Shown: one piece after another, positions 1 through 64,000 of the stretch | Position numbering within the stretch: position 1 is the stretch's first letter | Layout of the letters: the number at the start of each line of letters is the position of its first letter | Assembly (NCBI RefSeq): GCF_004010195.1 | Contig: NC_057753.1 | Coordinates: 10,698,135-10,762,134, forward strand | Length of the DNA: 64,000 bases | Source: Chiloscyllium plagiosum | Taxonomy: Eukaryota | Direction of reading: 5' to 3' | Made by a program: the position numbers and the translations under genes | The notes under the pieces: generated by a model | Database searches by the model: none | Seen by the model: the letters and a program-made list of their open reading frames with translations, nothing else | What the model was told of the DNA's origin: nothing

Positions 1-363
1 TTGGCGTTTGGCTTCAGCGGTGTAGAGGTCAGTGCGCCAGACTACCACTGTGCCCCCTTTATCCGTTGACTTAATGGTGAGGTTGGGATTGGAGCAGAGG
101 GAGTGGAGGGCTGCGCATTGTGAGGGTGAGAGTTTGGAGTGGGGGAGGGAGGTATTCAGGTTGAGGCAGTTAATGTCCCGGCGGCAGTTGGAAATGAAGA
201 GATTGAGGGCAGGTATTAGGCGAGCGCGGGGTGTCCAGGTGGATGCAGTGTGTTGGAGGTGGGCGAAGGGGTCCTCGGAAGGTGGGCGGGAATCCTGATT
301 GTGAAAGTAAACTCGGAGGCGGAGGCGATGGAAGAATCGTTCGATGTCACGGCGTGTATTAAA
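1..363 (-). mobile_element. Penelope-like element, N-terminal RT fragment
   Basis: Minus-strand translation gives RRDIERFFHRLRLRVYF...LHSLCSNPNLTIKSTDKGGTVVVWRTDLYTAEAKRQ, resembling the PLE 'IKPADKGGAVVVW' region. Confidence 0.8.
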
Positions 364-929
364 TTCATACGAGAGGGCAGGGTGAGACTTGTTTTTTGAT
401 TTGCAGAACGTGAGAGGTTCTGGGAGCTGTGATCTGAGGCAAACTCAACTGCTGTAAATCATTGAAGCCCGACAGTGTGGAAGCAGGCCTTCCAGCCCAT
501 CAAGTCCACGCCGACGCCTCCGAAGAGCATGCCACTCATACAAACCCCTGCCTCCACCCCTTAGGGATTCAAGGGTAGTTGGGATAATACAAGGAGGAGG
601 AGCTGAGACAATGAATAGATCAGCCACAATCTTAATGAATGGCGAAGCAGGCTCAAAGGGCCAAATGGCCTACTCCTGCTTCTATTACTATGAAACTATA
701 ACCTGCATTTCCCAAGGCTAACCCACCTAACCTGCACATCCCTGGGTTGCAACTACAGACAACTTAGTTTGGCCAATCGAAATCAAGACAGGTAAGCAAT
801 GTAGTGATATGGAAAATGAATGTCAGCGAACAAAGAAAGGAACAAGGAGAATAAATGTACCAGCAATCAGAACTGGATTCAAAAAATTACAAACAATAAA
901 ACTAAAAGCTGAATATCTGAATGTGTGCT

Positions 930-1380
930 TGTTATGAAGGTGTAGAAGTGTAATGTACCTTTAAGAGAGTTGGAAAGCTAGCAGAACTACCTGACACAGC
1001 ACAAAGTGTTCTGAACAAGGTAACAATGTAACATTTGGTCGACACAAGTAGAGCAACTAAGTTGCCATGAGACAAAAACAAATTCAAATTCAGCCAATCA
1101 GTTTAGATTTTGCCCCAAGATACCAAGATCCAATCAAGTTTGAATTTAGTATTTTGATAATATTGACACCAATGAAATGATCTGATGTTCTGGGCTATAA
1201 AACCAGGCATTTTGTTAGTTTTAATATTCTCTGTTGGACTTCAAGAATAAAGTTGTTAATTTTTACTTTAAATATTTACCCCTGGGATAGTTCTTTGCCT
1301 CTCAAACTTTTATATGTTACTGCATGGAGTGAATCATTTCTGGGTTGCTGGTTTAATTTAGAAGAGGGGTTTACCCTGTG
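930..1380 (+). mobile_element. Internally deleted solo LTR, same family as 3673-4434
   Basis: Starts TGTTATGAAGG and is highly similar to 3673-3950 and 4245-4420. It interrupts a sequence that is contiguous in the paralog near 19100 (gaatgtgtgctgcatcgtaac). Confidence 0.7.
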
Positions 1381-1999
1381 CTGCATCGTAACAAAAGTGA
1401 ATGAATTAACTGCATACATTGAAGAGAATAATTATGATCTGAGATTTCTTACAGAGACATGGCTTCAGGATGACAAGGATTGGATCCTGAATATTGAGGG
1501 GACATGTTGCATTCAAATCAAATGGGAAGTTAGGTAAAGGGAGAGGGTTGACACTGCCAATCAAAGTTCTGATAACATGCTGTCAGCTCGGATTTCAGGT
1601 CCTGATTTCTCTGTCCTCTGTTGATCTCCCTATTCCCACACAGTTAGATGTTCTCAGCTCTGCTGGATTCCTGCTGAAGCTTTGACCCCATTTTACGCCT
1701 TCCAGAACAATAAAACATTCAGATGTTCAAGGCCCAATCCACAATCTCCTATCCTGTCACCGAGTATCATCATAGCAGAGAATGAAACAAAACAATGGAA
1801 AAAAATGTGGGTTCATTAGGAAGTAAACTAGAAATAGGGATCACGCAGGATTCTTATAGGGCCCTAATTGAGGAATTCTCTCTCCCTTACATCTAACTAT
1901 TAGTACCCAGCTATGGTTTATAACAATATTTGCATCAACAGAAATAAAGCATCTGTTATCAAATAGACATAGAGGTACACAGCATGGAACTAGATTTTT

Positions 2000-2570
2000 T
2001 CCTCTCTCTCATGCATGCACACACACATGCATGCACACACAGACACACACATGCACACAGACACATATACGCACATATATACACACACACACACACATGA
2101 CTATGGGGTGAATTTATATTTTCAGAATTACATTTGCAGATGTATTTTGCTCAAAAATGCACCATCTGCAGGCAGTCAATACATGTAATATTTTATAAAT
2201 TCCACTTTGGAAATAGAACAAGTCTGACTCAAAGATTGGGATACAGCCAGACTCTGACCTCATACCTTTAATGCATTATGTGAGCTGAGTTGTCACCTTT
2301 TCTTATAAAACCTAAAGTTATCTCGAGAAGGTGACTTATAAGAAGTTCTGGGAGTTACATATTAATGACACTGGCAACTCATTCTAAAAGATGAAAAACT
2401 TCACAATTCATGTTTCTTCAATGTATCATTTCTGTGGCATGACTGTTTTGCTGTAAACTCTGTGTCTTATGATCTTTTACTCCACAACCACCTGATGAAG
2501 AAGCAGCGCAACAAAGGCTAGTGCTTGCAAATAAACCTGTTGGACTGGTGTCATATGATTTTTATCTTTG
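2000..2570 (+). mobile_element. Penelope-like family 2 3' region (CA-rich tract plus hammerhead-like tail)
   Basis: Similar to 19750-20235, 32790-33452(-), 39285-40325 and 60285-60775. Ends in cctgatgaag...aataaacctgttggac. Confidence 0.6.
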
Positions 2571-3672
2571 CCCAGGTTAGGGTGGATTGGCCCTGCTAAA
2601 TTACCCAGAGTGTTCAGGGTTGTGCAGGTGTGGGAGAATTGTTAGAATTGATTCAATTCCACCCTCTGGTGACTGTATGTGTTAACCTTGGCATGTTCTC
2701 CCCCTTCTGTCAGTGTGGGCTACCTCTGGTTTCCTCCCACAGTCCAAAGATCTGCAGTTTAGGACAGATTGGCCATACTAAAGTATCCAGGGATGTGCAC
2801 ATTAGGGTGGGTTAGCCATGGGGAACTGTAGGGCTGTAGGGTAAGCGGATGAGTCTGGGTGGGATGCTGTGTGGAAGGTCGGTGTGAATTTGATGGGCCA
2901 AATGGCCTGCAGGGATCATATAATTCTACTGCTTTAGCCATGTGTAGGTTGAGAAATTAATGCTGTGGGAGGAGTGGGTTCCAGTTCGTGGGACACATCC
3001 ACTGACACTGGATGGTGGGAATGGTGGGAATTGTGCTATCTCTCCCTCCACCCACTGCCCCCTGTCCATTCTCTCTCACCCCGCAACCTTCTGCCCCCCC
3101 AATCTCTCTCTCTCTCTCTCTCTCCCCCTCATTCTTTTCCCCCACCCTTTGTCCTCCCCAGTCTTTCCCTTCTGCCCCCACCCTCTGTTCCCCCCCCAGT
3201 CTCTCAATGGCCCCCACACTCTGTCATCCTGTCCATTCTGTATCTCTTCCAACCCCCACTAAACTTTCTCATGCCTCGAGTTTTCTTTGATCGCTGTATC
3301 AAGCTCTTCTCAGGAGAGAGAGAGAATGGTTGGTGAAGACTCTGCCTGGGAGATGGGGGTGCACGAGAAATGGCTGACCTTCCAAATTGGGAATAGCCAA
3401 ATTCAGAAACAGCATTAAGATTTGAAAGCACGTTCAATTTTATTAAAAATGCAGCCAGCTTTCTCAAACTTGCATTAGGCCACAGTTGAGGACGGCTGTT
3501 CGGGGTGAATGAGGCTTTTGGCTGAAGCGTCAATTTTCCTGCCCCTCGAATGCTGCCTGACCTGCTGTGCTTTTCCAGCACCACACTCTTGACTCTAATC
3601 TTCAGCATCTGCAGTACTCACTTTTGACTGTTAGGGGTGAATGGCCTATTCCTAGTCTTGAAAAATTGGTTC

Positions 3673-4680
3673 TGTTAAGAAGGTGTAGAGGTGTACGCTA
3701 TCTTTAAGAGAGTTGAAAAGCTAGCAGAACTACCTGACACAGCACCAAGTGTTCTGAACAAGGTAACAATGTGACATTTGGTCAAACAGCTAGAGTAGCT
3801 GGGTTGCCTGGAGACAAAAACAAATTCATATTCGGCCAATCACTTTAAATTATGGCCCAAGATACCAAACTCCAACCAATTTTGAATTTAGTATTTTGAC
3901 AATATTAACACTGATGATACAATTTGATGTTTTGGGGTATAAATCCAAAGAAAAATTGAACAGTTGCAGGACAACTGCTAAAAGACCAACAAATGTAGGC
4001 TGCGAGTTAGAACTCTCTGAGAGGTACCTGTCCAGAGAATGAGTTTGTACACAAAAAAAAACATCGACATCGACCTGGAGAGCAGATCTACAGAGGAAGA
4101 TACAAAGAGAAGGTTTAACAGCTGGCTGGGTTTGAAATTCGAATTTTTCAGTAAATCTTAATCAACGGTTTTTATTCAACTAGCATCATAAAAGGGAAGG
4201 TAGCAGATAGGTTAGAGAAAGGAGTTGTAATTAGTTGTTAATTAATTATTCTCTGTTAGACTTCAATAAATAAAGTTGTTAATTTTTACTTTAAATACTG
4301 ACTTTTGGGAATTGGCTCTTGAATTCAAGACCTTGGCTCTTGAATTTTCACAGATTACCGCATGGGGTAAATCATCTCTATGTTGCTGCTTTAAATTTGT
4401 GGGAGGGAGGGTGGGTTGCACCCTAGTTGTACCAATTTGGGGGCTTTCGTTTGAAAGTTGAAATGGTTTAGACAGATTTGAATAGATTTGGGGGTACAAA
4501 AACATCCCAGCAGATGTAAATGCTTGCAGGTTAGTGTCCTAGATCATTAAATAAAACTTTAAATAGTGACTTCTGGGAACAGTTCCTTGCCTCTTAAATT
4601 TTCACAGATTATCGCGTGGGGTAAATCTTTTCTGTGTTACTGGTTTAAATTAGCGGGGAGGGCCACCCCGTGTCATCACA
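3673..4680 (+). mobile_element. Collapsed LTR retroelement: 5' LTR, PBS-like site, about 100 bp internal sequence and partial 3' LTR
   Basis: TG...CA termini with 4-bp TSD GTTC (3669-3672 and 4681-4684). TGGGGGCTTTCGT at 4438-4450 resembles the tRNA-Pro PBS TGGGGGCTCGT. 4550-4680 repeats the LTR 3' end. The paralog near 15225 is an empty site. Confidence 0.75.
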
Positions 4681-4699
4681 GTTCTGACCATGTCGAAAT

Positions 4700-5285
4700 A
4701 GAGGCATAGAGTAATGGAGCATGGAAACAAACTGTTTGTCCATGCCAACCAGATATCCTAAATTAATCCATGCCCATTTGCCAGCTCCTGGCCCATATCC
4801 CTCCAAACCTTCCTGTTCATATACCCATCCAGATGCCTTTTGAATATTGTAATTGTACCAGCCTCCACCACTTCCTCTGGGAGCTCATTCAATCCATGCG
4901 CCACCCTCTGCGTAAAATAGTTGCCCTTTAGGTCCCTTTTAATCCTTTCCCCTCTCACTCTCATATAAATCAGTTGTTGCTTTTTCTGAACAGGCTCAGT
5001 GGTTAGCATTGCTGCCTCATAGCGCTAGGGACCCGGGTTTGATCCCACTCTCGGGCAACTGTCTGAGTGGAGTTTGCACACTCTCCCCGTGTCTGCGTGG
5101 GATTCCTTTGGGTGCTCCGGTTTCTTCCCACAATCCAAAGATGTGCAGGTTAGGACAGGGCACTTCTTGACGGGAATTAACTTTCACACTTTTTTTCTAC
5201 TCCTTAGGTCCCTTTTAAATTTTTCCCCTCTCACCTTCAACCTTTGCCCTCCAGTTTGAGAGTCCCCTACCCTGGGGAAAAGATG
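4700..5285 (-). mobile_element. CR1-clade LINE 3' fragment interrupted by a truncated SINE (4995-5155,+)
   Basis: Translates to the CR1 ORF2 C-terminus motif FTQRVxxxxNELPEEVVEAGT. Confidence 0.75.
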
Positions 5286-6143
5286 AGTAGCCGGACAAAA
5301 TGCAAAAGGAATAAAATGTCGAGCCGCAGGGTAAAAAACAAAATTGTCGCACCAGCCTTTTTTACTCAGATTGTCATTTGGATACAAATTCTGTCAGTAA
5401 CATCAGCAACTTCACTTTTCTCTGTGTCTGCCTAGCTTGCAAAGGTAATAAGAATCCATTATAATTGATAGGACTTGACCGTTAATTACAAGACGTTTGA
5501 TGATACTGAGTTTCGTTTCGAGGTCAAAATCAAATACTGTCATTAATTTCACAAGGGAACAGCCATGAATGTTATTGCTGATGTTAAGGCGAATGTTTTT
5601 AATTGCATCCTGTTATCACTTGATGAGAACAGATGTTTTTATCTACTGCGTAACATGGGCTCCCCCTTTTGGTTTGTGGCCTGAGCCTTCCTGCCTGTCG
5701 CTTATTTTCTAGTGCGCAACAAATGTGTTCTATAATTCAGTATTACATTTTAGTCTAAATGTTTAAGGACAAGTTTTAAGGCTACAGACTTTCTTATTGC
5801 TGTCAATGCCTTGATGTCTCCCGGGATGTTAACCATTTTGTGTCTGGTTGCTTCTCAAGAAGCTGTATTGCAGTTTCATCCTGAATTTATACTTTTTTTT
5901 TGCTTTCCAAAACCAGACCTGCTCACTCTCAGCAATATCCCAATGTCATGAAAGTTATTAACTTTCAGATGGTGTTATCCAAAGAGATGTCAGTCGTGAT
6001 GTTTTTGCTTTTCTGCCCCTGTAAGATCCTGAATCAGCACCTTCCGGGGAATTAGTTAGAGCGGAGTGAGAACAGAGGGGGAGAGAGTGGGACGATGTTT
6101 TAAATTTTGTGGAAAAACAAAAGAAAAATTGTTCTGCAGAAAG

Positions 6144-6435
6144 TAGATTAGATTCCCTACAGTGTGGAAACAGGCCCTTCGGCCCAAAATTCCATACCGA
6201 CCCTGCGAAGAGTCACCCACCCAGATTCGTTTACCCCTGACTAATGCACCTAACCTATGGGCAATTTAGCATGGCCAATTCACCTGACCTACGCATCTTT
6301 GGACTGTGGGAGGAAACCCACACAGACACGGGCGGAATGCGTAAACTCCACACAGACTGACGCCCGAGGTTGGAATCAAACTTTGGTCCCTGATGCTGTG
6401 AGGTAGCAATGCTAACCGCTGAACCGCCACCCCGC
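6144..6435 (-). mobile_element. tRNA-derived V-SINE (HE1-like)
   Basis: tRNA-like head, central V-domain and (TCTAA) tail. Absent at the paralogous site near 21240. Confidence 0.8.
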
Positions 6436-6885
6436 AAATAGAATTGCTGATTCTCGATTTCTACCCTGCACTGACAGTGACGACTTTTGTAATCTCTTTT
6501 TACAGAGTGTTTGAAGATCTGAAGACAGAGGTTTCAAAATCAACAGGCTTATGCCCGAAATGTCATCTCTCTTGCTCCTTGGATGCTGCCTGAGCTGCTA
6601 TGTTTTTCCAGCGCCACACATTTCGACTCTGACTCTCCAGTCCTCACTTTCACGAGAATGTCTGACAGTGACTCAATCCATTGGGTTCGTAACAATTTTT
6701 GACGATGATTCTGTGAGAAGGAGTAAAGCTTTCAGTATGTTTTCAGCATCAGTGGGACTGGATGAGAGACCCTACTGTTGCAGTGCACTGAGTGTGGAGT
6801 GTGAAACAGTTATACAGTCTGTAAAGAGGAATTCACGGCAGGGAGGGGCTGTATACATGTTTGTGTGTGACTGAAACTTTGGCCA

Positions 6886-7630
<745 letters not shown>

Positions 7631-7899
7631 TTGCTTCCAATGGGCACTGCTGCTTGTTGAGCCCAGAACTTCACATTCCCACTGATACGATCTGCACAAA
7701 CCTCATTGGAGCAGAAGTTATGCCATTCAGCCCATCGAATTTGCTCTGCCATTTGTTAGAGACAAAATAAACTGCAGATGCTGGAATCCAAAGTAGGCAA
7801 GCAGGAGGCTGGGAGAACACAGCAAGCCAGGCAGCACCAGGAGGTGGAGAAGTCAGCGCTTCTGGTATTAGCCCAAATCGTTGACTCCTCTACTTGAAA

Positions 7900-8350
7900 C
7901 TATTTACCAAGATGTTGCTGATCTACAGGGAGAAGCTGAATAGACTGGGTTGTTTTCCCTGGAGCATCAGAGGCTGAGGGGTGACCCTATAGAGGTTTAT
8001 GAAATCATGAGGGGCATAGATAGGGTAAATGGACAAGGTGTTTTCCCTGGGGTGGGGAAGTCCAGAACGAGAGGGAATAGGTTCAGTGTGAGAGAGGAAA
8101 GATTTAAAAGGGACCTAAGGGACAACTTTTTCATGCAGATCGTGGAGTGCATGTATGGAATGAGCTGCCAGAGGAAGTGGTGGAGGCTGGTACAATTACA
8201 GCATTTAAAAGACATCTGGATGGGGACATGAATGGGAAGGGTTTACAGGGATAGCGCTGGCAATTGTGTCTAGATTAATTTAGGATATCTGGTCAGCATG
8301 AACAAGTTGGACTGAAGGGCCTGTTTCCTTGCTGTACATCTCTATGACTA
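7900..8350 (+). mobile_element. CR1 LINE 3' end
   Basis: LFSLEHQRLRGD...FKRDLR followed by the CR1 3' tail ending ctctatgac. Confidence 0.8.
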
Positions 8351-9094
8351 CCTGCCCTGATGTAAGTTTTAAAATTGACTGCAAGTAACTTGGAATAGTT
8401 CAATCTTGTTGCGCTCACCTCCTGAAAAGTCTCAAATGAATCCCTCCCAGCGATACTATTCAAATATGCCGAGTTAGAAAAAGTATCCCATCAAGTTTGT
8501 ATTGAAGAATCCCAGCATTGAAGAAATCAGAAGTCACATGACACCAACTTGACCAAAACTGATCACTGTACTTGCAAGTGAGGCTTTACTGACGTCCTGT
8601 ATAACTGCAGCATAGCTTCCCAACTTCTATACTCAATGTCCTGACTGTTGAAGGCCAGTGTGCCTAAAGCCTTCTTCACTGCCCTGTCTATACATATGTT
8701 ATCAGATATATAGAACCTACTCCAAACTGGATCCATAATCCAGTTGATGGGACAGGAAACTGCTTCCTTTCTTGAGACAAGTCTTCTTGAGAGAACTTGC
8801 TGACTGTCTGCTCTACTGAACCTCATAGTGCCCCACTGCCCTCAGTTATCTGGAGAAGGGGTCCACACACATGTGCCCAAGGTGGTGCTCGAAACCTTTA
8901 TCATTTTTTTGGGATTGATCCCCATTCATTCGATGCTATGGAGTCATACAGCCTGGAAATGGACCCTTCGGTCCAACCAGTCCACGATCCCCAACTAAAC
9001 AAGTCCCACCTGCCTGCTCCTGGCCCTTATCCGATAGTCATAGTCATAGAGACAGACCATTTGGTCCAACCCATGCTGACCAGATATCCTTATC

Positions 9095-9870
9095 TAATCC
9101 TACTGAAGGATGCAGGATTAAGAGTCCTCTTTGGCAAGAGACCTTAACAAGATGTTGTAATTGACTCACCAAAGTATGCGTTCAGGAAAAAAGCATTTTC
9201 ATCTTATACTTTGGAGACGCGGTAACTAGATTTAGCCAGTCTACAATAATATATAAAGAGAAAAGGATCATAACACAAGGTAACGGAAAAATGGATAAGG
9301 AATGGAAGGGGGGAATGCTAGATAAAATACAGCAAAATAGGAGGACTTGATGCAAACTTAATTTCGAGGTATGTGTGAAAATATAAATACTGCAGTACTG
9401 AACACAACAGCAAAATGTCCCTTTCATAAAGAAGCATGTGCAAGGAATCAGACAAGGGGAAGAGCATAAAATCCCTACAGTGCAGAAAGAGGCCGTTTGT
9501 CCTATTGAGTCTGCAATGACCCACCAAAGAGCATCCCACCAGAATCCTCCTGTATTTACCATGGCTAATCCACCTAGCCTACACATCACGGAGCAATTTA
9601 ATATGGTCAATCCACCCAACCTGCACATCTTTGGACTGTGGGAGGAAACCCATGCAGGCAGGGAGAATACGCAAACTCCACACAGACATTCACCTGAGGC
9701 TGGAATTGAACCTGGGTCCCTGGCGCTGTGAGGTAGCAATGCCAAGCATCATGCCACTGCAAAATGTTATAAAATTTGAACAAATTTCTCCATGTGAAGA
9801 GCTTACTGCAAATAATTGGAAGCAAGAGTCCATCCGAATTGTCTTTGGGAGAGATCCAAAACTTAATTCA
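9095..9870 (+). mobile_element. Ancient LTR-retrotransposon integrase (rve) remnant split by a SINE (9465-9760,-)
   Basis: Broken frames read DAVTRFSQSTII, FRGMCENINTAVLNTTAKCPFHKEACARNQ (9362-9451), SLLQIIGSKSPSEL and VFGRDPKL, resembling integrase core motifs. Confidence 0.55.
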
Positions 9871-10224
9871 TTAATGACTGGAAATACTTCAAGCTCTGGA
9901 ATGGTCTACAAGAGAGAGTGTTGGAGTCAGATTCAATTATGGTATTCAAAGAGAGTTGGATCATTAAACTGAAAAGGAAAGTAATCACCGTGTTCAGTGA
10001 AGAGTAGGACTGGATACTCTGGTGATTATAATTAGGTCAGTCAATCATCGAATAAGAGTTCCCTGATTGGGGCTGTTCACCTGCTCCTGTTAACATTTCA
10101 GGCTGATAACTTTTCCATTAGATTCCCAATATCTGCAGGATGCCTTCTCTGATCTAGTATCTACTTGAGTGACTCTGTCAAATTTCATTTATTAATTGTT
10201 CCTATGATATCTCATGAGAGAGTT

Positions 10225-10550
10225 TAGATTACCTAGATTAGATTAGATTAGATTCCCTACAGTGTGGAAACAGGTCCTTCGGCCCAACAAGTCCACACCG
10301 ACCCACTGAAGCACAACCCACCCAGACCATTCCCTTACATTTACCCCTTCACCTAACACTACGGGCAATTTAGCATGGCCAATTCACCTGACCTGTACAT
10401 CTTTGGACTGTGGGAGGAAACCGGAGCACGCCGGAGGAAACCCACACAGACACGGGGAGAATGTGCAAACTCCACACAGACAGTTGCCCGAGACGGGAAT
10501 TGAACCCGGGGTCCCTGGCAGTGCTAACCACTGAGCCACCATGCTGCCCC
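10225..10550 (-). mobile_element. V-SINE (HE1-like)
   Basis: Full SINE body with (TCTAA)n tail on the minus strand. Confidence 0.85.
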
Positions 10551-11219
10551 TGTTTATGATATTAGCAGTGCCATGCAAAATTGTTGTGGGTCACAATGTG
10601 CCTAGGTGAGAAAGAACAAACTGTCCAGCCTTAAATATTCATTTTTAAACCATGGAAATAAAATGAATGTTCGGAAAACGCACAATGTGTCATGTATTAA
10701 GAAAATCAGAAATAGGAATGGGAGTAGGTAATTGAGTGTTGAGATGCTCTGTCTTTCATCACCATCCATGGCTGGTCATTTATCTGAATTCTCTTTATGA
10801 CTGTTTATTTGTGAGCTCACAGGGAGCGATGAGTCGACCTAATGGTCACAAATCACTCTGATGGAATACAGTGTTGTACGGTTATATAGGTTAAAATCAT
10901 TTAACAATTAGCAAACTGTTAATTGAACTATAATGAGTTAAGTGAGCAATCGGACAAGTCACTAGCCCCAGTTACGTAGCTGTTTATCAACCACTAAACA
11001 GCGCTGTCCAGACAATATTACTATAACAATAGATTCTTGTAAAAGAAGAACATCCCCATTCTGGGAAAGAGTTCACTACAGCTGCAAGGTCAGCCACCTC
11101 ACTGAATCTTGGGGGGGTGGAAGGTACAAGCAGACACTAATATGAAAATTAAAATGGATTCCAGGCTTTAATATGTGAAAAAATGGCTGCTTGGGTTATA
11201 ACAAATCTCCCACAGTGTT

Positions 11220-12315
11220 TAATGAGTGTCAGGGACATGGATAGGGTAAATAGCCAAAGTCTTTTCCTTGGGTTGGGGAGAATCTAGAACTAGAGGGAAT
11301 AGGTTTAGAGTGAGAGGAGAAAGATTTAAAAGGGACCTGAGGGGCAACCTTTTCACGCAGAGGGTGGTGCGTGTATGGAATGAGCTGCCAGAGGAAGTGG
11401 TGGGGGCTGGTACAATGTCAGCATATAAAAGGCATATGGATCGGTATATGAATAGGAAGAGTTTAGAGGGATATAGGCCAAGCGCTGGCAGATGAGGTGA
11501 GGTATCTGGTCGGCATAGACGAGTTGGTGCGAAGGATCTGTTTCTGTGCTGTGCATCTCTATGACTATGAATACCGGATGCAGGCCAGGAGCAGGCAGGT
11601 GGGACTAGGTTAGTTGGGGGATCATGGACTGGTTGGACCGAAGGGCCTGTTTCTGGGCTGCATAACTCCATAGTACCAAATGAATGGGGATCAATCCCAA
11701 AGAGATGATAAAGTTTTGAGCACCACCTTGGGCACATATGTGTGGACCCCCTCCAGATACTGAGGGCAGTGGGGCACTATGAGGTTCAGTAGATCAGAGA
11801 GCCAGTCAGCAGGTTCTCTCCAGGAGACTCGCCTGGAGAAAGGAAGTAGTTTCCTGTTCCATCAGCTTGGATTGTGGATCAGTTTGGAGTAGATCTTATA
11901 TTCCTGACAACATAGGTAGTGAAGGCAGCTTTTGGCACACTGGTCTTCATCAGTATCGAAATTGGGAAGTTATGTTGCAGTTATACAGGACACTGGTGAG
12001 GCCACACTTCGAGTATTGTGCTCAGTTTTGGTCACCTTGCTATAACAAGGAGGTTATTAAACTGGAAAGAATGCAGAAGCAATATACAAGGATGTTACCA
12101 GGATTCAAGCGTCTGAGTTACAGGAAGAGGTTAGACAAGCTAGAACTTTTTTCTTCACAGCATAGGAGACAGAGGGGGACCATATAGAGATGTATGAGAA
12201 CATGATAGGCACGGATGGGGTGAATGCACTCATTCTCTTACCCAGGTTTGGGGAATTGAGGATGAGGGGGCTTGGGCCGAAGGGCCTGTCTTCGTGCTGT
12301 AGGACTCTATGACTC
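11220..12315 (+). mobile_element. CR1 LINE fragments (two 3' pieces flanking a duplicated non-CR1 block)
   Basis: FTQRVVRVWNELPEEVV and LYRTLVRPHFEYCAQFWSP motifs. Confidence 0.75.
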
Positions 12316-12445
12316 GCATCTCTCTATCGCTCCGACAGTTTTGAGTTTCCAGAGGAGCGTCTCACTAAATCACACTGAATTAAAATCTGATCTCATTTGT
12401 TAACTCTGATACGGAGGTGCCGGTGTCGAATCAGAGTGGACAAGG

Positions 12446-12622
12446 TCAGAAGTCACACGGCACCAGGTTAGAGTCCAACAGGTTTATTTGAACTCATGAG
12501 CTTTCGGAGCACTGCTCCTTCCTCAGGTGAAGAATTAGCACTGAGGAAGGAGCAATGTTCCTAAAGCTTGTGATTTCAAATAAACCTGTTGGACTGTAAC
12601 CTGGTATCATGTAACTTCTGAC
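12446..12622. repeat. Inverted pair of Penelope-type tails, each with a hammerhead-like core
   Basis: 12446-12530 is an imperfect reverse complement of about 12540-12622. Confidence 0.75.
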
Positions 12623-12774
12623 TTTTTCAACCATGGGTTCATGTCCAACTTGACGGGATACTTTGTCCAACTCGGCATAATTAAACAGTATCACTTGGAA
12701 GGATTCATTTGAAACCTTTCACGAGGTGAGTTCAACAAGATTGAACTATTCAAAGTTACTTGGACTCAATTTTG

Positions 12775-13185
12775 TTCACGCCGACCAGATATCCTAAGTT
12801 AACCTAGTCCCATTTGCCAGCATTTGGCCCATATCCCTCAACCCTTCATGTCCCCATCCAGATGCCTTTTAAATGCTGTAGTAGCCTCCACCACTTCCTC
12901 TCGCAGCTCATTCCACAAGTGTACCACCTTCTGCGTAAAAAACTTACCCCTTAGGTCCCTTTTAAATCTTTCCCCTCTCACTCTAAATCTATGCCCTCTA
13001 GTTCAGGACTCACCCACCCCAGGGAAAGACCTTGTCTATTTAACCTGCCCATGACCCTCATGATTTTATAAACCTCTGTAATGTCCCACCTCAGCCTCTA
13101 ATGCTCCAAGGAAATCAACTCCAGTCTATTCAGCCTTTCCCTGTAGCTCAAACCCTCCAAACCCCGGCAACATCCTGGTAAATTG
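12775..13185 (-). mobile_element. CR1 LINE 3' end (inverted counterpart of 7900-8300)
   Basis: CR1 3' ORF2 and tail sequence on the minus strand. Confidence 0.75.
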
Positions 13186-13536
13186 TTTCTGATAGAAAAG
13201 TCAATGTTTTGGGTCGGACCTTTCTTCAGTCCCGTGTTCTCCCAGAGTCCTGCTTGCCTACTTTTGGATTCCAGCACCTCCACTTATTGTTTTGTCACTA
13301 ACGAATGGCCGAGCAGAGTCGATGGGCCGAGTGGCCTAACGTCTGCTCTGACGGTCTTGCGGTCTGAGGTTTGTGCGGTTCATTTCAGTGGGAAGATGCA
13401 ATCCCGGGCACAACGAGCAGCAGCGCCCACTGAAAGCAAAGTTGCGGGGTGTGGGGTGAGGGAAGACAGAGCAATCCAGCAGAAAACAAAAGAAGCCCAC
13501 TGACTCTCCCACTGCACCATCAGAACGGGGAGTGGT

Positions 13537-13930
13537 TCAGTCCCGGGAGTGACCCACAGCAGCGTCACTGGTGGAATCCGATTGTTGGGAGCGCTGGGGT
13601 CCCTGCTGGTGCCTTCGCAAGTTGCAGGTCAACGTAAACCTCAGCCCACACTTGGGGCAGGCGAACGGCCTCTCCCTGGTGTGGAATCGCCGGTGCCTCA
13701 GCAGGGCGGATGAGCGAGTGAAGCCCTTCCTGCACTCAGGGCAGGAGAACAGCGTCTCCCCCATGTGGACCCACCAGTGGGACAGCAGGTGGGAGGCATG
13801 GGTAAAGCCCTTCCCGCACTCAGGGCAGCTGAAGGGTCTCTCCCCGGTGTGACTGCGCCGATGAGTCTCCAGGGCAGACGGGACATGGAAGCCTTTCCCA
13901 CAGTCGCCACACTTCCACGGTTTCTCCATG
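13537..13930 (-). CDS. C2H2 ZNF, 4 fingers, 5' end runs into an assembly gap; functional status unknown
   Basis: Open frame [38 protein letters not shown]...CPKCGLRFTLTCNLRRHQQ. The last finger lacks its second His. Confidence 0.65.
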
Positions 13931-13967
13931 GCCGAAGCCGTACACAACAGTCCCTCCCCGCCGTGAA

Positions 13968-14467
13968 NNNNNNNNNNNNNNNNNNNNNNNNNNNNNNNNN
14001 NNNNNNNNNNNNNNNNNNNNNNNNNNNNNNNNNNNNNNNNNNNNNNNNNNNNNNNNNNNNNNNNNNNNNNNNNNNNNNNNNNNNNNNNNNNNNNNNNNNN
14101 NNNNNNNNNNNNNNNNNNNNNNNNNNNNNNNNNNNNNNNNNNNNNNNNNNNNNNNNNNNNNNNNNNNNNNNNNNNNNNNNNNNNNNNNNNNNNNNNNNNN
14201 NNNNNNNNNNNNNNNNNNNNNNNNNNNNNNNNNNNNNNNNNNNNNNNNNNNNNNNNNNNNNNNNNNNNNNNNNNNNNNNNNNNNNNNNNNNNNNNNNNNN
14301 NNNNNNNNNNNNNNNNNNNNNNNNNNNNNNNNNNNNNNNNNNNNNNNNNNNNNNNNNNNNNNNNNNNNNNNNNNNNNNNNNNNNNNNNNNNNNNNNNNNN
14401 NNNNNNNNNNNNNNNNNNNNNNNNNNNNNNNNNNNNNNNNNNNNNNNNNNNNNNNNNNNNNNNNNNN
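13968..14467. other. Assembly gap (500 N)
   Basis: N run. Confidence 1.
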
Positions 14468-16367
14468 CTTCCTCCCACAGTTCAAAGATCTGCAGTTTAG
14501 GGTAGATCGGCCGTGTTAATGTCCAGGGTTGTGCAGCTTCTGGTGGGTTAGCCATGGGGAACTGCAGGGTTGTAGGCTAAGCGGTTTGGTCTGGGTTGGA
14601 TGCTATTCAGAAGGTCGGTGTGAATTTGATGGGCTGAATGGCCTGTAGGGATTATATGATTCTACTGCCTTAGTTACGTGTATATTGAGAAATGATTGCC
14701 CCAAGTCTGCTGTGGGAGGAGTGGGTTCCAGTTATGACACACTGACACTGGTCCTGGGGAAGGTGGAATTTATGCTGTCTCTCTCCCTATTCTCTTTCTC
14801 TCTCTTTTCCCCCCCACCCCCATTCATTCTCTCTCTCCCCATGGTCTGCACCCCACATTCTCTCTCCCCTCACACTCTTTCCCCCACGTCTCTCCATTCT
14901 CTCCCCCAACCCTCTGTCCCCCTAGCCACTTTCTCTCCCTTATCCACCCCCCGCATCCTTTCTCGTCCCTCGAGCCCTCTTTGCTCACTGTATCAAACAT
15001 TTCTCAGAAAAGAGAGAAAGAATGGATGGCGATGACTCTACTTGGGAGATGGGGGTGCATGAGAAAAGGCTGATTTTTAAAATTGAGAATAGCTAAAATG
15101 ATATATTCAGAAACATTGTTAAAGTCTGAAAGCATGTTCATTTTTTTAAAAGCTGCAGAAATCTTTCTGAAACAGCTCAGGACCAGCTGGAAGGGGTGAA
15201 TGGCCATTGCCTAGTCTTGTGAAATTGGTTCTGATGATTGAGAAATACAGTCATAGAGTTGTAGAGCATGGAAACAAACCCTTCAGTCCGCGCTGACTAG
15301 ATTAATCTAGTGACCCATTTGCCAGCAGTTGGCCCATATCCCTCAAAACCCTTCCTTTTTATATACAGATGCCTTTTAAATGTAATTGTACCAGCCTCCT
15401 TTAGTAGTTTGTTCACTACACGCACCACCCTCTGCACAAAAAAGTTGCCCTTTAGGTCCCTTCTAAATCTTTCCCCTCTCACCCTAAACCTATGCCCCTC
15501 TACTTTGGGATTCCCGTATCCTGGGAAAAAGACGTGCAAAAGTTGAGCAGCCAGACAAAATGCAAAAGGAATAAAATGTCGAGTCGCAGGGAAAAAAAAA
15601 TTGTGGTTCCAGCCTTTTTCTCTTCTATTGGCATTTGGACACTTAAAATTTGTCAGTAACACCAGGCCACTTTGTACGTCACGCATAATTTCTGATGAAG
15701 GACTTGTGCCTGAAGCGTCATCTCTCCTACTACTCAGATTCGGCCTGACACGCTGTGCTTTTCAACAGAGCATGCGCCTCGGTGTCAGCAAAGCACTGCG
15801 CATGCACCTTGGTGCCCGCAGAAACGGCGTGCAACCGTCTTTCCATGCGCCAAGTGGGAGCTGTGGAGGACTGGAAGCAGTCTTGTCCTCCTGCCAATCA
15901 GAGCCACCTATTGTCTAAATATTGTTGGACCTTGTGCTTCTGAAGCTGCTGCTCCTCTCTCTCTGAATGAAGGTTGAGCTTCACTTTTAACCCTGGTAAC
16001 ATCCTTGTAAACATTTTCTGAACTCTTTCCAATTTCAGAACATCCTTCTGAGGGGATGGAGACCAGAATTGTATGCAATATTCCAAAAATGGCCTCACCA
16101 ATATCTTGTACAGCTGCAACATGACCTCCCAACTCCTATGCTCCGTGCTTTGACCAATAAAGGTAGGTATATTCATATCCAGTTATGATCTGTTCAGTGC
16201 AGGTTCATACTTCCTGGAAAGTGAAGTCAAAGGTAGACTGGATAGTGAAGAAGGCGTTTGGTATGATTTCCTTTACTGATCAGAGTATTGAGTACAGGAG
16301 TTGGGATTCATGTTGCAGCTGTGCAGAACATTGGTTCGGCCACTTTTGAAATACTGCATTCAGTTCT

Positions 16368-16769
16368 ATAATAAAGGACGAGACATCTGCTGCTACGGAT
16401 TGATAAGACCACTCACATTGACAGTGTAGAAAAACAAATCCTTGATTGATAAGACCACTAACTCTGACAGAGAAGAATAAGTCCTTGACTGATAAGACTA
16501 CAGGGTAGAAAAACAACTCGGGAGACATCGGCTGCAGACTTTATGATAAGGGTGCAGAATGGAAAAATACTGAACGGTTTAGAATGTGAACCTCGTGACT
16601 CTTTAGAGCCAAAGAGGGGAGGGACTTGTCCTGTATTTAATCAGAAACATTGTTAGCCTCGGCGCGCTTTTCTCAGAAGGGTGCCCAACTCTGCAGACTT
16701 GCTAATAAAACTTTGTTTTCCTGAATTTGTCTAGAGCGATTATTGAGAAGCGATTTTCGTTTCTAACAA
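16368..16769 (+). mobile_element. Partial LTR (U3 repeats, TATA-like, AATAAA, ends TAACA)
   Basis: Four TGATAAG motifs, TATTTAA near 16634, AATAAA near 16704, and a terminal ...tttctaaca. Confidence 0.6.
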
Positions 16770-17051
16770 TTTCCTTTATTGATCAGAGTATTGAGAACAG
16801 GAGTTGGGATTCATGTTGCAGCTGTGCAGAACATTGGTTCGGCCACTTTTGAAATACTGCATTCAGTTCTGGTCTCCCTGCTATAGGAAAGATGTTTGAC
16901 AGGGGTTGGAAAAGATGTGCAAGGCAGTTGCCAGAGTTGGAGCGGTTGAGCTATAGGGAGAAGCTGAATAGGCTGGGCCTGTTTCACTAGAGTGTTGGAG
17001 GCTGAGGGGTGACCTTAAAGAAGTTCGTAAAGGGCATGGATAGGGTGAATT

Positions 17052-17370
17052 GGGCGGCACGGTGGCACAGTGGTTAGCACTGCTGCCTCACAGCACCTGA
17101 GACCTGGGTTCAATTCCTGCCTCAGGCGACTGACTATGTGGAGTTTGCACATTCTCCCCGTGTCTGCGTGGGTTTCCTCTGAGTGCTCTGGTTTCCTCCC
17201 ACAGTCCAAAGATGTGCAGGTCAGGTGAATTGACCATGTTAAATTGCCCGTAGTGTTAGGTAATGGGTAAATATAGGGGTATGGGTGGGTTGCGCTTCAG
17301 CGGGTCGGTGTGGACTTGTTGGGCCGAAGGACCTGTTTCCACACTGTAATGTAATCTAATCTAATCTAAT
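17052..17370 (+). mobile_element. Full-length V-SINE (HE1-like)
   Basis: ggcggcacggtggcacagtggttagc head through the (TCTAA)n tail. Confidence 0.9.
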
Positions 17371-19749
17371 ACTCAAGGTCTTTTCCCCAGGGTTGCGCAG
17401 TCCAGAACTAGAGGGCATAGGTTTGAGGTGAGAGGGAAAAGATTTAAAAGGGACCTTGGGGTAACTTTTTCACACAGAGGATTGTGTATGTATGGAATGA
17501 GCTGCCAGAGGAAGTGGTGGAGGCTGGTACAATTACAGCATTTAAAAGGCATCTGGATCAGTATATGAATAGCAAGAGTTTAGAGGGATATGGGCTAAGA
17601 GCTGGCAAATGAGATTAGGATCAATCGATTTAGGATATCTGGTTGGCACAGAAGACTTGGACTGAAGGGTCTGTTTCCATGCTGTATGACTCTAATCGTC
17701 TTCAGTAAACGCAGAAGTGTCATTGTGAAGACTGGGCTTTCAGAGCAGCTTTCAAAGATGTTTTGTCCTTATTGGGAGCAGAACTTACACAGAAATTTTC
17801 CATTTGTGAGACAGCAACTGAGTACCAAAAGAGAAAATCTCAGCAGATCTGGCAGCATCTGTAAGGAGAGAAAAGAGCTGACGTTTCAAGTCTAATTGAC
17901 CCTTTGTCAAAGCTAAAAAAAAGGGGGAAATACTAGGGGAAATACTGGGGGAAATACTAGGCTGAGAGAAGGTGAGTCATGGCTCCAGAAGCAAAGGTAG
18001 CAATAAAGAGCTGCTAATGACCGTGCGTGGAGAGATTATAGGGAGATTAGGAGCTGTGAATGACCAGGGAGTACATTCTGGATTTTGGTGGAAAGTGGAA
18101 ATTCATTGCATTGTGGGTTGAAGTGCTTTAAGGTTTACCGACAGTAGGTGAAGTGTGTTGAGTGGGGAGCCTAGTAAAGGGTGAGGTGGGGTTTTGTTTA
18201 AAACTGTTCATTTCTTTCAGTCTCCAACAATGATGCACAGCATTAGAAATACAGAAGAAGCAGCAAATAAGTAACTGTTATCAGTAGAAGCCTTTGAATT
18301 TTCAGTACTGCAGGTATTACATTGTTTCATTGGCATTACAAAGTATACTGGCAGCGGTGGGAGGTGTGGGCTGTGTTCACTAGAAATGATTAAGCAGTTA
18401 GATAACACACATACGAGAGGGCAGATTGAGTCTTGTCTTTCAATTTGCAGAAAGTGGGAGTTTCTGGGTACTGTGATCTGGGGCAAACATAACTGTGGGA
18501 AATCAGAGAAGCCCAACAGTGTGGAACCAGGCCCTTTGGTCCAACAAGTCCAGGTCAACCCCTCCGAAGATCATGCCACCCAGACTCACCTCACCCCACC
18601 CATGAGGTCATTTCTGCTGGTGGGTGAGATTATGCCTCAGGATTAGGAGAAGTAGATTTAGGACAGAGATGAGGAGGAACTGCTTTTCCTGGAGAGTAGT
18701 GAATCTATGGAAATTTTTTGTCCAGGGAAGCTGTAGAGGCAGCTTCATTGAATATATTCAGGACACAGTTGGATGGGTTTTTACATGATAAAGGAATTAA
18801 GGGTAGTTGGAATAATGGAGGTAGGATGGATCGATCTGCCATGATCTTAATGAATGGTACAGCAGGTGCGACGGGCCAAATGGCCTACTCTTGGAGGGGT
18901 TACTATGAAACTATAATCCTGCATTTCCATTGGATTACCCACCAAACCTGCACATCCCTGAACACTATGGGCAATTTAACATGGCCAATCCAAATCAAGA
19001 CAGATGACCAACGTAGTGATAGAAAGGGACAAGGAAAGTTGATTACCAGCAATCAAAACTGGATTCTAAAGATCACAATAATTGAAACTAAAAACTATAT
19101 ATCTGAATGTGTGCTGCATCGTAACAAAAGTGAAGGAATTGACTGCACATGTTAAAGAGAATAATTATGATCTGAGACTCCTTACAGAGACGTGGCTTCA
19201 GGATGAAAAGGATTCTGAATATCGAGGGGGTATGTGGCATTCAAGTCGAATGGGAAGCTAGGTAAAGATTGGCACTGCTAATCACAGCACTTATAACATG
19301 GTAGTTTGGTGTTAAGGATTTCAGTCCTGATTTCTCTGTTGATCTCCCTGTTCCCACAGAATTAGATGTTGTCTGTTCTCAGCTCTGCTGGCTTTCTGCT
19401 GAAGCTTTGAACCCCCTTTTCCACCTTCTGGACCAATAAAACATTCAATCAAAACCCAACCCACAATCTCCCAGCCTGTCAATGATCCAGACAGAGAGTC
19501 AACGTAGCGGGAACTAAAACAAGAAAAGTGAAACAAAATTAGAAATACATATGTAGTCGGTGCTCATAATTAATGTTTCTTCATTAGGAAGTTAACCAGA
19601 AATAGGGGCCTCCCAGTGCCCTACTTGAGGAATTCTCTCTCCCTTACATCTAACTATTAGTACTCAGCTAGGATTTATAATAATGTTTACATCAACAGAA
19701 ATAAAGTGTCTTATCAAATAGAGAGATATATGCAGCATGAAAATAGATC

Positions 19750-20235
19750 TTTTCTCTCTCATGCACATACACAACAGATGTATATTGGTGAATTTGTATT
19801 TGCAGAATATTTGCAAACACATTCTATTTTGCGCAAAAAATGCACAATATGCAGGCAGTCAATACATGTAACATTTTGTAAATTCCACTTTGGAAATAGA
19901 ACCAGTCTGTCTCAAAATTAGGATACAGATTCTGACTTCACACCTTTAATGCATTGTCTGACCTGTGATGTCACCTTTTGTGGTGGCTCAAGAAGGTGAC
20001 TTATCAGAAATTCTGAGATTTACATGTTAATGATACCCAGTCTAAAAGATGACAGACTTAACAATCCAGGTTTGTTCAATATGCCAGGTTTCAGTGGCAT
20101 GACACCACCATGGTTCAATTATAAATTCTGTGTCTTATGATCTTATACTCTACAACCACCTGATGAAGGAGCAGTGCTCCGAAAGCTAGTGCTTCTGTTG
20201 GACTATAACCTGGTGTTGAGTGATTTTTAACTTTA
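19750..20235 (+). mobile_element. Penelope-like family 2 3' region with intact hammerhead-like core
   Basis: CTGATGA-A-GGAGC-AGT-GCTCC-GAAA at 20160-20184. Confidence 0.65.
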
Positions 20236-21708
20236 TCCAGGTTGGGGTGGATTTGCCATGCTAATTTACCCCTGATTAATGCACCTAACTTGCACAACCC
20301 TGAGCACTATGAATAAATGTAGATTAATAGGGGTAGGGGAATGGGTCTGGGTGGGTTACTCTTCGGAAGGTTTTTGGGGACTCATTGGGCTGGGTGGCCT
20401 GCTTCCACAATGTAGGGATTGTATGAAGGGAAGGGATTTTAATGCGCCCTCATCTCGTCCCGCTCTGCTGCAGGACAGTGCAGACCAACGACATCACAAC
20501 GTGGAAGTGGTCCTGTCAGTTTCAGAGTGAAACTCCCTCCCTCTGGACAACACCTCATCCTGGGAGGGAGGAAGAGAGCTTGGGGTGCAGTGGGAGTGGG
20601 GGAGGAGGTGAATCGAAATCTGTTTACTTGTAGCAACTGGAGTGAATCCAGGGAGGGAGCAGACTCTGCAAACTCAGGTATTTCAAGATCAGAGTGGTGC
20701 TGGAAAAGCATAGCAGGTCAGGCAGCATCCGAGGAGTAGGAAAATTGCATTTTGGGCAAAAGCCCTTCATCATTTCCTGGATGAGTATATGATGAGGAAT
20801 GGTTCAGAGGGATATGGGCCAGGTGGTGACAAATGGATAGGCTCGGATATCTGATCGGCATGTACGAGTTGGACCCAAGGGTCTGTTTCTGTGCTGTATA
20901 TCTCTGAGACTCTGGCTTGTCACTAACGTTTTCCACGTCTGTCGAATCAGTTTCTCTCTGGTGTCTGTGTCAATGCCTTGATGACTCATTCCCAAAATCA
21001 GACCTGCTCACTCTCAGCAGTATCCCAATGTCATGAAAGACATTAACTTTCAGGTGAAATTATCCAAAATTCAAAGAGATGTCAGACTTGACATTTTTTG
21101 CTTTTCTGTCCCTGTAAGAGTCTGAATCAGCACCTTCAGAAAACTTAGTTAAAGCGGAGTGAGAACAGAGGGGGAGAAAGAGTGGGATGGTGCTTTCAAT
21201 TTTGTGGAACAACAAAACAAAAGAACGTTCTGCAGAAAGTAGAGTTGCTTGTTCAGAATTTCTACCCTGCACTGACAGTGATGTCTTTTGGAATCTCTAA
21301 ATGAGGGGTATTTGAAGATCTGAAGACACAATTTTCAAAATCAACAGATGAAGGGCTTATGCCTTATTTCGACTCTCCTTCTCAGATGTTCCCTGGCCTG
21401 CTGTGCTTTTCCAGTGCCGCACTTTTCGACTCGGACTCTCCAATGTCTGCAACCCTCACTGTCACGTCAATGTCTGAGTGTCACTCAATCCATCATGACC
21501 GCAATGACTTTCGACTATGCTCCTATTCTCAGAATCAAAGCTTTTTGGTTCCTGTTTCAGCAATTTTTCAAAATCAGTGGGACTGGATGCAAGACCCTAC
21601 TGTTGCAGGGCATTGAGTGTGCAGCCTGAAAGCATTATACAGCCTGGAAAGAGGAATTCAGGGCGGGAGGGCTCTACATGCATTTTTTGTGTGGTTGAAG
21701 CTTCGGCC

Positions 21709-22350
21709 ATGGAGAAACCTGAGGAATTCCACCCTGTGGAGAAACCATGAAAATGTGGCAACTGTGGGAAATGCTGGAGACTCATTGGCACAGTCACACC
21801 AGGGAGAGGTCATTATTCTGCCCCAACTGTGGGAAGGGCTTCAGCAATTTGTCCGTCCTGCTGAGGCACTGGCAGGTCCAAACAGCTGGTTCTCCTGCCC
21901 CGTGAGCGGGGAGGGCTTTATCCAGGCCTCCCACCTGCTGGCCAACTGGCAGATCCACATGGGGCAAGAGGCCTTTCAGCTGCCATTAGTGCAGGAAGGG
22001 CTTTATCCAGACTTCCAGCCTCATAGCCCACCGGTGGGTCTACACTAGGGAGAGGCCCTTCAGCTGCTCTGAGTGCAGGAAGGCCTTCAGCAATTCCTCT
22101 GTCTTGCTGAGACACCAGTGGTTTCACACAAGGGAGAGGCCGTTCTCCTGCTTCGAGTATGGGAATTGCTTTAACTGCTCCTCCACACTGCTGACCCATG
22201 GGTGATTCCACACGGGGAGAGGCTGTTGACCTGCTCCGTGTGCAGGAAGGGATTAATCAATTCTTGGGACCTGCTGAACCATCAGCAGGTCCACAACAGG
22301 GAAGAGGCCGTTCACCTGCCCAGAGTGCGGGAAGGACTTCAGTCAGGTGG
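21709..22350 (+). pseudogene. C2H2 ZNF pseudogene
   Basis: MEKP start, in-frame TGA at the WKC position, and several decayed xGERPF-C2H2 units with frameshifts. Confidence 0.85.
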
Positions 22351-22950
22351 GCAACCAGCAAATGGAATTCTGTCAGAAATCTGACACAATTACAGCATTT
22401 AAAAAGCATCTAGATGGGTATATGAACAGGTCGGGTTTCGAAGGATAATGGCCAAGTGCTGGCAAATGGGACTAGAATTTTCACACTGGGAAGGAAAGAG
22501 AGAGGGGAAACGCTGTTCACTTGTAGCAACTGGAGTGTATCCAGGGAGGGAGTTTACTCTCCAAAAGTGCTCAGACACTCTCTGACCCTCTGAAAGGTAT
22601 TTTCCTTGTGTACTCCCTCAGTTTGCACCCCAGAAAGGGATTGCTTCTTTCCTCACAAGAATCACACACCATGTGTTTGCAAATTGAGACACAGGCCTGG
22701 ATCAATTTTCCAGAGTCTGTCCCCTCCCTCAATTCACTCTTTCCTTTCAGTTGCTGCAAGTCAACAATGAAAAAAAATGGAAAATGTGTTGAGAAAAGAA
22801 ACTACTGTACTCCAACATGCTTATTTTGAAGCACTAGGCTTCGGAGGTGGTTGTGAAATATAAGATCGCAAGATCATAAATTCTGTTGGACTATAACCTG
22901 GTGTGGTGCGATTTTTAACTTTGACTAACATCAACTGAGCATGCATCGCG

Positions 22951-23235
22951 ACATCAGCAAAGCACTGCGCATGTCCGGCAGTGTCAGCAAAGCACTGCGC
23001 ATGTCCGGCAGTGTCAGCAAAGCACTGCGCATACTCTTGGGTGTCCGCAGACACGGCGCGCGAGCTCTTTTCCGTGGACCATTGGAGGACCGGAAGGAGT
23101 ATGGTCCTCCTGTCAGTCAGAGCCGACCATTGTCGAAATGCGGAAGTTGGATCGTGAGCTTCAGAAGCAGTTGCTGCTCCTTTTCTCTCTGAATGCAGAT
23201 TGAACTTCACCCCAGATCGTAACTTCCTTCCACTG
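22951..23235 (+). promoter_or_regulatory. CpG-rich candidate promoter and first exon of the ZNF module
   Basis: 30-bp tandem repeat containing TGCGCATG (NRF1-like), CGGAAG ETS-like motifs at 23091 and 23141, and a GTGAGT donor-like site near 23246. Paralogous copies near 15770, 36210-36630 and 42460-42615. Confidence 0.45.
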
Positions 23236-23849
23236 TCCAACATTTGTGAGTACGGTAGTTTCTTTTCTCAATACATTTTCCATTTTTTTTCATTCTGGGC
23301 TTCACTTGCAGCAACTGAAAGGAAAGAGAGTGAATTGAGGGAGGGGACAGACTCTGGAAAAGTTGATCCAGGTCTGTGTCTCAATTTGCAAACACATGGC
23401 AAATGCATGGTGAAGTTATAGTCTTTGCTGTGTAAAATAAAAAGCAGAAATGAGGTGCGTTGTTTAAATGGTGAGATGTGGAGAAAGTGAGGACTGGAGA
23501 TCAGAGTTGAAAAGTGTAGTGCTGGAAAAGCACAACAGGTTAGGCAGCATCCGAGGAGTAGCAAAGTTGACGTTTCGGGCACAAGCCCTTCATCAGCGAT
23601 GATGTGTGGATGGACAACGGGGTCTCAGCGTCCTTCAACACCAGTCACTGCCAGTTGTCAGGTGCAGCAAACACTGTGCAAAGCAAGTGGTATATTAGCA
23701 AGAGGGATTGAGTTCAGAAGTGGGGATGTCTTCTTGTAGTTAGGTCATTGAATGTATTCAAGGCTGAGTTAATTTGACTTTGAAGAACAAAGAAGTGGAT
23801 GGTTATGGGGAAAGCAAGAAAATGGTTTTAAGACTAGTACAAAACAGTC

Positions 23850-25150
23850 ACAGAGTCATACAGCACAGAAACAGACTGTTCAATCCAAATAGTCCATGCT
23901 GACTATGTTCTCAAACTAAACTAGTCCCACCAGCCAGTGTTTGGCCCATATCCTCCGAACCTTTCCTATTCATGTACTTATCCAAACATTGGAGGTGTAC
24001 CTGCATCCACCACTTCCTCTGGACATTTATTCCACACACAAACCACTGTCTGGCTAAGTAAAAAAGTGCCCCTCATGTCTTTTTAAAATATTTCTCCTCT
24101 CATCTTAAAAATTGCTCCCTAATCTTGAAACCTCCACCTGAGGGAAAGGACACCTGCCGTTCACCTCATGATATTATAATCCTCTATAAGGCCACCTCTC
24201 AATCTCCGATGCTCCAGTGAAAATAGTCCCGGCCTGAACCACCTAGATGCAGGTATATTTATATCCAGTTATGAACTGTTCAATGCTGGTGCAGGCTGGA
24301 AAGACCAAATGGCCTATTCCTACTCTCAAATCTCAGACTCTGTGTCCAGAACAGCAAAAGAACATAGGACATTGAAGCAGAAATTAGGCCAGTCAGCCCT
24401 TCAGGTGTGCTCCATCATTCAATCACGGCTGACAATTTTCTTAACCCCATTTTGGAAAGGCAGTTCAAAGCAGGATCTATACAGTTAATTGGACAAAGGT
24501 ACCTTGGAGTGCAGGTTCATATTTTGTTGAAAGTGGGATACAGGTAGACAGGATAGCAAAGAAGGTGTTTAGTGTGCTTGTTTGATAGGTCAGTGCATTT
24601 TGGTATAGAAGTTGGGAGGTCATGTTGTGGCTGTACATTGATTAGGTCACTTTTGGAATACTGTTCAGTGCTGGTTTCCCTGCCAAAGGAAAAATGTTGC
24701 AAATCTATGAAAGGGTTTGGATAAGATTTACGAGGCTGTTGCCAGAGTTGGAAAGTTTGCGCTATAGGGGGAGGCTGAATAGGCTGGGGCTGTTTTCCTT
24801 GGAGCATTGGAGACTGAGGGGTGACTTTATAGAAGTTCATAAGGAGCATGGATAGGGTGAATAGCCAAGAATCTTTTCCCCAGAGTAGGGGAATCTAGAG
24901 GGCACAGGTTTGAGCTGACAGGGGAATGATTTAAAAGGAACCTTAGGGGAAGTTTTCTCACGCAGAGGGTGATGCATGCATGGAATGAGCTGCCAGAGGA
25001 AGTGGTGGAGGCCCTATAATTGCAACATTTTTAAAGGCATCTGGATGAGTACATAAATAGGGAGGGTTGGGACGAATATGGGCTAAGTACTCGCAAATGG
25101 GACTATGTTAATTTAGGATATCTGTTCAGTCCAGACGAGCTGGATCAAAG
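23850..25150. mobile_element. Two CR1 3' fragments (23850-24240 minus; 24450-25150 plus)
   Basis: CR1 ORF2 C-terminal and tail motifs. Confidence 0.75.
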
Positions 25151-26124
25151 GAAAGCAGAAGTGTTGTGAAGACTGGACTTTCAGAGCAGCTTTCAAAGAT
25201 GTTTTGCCCTTACTGGGAGCAGAAGAAGTTACAATGAAATTTTTCATTTGTGCGACAGCAACTGAGTGAGTGAGGACACCCAGGATTTTGGTGGAAAGTG
25301 GGAATTTGTTGCAATGTGGGGTTGAAGTGTTTTAAGGTTTACTGGCAGTAAGTAAAGTGTTCTGAATGGGGAGCCTAGTGAAGGGTTAGGTGGGTTTCTG
25401 TTTTAAACTGCTCATTACATTTAGCCTCCAACATTGTTTTTCTAATGCTGTGCATCAGCAACTGCTATCGTTAGAAGTCTTACAATTTTCAATACTACAG
25501 GTAATGCATTGTTTCACCAGCATTGTTACGTTTAGTGGCAGAAGAGGGAGGTGTGGGCTGTATTCACTCAACGATTTATCAGTTAGGTGAAACAACATAC
25601 AAGAGGCAGGGTGGGACTTGTCTTTCAATTTGCAGAAGGTGGGAGATTCTGAGTGCTGTGATCTGTGGCAAACACAACTTTGGTAAATCATAGAGGCCCT
25701 CCAGTGGAGAAGCAGGCCATTCATCCCATCAAGTCCACACTGACCCGTCGGAAGATCATGCCACCCAGACCCACCCTATCCAATTGTTTCTGCTGGTGGG
25801 TGAGACGAGGCCACAAGATTGGGGGGACTAGGTTTAGGGCAGAGGAGGAGGAACTGCTTTTCCCGGAGAGTGGTGAATCTATGGAATTCTTTGGTCAAGG
25901 AAGCAATAGAAGCAGCCATATTCAAGACTCGGTTCAATGGGAGTTTGCATGGTAGGGGAATTTAGGGTGGTTGGGATAATGCAGGTAAGAGCAGCTGAGA
26001 CGATGGATAGATCAGCCGCGATCTTAATTAATGGTGGACTAGGCTCGATGGGCCAAATGCCCTGCTCCTGCTTCTATTACTGTGAATGTATAAAAATGCA
26101 TTTCTCATGGCCAATCCAAATCAA

Positions 26125-27499
26125 AGCTGAAAATGTGTTGCTGGAAAAGTGCTGAAACTTTATTGCTGGAACAGCACAGCAGGTCAGGCAGCATCTAGGG
26201 AACAGAAGATTCGACGTTTCGGGCACATGCCCTTCTTCAGGAATGAGGAAAGTGTGCCAAACAGGCTAAGATAAAAGGTAGGGAGGAGGGACTTGGAGGA
26301 GGGGCGTTGGAAATGTGATAGGTGGAAAGAGGCCAAGGTGAGGGTGATAGGTCGGAGTAGGATGGAGGCGGAGAGGACAAGAAGAAGACTGCAGGTCAGG
26401 AAGGCGGCCCGCCGCATCTGCTCCCAGGAGGACCAGTTCAAAATACGTACAACACAGATGGCCTCCTTCTTCAAGGACCGCAATTTCCCCCCCGACGTGG
26501 TCGACGGTGCCCCCCACCGCATCTCCTCCACTTCCCGCTCCTCCGCCCTTGAGCCCCGCCCCTCCAACCGCCACCAGGACAGAACCCCACTGGTCCTCAC
26601 CTACCACCCCACCAATCTCCATGTACAGCGCATCATCCGCCGTCACTTCCGCCACCTCCAAACAGACCCAGCACCAAGGATATATTTCCCTCCCCTCCCC
26701 TATCAGCTGTCCGTAGAGACCACTCCCTCCGCGACTCCCTTGTCAGATCCACACCCCCCACCGACCCAACCACCACTCCCGGCACCTTCCCTTGCAACCG
26801 CAGGAGGTGCAACACTTGCGCCCACACCTCCCCCCTCACTCCTCTCCAAGGCCCCAAAGGAAACTTCCATATCCGCCACAGATTCACCTGCACCTCCACC
26901 CACATCATCTACTGCATCCGCTGCAGCCGGTGTGGCCTCCTCTACATTGGGGAGACAGGCCGCCTACTTGCGGAGCGATTCAGAGAGCACCTCTGGGCCA
27001 CCCGGACGAACCAACCCAACCACCCTGTAGCACAGCATTTCAACTCCCCCTCCCACTCCACCGAGGATATGCAGGTCATTGGACTCATCCACCGCCAAAC
27101 CACAACAACCCGACGGTCGGAGGAGGAGCGTCTTATCTTCCGACTGGGAACACTCCAACCGCAGGGGATGAACTTGGACCTCACCAGTTTCTTCATCCCC
27201 CCTCCCCCCACCTTGTCTCAGCCGAATCCCTCCAGCCCGGCACCGCCTTCCTGACCTGCAGTCTGGGGCCCATGCGGGTGCCCATGGCTACTCTTTTTGT
27301 TTGGAGGAAATGGAAGGATTGGAAAGAGAAGTTGTTCAGAGTGAGGACCAGTTCAGTCAGTCAAAGGAGGGTGTCAGTGGAAGGGGAGTGGTTGGTATGG
27401 CGAGAAAGGAAGAAGTGGAGGGCTTTGAGTCTTTTGTGATGGGGGATGAAGGTGAACAGGGACTAGATGTCCATGGTGAAGATAAGGCATTGGGGAATT
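26125..27499. mobile_element. Rearranged Penelope-like element (RT and GIY-YIG endonuclease) with central inversion
   Basis: Plus 26408-27240 reads RRICSQ..LVLTYHP..CNRRRCNTC..IYCIRCSRCGLLYIGETGR..RFREH. Minus 27265-27499 is RT core (FTMDI*SLFTFIPH..AMGTRMGP). Minus 26125-26407 is the 3' tail. Flanked by direct repeat CAAATCAA. Confidence 0.9.
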
Positions 27500-27544
27500 C
27501 AAATCAATCTCTCTCTCCCCCTCTGTTTGCACTCCGCTCTAACA

Positions 27545-27872
27545 CCGTGGGTGGCACAGTGGTTAGCACTGCTGCCTCGCAGCGCCAGAGACCCGGGTTC
27601 AATTCCCGACTCAGGCGACTGACTGTGTGGAGTTTGCACGTTCTCCCCGTGTCTGCGTGGGTTTCCTCCGGGTGCTCCGGTTTCCTCCCACAGTCCAAAG
27701 ATGTGCAGGTTAGGTGAATTGGCCATACTAAATTGCCCGTAGTGTTAGGTAAGGGGTAAATGTAGGGGTATGGGTGGGTTTCGCTTCGGCGGGTCGGTGT
27801 GGACTTGTTGGGCCGAAGGGCCTGTTTCCACACTGTAATCTAATCTAATCTAATCTAATCTAATCTAATCAA
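27545..27872 (+). mobile_element. Full-length young V-SINE
   Basis: Complete body with many CpGs retained and a long (TCTAA)n tail. Confidence 0.9.
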
Positions 27873-28659
27873 TGTAGTGATGTGGAAAGCGAACATTAGA
27901 GAATGATAGAAAGGGACACGGAGAGTAAGTGTACCAGTAATCAAAGCTGGATGCAAAAGATCGCAAAAATTTAAAGTGAAGACTGTATGTCCGAATGTGT
28001 GCTGCATTGTTAAAAGAAAGTGAATAAATTGACTGCACACGCTGAAGAGGATATGATCTGAGACTCCTTACAGAGACATAGCTTTAAGAATGATAAGTAT
28101 TGGATTCTGAATATCGAGGGAGTACATGGCATTCAAGTCGAGTGGGAAGCTAGGTAAAGGTAGAGGGTTGGCACTGCTAATCACAGCACTGATCACAGGG
28201 TAGTCTGGTGTCAGCTCGGATTGCATGTCCTGATTTCTCTGTCCTCTGTTGATCTCCCTGTTTCCACAGAATAAGGTGTTGTCTGTTCTCAGCTCTGCTA
28301 GATTTCTGCTGAAGCTTTGACCCCCCCCCCCCCCCTTTATACCTTCCAGAACAATAAAACATTGCCGATCAAGGCCCAACCGACAGTCTCTTAGCCTGTC
28401 AACCATCCAAACGGAGACTCATCATAGGGAATGAAATAAGAAAAATGAAACAAAATTAGATATAAACACACAATTGGTGCTCGTGCTTAACGTTTGTTCA
28501 TTAGATAGTAAACCAGAGTTAGGGATCTCCCAGGATTCTTATCGTACCCTACTTGAGGAATTCTGTCTCCCATATTTCTAACTATTTGTTCCCAGCTATG
28601 ATTTATAACAATATTTACATCAACAGAAATAAAGCATCTGTTATCAAATAGACATAGAG

Positions 28660-29890
28660 ATATACTGCTCAGAAATAGACTTTTTGAACACATCCATACT
28701 GACAAGATCTTCTGTATAAATCTAGTGACCAATTTGCCAACATTTTTCACATATCCCTCCAAACCCTTCCTATTCACACAACCATCCAGGTGCCTTTTAA
28801 ACGTTGTAATTGTACCAGCCTCCACCCTTCCTCTGGCTTATTTACCCTATCCATGCCCCTAATGATTTTATGTACCTATATAAGGTCACCCTCAGCCTCC
28901 GACACTCCAGGGAAACAGCCCCATCCTATCCAGCTTCGCCTGATACCACAAACCCTCCAACACTGGCGACATTCTTATCAATCTTTGCTGTACCGTTTCA
29001 AGTTTCACAACAGCTTTCCTATCCTATAGCAGGGAGACCAGAATTGAATGCAATATTCCAAAAGTAGCCAAACCAATGTCCTGAACAGCTGCAAAATGAG
29101 CTCCCACCACCTCTACCCAATGCATTTAATGGGCCAAATGGCCTCTTTCTGCACTGCGGGTTTTAATCATTTTATTCTGTATTGTAGTCAATTTCAGTCA
29201 CTATCTCTGGTGTATGGTATGTCACTGGAACCAGAATTGCATGCAATACTCCAAACGTGGCCTAACCAATGTCTTGTACAGCTGCAACATGACCTCCCAA
29301 CTCCTCCAGTCATGGCACTGACCAATAAAGGCAAGCATACCAAACACCTTCTTCAGTGGGCACAGTGGTTAGCACTGCTGCCTCACAGCGCCAGAGACCC
29401 GGGTTCAATTCCCGACACTGACTGTGTGGAGTTTGCACATTCTCCCCGTGTCTGCGTGGGTTTCCTCCGGGTGCTCCGGTTTCCTCCCACAGTCCAAAGA
29501 TGTGCAGGTTAGGTGAATTGGCCATGCTAAATTGCCCGTAGTGTTAGGTAAAGGGGTAAATGTAGGGGAATGGGTGGGTTGCACTTTGGCGGGTCAGTGT
29601 GGACTTGTTGGGCCGAAGGGCCTGTTTCCACACTAAGTAATCTAATCTAATCACTTACAAGGAACTGTGAACCTGCCATGGAGTCATACAGCATGGAAAC
29701 AGACCTTCAGTCCAACCAGTCCATGCCAACCATAATCCCAAATTAAACCCGTCTCTCCTGCCTGATCCTGGCTTATATCCCTCCAAACCTTTCCTATTCA
29801 TATATTTATCCAAATGTCTTTTAATTGTATCCGCACCCACCACTTCCTCAGGAAGTTCATTCCACACATGAACCACCCTCCGTGTAAAAT
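28660..29890 (-). mobile_element. CR1 fragments with a nested V-SINE (29357-29652,+)
   Basis: CR1 motifs on the minus strand; complete SINE on the plus strand. Confidence 0.75.
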
Positions 29891-30229
29891 TAGTATTTGA
29901 ATGGCAAAGATGAGGTTGAATTGAAATGGTTCATAAAATAAACAGTTTCCTACCAAACCCCCTACAGCAGGTATGGGAGGAATTCCAACTTTGGAGTCTC
30001 ATAAATCGCTATTTCCATGGTTGGACGGGGAGTAAAATGTTGGTTTCACAGAGGAGGAGGTTTTCTGTGAGCATGAAGCTAAAATGAAACTCCATGCTTT
30101 GCTTGAACTCAAACCGCATTGACTTGGAGGAGAGCGAAAGGAGTTTGCAAAGTGTCCTCCCCTCCCCACGTGCCTCAGCTGCAGGGCAGGGCAGGCACAG
30201 TGCGAGGCCACTGTCTGTCCCACCCCTCC

Positions 30230-30460
30230 ATTGTGGACGCCACAACACGGAAGTAGCTCAGTCAGTTTCAGAGTGAAACTCCTTCCCGCTGGGCAACATC
30301 TCAGAGTAAAGCAATGTCTCCGCCTTTCCATTCCTCATCCTGGGAGGCAGAGAGTGGGGGGGGGGGGGGAAACACTGTTCATTTGTAGCAACTGGAGTGA
30401 ATCCAGGGAGGGAGCAGACTCTGCAAAGATGCTCAGATGCTGTCTGTCCCTTTTTAAAGG
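30230..30460 (+). promoter_or_regulatory. Candidate promoter/non-coding first exon of the intact ZNF
   Basis: CGGAAGT motif. The module recurs near 20490, 22500 and 42030-42350(-). Weak donor AAG|GTATTT at 30460, with a strong acceptor T-run GCAG| at 31058. Confidence 0.4.
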
Positions 30461-31387
30461 TATTTTCATTGTGTATTCCCTCAGTTTGGCACTTATAAAG
30501 TTTGCAACCGAGAAAAGGATTGCTTCTTTCCTCATGTTCACAATTAAAAGGGTAGTTTATCATGAAACTGAGAAGCATTTAAGGGATTGGCGCATTGATT
30601 TCAAATGTTGGCATATGTTGCGTCATATGGTGTATATCTGATATTGTTGGCTGTTGTTAACCCTTCATAGCTATGATTTTTCACCTTGTAATCCAGTAAT
30701 GGCGTACCGTCCTGTAGGTCTTGGCATCTTTTTTATTTAATCGGACAGCAGGAAGTCATTCAGCAACTTTACTGGCTTTCCAGGACTCTTTTCGCAAGCA
30801 GCATTGACATTTCATTATCATGTCCTTGATTCAGCTCCATTTCCAGCACCTTCGTAGGCAGCTTGTTCCAGCTCATTGTCACCTAAATGAAGTTTTCCTT
30901 CATAGACACTTAAGGCTAGCTGGCTGCATGAGGGTTTTCTGTATCCTGGATAATATGTGATCAGCAGACATCTGGCAATCTACAGGAATTGCCACCAATG
31001 TTATGTTCATTTAACAGTACTGACAGTGATCTCTTAATTTGTGATTTTTTTTTTGCAGGAAGACATGCAGAAAGAAATCATCTGAAAGCAAATGATAAAT
31101 CAATTTCTGACAGAGCCACTTGAATCATTGGTGCTTGAATATCAGCAACTGTTCAAATGAAGAAGACATGTTTGCTTTTGTCTGCGTGAGATATTTTAGA
31201 TACTGGTGTGGTAGAGAGAATATTGAGACACCCGCATAGGGAGAATCAGTGCACTGACTGTGAGAAGTGCTTCAAACCATTTACTCAACTTGAGGGATCA
31301 AAATCTCACGCCTCACGGTGGAGAGAGACTGCATACCTGTTCTGCTTTTAATTTTAAAGCCAGAGAGACACAAGGAAAGCTCCCCCC

Positions 31388-32077
31388 ATGGGGAAACCGT
31401 GGAAATGTGAGGATTGTGGGAAAGGATTCGCTTCCCCATCGGCACTGGAAACCCACAGACGCATTCATACCGGGGAGAGGCCGTTCTCCTGCTCAGTGTG
31501 CGGGAAGAGGTTCAGTTGGCTGTGCAACCTGCAGACGCATCAGCGGGTTCACACCGGGGAGAGGCCTTTCATCTGCCGCCATTGTGGGAAAGGATTCACT
31601 CAGTCGTCCCGGCTGCAGACGCACCAGCGGGTTCACACCGGGGAGAGGCCGTTCTCCTGTTCTCAGTGTGGGCAACGATTCATTGATGCATCCCATCTCC
31701 TGAAACACCAGCGGGTCCACATGGGGGAGAGGCCATTCACCTGCTCTGAGTGCGGAAAGGGATTCGTCGATTCCTACACTCTGCTGACGCACCGGCGGGT
31801 CCACACTGGGGAGAGGCCATTCACCTGCACCAAGTGCAGGAAGAGCTTCAGTCATGTGGGCAACTTGCGGAGGCACCAACGGATCCATACCGGGGAGAGG
31901 CCGTTCACGTGTTCCGTGTGCGGGAAGGGGTTTGCTCAGTCATCTACACTGCTGATCCACCAAAGGGTCCACACCGGGGAGAGGCCATTCATCTGCTCTC
32001 AGTGTGGAAAGGGCTTCACCCGCTCCTCCCACCTGCGGAGTCACCAGCGAGTTCACGTGCCATCGCAGGGGGATTGA
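31388..32077 (+). CDS. Intact C2H2 zinc-finger protein, 8 tandem fingers, 229 aa
   Basis: Eight complete CxxC...HxxxH units joined by TGERPF-type linkers with no stops. AATAAA at 32526. No effector domain is visible in this exon. Confidence 0.9.
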
Positions 32078-32789
32078 AGGAGCAATAGCCGATTGCCATT
32101 ATCGATTGGACTATCAACTCAGCTCTGGGGACTCCTGGGTTTGAATCCCGCCACAGCAGACAGCTGAATTGAAATTTCGTCAGAAATGTGGAGTTCACAA
32201 TCTGATGCTGAAACCATTTTCGGGGAGGAAAATCTCCCATCTGATTCACTTACGTCCATTTTAGGGAAGGAAACTGCCTTTGCGGGAAAGCATTCACTCA
32301 GTCATTCCAGCTGCATCCTTTGCTGAGTCTGGCCTACACGTGACCCCAGACCAACAGTAGTTTGGGTGACTCTTGACCCCCCCCCCGCAAAATGGAGACA
32401 ACTCGGTGCTGACCAACAGTAAAGGATTGTGTGCGCTTTGACCTTGAGCTGTTTAAGAAAACAAAAGCTACTTTTTGTACACCTTTTTGCTGGGGAGATC
32501 TGAAGCTGTAACAAAGTTGGGTTGCAATAAAGGTTACCTGAACTTACCCCTGGACTCAGACTCTCATTGAAAGCTGTGAGATCCGACAGGTTTTTGTTTT
32601 AAAGCTGCTCATTTCTTTCAGTCTCCAGCACTGAGTCTCCAATGTCATGAGTCAGAAGGAGCCGTGAATGAGTAGATAATATCATTAGAAATTGTAAATT
32701 TTTCATTTCTGCACGTACTGCAGCGTTTAATCAGCATTGTAACATTTACTGGCAGCACCGGGAGGTGGAGGATGTATTCACTCGAAACA

Positions 32790-33452
32790 AAGTTAATAAT
32801 CACACAACACCAGATTATAGTCCAACAAGTTTATTTGGAAGCACTAGCTTTTGGAACATTGCTCCTTCATCAGATGGATGTGGAGCAGGATCATAAGACA
32901 CAGAAATATAGCAAATAATCGCAGTTTCATGCAACAGAAATTATATTTTGAACAAACCTAGATTGCTGTTAAGTCTTTCATCTTTTAGGATGGGTGCAGG
33001 TTTTGGTTCATTAATATGTAAATCCCAGAACTACTTTAAAGTCATATTCTCGAAATGACTTAAGGTCTATCTTGAGTCAGACTGGTTCTATTTCCAAAGT
33101 AGGAATTTATAAAATATTACATGATTGATTGTGTGCTTTTTCAGCAGAATACAATGTATCTTCAGATAATTCTGCAAATTAAAATTCACCCCAAAGTCTT
33201 GTATATAAGTGTGCGAGCATGAAAGACAGTGTGCGTGTGTATGATAGCGTGTATGCATGCTTGGTAAAGTGTGTGTGTGAGATGGAGTATAAGCCCGTGA
33301 GAGGGTGTGTGTGTGTATTTGAGGGAGGCGTCTGTGTGAGTATGCGATAGAGTGTGTATGGAGTAGTTACCTGTCGTGTGACATGAACCCAAGGTCCCAG
33401 TTGAGGCCATCCTCATGGGTTCTGAATTTGGCTATCAGTCTCTGCTGGGCCA
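32790..33452 (-). mobile_element. Penelope-like family 2 3' end
   Basis: Minus frame ends QQRLIAKFRTHEDGLNWDLGFMSHDR*, resembling a PLE GIY-YIG C-terminus. It is followed by a CA-rich tract and hammerhead-like tail. Confidence 0.7.
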
Positions 33453-33639
33453 CTAATAACGATTTAAGCAGTTACACAACACACATTGGAGAGTGTAGGG
33501 TGGGACTTGTCTTTTGATTTGCAGAAGGTGGGAGGCTCTGGATGCTGTGATCCAGGGCAAACATATGCTGAAGGACCTTCGGCTCAAAGAGATGGAGCTG
33601 GAAGTCAGGCTGCAGACATGTTTGGGGGACTCATAGAAC

Positions 33640-33920
33640 CCTACACTGTGGAAACAAACCCTAGGCCCAACAAGTCCACAGTGACCCTCTGAAGAGCATC
33701 CCACCTGGACCCACCCAAACATTCCTGCGGCTAATCCCTGAATTAAGAATGCCCAGTCCACTCTAACCTGCACATCTTTGGACCATGGGAGGAAACCAGA
33801 GCATGCAGAGGAAACCCTGCAGACACGGGAGGAGGGTGGAGGAAAATGCAAACTCCACACAGACAGTCACCTAAAGGGTCCCTGGCATTGTGAGGCAGCG
33901 GTGCTAAACACTGGGCCACC
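33640..33920 (-). mobile_element. Diverged V-SINE
   Basis: SINE core on the minus strand. Confidence 0.7.
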
Positions 33921-33939
33921 TACAGTCTTGGACTGAAGG

Positions 33940-34340
33940 AATCCCCTCTGCAGCGCTCAGCAATCGATTGGCTTCTCCCCAGTCCTGGTGACACTCCAGT
34001 CTGTTTGAGGAATGGAATTTGCTTCCACAGGATTGGATACAATGCGGTCATTGTATCTCGGCAGCTTCAATGATCCAATGAAGGGCTCATCTACAGCGAG
34101 AACACTAGTCCACATTACACTAAAGCATTAAAGTTCTCTCCACAATCAGAATCCTGGAGCACTCCCATACAGACTGTGTGTAATCAGAGGGCTTCTCACG
34201 TCACGTTGATATTTGAAATCAGTTCCTGTAGGCAAATATATCCCCTCCTGAATTCAAATGATGCTGATATTCAGGCCCTGAGTAATTTTCTTGTCTGTGC
34301 CTGAACAGCAAATCCTCTTCTGCTAAGGGCAGAAAATAGA
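33940..34340 (-). pseudogene. Highly eroded ZNF remnant
   Basis: Minus strand resembles the region upstream of the intact ZNF (ctgaatatcagca, compare 31135) and retains actggggagaagcca and gattgtggagagaacttt finger-like relics. Confidence 0.45.
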
Positions 34341-34896
34341 ATAAAAGAATTCTGACTTTTATGGAACAGCCTTCTCTATCTTTTTCCCGATATCTCTGTC
34401 TCCCAATTCCTTACCTTTCAATGGATACTCACCTAAATTCATCCTTCTATCCTCCTGTTTTTGCCCAGCTCCCTTCTGACAGTGCTGACTCTTGGTTCAG
34501 TTTCTTAGCCATTTTTTGCCATCCCCAGGATATCACCCACATCTTTATATAGTTTTTAAAACGAAAAAGCAATGGTTTGCTGATGCCAGGATGTAAAGAT
34601 GACTGTGCTCACAGTGTTCCAGACTCTCTCGTGTCATTCACAAAAATCTGCACTGTGCATGTGCAGAGAAGGGGATGCTGGGAGTGGTGGGATGCATTCA
34701 TCAACATCCCCTCCCTTCAGACCCAATCATCCCCACAGCACCCGCTGTCCATTTCCCCCTGCCACTCACAGCACCCGCTGTCCATTTCCCCATCACTTTC
34801 TCTATCTCCCACAGCACCACGTCCATTTTCTTTCTGTCTGTCTGTCTCCTCCAGCTCTCCATCCATTCTCTGTCCCTATCCTCAGCTTCCTGTCCT

Positions 34897-34900
<4 letters not shown>

Positions 34901-34949
<49 letters not shown>

Positions 34950-35333
34950 NNNNNNNNNNNNNNNNNNNNNNNNNNNNNNNNNNNNNNNNNNNNNNNNNNN
35001 NNNNNNNNNNNNNNNNNNNNNNNNNNNNNNNNNNNNNNNNNNNNNNNNNNNNNNNNNNNNNNNNNNNNNNNNNNNNNNNNNNNNNNNNNNNNNNNNNNNN
35101 NNNNNNNNNNNNNNNNNNNNNNNNNNNNNNNNNNNNNNNNNNNNNNNNNNNNNNNNNNNNNNNNNNNNNNNNNNNNNNNNNNNNNNNNNNNNNNNNNNNN
35201 NNNNNNNNNNNNNNNNNNNNNNNNNNNNNNNNNNNNNNNNNNNNNNNNNNNNNNNNNNNNNNNNNNNNNNNNNNNNNNNNNNNNNNNNNNNNNNNNNNNN
35301 NNNNNNNNNNNNNNNNNNNNNNNNNNNNNNNNN
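34901..35333. repeat. (TC)n microsatellite running into an assembly gap (N 34950-35333)
   Basis: Direct observation. Confidence 0.95.
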
Positions 35334-36289
35334 TCACCCTCTGTTTCCCAGTGTGTTTATCTCTCTCTGCCCTACCCTCTATCCCCTCCATCTCACTATA
35401 CCCCCAGTCTTTTGCTCCCCCTTCACCCACTGTCCCCTGTCTATTCTCTCTCCCTTCTCTTCCACTGACCCTCTGTTCTTTCTCATGCCTTGTACCCTCT
35501 TTGTTTGCTGTGTCAAGCCCTTTGCAGGAGAGAGAGAGAATGGATGGTGCTAACTCTACCTGGGAGATGGGAATGTGTGAGAAATGATTGATCTTTAAAA
35601 TTGAGAGAGTTAAAATGATATATTCAGAAACATAATTAAAGTCTGAATGCATATTTTTTTAATAGCTGCAGACACCTTTCTGAAACTTGCATTGAAGAAT
35701 GTGCAGTTAGGCCACAGTTCAGGACAGGCTGTTAAGGGTGAATGGCCTACTTGTAGTCTTGCAAATATGTTTCTGACTATGTAGAAATAGTCATAGAGTT
35801 GCACAGCATGAAAACAAACCCTCGGGTCCATGCCAAGCTGATGTCCTAAATTAATCTAGTGACCCATTTGCCAGCAATTTGACCCATATCTCTCTAAACT
35901 CTTCTTATTCATATACCCCCATCTAGATGCCTTTCCTCTGGCAGCTCATTCCATACACACACCACCCTCTACGTGAAAAAGTTACCCCTTAGGTCCCTGT
36001 TAAATTCACCCTCTCGCCTGAAACCTGGTTTCAGGCGCAGGGCAGGGGAGTCCCTCTGGTTTGGGACTCCCCTGCCCTGCGGAAAAGACGTACAAAAGGA
36101 ATACAATGTTGAGGTGGGGGGGAAATTGTGGGCTTTTTCCCTTTTATTGGCATTTGGACACTTCAAATCTGTCAATAACACAAGCACCTCCACAAAACAC
36201 ACTGCCGAAGCGCCTCAGCGTCGGCAAAGCACTGTGTATGGCGGGCGACCTACTTTTTATCTCTCCACCCTGCAGGCTCTCTGCCTCTA

Positions 36290-36420
36290 TTCCTGATGAA
36301 GGGCTTTTGCCCGAAACGTGGATTTTCCTGCTCCTCGGATGCTGCCTGACCTGCTGTGCTTTTCCAGCACCACTCTAATCCAGCATCTGGTGTCCAGCAT
36401 CTGCAGTCATTGTTTTTACC
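36290..36420 (+). mobile_element. Penelope family 1 3' tail with hammerhead-like core
   Basis: CTGATGA-A-GGGC-TTTT-GCCC-GAAAC followed by ggatgctgcctgacctgctgtgc. Matches the tail of the 26125-27499 element. Confidence 0.7.
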
Positions 36421-37239
36421 TACTTTTGATGGTCCAATGTAGAGCCCTGGAGGACCGGAAGCAACCAAGTCCCCCTGCCAATCAGAGCACCCCACTATCT
36501 AAATTCGGCAATTGGACCCATGTTCTTCGAATCTTTAGCTGTTCGTCTCTCTCTCTCTCTCTCTCTCTGTCTGAATGAAGATTGAGCTTCACTCCAGGCT
36601 GCAACTTCCTTCCTCTCTCCAACATCTGTGAGTACAACACGCTTTTCTCACCCTCCCCTTTTTCTCATTCTGGGGTTTCATTGTTAACTTGCAGCAACTG
36701 AAAGGAAAGGGAATGAATCCAGGGAGCGGACAGACTCTGGAAAAGTTGGTCACGTTTTGTGTATCAATTGGCAAATGCATTACCACAATGTGAAATGATA
36801 GCCTTTCCTGTGGGAAAAGAAAAAGCAGAAAGGAGGTGCATTGTTTAAACGGTGATATATTGGGATGTGGAGAAAGTGAGGACTAGAGATCAGAGTCGAA
36901 AAATGTGACGCTGGCAAAGCACAGCAGGTCAGGCAGCATCCGAGGAGCAGGAGAGTCGATGTTTCGGGCACGAGCCCTTCAACAGGGATGTGGATGTAAA
37001 AATGGGCCTCAGTGTCCTTTTACATCAGTCAGTGCCAGTCGTCAGACAGGTGCAACAAGCAATGAGCAGTAAAGGGGCACATTAGCAAGAGGAATTGAAT
37101 TCAGAAGTGGGAATATCTTCCTGTAGCTAGTGGGTCATTGAAAATATTCAAGGCTGAGTTCACCTGATTTTTTGAACAACAAATTAGTGGATGGTTATGA
37201 GGGAAGGAAAGGTTTTCAGACCAATACAGAACAGTTACA

Positions 37240-38485
37240 GAATCAAACAGCACAGAAACAGACCCTTCAGTCTGACTAGTCCATGTTGACTATATTCTCA
37301 AACTAAACTAGTCCCACCTGCTTGCATTTGGCGCATGTCCCATGTCCCTATGAACCTTTCATATTTATGTACTTATCTAAATGTCTTTTAAATGTTGTAA
37401 CTGTACCTGCATCCACCACATCCTCTGGACATTCATTCCACACACAAAATAACTCTCTGTGTTAAAATAAAACTGTTGTTCCTCATATCGTTTTAAAATC
37501 TTTCTCCTCTCACCTTCAAAATTTGCGACCTTATCTTGAAATCCCCACCCTTGAAAAAGGGCACCTGCCATTCACCTCATCCATACCCCTCATAATTTTA
37601 CAATCCTCTATAAGATCACCTTTCAACGTCTTATGCCCCAACCTATCTCTCTGGCTGAAGGAATTTCTCTCCTCTCCATTCTTAAAGATCTTTCCTTTAC
37701 TCTAAGGCTGTGCCCTCTGTTCGTAGTCTCTCCTACCAATGGAAACACCTTCCCAACGTTCACTTTGTCCAGGCTGTTCAGTATTCTATATGTTTCAATT
37801 AGATCCCCCCTGAGTGGGGGCCTGTTAATCAGCATGTACCAGACCCTTCAGGGTGAGGTACAGCAGGGATTAGATTCAGCAAAGTGAGAATGGAGGGAGA
37901 ATGTGTGGGATGGAGATTATCAGCTTTTAGGGAATGAGAGAGGAAAGAAACTTCAATATAAATTTGAATTGATTGGATGCGCTGATGGGCTGAGGAGTGG
38001 TAGATGGAGTTTAATTTAGATAAATATGAGGTGTTGCATTTTGATAAGGCAAATCAGGGCAGGACTTACACAGTTAATGTTGTGGGGGAGTTAAGCGGAC
38101 ACTGAACAAAGAGACCTTGTGGTGCTTGTTCATAGTTCCTTGAAAGTGGAGTTATAGGTAGGCAGGATAGTGAAGAAGGCATTTGGTATGTTTGTCTTTA
38201 TTGGTCAGTGCATTGAGTATTAGAGTTGGGAGGTCATGTTGCCACTGTACAGGACAATGATTAGGCCACTTTTGGAATGCTGTGTTCATTTGTGGTCTTC
38301 CTGCTCCAGGAAAGATATTGTGAAATTTTGAAAGAATTTGGAAAAGATTTACAAGGCAGTTGCCAGAGTTGGAGGGTTTGAGCTGCAGGGAGAGGCCGAA
38401 TAAGCTGGGGTGTTTTCCCTGGAGTGTCAGAGGCTCAATGGTGACCTTATAGAAGTTCATCAGGAGCATCGATAGGGTGAATAGC
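37240..38485. mobile_element. CR1 fragments (37240-37810 minus; 37970-38485 plus)
   Basis: CR1 ORF2 C-terminal motifs. Confidence 0.7.
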
Positions 38486-39284
38486 TGTGGAACAGGATCA
38501 TAAGATACCAAATTTATGGCAAAAGTGTCATGCAACTGATACTTAAATCTAATTTAAGTTTGTTCAATATATCGTATGTCCACACAGACCGTCGCCCAAA
38601 GGTGGAAGCGAACCTGGGTCCCTTACACTGTAAGGCAGCAGTGCTAAACACTGAACCACCGTGCTGCCCAGAACTTTAACATTCTGCTTTGAACTTGTAA
38701 CTTGTAACTTCTCACTTCTCATGCGGCCTCTGCAGAGGCTCTCTCCTCCTAATATTGTTGGACCACACCTGCTGCAACCTCCCTTTCCCACTTCTCCAGC
38801 CCTGAGCACATTGGTTCCCAAATCCTGATCCCCAGACAGACACCGATGCCATCTGGCTTTCTGCTGCTAACTGCAGAGAACGGACACAATACCAGTCACT
38901 ATTCTGTCTGTTACCACCACCACCCCTTCCCAATGTTGTTCTTACTCCCACCATCCAGCCAGTTAGTTCCTCTCCCTCACAGCCCTCACTCAAATCCCCT
39001 TTACCTGCCTGACTCACCCTCGCACCCTCCTGACCCTTCCACTGACCCAATCAGAAGGCTCTGTCAGGAGGGGAATGACTGTCTCCCAGAATAAAGTGTC
39101 TGGTTAACTTTTCCCCCTTTCCCCCAACATGTCTGCAGTCAGGCTTCTAGCTGCATTTCTCTGAACAAAGATCCTCCAGCACGTGTTTGACCTGGATCAC
39201 AGCATGCAGAGCCTCCCACCTTCTGCAAATTAAAAGACACCCTGCCTTCTCCAATGTGCATTGTGTAACTACTTAATCATTTCT

Positions 39285-40325
39285 AGTGGCCGAGCAAAGG
39301 CTGATAGCCTTGGGTTCATGTCACACTACAGGTGATCTCTCTCTGTCTCTCGCGCGCATACCCTCTCAATACACTCACTCTCTCTCAGACACACAAGCAC
39401 ACAACCCTACACTCACACCCAGGCACACACCCTCTCACAGGCTTATACTCCATCTCACACACACACACATACACTTTACAAACATGCACACATGCAAACA
39501 CACATTCTCTCATGGGCATGAGAGCGTGGATGGCACAGTGGTTAGCACTGCTGCCTCACAGCGCCAGAGACAATTCCCGCTTCAGGCGACTGTCTGTGTA
39601 GAGTTTGCACATTCTCCCCGTGTCTGCGTGGGTTTCCTCCGGGTCCTCCGGTTTCCTCCCACAGTCCAAAAATGTGCAGGATAGCTGAATTGGCCATGCT
39701 AAGTTGCCCGTAGTGTTAGGTGAAGGGGTAAGTGTAGGGGTCTGGGTGGGTTGCACTTCGGCGGGTCGGTGTGAATTTGTTGGGCCGAAGGGCCTGTTTC
39801 CACAATGTAAATGTAACACACACACACACATTTTACCAAACATGCACACATACAAACACACATTCTGTCATGGGCACTCACCTGTGCTGACTCTCTGTGT
39901 GTGCTCTGTCCCCAGCTGCACATATAGACAGGTCTGTAGGGTGTATTTGCATTTGCAGATACATTCTATTTTGCTCAAAAAGCAAACAATCTGCAGGCAG
40001 TCAATCCATGTCACGTTTTATCAACTCCTACTTTGGAAATACATCACTCTGACTCAGGATTGGCTGACAGACCTCACACATTTCACGTCTGAGCTGAGAT
40101 GTCACCTAGTTTTATAAAGCCTTAAGTTATCTCGAGAATGTGACTTAAAGTAGTTCTGGGATTTACAGACTAAAAGATGAAATACTTGACAGCAATCCAG
40201 GTTTGTTCAATATATCATTTTGGGTGCATGACACTCGAATCTTTTGCTATAAATTCTGTGTCTTATGATCCTGCTCCACAGCTACCTGATGACTATAACC
40301 CGGTGTTGTGTGATTTTTAACTTTG
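39285..40325 (+). mobile_element. Penelope-like family 2 3' end with nested V-SINE (39525-39812)
   Basis: Inverted counterpart of 32790-33452 (VAEQRLIA..GFMSH). The SINE is absent from the 33-kb copy. Confidence 0.7.
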
Positions 40326-41119
40326 TTTCTAGTGAATACAGCCCACACCTCCTCCTACTGCCATTAAACTTTACAATGCCGATGAAATTATGCAGTAGCT
40401 GCAGAGATGAACAGTTTAACAGTTTCTAACAATACTAGCTACTCATTCACTGCTCCTTCTGATACGCAACACTGGAAACTTAGTGCTGGAGACTGAAAGG
40501 AATGAGCAGCTTTAAAAAAAACTTGGATCTCTCAGTTTTCAATGAGAGCCTGAGTCCGGCAGTAAGTTCAGGTCTCCTTTATTGCAACCCAACTTTGTTA
40601 CAGCTTCAGATCCCCCCAGCAACATGGCGTATAAAAAGTAGCTTTTTTTTAAAAACAGCTCAAGGTCAAAGTGCACCCCACCACCACCTCCCTTACTCTT
40701 GGTCAGCACTATAATTGGATCCTAGGTACAGTCTTAACCTGTAGGGAAGTATTGCCTCAATCAGCAATTTCAACTTATACCCTGTATCCAAGTAAGTTTT
40801 TCTCCACTCATTTGCCGGGGGTGGGGAGGTGGGTGCGCAGTCAAGAGTCAACCACACTGCTCTAGGTCTGGAGTCACGTGTAGGCCAGATCGGGTAAAGG
40901 ATGCGGCTGGGGCGACTGAATGAATCCTTTCCCACAACGGCAGTTTCCATCAGTAGAAAGACATGAGTGAATCAGATGGATTTTCTTTCCCCAAAAATGG
41001 TTTCATCATTAGATTCTGGACTCCGGATTTCTGACCAAATTCCAATTCCACCATCTGCTGTGGCAGGATTTGAACCCAGGAGTCCCCAGAACTGGGTTGA
41101 TAGTCCGGTTAATAATGGC

Positions 41120-41620
41120 TTCACCCGCTCCTCCCACCTGCGATGGCACATGAACTCGCTGGTGCTTCTGCAGGTGGGAAGAGCAGGTGAAGCCCTTCCC
41201 ACACGGCGAGCAGGTGTGGACCCACTGGTGGGTTATCAGCTTAGCTGAGTGAGTGAACCCCTTCCTGCACTCGGGTCACCTGAACGGCCTCTCTCCCATG
41301 TGGAAGCGCCTCGTGCTTCTACAAGTTGCTGACCTGACTGAAGCCCTTCCCTCGCTCAGGGCAGTGAATGGCCTCTTGACCACATGTACCCATTGGTGCT
41401 TCTGCAGGTCATCTATCTGACTGAACCTCTGCCCATACACGGACCAGGTAAACAGCCTCTTCCCATTGTGGACCTGCTAGTGTTTAAGCAGGCCGGAAGA
41501 ATCGATGAATGCTTTCGCGCTGGTGTGTCAGGAGGTCAGACGCCTAAATGACTCTTCACCCACACTGAGAACCGGAGAATGGCCTCACCTTGGTGTGAAT
41601 GGGCCGGTGGGTTTCCATCA
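41120..41620 (-). pseudogene. C2H2 ZNF pseudogene
   Basis: Decayed fingers ending in [13 protein letters not shown] like the intact gene, with many stops and indels. Confidence 0.8.
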
Positions 41621-41694
41621 TAATAGAAGGTGAAAAACAGTAGGTATGAGGCTTTTACAACAGTGAATAATGTCAGATATACACCACATGAAGT

Positions 41695-41988
41695 AGATTA
41701 GATTAGATTACTTACAGTGTGGAAACAGGCCCTTCGGCCCAACAAGTCCACACCGACCCGCCGAAGCGCAACCCAGCCATACCCCTACATTTACCCCTTA
41801 CCTAACACTACGGGCAATTTAGCATGGCCAATTCACCTGACCTGCACATCTTTGGACTGTGGGAGGAAACCGGGGGACCCGGAGGAAACCCACGCAGACA
41901 CTGGGAGACTATGCAAACTCCACAGTCAGTCGCCTGAGGCGGGAATTGCTGGCGCTGTGAGGCAGCAGTGCTAACCACGGTGCCGCCC
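41695..41988 (-). mobile_element. V-SINE
   Basis: Full body on the minus strand with (TCTAA)n tail. Confidence 0.85.
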
Positions 41989-42029
41989 AAATATATGTAC
42001 ATTTTATATCAATTTTAAATGCTGCACCG

Positions 42030-42730
42030 TTCCATGAGAAACTACCCTTTTTAATTATGAACATGAGAAAAGAAGCAATCATTTTCCAAGGTGCAAATTG
42101 TATTCGAATAAACATGTCAAACTGAGGGGAAAATGAAATAACCTTTCATTTCTCTGAGGGACAAAGAGCATCTGAGCACCTTTTGCAGAGTCCGCTCCCT
42201 CTCTGGATTCCCTCCAGTTGCACAAAAGTGTATGCCTGTGCCCTCGCCCGAGGAGTGGAAAGGGGGAGACATTGCTTTGTCCCCCGATGTTACCCAGATG
42301 TTACTCTGAAACTGACAGGTAATCTTCGGCATTGTGACGTCTACAATGGGGGGCGGGGACTTCCTGAAGGAGTCAATAGGAGCCGCGGTGCCGGCCGGTG
42401 ATGTCCCCGTGTTCCAAATAGCCCTGGCGTCAGCCGCCCGGGGATTGACCCATTGACTCTCTGGAGGACCGGGAGAAGCCTGGTCCTCCTGTCAATCAGA
42501 GCTCGCGGAAGTTGGACCATGCGCTTCTGAAGCTGCTGGCGCTTGTCTCTCTCAATGAAGATTGAGTTTCGCCCCAGGCTGCGAATTTCTTCCTCTGGAC
42601 ATCATTTGTGAATACAACACTCTCTTTTCTCATCCCGGTTTCCCTTTTTTTTTCATTCTGGGTTCCATTGTTGGCTTGCAGGAGCTCAAAGGAAATGAAT
42701 CCAGGGAGAGGGGCAGACTGGAAAGATTGG
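42030..42730. promoter_or_regulatory. Head-to-head pair of ZNF 5' modules around a CpG-rich core (possible bidirectional promoter)
   Basis: 42030-42350 is the reverse complement of the 30230-30570 module, and 42460-42730 resembles 23080-23360. GC box GGGGCGGGG and ETS-like ACTTCCTG lie at 42350-42366. Confidence 0.45.
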
Positions 42731-42879
42731 CTTGGTTTCTCTATTGAAGACAGTGACAGGTTTTGCTTCCTTCACTTGGCAGATTCATTTGTTCTGTTAA
42801 TGCTCTCAATTAAAGGCTTCCCGAAGAAATGGTTAGCATTTACCAGCACGGCAAATTATAATTAGTTACAGTTATAGAG

Positions 42880-43470
42880 TCGTAGTCACAAAGTCACGCA
42901 GCACAGAAACAGACTTTTCAGTCCATACCGAACATAATCACAAACTAAACCTGTCCTGCCTGCTGCTGGCCCATATCCCTCCAAACCTTTCCTATTCATG
43001 TACCTACCCAAACTTATTTTAAATGTTGTAATTGTACCAGTATCTACTACTTCCTCAGCAAGTTAATTCTACATGTGAACCACCCTCTATGTAAACAAAT
43101 TTGGCCCTCGTCCTTTTTAGATCTCTCTCTTCTCACATTAAAAATGTGCTCCCTAGTCGTGAAATTGCCCATCCTATCTATACCTCTCATTATTTTATGA
43201 ACTTCTCACCTTGCAACCTCCTACACTCCTACACTCCAGTGAAAAAAGGCCCAATCTATCCAGCCTCTCTTCATACCTTCCTGATAGGTTTCCTCAGAAC
43301 TCTCTCCAGTTTGATAATATCCTTCCAGTAACTGGGTGACTAGAACTGGATACAGTACTCCAGAAGAGGCCTTACCAATGTCCTGTAGAACCTCGACATA
43401 ACGTCCCAACTCTGTATACCCAAAGGACTGAATAGTGAAGGCAAGTACGCCAAATGCCTTTTTAAGTACT
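42880..43470 (-). mobile_element. CR1 3' fragment
   Basis: CR1 tail and KKAFGVLAF motif. Confidence 0.7.
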
Positions 43471-43612
43471 GTGTGTAATGCAAACTTCAACTTGGACTTT
43501 GCTGACGAAAGGCACACTGTTCAACTTCAACTTCTTGTCTTGCTGTGATCAGCTTAGTTGGAAGGTACTAAATGTCAAAAGGGCTGATATTGTGCAAGAG
43601 GCATGTTGATAA

Positions 43613-44196
43613 TGTTAGAAACAAAATTCAATAAAATTTAAACGAGACCACCAAAACTGGAAACAAAACAATTTATTCTACGATCTTGCAAGAAAGGACC
43701 CCAATTGCAGAGAGCAATTGAAGCGATGATTATTCAAACTACTACACAGTTATACTTTTGAGCTGCATGAGGTCACCTCTCCCGACTCCTGCATTACCCA
43801 ATCTCTCTTAGTATTTTGCCTCTGCCCATCTATGCTCCACGCCCATTGCCCCCTTCCCCAGGTTGGCAACCTTCCTCTCTGTAAGTGCTGTCGACAGTAC
43901 ATCAAGATCTGGTTTAACATTTTGTATCAATTCTGCTGGTACATTCCATCCTCGGACATTTCATTAACTTGTATCATTTTGTATAACTCAAGCATTTCGG
44001 TTATCTCAGCTTTTTGCTGAAAACATAATTTTTAAAAAGAATTATTTGCTATAATAATTACACACCAAAGTTAGTATTTAATTAACCACAATTAGAGATA
44101 CTCTTCCCTAAATACCTGCAGAGTTAATAGTTCTCTTGCTGTACCCCCTTTCTGTATGCTTATCTGCAAAAACAACACTTTTCCCTATTTCTAACA
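43613..44196 (-). mobile_element. Solo LTR
   Basis: Termini TGTTAGAAA...TTTCTAACA (9-bp inverted), TSD ATAA on both sides, and AATAAA on the minus strand near 43675. Confidence 0.8.
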
Positions 44197-44737
44197 ATAA
44201 TGATTGGTCTTAAAGTGGATTCTGGTCAACACTTTGCCATCGAGAATATACCAGGGAACAGTGTACAGTATTTCCAAGTTTCACATCATCTGTAAACTTT
44301 CCAGTTGTGCACTGGGGTGTAGAAGAATGAGAGGTGACCTTATTTAGACCAATAAAATGCTGAGATGGGGGGGGGAGGAACTTGTCAGGGTAGATTCGGA
44401 CAAAATGCTTCCTTGTCAGAAAATCTAGAACTTCATGAGCCAGCTTACTAATAAAGGGATCCCATTTTAGGCAGAGATGAAGAATTTATTCTCTTGTTAG
44501 TTTCTGCCGTGCTCCCCCACAGGGAAAAATTGAGACAAAACTCTTTGAATGTATTCAAGGCTGAATTGAAGAGAATTTTGAGTGACAAGGGAATGAAAGG
44601 TTATGGAGAACAGGCAGGAAATGGAGTTAAGGCCACAGCAGCACAGATATGATCTTCTTGAATTGCAGAGCAATCCTGATGAATGGCAGTGGCAAGAAAC
44701 TGAACATGTTCTGTGCGTGAGTGGTCCTTCATTGTGG

Positions 44738-45307
44738 GGAAATGTGGGGACTGCGGGAAGGTATTCAAATTCCTGTCCTTTCTCAAACGCCATCAGTGCA
44801 GGCACACCAGGGAGAAACCGTTCACCTGCTCCGTGTGCGGGAAGACGTTCATTCATTTATCCACCCAGGTGACCCACCAGCAAGAGACCGTTCACCTGCT
44901 CCGTGTGCGACAAGGGGTTCAGTCAGTCATCTGCCCTGCTGACACACCGGCACATTCACACCAAGCAGAGGCCGTTTTCCTGCTCCATGTGCGGGAAGGC
45001 GTTTACCCAGTCATCTGCCCTGCTGACACACCAGCGCATCCACACCAAGGAGAGGCCATTTCTCTGCTCCATGTGTGGGAAGGCGTTTACCCAGTCATCT
45101 GCCCTGCTGACGCACCGGCGCATCCACACCAAGGGGAGGCCGTTTTCCTGCTCCATGTGCGGGAAGAGGTTCAATAATTCATCCGCCCTGCGGAGACACC
45201 AACGGGTCCACACCGGGGAGAGGCCATTCATCTGCTCTCAGTGCGGGAATGGCTTCACCCGCTCCTCCCATCTGCAGAAACACCAGCGAGTTCACGTGGC
45301 ATTGTAG
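44738..45307 (+). pseudogene. C2H2 ZNF, about 7 fingers, frameshift after finger 2
   Basis: KCGDCGKVF..H and CSVCGKTF.., then a shifted frame with five fingers ending [15 protein letters not shown]. Confidence 0.8.
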
Positions 45308-45367
45308 GGGGATTGAAGGATCGAAGGCTAAGTGCCATTATTGACTGGACTAGAATCCAGTTCTGGG

Positions 45368-46335
45368 TGTTAACTCAGAAATTCTCAGACCACAAGTAAG
45401 TTACAAAAAAGCACACATTATTAGATTAGATTAGATTACATTACAGTGTGGAAACAGGCCCTTCGGCCCAACAAGTCCACACCGACCCGCCGAAGCGCAA
45501 CCCACCCATACCCGTACATTTACCCCTTACCTAACACTACGGGCAATTTAGCATGGCCAATTCACCTAACCTGCACATCTTTGGACTATGGGAGGAAACC
45601 GGAGCACCCGGAGGAAACCCACGCAGACACGGGGAGAACGTGCAAACTCCACACAGTCAGTCGCCTGAGGCGGGAATTGAACCCGGTTCTCTGGTGCTGT
45701 GAGGCAGCAGTGCTAACCACTGTGTCACCGTGCCGCCACCGTGCCACCACCGTGCCGCCCACAATCGCTCACCAGCTTAATTATTGTAATTAAGCTGGTG
45801 AGCGATTAATAGTTAATATTCCAGAGTATCAGACATAGATATCCCTGAAAATGCTAATAACATATCTCTAAATCTTAGTAAAGAGACAGCATAATTTATA
45901 CCCTTGATGTGCGTTATTAACTTATTTTCTCATTCTCACCATATAATGTTCCTTTATTAATTAGGTTTTCATTAGATAATCAAGAAATTTAGTGTTGCTA
46001 AGCAAAGCTGCTGACATGTTTTCATTTGCGTCACTGCATGTGAACCAGATAATGAATGCTTTCAGCATTGTTTCCCATAGGTTAAACTAAAGCCATTTAT
46101 GTGACATTATTTACGTCAGTTATAGATTAATACCTTAGCTACAATCTGTATTGTAGCTATTTTGTTATAGCAACTGTCATGGGAAAAAGAAAACGCTAGC
46201 TTTTGCCAAAATTCGTGCATTCCTTAATGCGTTCCCATGGTTGCTGAGCTTGGCCATTTTAAAAGTCAAGTTATTATTTCAAAATGGCAACTTACAAAAT
46301 GGAGAATCTTAATTATTTCCCCCAATATTTTATCA
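45368..46335 (-). mobile_element. Putative 3' LTR of the ERV, containing a V-SINE at 45421-45760
   Basis: On the minus strand a polypurine tract AAAAGGAAGGAA (46347-46336) just after env is followed by TG. Similarity to the ZNF 3' flank breaks at TG 45368. Confidence 0.5.
45421..45760 (-). mobile_element. Full-length young V-SINE with reiterated 5' end
   Basis: Complete SINE; the caccgtgcc unit is repeated three times at the head. Confidence 0.9.
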
Positions 46336-46375
46336 TTCCTTCCTTTTGATCATTTCACGATCAATCAGGCCATTT

Positions 46376-47185
46376 CTACAGGTTACAACAAATGCATCTT
46401 GACATCAGAGACCACAAGTATTTGAATAAGAGAATGCAGATAATTACAGGAAGAATAATAGTGCCAAAATGAGGAAAAAAAGCTCCGATATTTCCAAAGA
46501 AGTCCTTAAATGGCCACCATCCTGTGAGACTACCCATCTCCCCATAAGTCATATTTTCAAGTTTCTGAACTTCCAGGATAATGTGCCTTGAGAGATCAGT
46601 GATGTTGGAGGATTGGTCAGGAACGTAAGTACAGCATTCCTTTCCTACAATGGCACATGCCCCACCTTCTGTAGCCGATAGAAAGTCCAAGGCAAAATTA
46701 TTCTGAAGGGCTACTGTTCTGATTGTGACCATTTGTGCATTGATATTAGCCAGGGCATTTGCTGTATTATTGGTGACAATTTCCAGTATTATTCTTCATT
46801 TGCTTAATTCAGAGCCCTGAAAATGAAAGCATTATTGGAGGAGAGCCATTCCAATAAATGAGAAGAGAGCAGAGAGGTACCTCTTGGTCCTCAGGAGTGA
46901 AGGCAACCTGTCTAAGAGGAACAACATACTCTTTTACATCATCCCCACCAGTCTGGAGGGAGCCATGGATAGGCCTTGAGTCTACAAACAAAATGGATGC
47001 CATTATAGGCAGTTAAGCGAGAATATCCATCTTCCCATGCCCTGGAAATAGAGCCCTTCCAAAGGGATCCTTATGTTAAGGACTAAGGATCAATTAAATA
47101 GTAAAAAACCAAATTTAGTCAAATTTTGATTAGGTTCAATCGATGGGTTAGTGAGAGAGTATCGACTGGTCCCCATACTACTCCC
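46376..47185 (-). pseudogene. env: ERV env 3' half (SU end plus TM), disrupted
   Basis: FVCRLKAYPWLPPDWWG, furin site RTKR (46891-46880), hydrophobic fusion peptide, ISD-like LQNNFALDFL, CAIVGKECC (CX6CC) and a TM helix. In-frame stops are present. Confidence 0.9.
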
Positions 47186-47211
47186 CGGCGGGAATAACTA
47201 TGACTCTCTTA
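47186..47211 (+). rRNA. 26-nt 28S rRNA fragment (sequence upstream of the R2 target site)
   Basis: CGGCGGGAATAACTATGACTCTCTTA versus conserved 28S CGGCGGGAGTAACTATGACTCTCTTAAGG: 1 mismatch. Confidence 0.9.
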
Positions 47212-47337
47212 GACAAACTTAGTCTTAGTTGCCGACTATGACATTTTCACATATTTTTGGCGCATAGTTTGTGTCGTGCCTCCCCATTGGCCCTGCCAGT
47301 AAGCGCAGTCATCCTGGCTACTGGGTGACCAAACGAC
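47187..47337 (+). ncRNA. HDV-like self-cleaving ribozyme at the R2 5' end (probably mutated)
   Basis: Hand fold: P1 GGCGGG(47187-92)/CCTGCC(47292-97); P2 GTCGT(47273-77)/ACGAC(47333-37); P3 GCC(47278-80)/GGC(47289-91) with loop TCCCCATT; P4 GTCATCC(47308-14)/GGGTGAC(47323-29); catalytic-position C47330 followed by AA. Confidence 0.8.
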
Positions 47338-50300
47338 CAGAAAAAGTATGAGATGGCCGTGGTCCACGCAGACCTGATCTCAAATAAATTATGAGTCTTC
47401 CATTATCTATGAAGCAGTCCGGCTGGGAAGCGTCCTGGAAAAACAACCTCCCCGCAGCCTCGTCCGCAACTGCGAGCTGTGATAAGTCATTAAGTTGTGC
47501 ATGTTTAAAACCCGCAACAAGGTTCAAACCGAGACAAGGACCTTGAGACGATATCTCCTACCTTACATGGAGCTGAGACCGGACACCCCTCTCAGGGAGC
47601 CGGCTTGCCTAGTAACAGATGACCCAGATAACGTTGAAGAAGGTACCGTAAGTGCGGCCCACCCTACAGATGAGACAAGCATAACCAGCCAAACCTTCTA
47701 CAACAGAAGTTATAAAGACTCAATACACGGCACAGACTACAAAACGACTATAAACAAAACCAGTAAGGAAACAACCGAGACAACTGCCTTCATGGAAGGA
47801 GTTGTTATCGAGCCAGTATATGACAGAACATCTGTCCTGGAGGTAATTATCCACTACCCCGTCGATGGGCTGTTCCCCACGGTGAGCCTGTTCAAGATTC
47901 ATTTGACTAAAGTGCACAGAGTAAAGAATGTTCGAACAAAATGTTCACGCTGCGACAAAGCAGGAGAATACCATGCAATCGCCTGCCACTATCCAAAATA
48001 CAAAGGCAAAAAACAACCCCCAACAGGGGACTTTGCGTGCAGCGCGTGTGACCAACGGTTTTCTACTCAGTCGGGCCTTGGTCAACACGAGAGGCACAGA
48101 CACCCGATTCTAGGGAACGAGAAACGCCTCAAACCTGCACCCAAAGTCAAGGGCAAACCTGGGAGAAGTGATCGCGTATGGTCACAGGAGGAGGTGGCAC
48201 TCCTGAGGGAACTAGAAGTGAGATTTGCAGGATGCAAGTTTATAAATAAATCCATCGCCAGCATCCGTAAAACAAAAACCCCGAAATAAATCTCAGATAA
48301 ACGCAGACTCCTGGCAAACACCCCGACGGAGGTCCCGCCCCTAAACGAGTCCATAGACTTGCCTGAATCAGAGGCAGAGAGTATCCAGGAAAATTCCAAC
48401 GATCTCAACCTGCGCCAAAGAGCCAGCTGAAGAACACCGGCTTCGATCCCTAAACATAGGGACATAGATGACCAGCTTACACAGGCTGAGGAGCTCTTGA
48501 GCGCGAGGAATGACCCGGATCCCCTTGCCCTCGGGATTGGACTAGTGGAAAGTATTACTCACCTGCTAATGAATAGTAGGAAAGGACAGAGCAAACGCAA
48601 GAGGCCTCAACAAGATCGGGCCAAAAGAGACAGAAAGACAGGTAGCAATACCGGAGCCAAAATACGGTGGGCAGCATGTAGAGCGCTGTCTAGAGCGACA
48701 CAGCAGCTCTACAAAACTAACTGGCGCCAACTAGCTCGTGAGATCATGGGGGCACCGACCTCATCCACTTGTCCTCTCTCAAAAGAGGAATTGGAGACTT
48801 GTTTCCATGCGAAACTGTCAGCACCAAACCAAAAATTAAACATAAATGTGTATGCCTCATACACTGGTAAAGTTGATGACAGGTCCTTGATGAAACCTAT
48901 AGAAGTGGAAGAGGTTGAAGCAGCCATCAAGCGGATAGATGAGTGCAGTGCCGCTGGACCAGACGGCCTGAAACTGCAGGACATAAGAACAATCCATGAA
49001 CAAGAGGAAACTCATCTACCCCACCTCTTCTCCCTATGGAGCACGATAGTCAAGCACGATACCTGATTCACTAAGAAAGAGTCGAACGGTCCTGATTCCT
49101 AAGTGCAAGGATAAGGACCGCCTGAAAAGCATTGACAACTGGCGACCAATAACTATTGGTCCAATGCTGCTGCGACTGTTCATGAAAATAATGGCAAAAT
49201 GCCTTAGTGAAACAGTCAAAATAAACCCCAGGCAAAAGGGGTTCCTTGCGTCCGGGAGTGGCTGCTATGAAAACATTGTCATCCTTGAAAAAATCATTAA
49301 GGGAGCAAAACATAATCGCAAGGACCTCGCAGTTGTCTTTGTCAATTTGGCGAAAGCGTTCGACTCAGTTGGGTACAAACTATTGATCAAATCCTTGCAA
49401 AGAGTGAACCTCCCCAAAGCCTTTAAGCCTCACCGTAGACCTCTACACTGGCAACACAACAGTGGTGGGAGGGAACAGAAACTTTACCACCCCAGTGAAC
49501 ATTGAGAGGGGCGTAAAACAAGGTGACCCGTTCTCGCCAATACTATTTAACATTGCTTTGGATCCGTTGGTATGCTCTCTGGAGAGGGCCAACTCAGGGG
49601 TCACCATGCCCCTGGACGGCAGAAGAGTCGACTTTGGCCTTCACGGATGACATTGCCCTTCTAAGCGACTCACACACCGGAATGGCAAGGAATCTGAAGC
49701 TGCTCCAGACATACTGTGACCATACAGGCTTCAGTATTAACATAGCGAAGACGAAGGGATTCCACTTTACATTTAAAAGGAAGACCTTCTTATACAACCA
49801 CTTCACAAACTGGAAGCTGCAGGATGAATCCATAGCCTACATACCCCCAGGTGACACAACGAAGTACCTGTGTCACCCGTGGGCAGGTGTGGCAGAAAGG
49901 GAGTGGGAAGAGAAGCTTAAGTCCTGGGTTAAAGGAGTACAGGCAGCACCACTCCGACCACGACAACGGCTGGAAATCCTGAAAACACGTCATCCCCAGA
50001 CTGTATTTCCATCTCATCCTATCAGAGGCATCTCAGGCAACCCTCACTAAACTGGACCAAATAATCTGTAACACCACCAAAGAATTCCTACACCTACCAC
50101 CTCCTACCGCTGACGGAGTCCTGTATACCAGCAACAGGAATGGCAGTCTAGGTGTCCCAAAACTGGAAGTGCAGATTCCATCCGTCATTGTCCGCAAATG
50201 CGAGGCACTTGAGATGTCCAGTGATGTGGTCATTCGGGCCTCCTTTCAGTATAAAGGAGAGAGCAACACAGAGACCGTTGCGGGACTGTGAGAGCCCAAG

Positions 50301-51431
50301 GTCCTTTAAAAAAACTGAAAATTTCCAACCCAGTGGCAAGGAGGAAATGGACCCAATGACCATCATCAAAGACATCATGTCAGCACTCCAGGCGGCAGAC
50401 GCTGGGCGACAGAAACAGCCCAACAGGTATGCAGGTTGGAGGGAATGGGAATTCGAAAAGTGGCAAAATCTGGAATGTCAAAGGGCAGACATCCAGTACT
50501 TTAGAGATGACAAGATCTCTAACTCGTGGACAAAAGCAGCAATACAACAAAAATCCTCTAGGTTCATAAACACCTTGCTCTTGCGGTGAATCTATACGCA
50601 ACGAGTTACACTATCTAGAGGAAGGCCAAACCAAAATAAACTTTGCCGAAGGTGGGAGACGGCAATCGAGACCATCTCACACATCTCAGGATGCTGTCCA
50701 TTTGTAAAAAATGCTCGCATAAAACACCATAACAAGATCGCTGACCAGTTGCAAAAACATGTCAGTAAGTACGACTGGACATTGTACGTGGAGCTCAGAT
50801 TGGTCACAAAAGATGGCTCTCTATGGAAACCCGATCTCATATTTAAAAAAGAGCAGAAGATCGCAGTAGTAGATGTCACAGTGCGGTACAAGAATGACAG
50901 TAAAGCATTGGAAACAGCATGGCGGGAAAAAAGTGACAAATATAAACCCCTAAATGCCGAGGTCATGGAATTGACGGGGGGCACGGACCCCAAATACTTT
51001 GGCTTCGTGATGGGTCCATGAGGCAAGTGGCTGGGCCTGAATAACTGCCTCATGAAATTCCTCGGCATCGAGAAATTTGAGACATTCGCCCAAAAGACAT
51101 CAAGACTCACTTTGTCACTGACACTCGAATTATTACAACTCCTCAGTGACAAGTGAGCAAATAACCGCAGACTGTGATACACAATCTTTCACCGAGACAA
51201 GGATCGGCTAACCCCCACCAAAAAAATGATTAAAAAATTAAAAAAATGGGGGGGGCGCCGATCCACCAACACCAACATCATTAGGTCGTAGACCCTACTA
51301 ATTGACAAAAAACACCCGAGCCTCATATAACACCAGTACCACCTGGCCCTTGATCTGTGGTGATGCTGGAGAGTACAAAACATCGAGCGATGTAAAGACT
51401 CGGTAAAGGCACTCCTCTGAGTGTTTCAAAA

Positions 51432-51900
51432 TAAGCCTCTGGAGAAATTCCCATCTTTACTAAAGAAAATAGTATTATAAAGGACTACTAGGAAAGGGGG
51501 TATATGGGATCTGTTGTAGCCAGATTGGTACCAATCCCTGCATCGGGTCATTTTATGCCCTGCTGACTGCCATTCTTGTACTCCTTTCATTTTATCAGAA
51601 TCACCAGAAGAGTCCTGGAGTATTAGCCATTCTGCCACCTTGGGCCAGCTAGAGGAGACTGGCCACAGCGGGATACTCCCTGGGAATGGGGGCGGTACAT
51701 GAGCACATACCCAACAACCAATTACTTTTCCCATCGTTTGGGGCTCCTTTGATAAGCCAAATACAAAAAGGCATGATGATGTATAGATTGTCTTGGGCAC
51801 CCCCCCCAGGGAAAAATTAGTGTTAGCATGAAAGCCTTTGGCCCCCAAAATAAATCTCCTCAAAGTCACTGGTATCTAACGCATTTTTTCTTAGTCCTTG
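51432..51900 (-). pseudogene. env: ERV env 5' half (SU)
   Basis: Contains GCWVCAHVP (CXXC of gamma-type SU) and IPLWPV. Confidence 0.8.
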
Positions 51901-53310
51901 TCTGTTCCTTCACTGACAGTAAATACAGTCAGTTCGATGAATCCAGCAGAGTTGTCCTTGCACTTTCCCAGCCCTGGGGTTGGTCAGCAACACCTGAAAT
52001 GGTCCTTTTCACCTTGGCTCCAATTTTCCCTGGTCCCAGTTCTTAATCAGGACAAAATCTCCAGGTTTTACAGCAGGGTAGTCTCTCTAAAATGATAAGC
52101 TTGGCACACCTGTGAATATAAACTTTGAAAGGTTTTGGTTAACTTATGCAGATATTTTCCCACTTTTTCACCATTCGTAACGGTATTATCAGTTGTTGGG
52201 ATGGCTTTGATCCATCTACTAAATACAACTATTATTGCTTGACAATATTTATAACAATGTATTTGACAAAAATCAAGTATTCAACATGTAAAAGGCCCAT
52301 CAGGCAAGAATTTGCCTTTTTCCAAATGAGACGTGCTTTAGCTTGTTTCTCAGCAGCTTTCTGGAAATCTGGGTGCCGCCAGGTTTGTAACAAAGTACTA
52401 ACCATTGTTAGTACTTTGCCCAAGTGTGTACAGTTATGCACATCATCAATTAAGATACATAGGAGATAAGAAGGAATGCAAGCTTGTCCTGCATGGGTAA
52501 CCCACAGCTTTTGAGTATACGAGGCAGCACCCCATTTGAATCTACAGTTTGTGTTCCTCAGCAAGAGTTCCCCCCTGTAATTTTTGTATCTCGCCCAGGT
52601 CTGGCATACCCATCCTTATACTGTGTCTAACCAGGTTTTGCTGGGAACCCAATGGGACCAGAAGTTTAGGGTGTAAGGTTGTCTGTTTGACAGCAGCATC
52701 TACCCGCTCATTTCCTTTGGAGACCATCAGTTGCACCAGCGTGAGTTGAACATTTGATAACTGCCAGACTTGTTGGACAAAAACAGCATTACTACAGCCT
52801 GCCTCGTGGGCATTAAAATCCTCTGTGTTCCCCTAGACTCCGTAATCGTGGGCCACGCCAAAAGCACAACGAGGGTCAGTGTATATATATTTGCAGATTT
52901 TTCCCTTTGCTAGGATGCAAGCATGTTGATTCCCGCACCAGTTCCAAGGTAACGAGAAGGACACTTCGCTCTTCAGTGGCCATATCTCCCACAGTTAAAA
53001 CAAGGGCTTGCCATTTGTGCCTGGGGATTTTGCTGTCTTGTTATCAGTCCCAAAGGTGTCGTACTGGGGCCTGCCTGTCCCCCTTTCCAGGGCCCCCTTG
53101 CAAATGGGTTATGTGGTGGCTGTGGCTGGACTGGCATCTGAGGGAGGTTCTGCCTCCAGTGGATATCCTGATCCCAACCAGTTGGGGTTGGCACATGGGG
53201 TATATGGATCATGAGGTTGCTAAACATGCTCGGTTTTTACCTGTAACTTGAATCGCGGTTTGGGCTGGTTCTGGCGGTGGAAGGCCACCGCTCACCTCAT
53301 TAGTGACCGG
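51900..53310 (-). mobile_element. Internally deleted ERV gag-pol remnants
   Basis: Gag zinc knuckle CFNCGRYGH (about 53000-52975). RNase H IYTDPRCAFGVAHDYG and GNERVDAAVK. Integrase N-terminal VHNCTHLG..WRHP. Protease and RT are absent. Confidence 0.8.
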
Positions 53311-53959
53311 GAATTTAGTCATAGATTAAACCAAAGCTATTAATGTTTTCTACATCTGGTGTCATTTGCATCAATGCAGATAAAGCCTAAGCTACTATCA
53401 GCATTCTATTCATTAGGTTATGGAAACTCTGTCTTGGAAAGGACAGACACAAAATTATACCAAGATTTGTGCATTCTCATGGTCACTGTACTTAGCCATT
53501 TTGTAAGGCAAATTATTATGACAAAATGGAAATTCACAAAATGGACGCTTTTAGCTATTACTTCCATCATACTTTATCAGTCATGTATTAAGAAGATCAG
53601 AAATAGGAATGCGAATAGGTAATTGACTGTTGAAATGCACTGTCTTTTATCACCATTTATCTGAATTATTTTTCCTGCACTTTTTTTTCATAACTTCACA
53701 AGTGCTTATGATTTCAAGTAAACGCATGAAACTATAACCGGGTGTCGTGTGACTTATGACTAAAAAAAAAATTGATTGACGATGTTACTACACATTGTTG
53801 GAGCAGGGAGATTGGAATCTGGGCCTCGGCTCAGAGGTAGGGACACGACCACTGTGCCGCAAAAAAACCTCTGTCTGAAATAAGTCCTGTTCTGTTGAAT
53901 TAACGGGAACACCTTCCTTGCGAACGTGGGTTACGACCACTGTACCCCTAGAGCCCAAG

Positions 53960-55115
53960 TTTTTTTTTATTTCAAAAATATACTTTATTCATAAAATAAT
54001 TTGATGGTCTGTACAGTTGGTCATGCCATACTTATGTAAACATGTACATACAGAGATCAGAATTTATCATATTTTCACAGGTCTGTACATTTTTCCATTA
54101 TATGCCCATATAATTAGCTGAGGCGTCAGCAGAGCCCAAATGACTGCATGGTTCTTCGTTAGGCAGGCAGACTTTACACAGTGGTCTTTCCCCACCGCGC
54201 CTTGGCAGCATCTGCCCCAAGCTTCAGCGCATCCCTCAACATGTAGTCCTGGACCTTGGAATGTGCCAGTCTGCAACACTCAGTCGGGGTCAACTCCTTC
54301 AGCTGGAAGATCAGCAGGTCTCGGACCACCCAGAGAGCGTCCTTCACCGAGTTGATGATCCTCCAGGCACAGTTGATGTTCGTCTTGGTGTGCGTCCCGG
54401 GGAACAGGCCGTAGAGCACGGAGTCCCGCGTCACGGCGCTGCCCGGGACGAACCTCGACAAACACCACTGCATTCCTCTCCAGACTTCCTCTGCATAGGC
54501 ACATTCCAGAATGAGGTGTGTGACAGTCTCGTCCCCCCCCCGCAGGCTTGTGGTCAAAGGTGTTTTTCTTCATAAACCTCTCCACGAAGGACAGGTGCTA
54601 CGGAACGGTCCAACTACTCGGAGCGTTCCGCGGCAGCGAGGCCAGGCCCATCCTTCGCAACACCGGGGACAGGTAGAACCTCAGTACGTAGTGACACTTG
54701 GTGTTTGCGTACCGGGGATCCACGCACAGCTTGATGCAGCCACACACAAAGGTGGCCATCAGGGTGAGGGTGGCATTGGGTGTATTTTTTCCCCCGTTGC
54801 CCAGATCTTTGTACAGCGAGTCCCTTCGGACCCGGTCCGTCTTTGACCTCCATTTGAACTGGAAGATGGCCCGGGTAACTGCAGCGGCACAGGTTCTGGG
54901 AATAGGCCAGACCTGTGCAACGTATAACAGCAATGACAGTGCCTCACACCTGATGGCCAGGTTTTTTCCCGCGATGGAGAGCGACCGTAGCTTCCATCTG
55001 CCCAGTTTCTGCCTCACTTTGCTGATACACTCCTCCCAAGACTTGGCGCACGCCCCCAGCCCCTCCGAACCAAATACCCAGCACCTTAGGTGGTCGGTCC
55101 TGACGGTGAAGGAGA
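53960..55115 (-). mobile_element. Tx1-clade LINE 3' fragment with poly(A) tail
   Basis: KLGRWKLRSLSIAGKNLAIRCE..., DETVTHLILECAY and KARWGKTTV*, then a 3' UTR, AATAAA and A-run. Internal deletion near 54545. Confidence 0.8.
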
Positions 55116-55529
55116 TAAAGCTCTAAACAAAAGTAAGAGATGTCCAACTGCATTCAACAAGATATTGTTTTAGTAGATGAGAGAGGTTGTTCACGGGTGT
55201 TTTAATCTGCGTCTGATCTCTGAAGCTTCACCTTTCCTGTAACCCTTTTTAATCATAAAACCTTGTAACTTGTAACCATCCTGTTCTTCCAAAATATAAA
55301 TTATAATTCATGTTCTAGGTGGATTTGCAAAAATGGCAGGTGTCTATTTCCTAATGTGTATTGGGTGTACAGTATTGTAATAACGGCACTTAAATACAGC
55401 TGCTATTTCTCTACTTATCTGGATGTTGGCAGTTTCTTTAATTAGATATTGGTTCAGGGGCTTGGTGGTGATGGGGAATCTATCCTTGACTGAGAACAGT
55501 GTCACAGAGACAAAGCATTAGACTTTTTA

Positions 55530-57710
55530 AAACAAAGTTTCATTGAAAACCTCTGTACAAAATTATAAAATTTCAAAACTTTGAAAATATAACATTATAA
55601 CAACAATAAACCAGCTGCTACACTACTCAGCAAAGCAAATCAAAACCATTCGCATTACAGATAAATAAATAGTGCCGCTCAGCGCAACAAGACCATAGTT
55701 CTCGACCTTTGACAGCATTAATTATTACACCAACATTTGTTTGAAATTCTTCCTCTCCGGGCATCAGGTTTAACTAAACCAAACCGTCCCGACTAAACAA
55801 AGACCCTAATTAAAATGGCAGACAAAACTGCTTTCAGGTAACTCAGAAAGTGACGCCATAGTTTATAAAGACTTTCCATTTTTCATGTACCATATTTGTG
55901 GGAAAGTCCAAAGGAACATGTTCCATAATTAACTTACGCCACCCTGATAGACCCAGGGGTGTTCACAGACACCCAGCATATCAGAATATTCTTCCTCGTA
56001 CAAAAAGTGAGGATGTTTAGGAATATGAGTTTAGTAACCCCAGGAGGAGAGAGAGACCGGGTCCACCTTATCATTGGTCCCCAAGACCCTAAGTATTGTT
56101 CCTGCCACAGTGCTCCAATATATACGAGACTTGTAGGACCACAAGCAATGAGTGAGGGTACTTGTGCTTATTTTACACTTGGGGCACATTGAAGATGCTC
56201 CCTCCTTAAATTTCCTGAGATGATCTGGGGCCAGATGAACACCTATGAAGAATCTTTAACTGCATAGTATGTGTCCTATTACAGATCGAAATCTTCCTCT
56301 CATTCTCACAAATATCCTCCCATGTTTCCGAAGTGATCTTAACTCCTAACTCTCTATCCCAGACCTGACGTAGTCTCTCAATATCACCCAAGAAACACCC
56401 TTCCACCACAGCAGATGATAGAGCACTCACAGAGAGTGTTCTGAGCATGAAGCACCCACTTCTCTGTATCAGATCTATAACACTCAGTCAAAAGCGTAGT
56501 CCCTTTTCGAATAAAATCTCTAATGTGAAAGAAATTAAAGTGGTCCCTACTCGATAGTCCATACTTACGAATTACTTGATCAAAAGACATCATCACTTCA
56601 CCCTCAAACAAATCACCCAAACAAGAAACTCCGCTGTCTGCCCAAAGTTAAAACCTGGGGTTCATTATCCCTTGCCAGAAACCTGGCATGCCATCTATGG
56701 GAGTAAGAAAAGAAGTTTTACATATATTACCCTCCATCTGCCTCATTGCCCTCTATGCTTTAACAGTATTAGTAACTATTGGGTTATGGCAATGTTCCGC
56801 AACCTTTAAAAATTTTGCCTGAGAGGCCTCAATATCCTCATGTGTCCAATCACTTACAAAAGATAGAAGGGAACCTAATTGATGTCTTCTGATATCTGGG
56901 AGATCCATCACCCCCACCCCCCAATCCCTGGAGCAGTTGCAGTTTTGCAAGCTTAATAAGGGGCCACCTATGGCGCCAAATAAAAGAACTAAACCAATAA
57001 TTCAATTTCCGAAATGTTTGCCTGGGAAAAAGCCAAGGGAGCATCCACAGAGGGTAAAATTCGCAATCAAGAACATTCATTTTGATAAGAGCTACTCTAC
57101 CTCACCATTATGTTGGAAGGGCCATCTCTGAAAATCTTGAAAGACAGGGGTAATAGAAAGGCCAAAGTAAAGAAAACCTCCCTGTACCCGCTTAAAGGGA
57201 AACCTACCCTCAATGTCAGGTATTCACCTAAGGCCCACCCCCCCCAACTTTGAAAAATTTATCTTGTAACCTCTGAGAAAGAGCCAAATGAATTGATGCA
57301 CTGTATCAAATGGGGTACTGAAACTGTGGGTTCAAGAGAAAAATAAGAACATTATCTGCATATAACGTGATCTTGTGCACCTTTGGTCCCACCACTGGGG
57401 CAACTATATTCGGGTCCCTACAATAGCCTCCATCAGCGGCTCAATCACCAATGTGCAAAGTAAAGGTGAAAGGGGACAGCCTTGCTGACTGCTCCTACCA
57501 GTGTTAAAATTATTAGACCTTACACCAATGGTGAGAACTACTGCTATAGGATCACTGTAAAGGACCCTTAGCCATCTAGTAAACAGTTCACCCAACCCAA
57601 ACCGCTTCAGGATATATAAAAGATACAGCCACTCCACCCAGTCAAAAGCCTTCTCTGCATCCGGAAACCACCAACTCTCGAAACGATCGCTGCTGACACA
57701 TTTGAATCAT
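55530..57710 (-). mobile_element. L1-clade LINE ORF2 3' part, decayed
   Basis: DAEKAFDWVEW, QGCPLSPLL and KITLYADN motifs, plus C-terminal CPKC region. Confidence 0.8.
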
Positions 57711-57939
57711 CAGGTTTAGGTTAGGGTGGATTGGCCATACACAGATTGGGAAATATACTGTAGTGGTTGGGTTTGGGTAGGATGGTCTTTGGAGGGTCAG
57801 TATGGACTTGGTGAGCCAAATGGTCTACCCTTTCACTGAGGATTCTATGACACCCCCAAAGGAGCATTTTATCTGCATCTACCCTGTCAAGCCCCTTTCA
57901 GAATTCTATTGATTTCAATAAGATCACTTCTGGTTCTTA

Positions 57940-60280
57940 GTGTCATAGAGTCGCACAGCATGGAACAGACCCTTCGGTCCAACTCATCCATGTTGACCAG
58001 TATTTCCAAACTAAACTTGCCTGCGTTTGGCTCATATCCGTCTAAACTTTTCCATTCGTGTACCCATCCAAACGTCTTTTAAGTGTTGTAATTGTACCTG
58101 TGTCTACCATTTCCTCTGGATGTTCATTCACTCACAAACCACCCTCTGTGTCAAAATGTTGCCCCTCAGGTCCCTTTTTAATCTCTCTCCTCTAACCTTA
58201 AAAAAATGCCTCCTGGTTTTGAACACGAACCCACACTAAGGAAGAGACCTTTGCTATTCACCTTACCTACACCCCTCATGATTTTATAAATCTCTATAAG
58301 GTCACCCCTCAACCTCCTGCGCTCCAGTGAAAACGTCCCGGCCTCTCCTTATAACTCAAACCCTCCAGTCCTGGCAACATCCTTAAATTTTTCCAATCCC
58401 TCTCTAATAGTATTCTTCCTATAACAGGGTGACCAGAACTGTACTCAGTACTGTAAAAGTGGCCTCATCAACATCCGAGACAACCTCAACATGACGTCCC
58501 AACTCCTGTGCTCAGTGGTGTGAACAATGGAAGGCAACTGTGCTAAACGCCTTCTTAACCTCCCTGTGTATTAGTGAACGATGTAATGGGCAGGGTGGGG
58601 GGGTTTCTCCAACAAGACCCAGGGCCCTACCATTAACTGTACAAGTCCTACCCTTGTTTATTTTACCAAAATGCAACCCCTCACTTCTATCCATATCTCT
58701 CTCATACACACACTCTCTCTCAGACATACACACACATACACGCCCTCTCACAGGCTTATACTCAATTATACTCACACTTTACCAAGTGTGGAGACATGCA
58801 AACATGCACACTCGCACACACAAACTCACATGCACACAAGCACACATAAGTCTGTGGTGAATTTGCATTTAGAGTCAGATGTACAGCATGGAAACACATC
58901 CTTCAGTCCATCTCATCCAGGCAGACCAGATGTCCTAATCTAATCTAGTCCCATTTGTCAGCGTTTGGCCCATATATCTCTAAACCCTTCCTATTCATCC
59001 AGATGTCTTTAAAATGCTGTAATTATAACATTACACGCTCTGCATGAAAAAGTTGCCCCTCCGATTCCTTTTATATCTTTCCCCACTTATCATAAACCTA
59101 TGCCCTCTTGTTCTGGACTCCCCCACCCAGGAAAAGACTTTTTGTCTATTTATTCTATTCATGTCCCTCGTGATTTTATAAACCTCGAGACGGTGACCCC
59201 TGTTTTAAAAAATTCTCAAGGTCAGGTTCGTAGGAGAGTAGTCTGACACAGAACAAATGACCAAGAGGCGAGTCTGCTAGAATATGGGCATTTTATTCCC
59301 CGCATCGTCGCCACAACCAGGTCCAAACAACGGGTCTGGCTTATACTCACTCTACATGTTACCAAAACTGGGAGCCGTCAGTTCTCGTAGAGCGGTTGCC
59401 AACAACCCACGCTCGGCGGTTAAACGTAACCCCGGAGCAGACTCACCGAACTGGAGACTTTTCCAGCTGATATACTCTTTTCCAGATATAAACATTCATG
59501 TGAACAGCAGAGCAAGGCTAAAAAACACATTCCATTCTGGTTACATACAGATAAGAAGATTCACACGGGACTAAGCAACACCTCCATTCCGGTTAGATTC
59601 ACACATGTATTGGGACATAATTTTTAACCGTTTCACCACATTCCACTGCTTGGAATTTTACACCACAACCCCTCAGCCTATTCAACCTCTCCCTATCTCC
59701 CAAATCGTCCAACTCTGGCAACATCCGTGTAAACCTTTTTGAACCCTTTCAAGGTTCACAACTTCCATAGGTGGGAGACCAGAATTGCACACAACAATTC
59801 AAAAGTGGCCTTACCAGTGTTCTGTACAGCCACAACATGACCTCCCAACTCCTATAATCAATGCTCTGACCAACAAGGAAAGCATACCAAACGCTGCCCA
59901 CTCCAAGGTCTCTTTGTTCAGCAATACTCCCTTGGACCTTACCGTTAAGTATATAGGTCCTGCTCGGATTCGTTGTTCCAAAATGCAGTGCCTCGCATTT
60001 ATTTAAATTAAATTCAATCTGCCACTCCTCAGCCCATTGGCCCATCTGATCAAGATCCTGTTGTATTTTGAGGTAACCTCCTTCGTTGTCCACTACACCT
60101 CCAATTTTGGTGTCATCTGTAAACTTACAAAGTGTATCTTCAATGTTCACATCCAAATCATTTTATATAAATGATGAAAAGTAGCAAATCCAGCACTGAC
60201 TCTTGTGGACACCACTGGTCACAGATCTCCAGTCTGAAAACCAACCCTCCACCACCACCCTCTGTCTTCCACCTTTGAGC
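57940..60280 (-). mobile_element. CR1 LINE fragments including the RT C-terminal part
   Basis: KFTDDTKIGG..QQDLD..WAEEWQIEFN..LYRTLVRP. Confidence 0.8.
59201..59667 (-). mobile_element. Solo LTR inserted in CR1
   Basis: TG...CA termini, 5-bp TSD ACCCC (59196-59200 and 59668-59672), and AATAAA on the minus strand near 59295. Confidence 0.75.
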
Positions 60281-62153
60281 CAGAATTTGCAGAATTATAT
60301 TTGCAGATAGATTCAATTTTGCTCAAAAAGTGTACAATCTACAGGCAGTCAATCCATGTAATATTTTATGAATTCCTACTATGGAAATAGAACCAGCCTG
60401 ACTCAAAATTGGGATACGGACAGACTCAACTTCACATCTTTAATGCATTGTCTGAGCTAAAATGTCACCTTAAGTTACGTCGAGAATGTGACTTAAAAGA
60501 AGTTCCGTAATTTACACATTACTGAACCGAAACCTGCAATCCATTTCAAAAGGTGAAAGACTTAGCAGCAATCTAAGTTTGTTCAATATATCATTTCAGT
60601 TACACGACAGCGTAATCTTTTGCTACAAATTCTGTGCCTTATGATCCTACTCCACAGCTACCCGATGAAACAGCAATGCTCTGAAAGCTAATGCTTCCGA
60701 ATAAACATATCAAAGAACCTGGTATTGTGCGATTTTTAACTTTATCCACCCTAGTCCAACACCGGCTCCTCCACATTGGGCTGTCTTCATGAGAAACACG
60801 TCTCCCGCTGCTGCCAGTAAACTTTACAATGCTGATGAAACGATGAACCTGCAGGCCTGAAAAATTTACAATTTCTAACCATACTAGCTACTCATTCACT
60901 GCTCCTTTTGATACACGACATTGGAAACTTAGTGCTGGAGGCTGAAAGAAATGAGCAGCTTTAAAACAAAACCCTGTTGGATGTAATAGCTTTCAATGAG
61001 TGTTACAGCTTCAGAACTCCCCAGCAACAAGGCATACAAATAGTAGCTTTTTTCTTTAAATAGCTGAAGGTCAAAGTGCACACACTCCTCCCTCCCTCCC
61101 CCCCAAAACTTTACTAGCGGTCAGTTCATTTGTCCCTTTGTAATTGGATCCTTTGTAGGAAATATTGCCTCACTCAGCAACTTCAACCCATACACTGTAT
61201 CCAGATAAGTTTCTCCCTGCTCATTGGCTTTTGGAGGGGTGGGGGGGTGCACTTTGACCTAGAGCTGTTTTGTAAAAAAGCTACTTTTTCTACACCTTGT
61301 TGCTGGGGAGTTCTGAAGCTGTAACAAAGTTGGGTCGCAATAAAAGTTACCTGACTCATTAAAAGCTATGAGATCCAACAGGTTTTTGTTTTAAAGCTGC
61401 TCATTTCTTTCAGCCTCCAGCACTAAGTTTCCAATGTCATGTATCAGAAGGAGCAGTCAATGAGTAGCTAGTACTGTTAGAAATTGTAAATTTTTCAGGA
61501 CTGCAGGTTCATCATTTCATCAGCATTGTAAAGTTTACTGGCAGCAACAGCAGACGTGGGCTATATTCACTAGAAACGATGTGGAGGAGCCCATGTTGGA
61601 CTGGGGTGGATAAAGTTAAAGATCACACAACACCAGGTTATACTCCCAACAGGTTTATTTGAAAGCACTAGCTTTCGGAGCACTGCTCTTTTATCAGATA
61701 GCTGTGGAGCAGGATCGTAAGGCACAGAATTTGTAGCAAAAGATTAGTGTCATGCAACTGAAATGATATATTGAACAAACCTAGATTGCTGTTATTGCTA
61801 AGTTGCTGAAGTATTGCCTCACTCAGCAGTTTCAACCCATACGCTATATCCAGGTAAGTTTCTCCCTGCTCATTGGCTGGGATGGGGGGGCAATAGCAGT
61901 TAAGAATCAACCATACTGCTGTGGGTTTGGAGTCACATGTCAGCCAGACTGGGTAAAGAATGCAGCTGGGACCACTGAGTGAATCAGATGGGGTTTTTAT
62001 TTTACCCTGACAATGGTTTTATCGTTACATTCTGAACTCTGGATTTCTGACCGAATTCCAGTTCCACCATTTGCCTCGGTGGGGTTTTGAACTCCAGACT
62101 CCCCAGAACTAGGTTGATAGTCCGGTCCATAATGGCACTAGATTGACGCTCCT

Positions 62154-62785
62154 TCAATTCCCCCTGCGATGGCACATGAACTCGCTGGTGCCTCTGCAGG
62201 TAGGAGAAGCGGCTGAAGTCATTACCGCACTGACAGCAGGTGAACGGCCTCTCCCCCTTGTGGACCTGCTGGTGCTCCTGCAGATTACCCAGCTGACTGA
62301 AGCCCTTCCTGCAGTCGGGGAAGGTGAATGGCCGCTTCCCGGTGTGAACGCGCTGGTGCATTCACAGGATGCCCCCTGACTGAAGTCCTTCCCGCACACT
62401 GAGCAGGTGAACGGCCTCTCCCTGTGTGGCCCCGCCAGTGCCTCAGCAGGGCGGATGAATTGCTGAAGGCCTTCCTGCACTAGGGTCAGCTGAAGGGCCT
62501 CTCCTCGTTGTGGCCCCACCGTTGGGAAGCCTGGGTAAATCCCTTTCCGCACTCTGAGCAGAAAAACGGCCTCTCCCTGGCGTGGACTCAGCAGGGTGAA
62601 GGAATCACTGAAGCCCTTCCCGCATTCTGGGCAGGAGAAGGGCTTTGCCCCTCTGTAACTGCACCGATGAGTCTCCAGGGCAGACAGAGCACAGAAGCCT
62701 TTCCCATAGTCGCCACATTTACACGCTTTCGCCACATTTACACGCTTTCTCCACAGAGTGGGATTCCTCAGGTTTCTCCACGGCC
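62154..62785 (-). pseudogene. C2H2 ZNF pseudogene
   Basis: SALETHR first finger through [14 protein letters not shown]. Frameshifts include a 19-bp tandem duplication at 62711-62748. Confidence 0.85.
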
Positions 62786-63669
62786 AAAGCTTCAGCTGTA
62801 CACGAGCGCGTGTAAAGCCCCTCCTTGCCATGAATTCATCTTTCCAGGCCATATAACTGTTTCAGGCTCCACACTCAGTGTGCTGCAACATTAGGGTCTT
62901 TCATCCAGTCCCACTGATGCTGAAAACGTACTGAAACAAGAACCAAACTCTTTGCTCCTTCTCACAGAATCATAGTCGAAAATCGTTGCGGTCCCGATGG
63001 ATTGAGTGACTGTCAGATATTGACATGAAAGTGAGGACTGCAGACGCTGGAGAGTCAGGGTCGAAAAGTGCAGCGCTGGAAAAGCAGGTCAGGCAGCACC
63101 CGAGGAGCAGGAGAGTCAACGTTTCAGGCATAAACCCTTCATCTGTTAATTTTGAAACTTCCGTCTTCAGATCTTCAAATACTCTGTAAAAAGAGATTAC
63201 AAAAGTCATCACTGACTGTCAGTCCAAGGTAGAACTTCAGAACAGGCAGTTTTACTTTCTGCGGAACATTATTTTCTTTTGTAATTCCATGAAAATGAAA
63301 GCACCACTACACACTCATTCTCTCTCCCTCCCTTCTCACTCTGCTTTAACTAATTCTCCTGAAGGTGCTGATGTGCTGATTCAGGATCTTACAGGGGCGG
63401 AAAAGCAAAAGCATCAAGACTGACAATTTTGAATAACTCCACCTGAAAGTTAATATCTTCCATCACATTGTGATACTGCTGACAATGAGCAGGTTTTGGG
63501 AAGCAAAAAAAAGTTAAGTAAATTCAGGATGAACCTGCAATGCAGCTTCTTGAGAATCAACCAGACATGAAATGGTTAACCCCCCCGCCCGGGAAGGGAC
63601 GGAAATGTGAGACATCAAGATAGTGACACCAGAGAGAAATTGAACATACAAACCTGGGAAGCCAGAATC

Positions 63670-64000
63670 AGAGATATGCAGCTCAGAAACAAACCCTTCC
63701 ATCCAACTCATCCACGCCAACCAGATAGCCTGACCTAATCTATTCTAATTTGCCAGGACTTGGCCAGTGTCCTCCTAAAGCCTTCCTATTCATATACCCA
63801 TCCACATGCCTTTTAAATGTCGTAATTGTATCAGCATCCATCACTTCTTCTGGCAGCTCATTTCTTACACGCACCACCGTCTGCAAGAAGAGGTCCCTTT
63901 CAAATCTTTCAAACGTGTCTCCCCCCCACCCCACCCCCTCACCCTATACCTATTACCCTCTAGTTCTGGGCTCCCCCATTCCAGGGAAAACATCTTGTGT
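63670..64000 (-). mobile_element. CR1 3' fragment
   Basis: VVRVRNELPEEVMDADT motif and CR1 tail. Confidence 0.75.

Follow-up and report, generated by a model that had tools for sequence, protein, structure and literature searches.

R2 is the textbook site-specific retrotransposon: it normally inserts at a single site of the 28S rRNA gene, with little or no target-site duplication (TSD), and proteins of its A lineage are under development for writing genes into human rDNA. Vertebrate A-lineage R2s (R2Tg of zebra finch, PDB 9dou; 9nl2/9nl3) have the domain order ZnF-ZnF-ZnF, Myb, RT, CCHC, restriction-like endonuclease (RLE); the shark element described here has the same order, its first finger being partly deleted. 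In the excerpt of PMC3774820 used here, position -28 is given as the commonest R2 ribozyme cleavage site, zebra finch included, and cleavage at the same position is suggested by the shark copies.

Drosophila R1 and R2 insertions outside 28S are described, in the sections of the source drawn on here (Stage and Eickbush, 2009; PMC2718515), as authentic retrotransposition events with intact 3' junctions, often into repeats. According to the same sections, R1 copies outside 28S carry 7-28 bp of upstream 28S sequence at the 5' end, with at most 14 nt of the downstream sequence of 28S at the other end, and the R2 copies outside rDNA are few, mostly incomplete and 1-2% diverged. For R2Bm, a member of the one-finger D lineage, the excerpted source (Wilkinson et al., 2023; PMC10499050) describes a non-28S insertion and the RUM/RASIN target model, in which T(+1), essential for cleavage, goes together with a correctly spaced upstream motif and the spacing may be longer by one base. 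R2NS families of flatworms, in the excerpted text of Kojima et al. (2016; PMC5035012), have lost 28S specificity and occur at many non-rDNA places. Among Chondrichthyes, R2s of both lineages were reported in 2026 (PMC13188248) and an angel-shark R2 junction was listed in 2016 (PMC5035012), both according to excerpts. Shark R2s as such have thus been reported, which qualifies the suggestion of the first-pass annotation that the family may be uncharacterised.

The window analysed here, that is, the whole stretch of 64,000 nt, contains an R2 copy that, unlike the vertebrate A-lineage R2s above, is dead and lies outside rDNA, and whose family has many dispersed copies. Like the Drosophila insertions, the shark copies have intact 3' junctions consistent with authentic retrotransposition and often lie in repeats. 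In contrast to the Drosophila R2s outside rDNA, the shark family has at least 40 such copies, about half of them end to end, belonging to many subfamilies and shared between species. The targets resemble those of the R2Bm model in T(+1), in an upstream motif of suitable spacing and, at a LINE hot spot, in a spacing one base longer; this likeness is drawn by analogy, from a D-lineage to an A-lineage protein. The occurrence of an R2-clade element at many non-rDNA places is shared with R2NS, but the shark family keeps 28S junctions and a fresh 28S leader. The window copy very probably arose by off-target retrotransposition of a ribozyme-processed rDNA co-transcript into the env gene of an endogenous retrovirus (ERV).

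Structure of the R2 Copy

The plus strand at 47186-51431 holds an end-to-end R2 of the three-zinc-finger (A) lineage (Table 1). Its pieces are collinear in tblastn with residues 59-1269 of P0013, a 1289-aa shark R2 protein, and the Pfam family RVT_1 matches three consecutive frame pieces. In PDB sequence searches a solved R2 protein is the best match of the RT piece (E 1.5e-32, against 4.9e-5 for LINE-1 ORF2p) and is also on top for the N-terminal ZnF/Myb piece (E 4.4e-24) and for the C-terminal piece with CCHC and endonuclease (E 9.3e-32). All R2 domains thus occur in the order claimed in the first-pass annotation, which is that of the single R2-clade ORF: N-terminal zinc finger(s), Myb, RT, CCHC and PD-(D/E)xK restriction-like endonuclease, here in a broken ORF. 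Two fingers remain, ZnF1 and a ZnF2 whose last C is altered, and the CxxC of the first finger (ZnF3) is deleted; the relative P0013 keeps all three fingers.

Table 1. Features of the R2 copy and of the env remnant that it interrupts (window positions).
Feature	Position	Strand	Basis or remark
ERV env TM remnant, 139-aa open frame with ISD-like stretch and CX6CC	46376-46795	-	Pfam TLV_coat
env remnant, TM frame to the insertion site	46796-47177	-	Joins the right flank in 8 paralogs
28S-like upstream motif GAGAGAGTA, -27 to -19 of the cut	47153-47161		Inside env remnant 46796-47177
8-nt filler CTACTCCC, replacing target TA	47178-47185		Missing from 8/8 abutting paralog empty sites
28S-derived 5' leader	47186-47211	+	Comparison with the genome's own 28S
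Predicted HDV-like self-cleaving ribozyme remnant	47187-47337	+	Fold model on 15 copies
Predicted ribozyme P1	47187-47192, pairs with 47292-47297	+	Fold model
Predicted ribozyme core (P2, P3, L3, P1.1, P4, P2')	47273-47337	+	Fold model
R2 ORF remnant	47591-51093	+	tblastn with P0013, Pfam, PDB sequence searches
ZnF2, ZnF1, Myb	around 47900-48289	+	Inside R2 ORF remnant
RT	49050-50041	+	Inside R2 ORF remnant
CCHC and PD-(D/E)xK endonuclease	50590-51021	+	Inside R2 ORF remnant
3' UTR, ending ..GTGTTTCAAAA, the family's 3' terminus	51094-51431	+	Comparison with 29 other copies
env SU-side remnant; target begins TAAGCC at the 3' junction	51432-51875	-	Open frame 51426-51875; contiguous with the left flank in paralogs

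Vertebrate A-lineage R2s match the three window pieces at E 1e-24 to 1e-32, against 2e-3 to 1e-9 for R2Bm; for the N-terminal piece the values are 4e-24 and 0.002, respectively. In an RT tree of 30 rows, built without a labelled non-R2 outgroup, the window copy groups with shark R2-like proteins (support 100/99), and bird and teleost R2s adjoin this group. The proposed membership of an R2-A family is borne out by the A-lineage PDB matches, the P0013 alignment and this tree, and the assignment holds at the level of sequence comparison.

The ORF contains at least five frameshifts and five in-frame stops (48287, 48428, 50289, 50587 and 51019). With these and a mutated putative ribozyme core, the copy is dead; it is a nested repeat for which a function is not likely.

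Host Env and Insertion Junctions

The gene split by the R2 is a degraded ERV env of gamma type, which lies on the minus strand. The left flank contains the TM remnant, which matches profile positions 441-545 of 560 of TLV_coat (E 4e-8); the translation of 46376-46795 reads ..GGACAIVGKECC.. and has CAIVGKECC within the frame. The ISD-like stretch, the CX6CC motif and the multi-copy proviral family are features of gamma-type env. Neither an LTR pair nor pol was found beside the env, and Pfam gave nothing in 14 of 15 neighbouring frames. Direct repeats considered as LTRs were rejected, being zinc-finger repeats, a 20-kb duplication and other interspersed repeats.

The env flank has 45 matches in the genome, at 65-82% identity. 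At paralogous ERV loci the two flanks lie at most 200 nt apart with no R2 between them in 16 of 19 cases, and they abut in 8. This contiguity, together with the TLV_coat match on the left, agrees with the claim that both flanks are env. The eight uninterrupted paralogs give the empty site as ..CCCCATA[TA]/TAAGCC.. (slash, point of insertion). Against it the 3' junction is exact, whereas the 5' junction lacks 2 nt of the target (TA) and has gained an 8-nt filler, so that the insertion, described as clean in the first-pass annotation, is clean at its 3' end only. No TSD is present, as had also been claimed, when the locus is judged against these empty sites; little or no TSD with a small target deletion is a feature of the R2 clade. 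The reported in-frame rejoining of env on removal of the element holds arithmetically, since replacing 2 nt by 8 nt leaves the reading frame unchanged, but the true join differs: five of the eight paralogs read ..FSxGL/YMGTS.. across it.

The 3' terminus at 51431 is common, within 0-2 nt, to all 29 other copies examined. Beyond it the window reads TAAGCCTCTGG, which is not 28S, in accordance with the earlier statement that no 28S follows downstream.

The 5' Leader and Predicted Ribozyme

A 28S origin had been proposed for the 5' leader, and over positions 47187-47211 (~25 nt) it is indeed the 28S sequence of this genome, running from -28 to about -4 and differing at one position; the preceding C (47186) may belong to 28S, as its -29, or to the filler. 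All 27 other 5' ends examined start with 28S-like sequence, about 16 of them exactly at -28 and none past it, and 18 of the 27 carry GGCGGGAGTAAC with at most two mismatches. A 28S match past -28 was found in 0 of 18 other copies. Some subfamilies have a second, degenerate 28S-like copy inside the 5' UTR.

The leader is predicted to form part of an HDV-like self-cleaving ribozyme, of the kind with which R2-clade elements process their 28S co-transcripts. Over 15 copies 92% of the cells are paired, versus 26-52% when the model is slid, for a fold model derived from the same sequences on which it was counted; double changes occur at four pairs, all in P4, and the shuffle control is weak, with 24 of 500 shuffles reaching the paired percentage. 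Young copies have the core order P3-L3-P3'-P1', in which P1' CCCGCC is complementary to 28S -28..-23. In the window copy L3 and P1.1 of the predicted ribozyme are mutated. Rfam found no ribozyme or R2 RNA family in the element with its flanks, nor in three younger copies and an rDNA-embedded R2, where it gave only LSU rRNA in L062 and weak miRNA-like hairpins.

The R2 Family in the Genome

At least 40 dispersed copies of this R2 family are present in the genome, about half of them with both ends; the window insertion is therefore not a rare event in this genome. The pattern joining the R2 3' end to 28S (28S site AAGG/TAGCC) has nine genome matches, versus none for the control. Five of these junctions run more than 300 nt into 28S, and two have only 14 and 63 nt. 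From the nine 3' junctions the family is rDNA-specific: insertion at ..TTAAGG/TAGCC.. is found in the family and not in the window copy, which lies in ERV env. An intact rDNA master copy of the exact family was not found in the assembly. The tree of the dispersed copies is ladder-like, with a long series of subfamilies.

Dozens of dispersed copies of every subfamily age, about half with both ends, could also be expected of a non-site-specific family resembling R2NS that captured a 28S segment in its 5' end and spread autonomously, the env insertion being a normal one. The recurrent LINE hot spots described below, the intact rDNA copy not seen, the second 28S-like copy in the 5' UTR of some subfamilies and the existence of non-specific R2 families in flatworms (PMC5035012, in excerpt) point the same way. 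This origin is nevertheless unlikely in view of the nine R2/28S junctions with none in the control, the 28S tails of 14 and 63 nt at the 3' end of two dispersed copies and the requirement of the predicted P1 for 28S bases. Moreover, the leaders are 28S-identical across subfamilies of very different age and never extend past -28, so that fresh co-transcription each time fits better than inheritance.

Off-Target Site Pattern

The off-target sites have T at +1 in 28 of 29 cases and A at +2 in 25 of 29. One nucleotide position of a CR1-like LINE accounts for 10 of the 29 insertions, made by copies of different subfamilies; this hot spot matches 28S at 19-20 of 40 positions with a 1-nt shift. The LINE loci were sampled as eight short stretches. 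At the four LINE sites with both flanks known, 0-6 nt of target are lost, and comparison by eye of the sequences flanking 5' and 3' loci that form pairs showed no TSD.

The env site in the window is likewise 28S-like: it has GAGAGAGTA at -27..-19 and A at -3, and TA at +1/+2 is followed by GCC one base late. Aligned at the offset that the paralogs fix, its upstream flank agrees with 28S -40..-3 in 18 of 38 positions (P 0.002). Across copies, the upstream motif, which was chosen after two examples had been seen, is present in 7 of 18, versus 8% expected at random positions; for shuffled motifs the mean is 4.0 of 18, and a count of 7 is attained by 6% of them. The enrichment over all copies is suggestive. 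Instead of recognition by the protein, the TA at +1/+2 could reflect priming at a microhomology, or could have been brought by an RNA with a 28S tail at its 3' end.

Patching of a chance ERV break by R2 cDNA or RNA, in which the R2 protein would recognise no target, would be compatible with the 5' filler, with the absence of a TSD and with the lack of homology between env and leader. Against such endonuclease-independent capture stand the near-constant T at +1, the repeated use of one LINE position by different subfamilies and the 28S-like upstream flank at the right offset, while the 2-nt loss is compatible with a staggered R2 cut; we regard it as very unlikely.

Junction Support and Age

The junctions were checked in public contigs, not raw long reads, from four runs of four studies and two species. 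Contigs bridge the 5' junction in runs X1 and X5 (species A) and X6 and X8 (species B), and the 3' junction in X6 and X8 (species B), with no contig bridging the latter among the listed species-A contigs. In X5, bins 49194-50561 are without cover, which proves nothing alone. The bridging of the junctions by contigs of four runs and two species indicates that the insertion is real and older than the species split. The chance of an assembly chimera, or of an rDNA fragment having moved as DNA through recombination or segmental duplication, is practically negligible: rDNA and repeats are often misassembled and dispersed 28S+R2 pseudogene fragments do exist in this genome, but these contigs cross the junctions, and the element starts and stops where its RNA does (at -28 and at the 3' terminus) and is bordered by no additional 28S sequence.

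Proposed Mechanism

Off-target integration of a full-length transcript, as put forward in the first-pass annotation, is supported by the -28 leader, the precise 3' terminus, the known empty site and the bridging of both junctions. The retrotransposition would have started from an A-lineage R2 resident in rDNA and transcribed as part of the 28S precursor. An HDV-like ribozyme would cut this co-transcript at position -28, upstream of the R2/28S junction, as the leader start and the fold model suggest, and the R2 RNA would thus keep a 28S stub at its 5' end. Instead of the 28S gene, the R2 protein would nick a 28S-like site in an already resident ERV env, and reverse transcription of the whole RNA from this nick would produce the exact 3' junction. 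The top strand, presumably cut after this nick, would be cut 2 nt upstream, so that TA is lost and no TSD arises. Because the 28S stub carried by the cDNA meets no homologous sequence in env, the 5' end would be joined by 8 nucleotides, probably untemplated or snapped back. Neither transcribed nor renewed outside rDNA, the copy would then have decayed. The insertion would predate the separation of the two species that carry it, and the same leak would have recurred many times in the genome.

Implications for R2 Biology

At the scale of the genome, R2s of at least two lineages may have leaked repeatedly, over a long time, from the rDNA of this shark lineage, steered by a residual recognition of sites like 28S, which have T-A at the cut and, ~19-25 nt upstream of it, a motif resembling GGAGTA; abundant LINE coding sequences that by chance mimic the 28S site would serve as secondary landing pads; this wider proposal could as readily prove wrong as right. 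Since A-lineage R2 proteins are being developed for gene writing in human rDNA, failures of their target finding are of practical interest. The window provides a well-documented natural failure, in which the empty site is known, the junctions are exact and a 28S stub marks the point of RNA cleavage. Dozens more off-target events in the genome show a target pattern that can be read, and hot spots in LINEs. Past states of the rDNA-resident element are preserved in the dispersed copies, whose tree is ladder-like. If the wider proposal is true, the dispersed full-length copies would display the off-target spectrum that arises naturally in the germline for A-lineage R2 proteins, which are now being engineered for gene insertion, and the same copies would be a series of fossils of an element that concerted evolution normally erases from the rDNA.

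Identity and Coding Capacity of the R2 Copy

By stop-to-stop reading, the coding part of the window R2 consists of at least six frame pieces, which in order match residues 59-1269 of P0013, a 1289-aa shark R2 protein comprising three N-terminal zinc fingers, Myb, RT, a CCHC motif and a PD-(D/E)xK endonuclease. A Pfam RVT_1 match extends over three successive pieces. Among the sequences of solved structures, the RT piece best matches 9nl3 (E 1.5e-32) and R2Tg (9dou, 1.9e-32), followed by R2Bm (1.6e-12) and LINE-1 ORF2p (4.9e-5), while R2 proteins are also the best matches of the ZnF2-ZnF1-Myb piece (4.4e-24 vs. 0.002 for R2Bm) and of the CCHC-endonuclease piece (9.3e-32 vs. 1.4e-9). This agrees with the first-pass annotation of a full-length R2 with its domains in order. 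A search of a large protein collection gave 82 proteins with E <=1e-10; 14 of the 16 top matches are named shark proteins (Chiloscyllium, Scyliorhinus, Stegostoma) with 58-83% identity, and bird and teleost proteins follow at about 47-53%. The RT phylogeny proposed at first pass as a check, a tree of 30 rows without a labelled non-R2 outgroup, clusters the window with three shark proteins (support 100/99), adjoining bird and teleost R2s and separate from an arthropod group. The presence of at least five frameshifts and five in-frame stops, together with deletion of the CxxC of the first finger, means that this copy is dead.

Features of the window R2 copy and of the ribozyme predicted in young copies
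Feature	Location	Strand	Sequence	Basis
R2-type element, complete	47186-51431	+		frame pieces aligned to P0013 and end comparison
Filler	47178-47185	none	CTACTCCC	comparison with paralog empty sites
Predicted P2	5' UTR, young copies		GTCGT
Predicted P3	5' UTR, young copies		GCC
Predicted L3	5' UTR, young copies		TCCCCGCT
Predicted P3'	5' UTR, young copies		GGC
Predicted P1'	5' UTR, young copies		CCCGCC	complementary to GGCGGG at 28S -28..-23
Predicted P1.1	5' UTR, young copies		GG
Predicted P4	5' UTR, young copies		CCCAGCAG with partner CTGCTGGG
Predicted J4/2, then P2'	5' UTR, young copies		ACGAC (P2')

Ends of the Element and Predicted Ribozyme

The 5' end, C-GGCGGGAATAACTATGACTCTCTTA, equals the genome's own 28S from -28 (or -29) to about -4 relative to the R2 target site with one mismatch, and the 28S-derived leader recognized at first pass is thus genuine. 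The 3' end (..GTGTTTCAAAA at 51431) is shared by all 29 other copies examined, and in none of these does 28S continue beyond it; the window goes on with TAAGCCTCTGG, consistent with the earlier reading that no 28S follows. All 27 further 5' junctions examined have a 28S-like start. GGCGGGAGTAAC is present with <=2 mismatches in 18 of them, about 16 of which begin exactly at -28, and the 28S match of these 18 never reaches upstream of -28. The 5' UTRs of some subfamilies (loci L006, L007, L009, and L010) carry a second, degenerate leader copy (GGGAGTAACTCTGACATAA..) just inside the 28S leader; it looks as if a leader-bearing RNA once re-entered 28S and the element then absorbed its old stub.

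Many R2 ribozymes cut the co-transcript within 28S, most commonly at -28, as in zebra finch, silkmoth and others, and P1 of those cutting there is formed by 28S -28..-22 (Eickbush et al., 2013, PMC3774820). In the predicted fold, standard pairs occupy 92% of cells in 15 copies vs. 26-52% with the partners slid, and both-sided changes occur at four pairs, all in P4, the model being derived from the same sequences on which it was counted and the shuffle control being weak (24/500). No Rfam ribozyme family was matched. In the window copy, predicted L3 and P1.1 are mutated.

Host env and Structure of the Junctions

Both flanks are degraded env on the minus strand, and the left one retains part of TM, with a TLV_coat match at E 4e-8 and a CX6CC motif. 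The env flank is multi-copy (45 genome matches, 65-82% identity). At 16 of 19 paralog loci both flanks lie <=200 nt apart with no R2 between them, and in the other three the right flank is absent from the DNA fetched. The assignment of both flanks to env is therefore upheld by their contiguity in uninterrupted ERV paralogs, and the empty site sought in other ERV copies is present in the eight whose flanks abut, which read ..CCCCATA[TA]/TAAGCCAC... This sequence indicates that the 3' junction is exact and the 5' junction altered, with TA lost and 8 nt gained. Of the clean insertion without TSD initially described, the exact 3' junction and the lack of a TSD (flanks compared with the paralog empty site) stand, whereas the 5' junction is not clean. 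The filler resembles the reverse complement of GGGAGTA of the leader and could be a snap-back product. The env paralogs are broken too: their frames across the insertion site stay open for 35-90 aa, and five of the eight read ..GL/YMGTS.. there. Provirus borders, looked for around env in the window, were not found.

Just left of the ERV, C2H2 zinc fingers are repeated in tandem every 84 nt (44700-45300, +), another reverse-transcriptase remnant lies to its right (57404-57706, -; RVT_1 E 2.1e-7), and a direct repeat with zinc-finger-like repeats (40172-41300 vs. 60548-62500) has copies about 20.4 kb apart with 78-91% identity.

Reality and Age of the Insertion

The junctions were examined on Logan contigs, assembled rather than raw long reads, from four public runs placed on 46800-51900. 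The 5' junction is bridged in organism A without differences by contigs of 390 nt (run X1) and 483 nt (X5), and in organism B by an X6 contig (46888-47523; 19 differences, 16 gaps) and an X8 contig. Run X1 may come from the source sample. The 3' junction is bridged in organism B (X6, 51384-51897; X8, 51323-51537), and by none of the listed organism-A contigs, though depth is present there. Organism-B contigs differ in other letters by only 1.4-3.2%, whereas env paralogs are at most about 85% alike, which indicates the same locus in both species; judging from these contigs, the insertion must be older than their split. Organism-A contigs also join 49141 to 51668 (X1, depth 2.7; X5, 633 nt), omitting 2526 nt. 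The omitted part comprises the 3' half of R2 and 236 nt of env, and the joint may reflect either a deletion allele segregating in the species or a contig artefact.

The R2 Family and Its Link to rDNA

The first 1015 nt of R2 have at least 45 matches on many chromosomes with 70-85% identity (40 of 53 candidates scored), and the last 732 nt at least 41 (40 of 79 scored), these counts being lower bounds. At least 19 loci were found by both queries at the correct spacing, so about half of the dispersed copies are end to end. The last 732 nt give a ladder-like tree, the shape to be expected if a single master lineage evolved and was sampled over time; its terminal branches are 0.02-0.11 long (0.06 for the window). 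L035 (C28:50225050-50228767) and L036 (C1:68873930-68877647) share the same sequence beyond their 3' ends and have terminal branches of zero length, and are therefore a segmental duplication between two contigs rather than two insertions.

The recommended genome search for 28S-junction copies yielded nine matches to the R2 3' end followed by 28S and none for the control, which shows that the family is rDNA-directed. Five extend >300 nt into 28S with 80-93% identity to the functional gene and are thus old rDNA-derived fragments. In two others 28S amounts to just 14 and 63 nt and then gives way to unrelated DNA, a pattern pointing to RNAs whose 3' ends ran a little into 28S. Only four exact uninserted target sites occur in the assembly, indicating that rDNA is poorly represented. 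At L065 (C7:27816154-27819178), a chromosomal 28S fragment of 131 nt (98.5% identity) has its start only some 13 nt before the R2 site.

The genome also contains a second, P0013-like R2 lineage, 55-63% identical to the window RT piece (C89898, L062; C99392, L063; C20:54986600-54992600, L101 and L102). LSU rRNA surrounds the L062 copy (Rfam LSU E 3.5e-112), whose 5' junction is complex and duplicates 28S. On chromosomes, many copies retain open frames of considerable length (C20, 1196 aa; C16, 1130 aa; C44 near position 67004, 1062 aa). The one on C20 lacks a 28S leader, lies inside another LINE, is followed by TAAGCC, and shares 95.7% identity with the rDNA copy over 376 nt of 5' UTR. Off-target insertion may thus also have occurred recently.

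Landing Sites Outside 28S

In 29 non-redundant copies (one duplicate locus dropped), the 3' junction bases are T at +1 (28/29), A at +2 (25/29), G at +3 (18/29) and C at +5 (17/29), a profile that follows TAGCC of 28S. One position of a CR1-like LINE, in codons for PGNY/RPVSLTS, accounts for 10 of 29 other 3' junctions (L012-L040) and 7 of 27 5' junctions; the 19 copies outside it show T in 18, A in 15 and G in 11. Uninterrupted LINE copies read ..CCTGGTAATTA/TAGACCAGTG.. there (8/8), and a 35-nt pattern of the site occurs 3427 times in the genome (control 0). The ten hot-spot copies belong to different tree branches and differ in junction details, and therefore represent independent hits. At their 5' junctions GGTAA of the LINE is often merged with AGTAAC of the leader, as predicted for cDNA with a 28S stub (Eickbush et al., 2013, PMC3774820). 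With a shift of one base, the LINE upstream sequence agrees with 28S at 19-20 of 40 positions, vs. 11-12 unshifted. In R2Bm, T(+1) is essential, and a spacing of upstream motif and cut that is one base longer is tolerated (PMC10499050).

At the paralog-fixed offset, the DNA just upstream of the window copy agrees with 28S -40..-3 in 18 of 38 bases (P 0.002), with GAGAGAGTA at -27..-19. At this offset 7 of 18 other non-LINE flanks have >=6/9 motif matches, vs. 2, 2, 2, 0, and 0 at shifted offsets; random positions predict 8% and shuffled motifs average 4.0/18, so the enrichment across other copies is suggestive only.

Three R2 copies of two lineages (L088, L090, and L102 on C31, C17, and C20) lie within about 15 nt of one another in a single region of another LINE family (..GGGCACTACCTGTG..), which may be a second hot spot. 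At L087 (C5:91327646-91328346) the R2 5' end adjoins CR1-like hot-spot sequence in inverted orientation, the flank being the reverse complement of ..TATAGATCAGTGAG...

Proposed Mechanism and Comparison with Other R2 Elements

R2Bm cleaves the top strand 2 bp upstream of its bottom-strand nick. For the window copy, the most likely course is that R2 was co-transcribed with 28S and its RNA self-cleaved at -28; a 28S-like pseudo-site in env was then nicked and primed full-length reverse transcription, followed by a top-strand cut 2 nt upstream. The 5' end would have been joined with filler because env lacks homology to the 28S stub.

Off-target copies of R1 and R2 are known in Drosophila, R2 copies being few and R1 copies having 28S leaders and short 3' tails (PMC2718515). 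A non-28S insertion at a target-like site is discussed for B. mori (PMC10499050), and flatworms have R2 families that are not site-specific (PMC5035012). For sharks, a 2026 paper describes R2s of both lineages (PMC13188248). In the part of the literature searched, no account of dispersed vertebrate R2 copies with -28 leaders or of a LINE hot spot was found. The genome-wide pattern of escape is of more interest than the window copy itself.

Follow-up and report, generated by a model that had tools for sequence, protein, structure and literature searches.

The 64-kb stretch of DNA analysed here (the window) very probably carries, at positions 47187-47337, the fossil 5' self-cleaving ribozyme of a vertebrate, A-clade-like R2 element. 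The ribozyme class and its cleavage site at 28S position -28 are already published (Eickbush 2013); the window copy adds another lineage to this well-described class, and its value lies in the family-wide fossil record around it. As far as the portions of PMC3774820 consulted here describe it, R2 RNAs are cut from the rRNA co-transcript by an HDV-like ribozyme, the commonest cleavage site is -28, determined in vitro at single-nucleotide resolution in several insects, and in the ribozymes that cleave there the 28S sequence supplies the 5' strand of P1.

The putative ribozyme opens a frameshifted R2 element of 4.25 kb (47187-51433). The remains of its single ORF occupy 47486-51021 on the forward strand in at least seven frames or pieces and comprise zinc fingers and a Myb-like N-terminus, a reverse transcriptase and a C-terminal endonuclease, with domain matches to C2H2 and RVT_1. 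Fragments from the N-terminal, central RT-adjacent and C-terminal endonuclease portions match solved R2 proteins (9nl2, 9.3e-32; R2Tg 9dou, 8.8e-29), the match to R2Bm being weaker (8gh6, 1.4e-9). On these sequence matches the element is classed as a dead R2 of vertebrate type. It ends in ...GAGTGTTTCAAAATA (51419-51433, forward strand), where all 30 aligned sister 3' ends also stop, and the final TA could derive from the target or from a tail of 28S. Canonical insertion (...TTAAGG|TAGCC...) is represented in the family: its 3' end is joined to TAGCCAAATGCC at 12 places with at most 3 mismatches, against 0 in a reversed control. LSU rRNA matches are found at several sister 3' junctions (L063-L066, E 9e-26 to 7e-40; L061, E 6e-12). 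Among the seven loci fetched (L061-L067), the 28S 3' tails extend for 14, about 23, about 59 (L061) and, in four copies, at least 160 nt before unrelated DNA begins. These tails of differing length resemble either variable co-transcript 3' ends or fragments of rDNA that have decayed.

The first bases of the element are derived from 28S rRNA. The Rfam LSU_rRNA_eukarya consensus around the R2 site (...GGCGGGAGUAACUAUGACUCUCUUAAGG|UAGCCAAAUGCC...) served as the 28S reference, and direct reading of GGCGGGAATAACTATGACTCTCTTA (47187-47211) against it gives identity to 28S positions -28 to -4 at 24 of 25 bases, the sole mismatch being A47194, where 28S has G. After 47211 the window has GAC and 28S has AGG, and identity is gone about 3 nt short of the R2 site. 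The leader accordingly spans 47187-47212 on the forward strand, or 28S -28 to about -3, and its first base forms the 5' terminus of the predicted cleavage product. The consensus stretch GGCGGGAG...UUAAGG measures 28 nt, and G47187 is therefore 28S position -28, as the preliminary description of this DNA had counted it. The junction reads ...ccccatactactcccc|GGCGGGAATAACTATGACTCTCTTAGAC...; the base 5' of G47187 is C, the same as 28S -29, and the next base upstream is mismatched. The boundary is therefore given as lying at or within 1 nt of the predicted cut, as originally claimed.

Upstream of the leader lies a filler of 9 nt, CTACTCCCC (47178-47186, forward strand), which by comparison with empty paralogues belongs neither to the surrounding host repeat nor to 28S. 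The 5' part of this interspersed repeat (46937-47177) has 36 matches in its own genome and the 3' part (51434-51683) has 41; the repeat as a whole has at least 36 genome copies at 68-83% identity. The two parts are contiguous in five empty paralogues (L068-L072), which read through ...CCCCATATATAAGCC... or a near variant and carry neither the element nor the 28S leader. Since the paralogues are uninterrupted, R2 entered the host repeat, together with the 9-nt filler, at a place where no 28S had been before, and the insertion cost the repeat 2-4 target bases. The 5' junction is bridged by a contig from another study of the same organism (X2 record 24, 2 differences), and both junctions are bridged in two other organisms by contigs some 94-97% identical (X14 records 9 and 16; X19 records 17 and 23). 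The insertion is real and older than the split from those two organisms. An X2 contig that joins 46988 to 51510 was considered as an insertion-free allele and set aside; its breakpoints lie off the element ends, and we read it as a paralogous empty host repeat. Contigs of X10 and X19, two runs taken as possible RNA, show loose ends of sequencing adaptor or bridges of genomic appearance.

Dispersed over many contigs of the 3.56-Gb genome are at least 38 copies of the 5' end (40 places were listed with a query from subfamily B) and, for the 3' end, 75 candidates, at least 42 of them scored as copies. Our sample comprised 30 5' ends and 30 3' ends, with 15 pairs from the same element, and hence 45 distinct elements. 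Every copy seen is old, the closest pair being 94% identical over about 265 nt. In most copies of form A (n = 15), 28S reaches from -28 to at least -5 and is succeeded by extra leader sequence before AGTTGCCGACTATGACG; L019 has a shorter 28S stretch, and some A copies are 5'-truncated. In form B and the intermediates (n = 15), GGCGGGAGTAACTATGAC is followed directly by element sequence. Two 3' ends on contigs C28 and C1 (L059 and L060) have flanks identical over at least 45 nt and are either a segmental duplication or one region assembled twice.

The 5' boundary seen in the window recurs throughout the family. G-28 is the 5' end in 16 of the 30 copies, each with unrelated flanks; 14 of these starts are clear (L001, L004, L005, L006, L010, L011, L013, L018, L019, L022, L023, L024, L027 and L029) and two are probable (L008 and L015), and some of the copies concerned carry CpG transitions. 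Another three ends lie at -27, four lie at -26/-25 or are unclear, and six join deeper in the leader, mostly through microhomology. In a single copy, L028, upstream 28S continues past the boundary for at least 165 nt (LSU_rRNA_eukarya, E 1.8e-19). No 28S beyond -28 was found in the remaining 29 of the 30 copies, and position -29 agrees with 28S in only one of the 16 that start at G-28.

The shape of this boundary bears on the origin of the leader, which could in principle have moved as DNA, on an R2-bearing rDNA fragment, or have come from a 28S-like target, with the HDV-like pairing a coincidence. Decayed 28S does flank some copies at both ends (L028/L063 and L064-L066), and the pairing set taken alone occurs at chance level, as described below. 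Moved fragments, however, would break randomly, whereas more than half of the sampled copies end their 28S identity at the same base amid unrelated flanks and only one goes past it. The host-repeat paralogues, moreover, have neither element nor leader, and the 3' side of the window copy holds at most TA of 28S. The sharp shared boundary largely refutes a DNA-level origin, which we regard as extremely improbable. The pair L028 and L063 is one subfamily-B element on the chromosome-sized contig C13, with decayed 28S over at least 165 nt upstream and at least 160 nt downstream, and represents either an uncleaved co-transcript copied back or a relic rDNA unit.

Several copies carry more than one leader. 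In L002, L006 and L009 the full 28S leader is followed by a second, slightly different one (GGCGGGAGTAACTCTGAC...), and L019 starts at the second: its 5' end is the GGCGGG that the other three carry internally, and here, too, the end and a P1 strand fall together. Leaders that are stacked, or duplicated in part, occur in L002, L003, L005, L006, L007, L009, L012 and L018. Leaders seem to have been captured and internalised repeatedly in R2 copies, and an old leader may survive as the A-type word GCCGACTATGAC.

An HDV-like set of P1, P2, P3, P1.1 and P4 pairings is possible within 47187-47337, all on the forward strand. The helix order (P1, J1/2, P2, P3, L3, P3', P1', P1.1, P4, J4/2, P2') matches a nested double pseudoknot, and the window copy forms 25 of the 30 pairs in the family register, with P1, P2 and P3 complete. 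P1 consists of 6 bp counted from the 5' G at the cleavage site: its 5' strand, GGCGGG (47187-47192), lies in the 28S-derived leader and pairs at all six positions, once as G.U, with CCTGCC (47292-47297), in which T47294 replaces the C of the family by a CpG-type change; the partner in the family is CCCGCC or CCCGCT. The J1/2 hairpin (47236-47267, with 47236-47243 facing 47261-47267) retains 6 of 7 pairs. P2 joins GTCG (47273-47276) to CGAC (47334-47337), where the ribozyme ends; all four pairs are contiguous, and the following two positions are mismatched in both subfamilies. P3 (47278-47291; GCC at 47278-47280, GGC at 47289-47291) forms its three pairs around L3, TCCCCATT (47281-47288). P1.1 retains one of two pairs: its 3' strand, facing 47282-47283, reads AG (47298-47299), and A47298 is mispaired, the base being G in 25 of 29 sister copies. 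The P4 stem-loop (47304-47325) forms five of eight pairs in the family register, 47304-47311 with 47318-47325 around a loop at 47312-47317, and is followed by J4/2, TGACCAAA (47326-47333).

This anatomy bears out most of what the preliminary description had proposed, namely a complete P1-P4 nested double pseudoknot, a 28S-derived P1 5' strand, the start, the end and the P1.1 coordinates, and the reading of the P1.1 GG as AG; its P4 is replaced by the conserved stem in the family register. It had also paired a word of the leader with element-encoded sequence. The partner, AGTCTTAGTT (47221-47230, forward strand), and the single mismatch of this candidate helix stand, and the leader word, AACTATGACT, is relocated from 47197-47206 to 47196-47205 on the same strand. 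In a 7-bp register the leader helix is 89.5% paired in the 15 A-type copies and shows no covariation; a rival hairpin is equally well kept (90% paired, no covariation).

The pairing set alone is not above chance. A loose descriptor, as the single copy satisfies it, gave 9 matches on both strands of the window, against 7.8 +/- 2.9 in 100 first-order Markov simulations, 43 of which reached at least 9. When the core letters of the family were added (GCC, L3 starting TCC, GGC), one match was left, the ribozyme at 47187, with 0 in the 100 simulations. Rfam returned no family at gathering score in the whole window and no relevant one at E <= 10 in 46900-47700; a MEG3_2 match in the window (E 6.8) is attributed to chance. 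At 14 sister loci no HDV-like Rfam family was found at E <= 10, the only real match being LSU rRNA beside L028. The search with HDV-like models that the preliminary description had suggested thus proved negative for the curated Rfam families of this kind, in the window and at the sister loci alike. Long J1/2 segments and pseudoknots are poorly detected by Rfam-type models. Beside the R2 copy of L013, a long near-perfect inverted repeat (2032-2140 of that locus) gives microRNA-like Rfam matches at E 0.06-0.14, below gathering, and is probably a mere palindrome.

Conservation of the fold was scored on an alignment of 30 copies (A1) over six helices, or 844 cells. The proportion of paired cells is 89.5%, against 28-46% with the 3' partners slid, and none of 500 shuffles scores as high as the real alignment in pairing or in covariation; both controls are lenient, shuffle control (a) being known as such, since the sequences are related and the structure itself comes from them. 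Paired cells amount to 84.4% in P1, 91.5% in P2, 95.5% in P3 and 91.2% in P1.1, and variation among these fossil copies is mostly neutral decay. Covariation among related R2 copies had been named beforehand as a check on the fold, and compensatory changes are found in P4 and in the J1/2 hairpin. P4 exists in three stem versions, each self-complementary, with compensatory changes at four pairs. Pair 164-178 is GC in 22 copies and AU in 3, pair 165-177 is UG in 12, CG in 10 and UA in 7, and pair 167-175 is GC in 18 and UA in 2; pair 161-181 is CG in 11 and UA in 10, with 8 mispaired copies, mostly of the intermediate group. Pair 94-121 of the J1/2 hairpin reads AU (25 copies) or GC (3 copies), and one copy carries P2 as GTGG/CCAC. 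P1 is unable to covary because 28S is fixed. Its first pair is G-C in nine copies (A) and G.U in eight (B). The UA cells at P1 pair 18-151 (n = 3), which look compensatory, were discarded as evidence, since each of the two changes is a CpG transition and the copies are dead. RNAalifold, a program blind to pseudoknots, predicts P3 and P4 unaided; it also proposes rival nested pairs (155-186 and 156-185), in which the conserved cytosine and one G of P1.1 would be occupied.

Letters of the predicted active site are conserved. The P1 partner and GG come immediately after the family core, GCC-UCCYCGYU-GGC. Columns of A1 conserved in at least 90% of copies, numbered on the first row, include C143 (47329) and A145-A147 (A47331-47333), with 144 (47330) absent from the set. 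The preliminary description had taken C47330 for the key J4/2 cytosine; its column (187) holds A, G or T in the older subfamily, B, and the assignment is abandoned in favour of C47329, which by its conservation is likely the catalytic base.

An RNA end at -28 might instead be made by a host nuclease or be a transcription start, with the fold serving end protection or translation. Such an end would be compatible with the shortness of P2, with the report that the ribozyme fold improves template use even without cleavage (PMC11331408, in part), and with the fact that we infer catalysis here, like the identity of the catalytic cytosine and the co-transcription by Pol I, from sequence. It is at odds with the position of the boundary, which is the first base of P1, and with the alternative start of L019, which is the second GGCGGG. 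The conservation, in at least 90% of copies, of active-site letters that include the J4/2 cytosine and the A's after it also argues against it, as does cleavage at -28 in vitro by homologous R2 ribozymes (PMC3774820; PMC11331408), among which a bird R2 ribozyme predicted at -28 is described as cleaving (PMC11331408). We consider a nuclease or a transcription start improbable as the source of the end, and self-cleavage remains our preferred reading.

The window copy itself has decayed. Over its well-aligned part it differs from the majority (at least 60%) at 10 positions, 7 of them CpG-type, including C>T at 47294, which turns a P1 pair into G.U, and G>A at 47298, which removes a P1.1 pair; the CpG decay suspected at P1.1 is thereby supported. 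The initial suggestion that the copy may be inactive can be put more strongly: with 25 of 30 pairs left, damage that is mostly CpG-type and a broken ORF, we regard it as dead. A ribozyme still working on a present-day transcript of the locus would accord with the pairs that are kept and with complete P1, P2 and P3. It is nevertheless very improbable, given the loss of one of two P1.1 pairs and three of eight P4 pairs, the changed L3, an ORF in at least seven pieces and the age of the insertion; with no upstream 28S, a cut would free only the 9-nt filler and the repeat.

The sites of stray insertion resemble the 28S target. Non-28S insertions of R2Bm at look-alike sites were reportedly described by Xiong in 1988. 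We defined as stray the 22 copies from L001-L030 whose 5' flanks lie in neither the hot-spot element described below nor 28S. Ten of these 22 have RAGTA, the sequence of 28S -23 to -19, at a distance of 9-45 nt upstream from the 5' junction, against a mean of 1.44 and a maximum of 4 per 22 in 25 control windows, which suggests an upstream recognition motif equal to 28S -23 to -19. In the host repeat of the window, GAGTA (47157-47161, forward strand) is placed -23 to -19 from the presumed nick, a 28S-like register, and in the same presumed register the nick site reads TAAGCC against TAGCC in 28S. For R2Bm, PMC10499050, in the portion available to us, describes a dependence on the TTAAGG|T site together with an upstream motif, and a rare copy outside 28S that occupies a mimic.

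A hot spot in another retroelement accounts for 7 of the 30 5' flanks (L004, L007, L018, L021, L023, L026 and L029) and 8 of the 30 3' flanks (L032, L033, L038, L043, L046, L048, L052 and L056), and thus for 12 distinct elements of the 45 sampled. The site is GGGAGTA-N19-|TAGACCAGTGAGCC, with GGGAGTA about 26 nt upstream and TAGACC at the nick, and encodes ...GSRDNPGNY|RPVSLTS... at the start of the RT domain of that retroelement (RVT_1, E 4.1e-14). Both subfamilies occur at the hot spot and junction details differ, and the insertions are therefore independent; several of the 5' junctions were formed through the shared word TAACTAT. Read jointly, the stray copies may map the RNA end at G-28, the variable 28S 3' tails and the off-target rules (a nick at TA(A)G(A)CC with RAGTA some 23 nt upstream), and may record an rDNA specialist that repeatedly parasitised a second repeated target. 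We hold this combined picture to be an even bet.

The following course of events would link these observations. Living copies would reside in the 28S gene and be transcribed within the rRNA precursor. Their RNA would fold as an HDV-like nested double pseudoknot, in which 28S -28 to -23 (GGCGGG) makes up the first strand of P1, and the P3/L3 active-site core is followed immediately on its 3' side by the partner strand, CCCGCC or CCCGCU. The J4/2 cytosine (C47329) would catalyse the cut 5' of G-28, so that the released RNA would begin with 28 nt of rRNA. After target-primed reverse transcription into rDNA this leader would be invisible, because it anneals to the identical target. In the case of the window copy, the R2 protein would have cut a look-alike site in the interspersed repeat, and the leader would have been copied beside foreign DNA, which would have frozen the RNA 5' end in the genome. 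Frameshifts and CpG transitions in P1 (to G.U) and P1.1 (to a mispair) followed as the copy decayed.

R2 proteins and -28 ribozymes are now engineered for RNA-templated gene insertion at rDNA. Such engineering needs the in vivo start and end of the RNA and the non-rDNA sites that the protein accepts, and the dozens of independent stray insertions supply such data for a vertebrate-type R2. They show a sharp end at -28, leaders that stack without available homology, 5' junctions with TAACTAT microhomology, and target mimics with GAGTA at about -23 and a TAGCC-like nick.

The HDV genomic ribozyme is a nested double pseudoknot in which GCC, an 8-nt L3 starting UCC, and GGC are followed by the P1 strand and GG. 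The R2 family has the same core layout, and the first P1 pair is G.U in the older R2 subfamily. Unlike in HDV, the P1 strand comes from host rRNA, and J1/2, which has a few nt in HDV, is 80 nt long in the window copy. Convergence of the R2 and HDV ribozymes is stated in the accessible part of PMC3774820. The core CCUCCUCGUGG is given as common to Drosophila (R2Dm) and zebra-finch R2 in the passages of PMC5035012 at hand, and the family core resembles it.

Known -28 R2 ribozymes include those of earwig, Nasonia giraulti, silkmoths and Tribolium A, and of the bird ZoAl R2 (Eickbush 2013, Palm 2024). The family described here shares with them a P1 5' strand equal to 28S -28 to -23, a P1 partner directly after P3/L3, the P1.1 GG, A's after a J4/2 cytosine, a J1/2 that is long and structured, a variable P4, and a released RNA that would keep a 28-nt rRNA leader. 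It differs from them in its own J1/2, which has one or two hairpins of repeated AACTATG/CATAGTT words, and in the four contiguous pairs of P2; R2 ribozymes are reported to have a P2 of at least 5 bp, with mismatches among the first five in a third of them (PMC3774820, in part). It differs further in being known here from old, dead and mostly non-rDNA copies.

With respect to target choice, the family resembles R2Bm, for which the RUM/RASIN analysis (PMC10499050, in part) describes ectopic targets that mimic 28S recognition motifs. RAGTA overlaps -18 to -23, where the N-ZnF helix of R2Bm is placed, rather than the RUM of that element at -34 to -22 (same source). Unlike R2Bm, the family has left dozens of stray copies in one genome and has one recurrent site in the RT gene of another retroelement.

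The reasoning from junction to cleavage site has a precedent as well. DNA junction duplications of leader length are held to reflect the R2 cleavage site in PMC3774820, as far as seen, and the logic of the preliminary description, which read the -28 cut from the end of the 28S match, is a variant of this published one. A full-text literature search, which is not proof of absence, found no paper that reads the cleavage site from non-rDNA R2 copies. Like the published tandem 28S duplications of 13-28 nt at R2 5' junctions (PMC3774820, in part), the stray copies keep the leader of the cleaved RNA in DNA, stacked leaders included. Unlike those duplications, the insertions lie outside rDNA, where the leader abuts foreign DNA and its boundary is directly visible.
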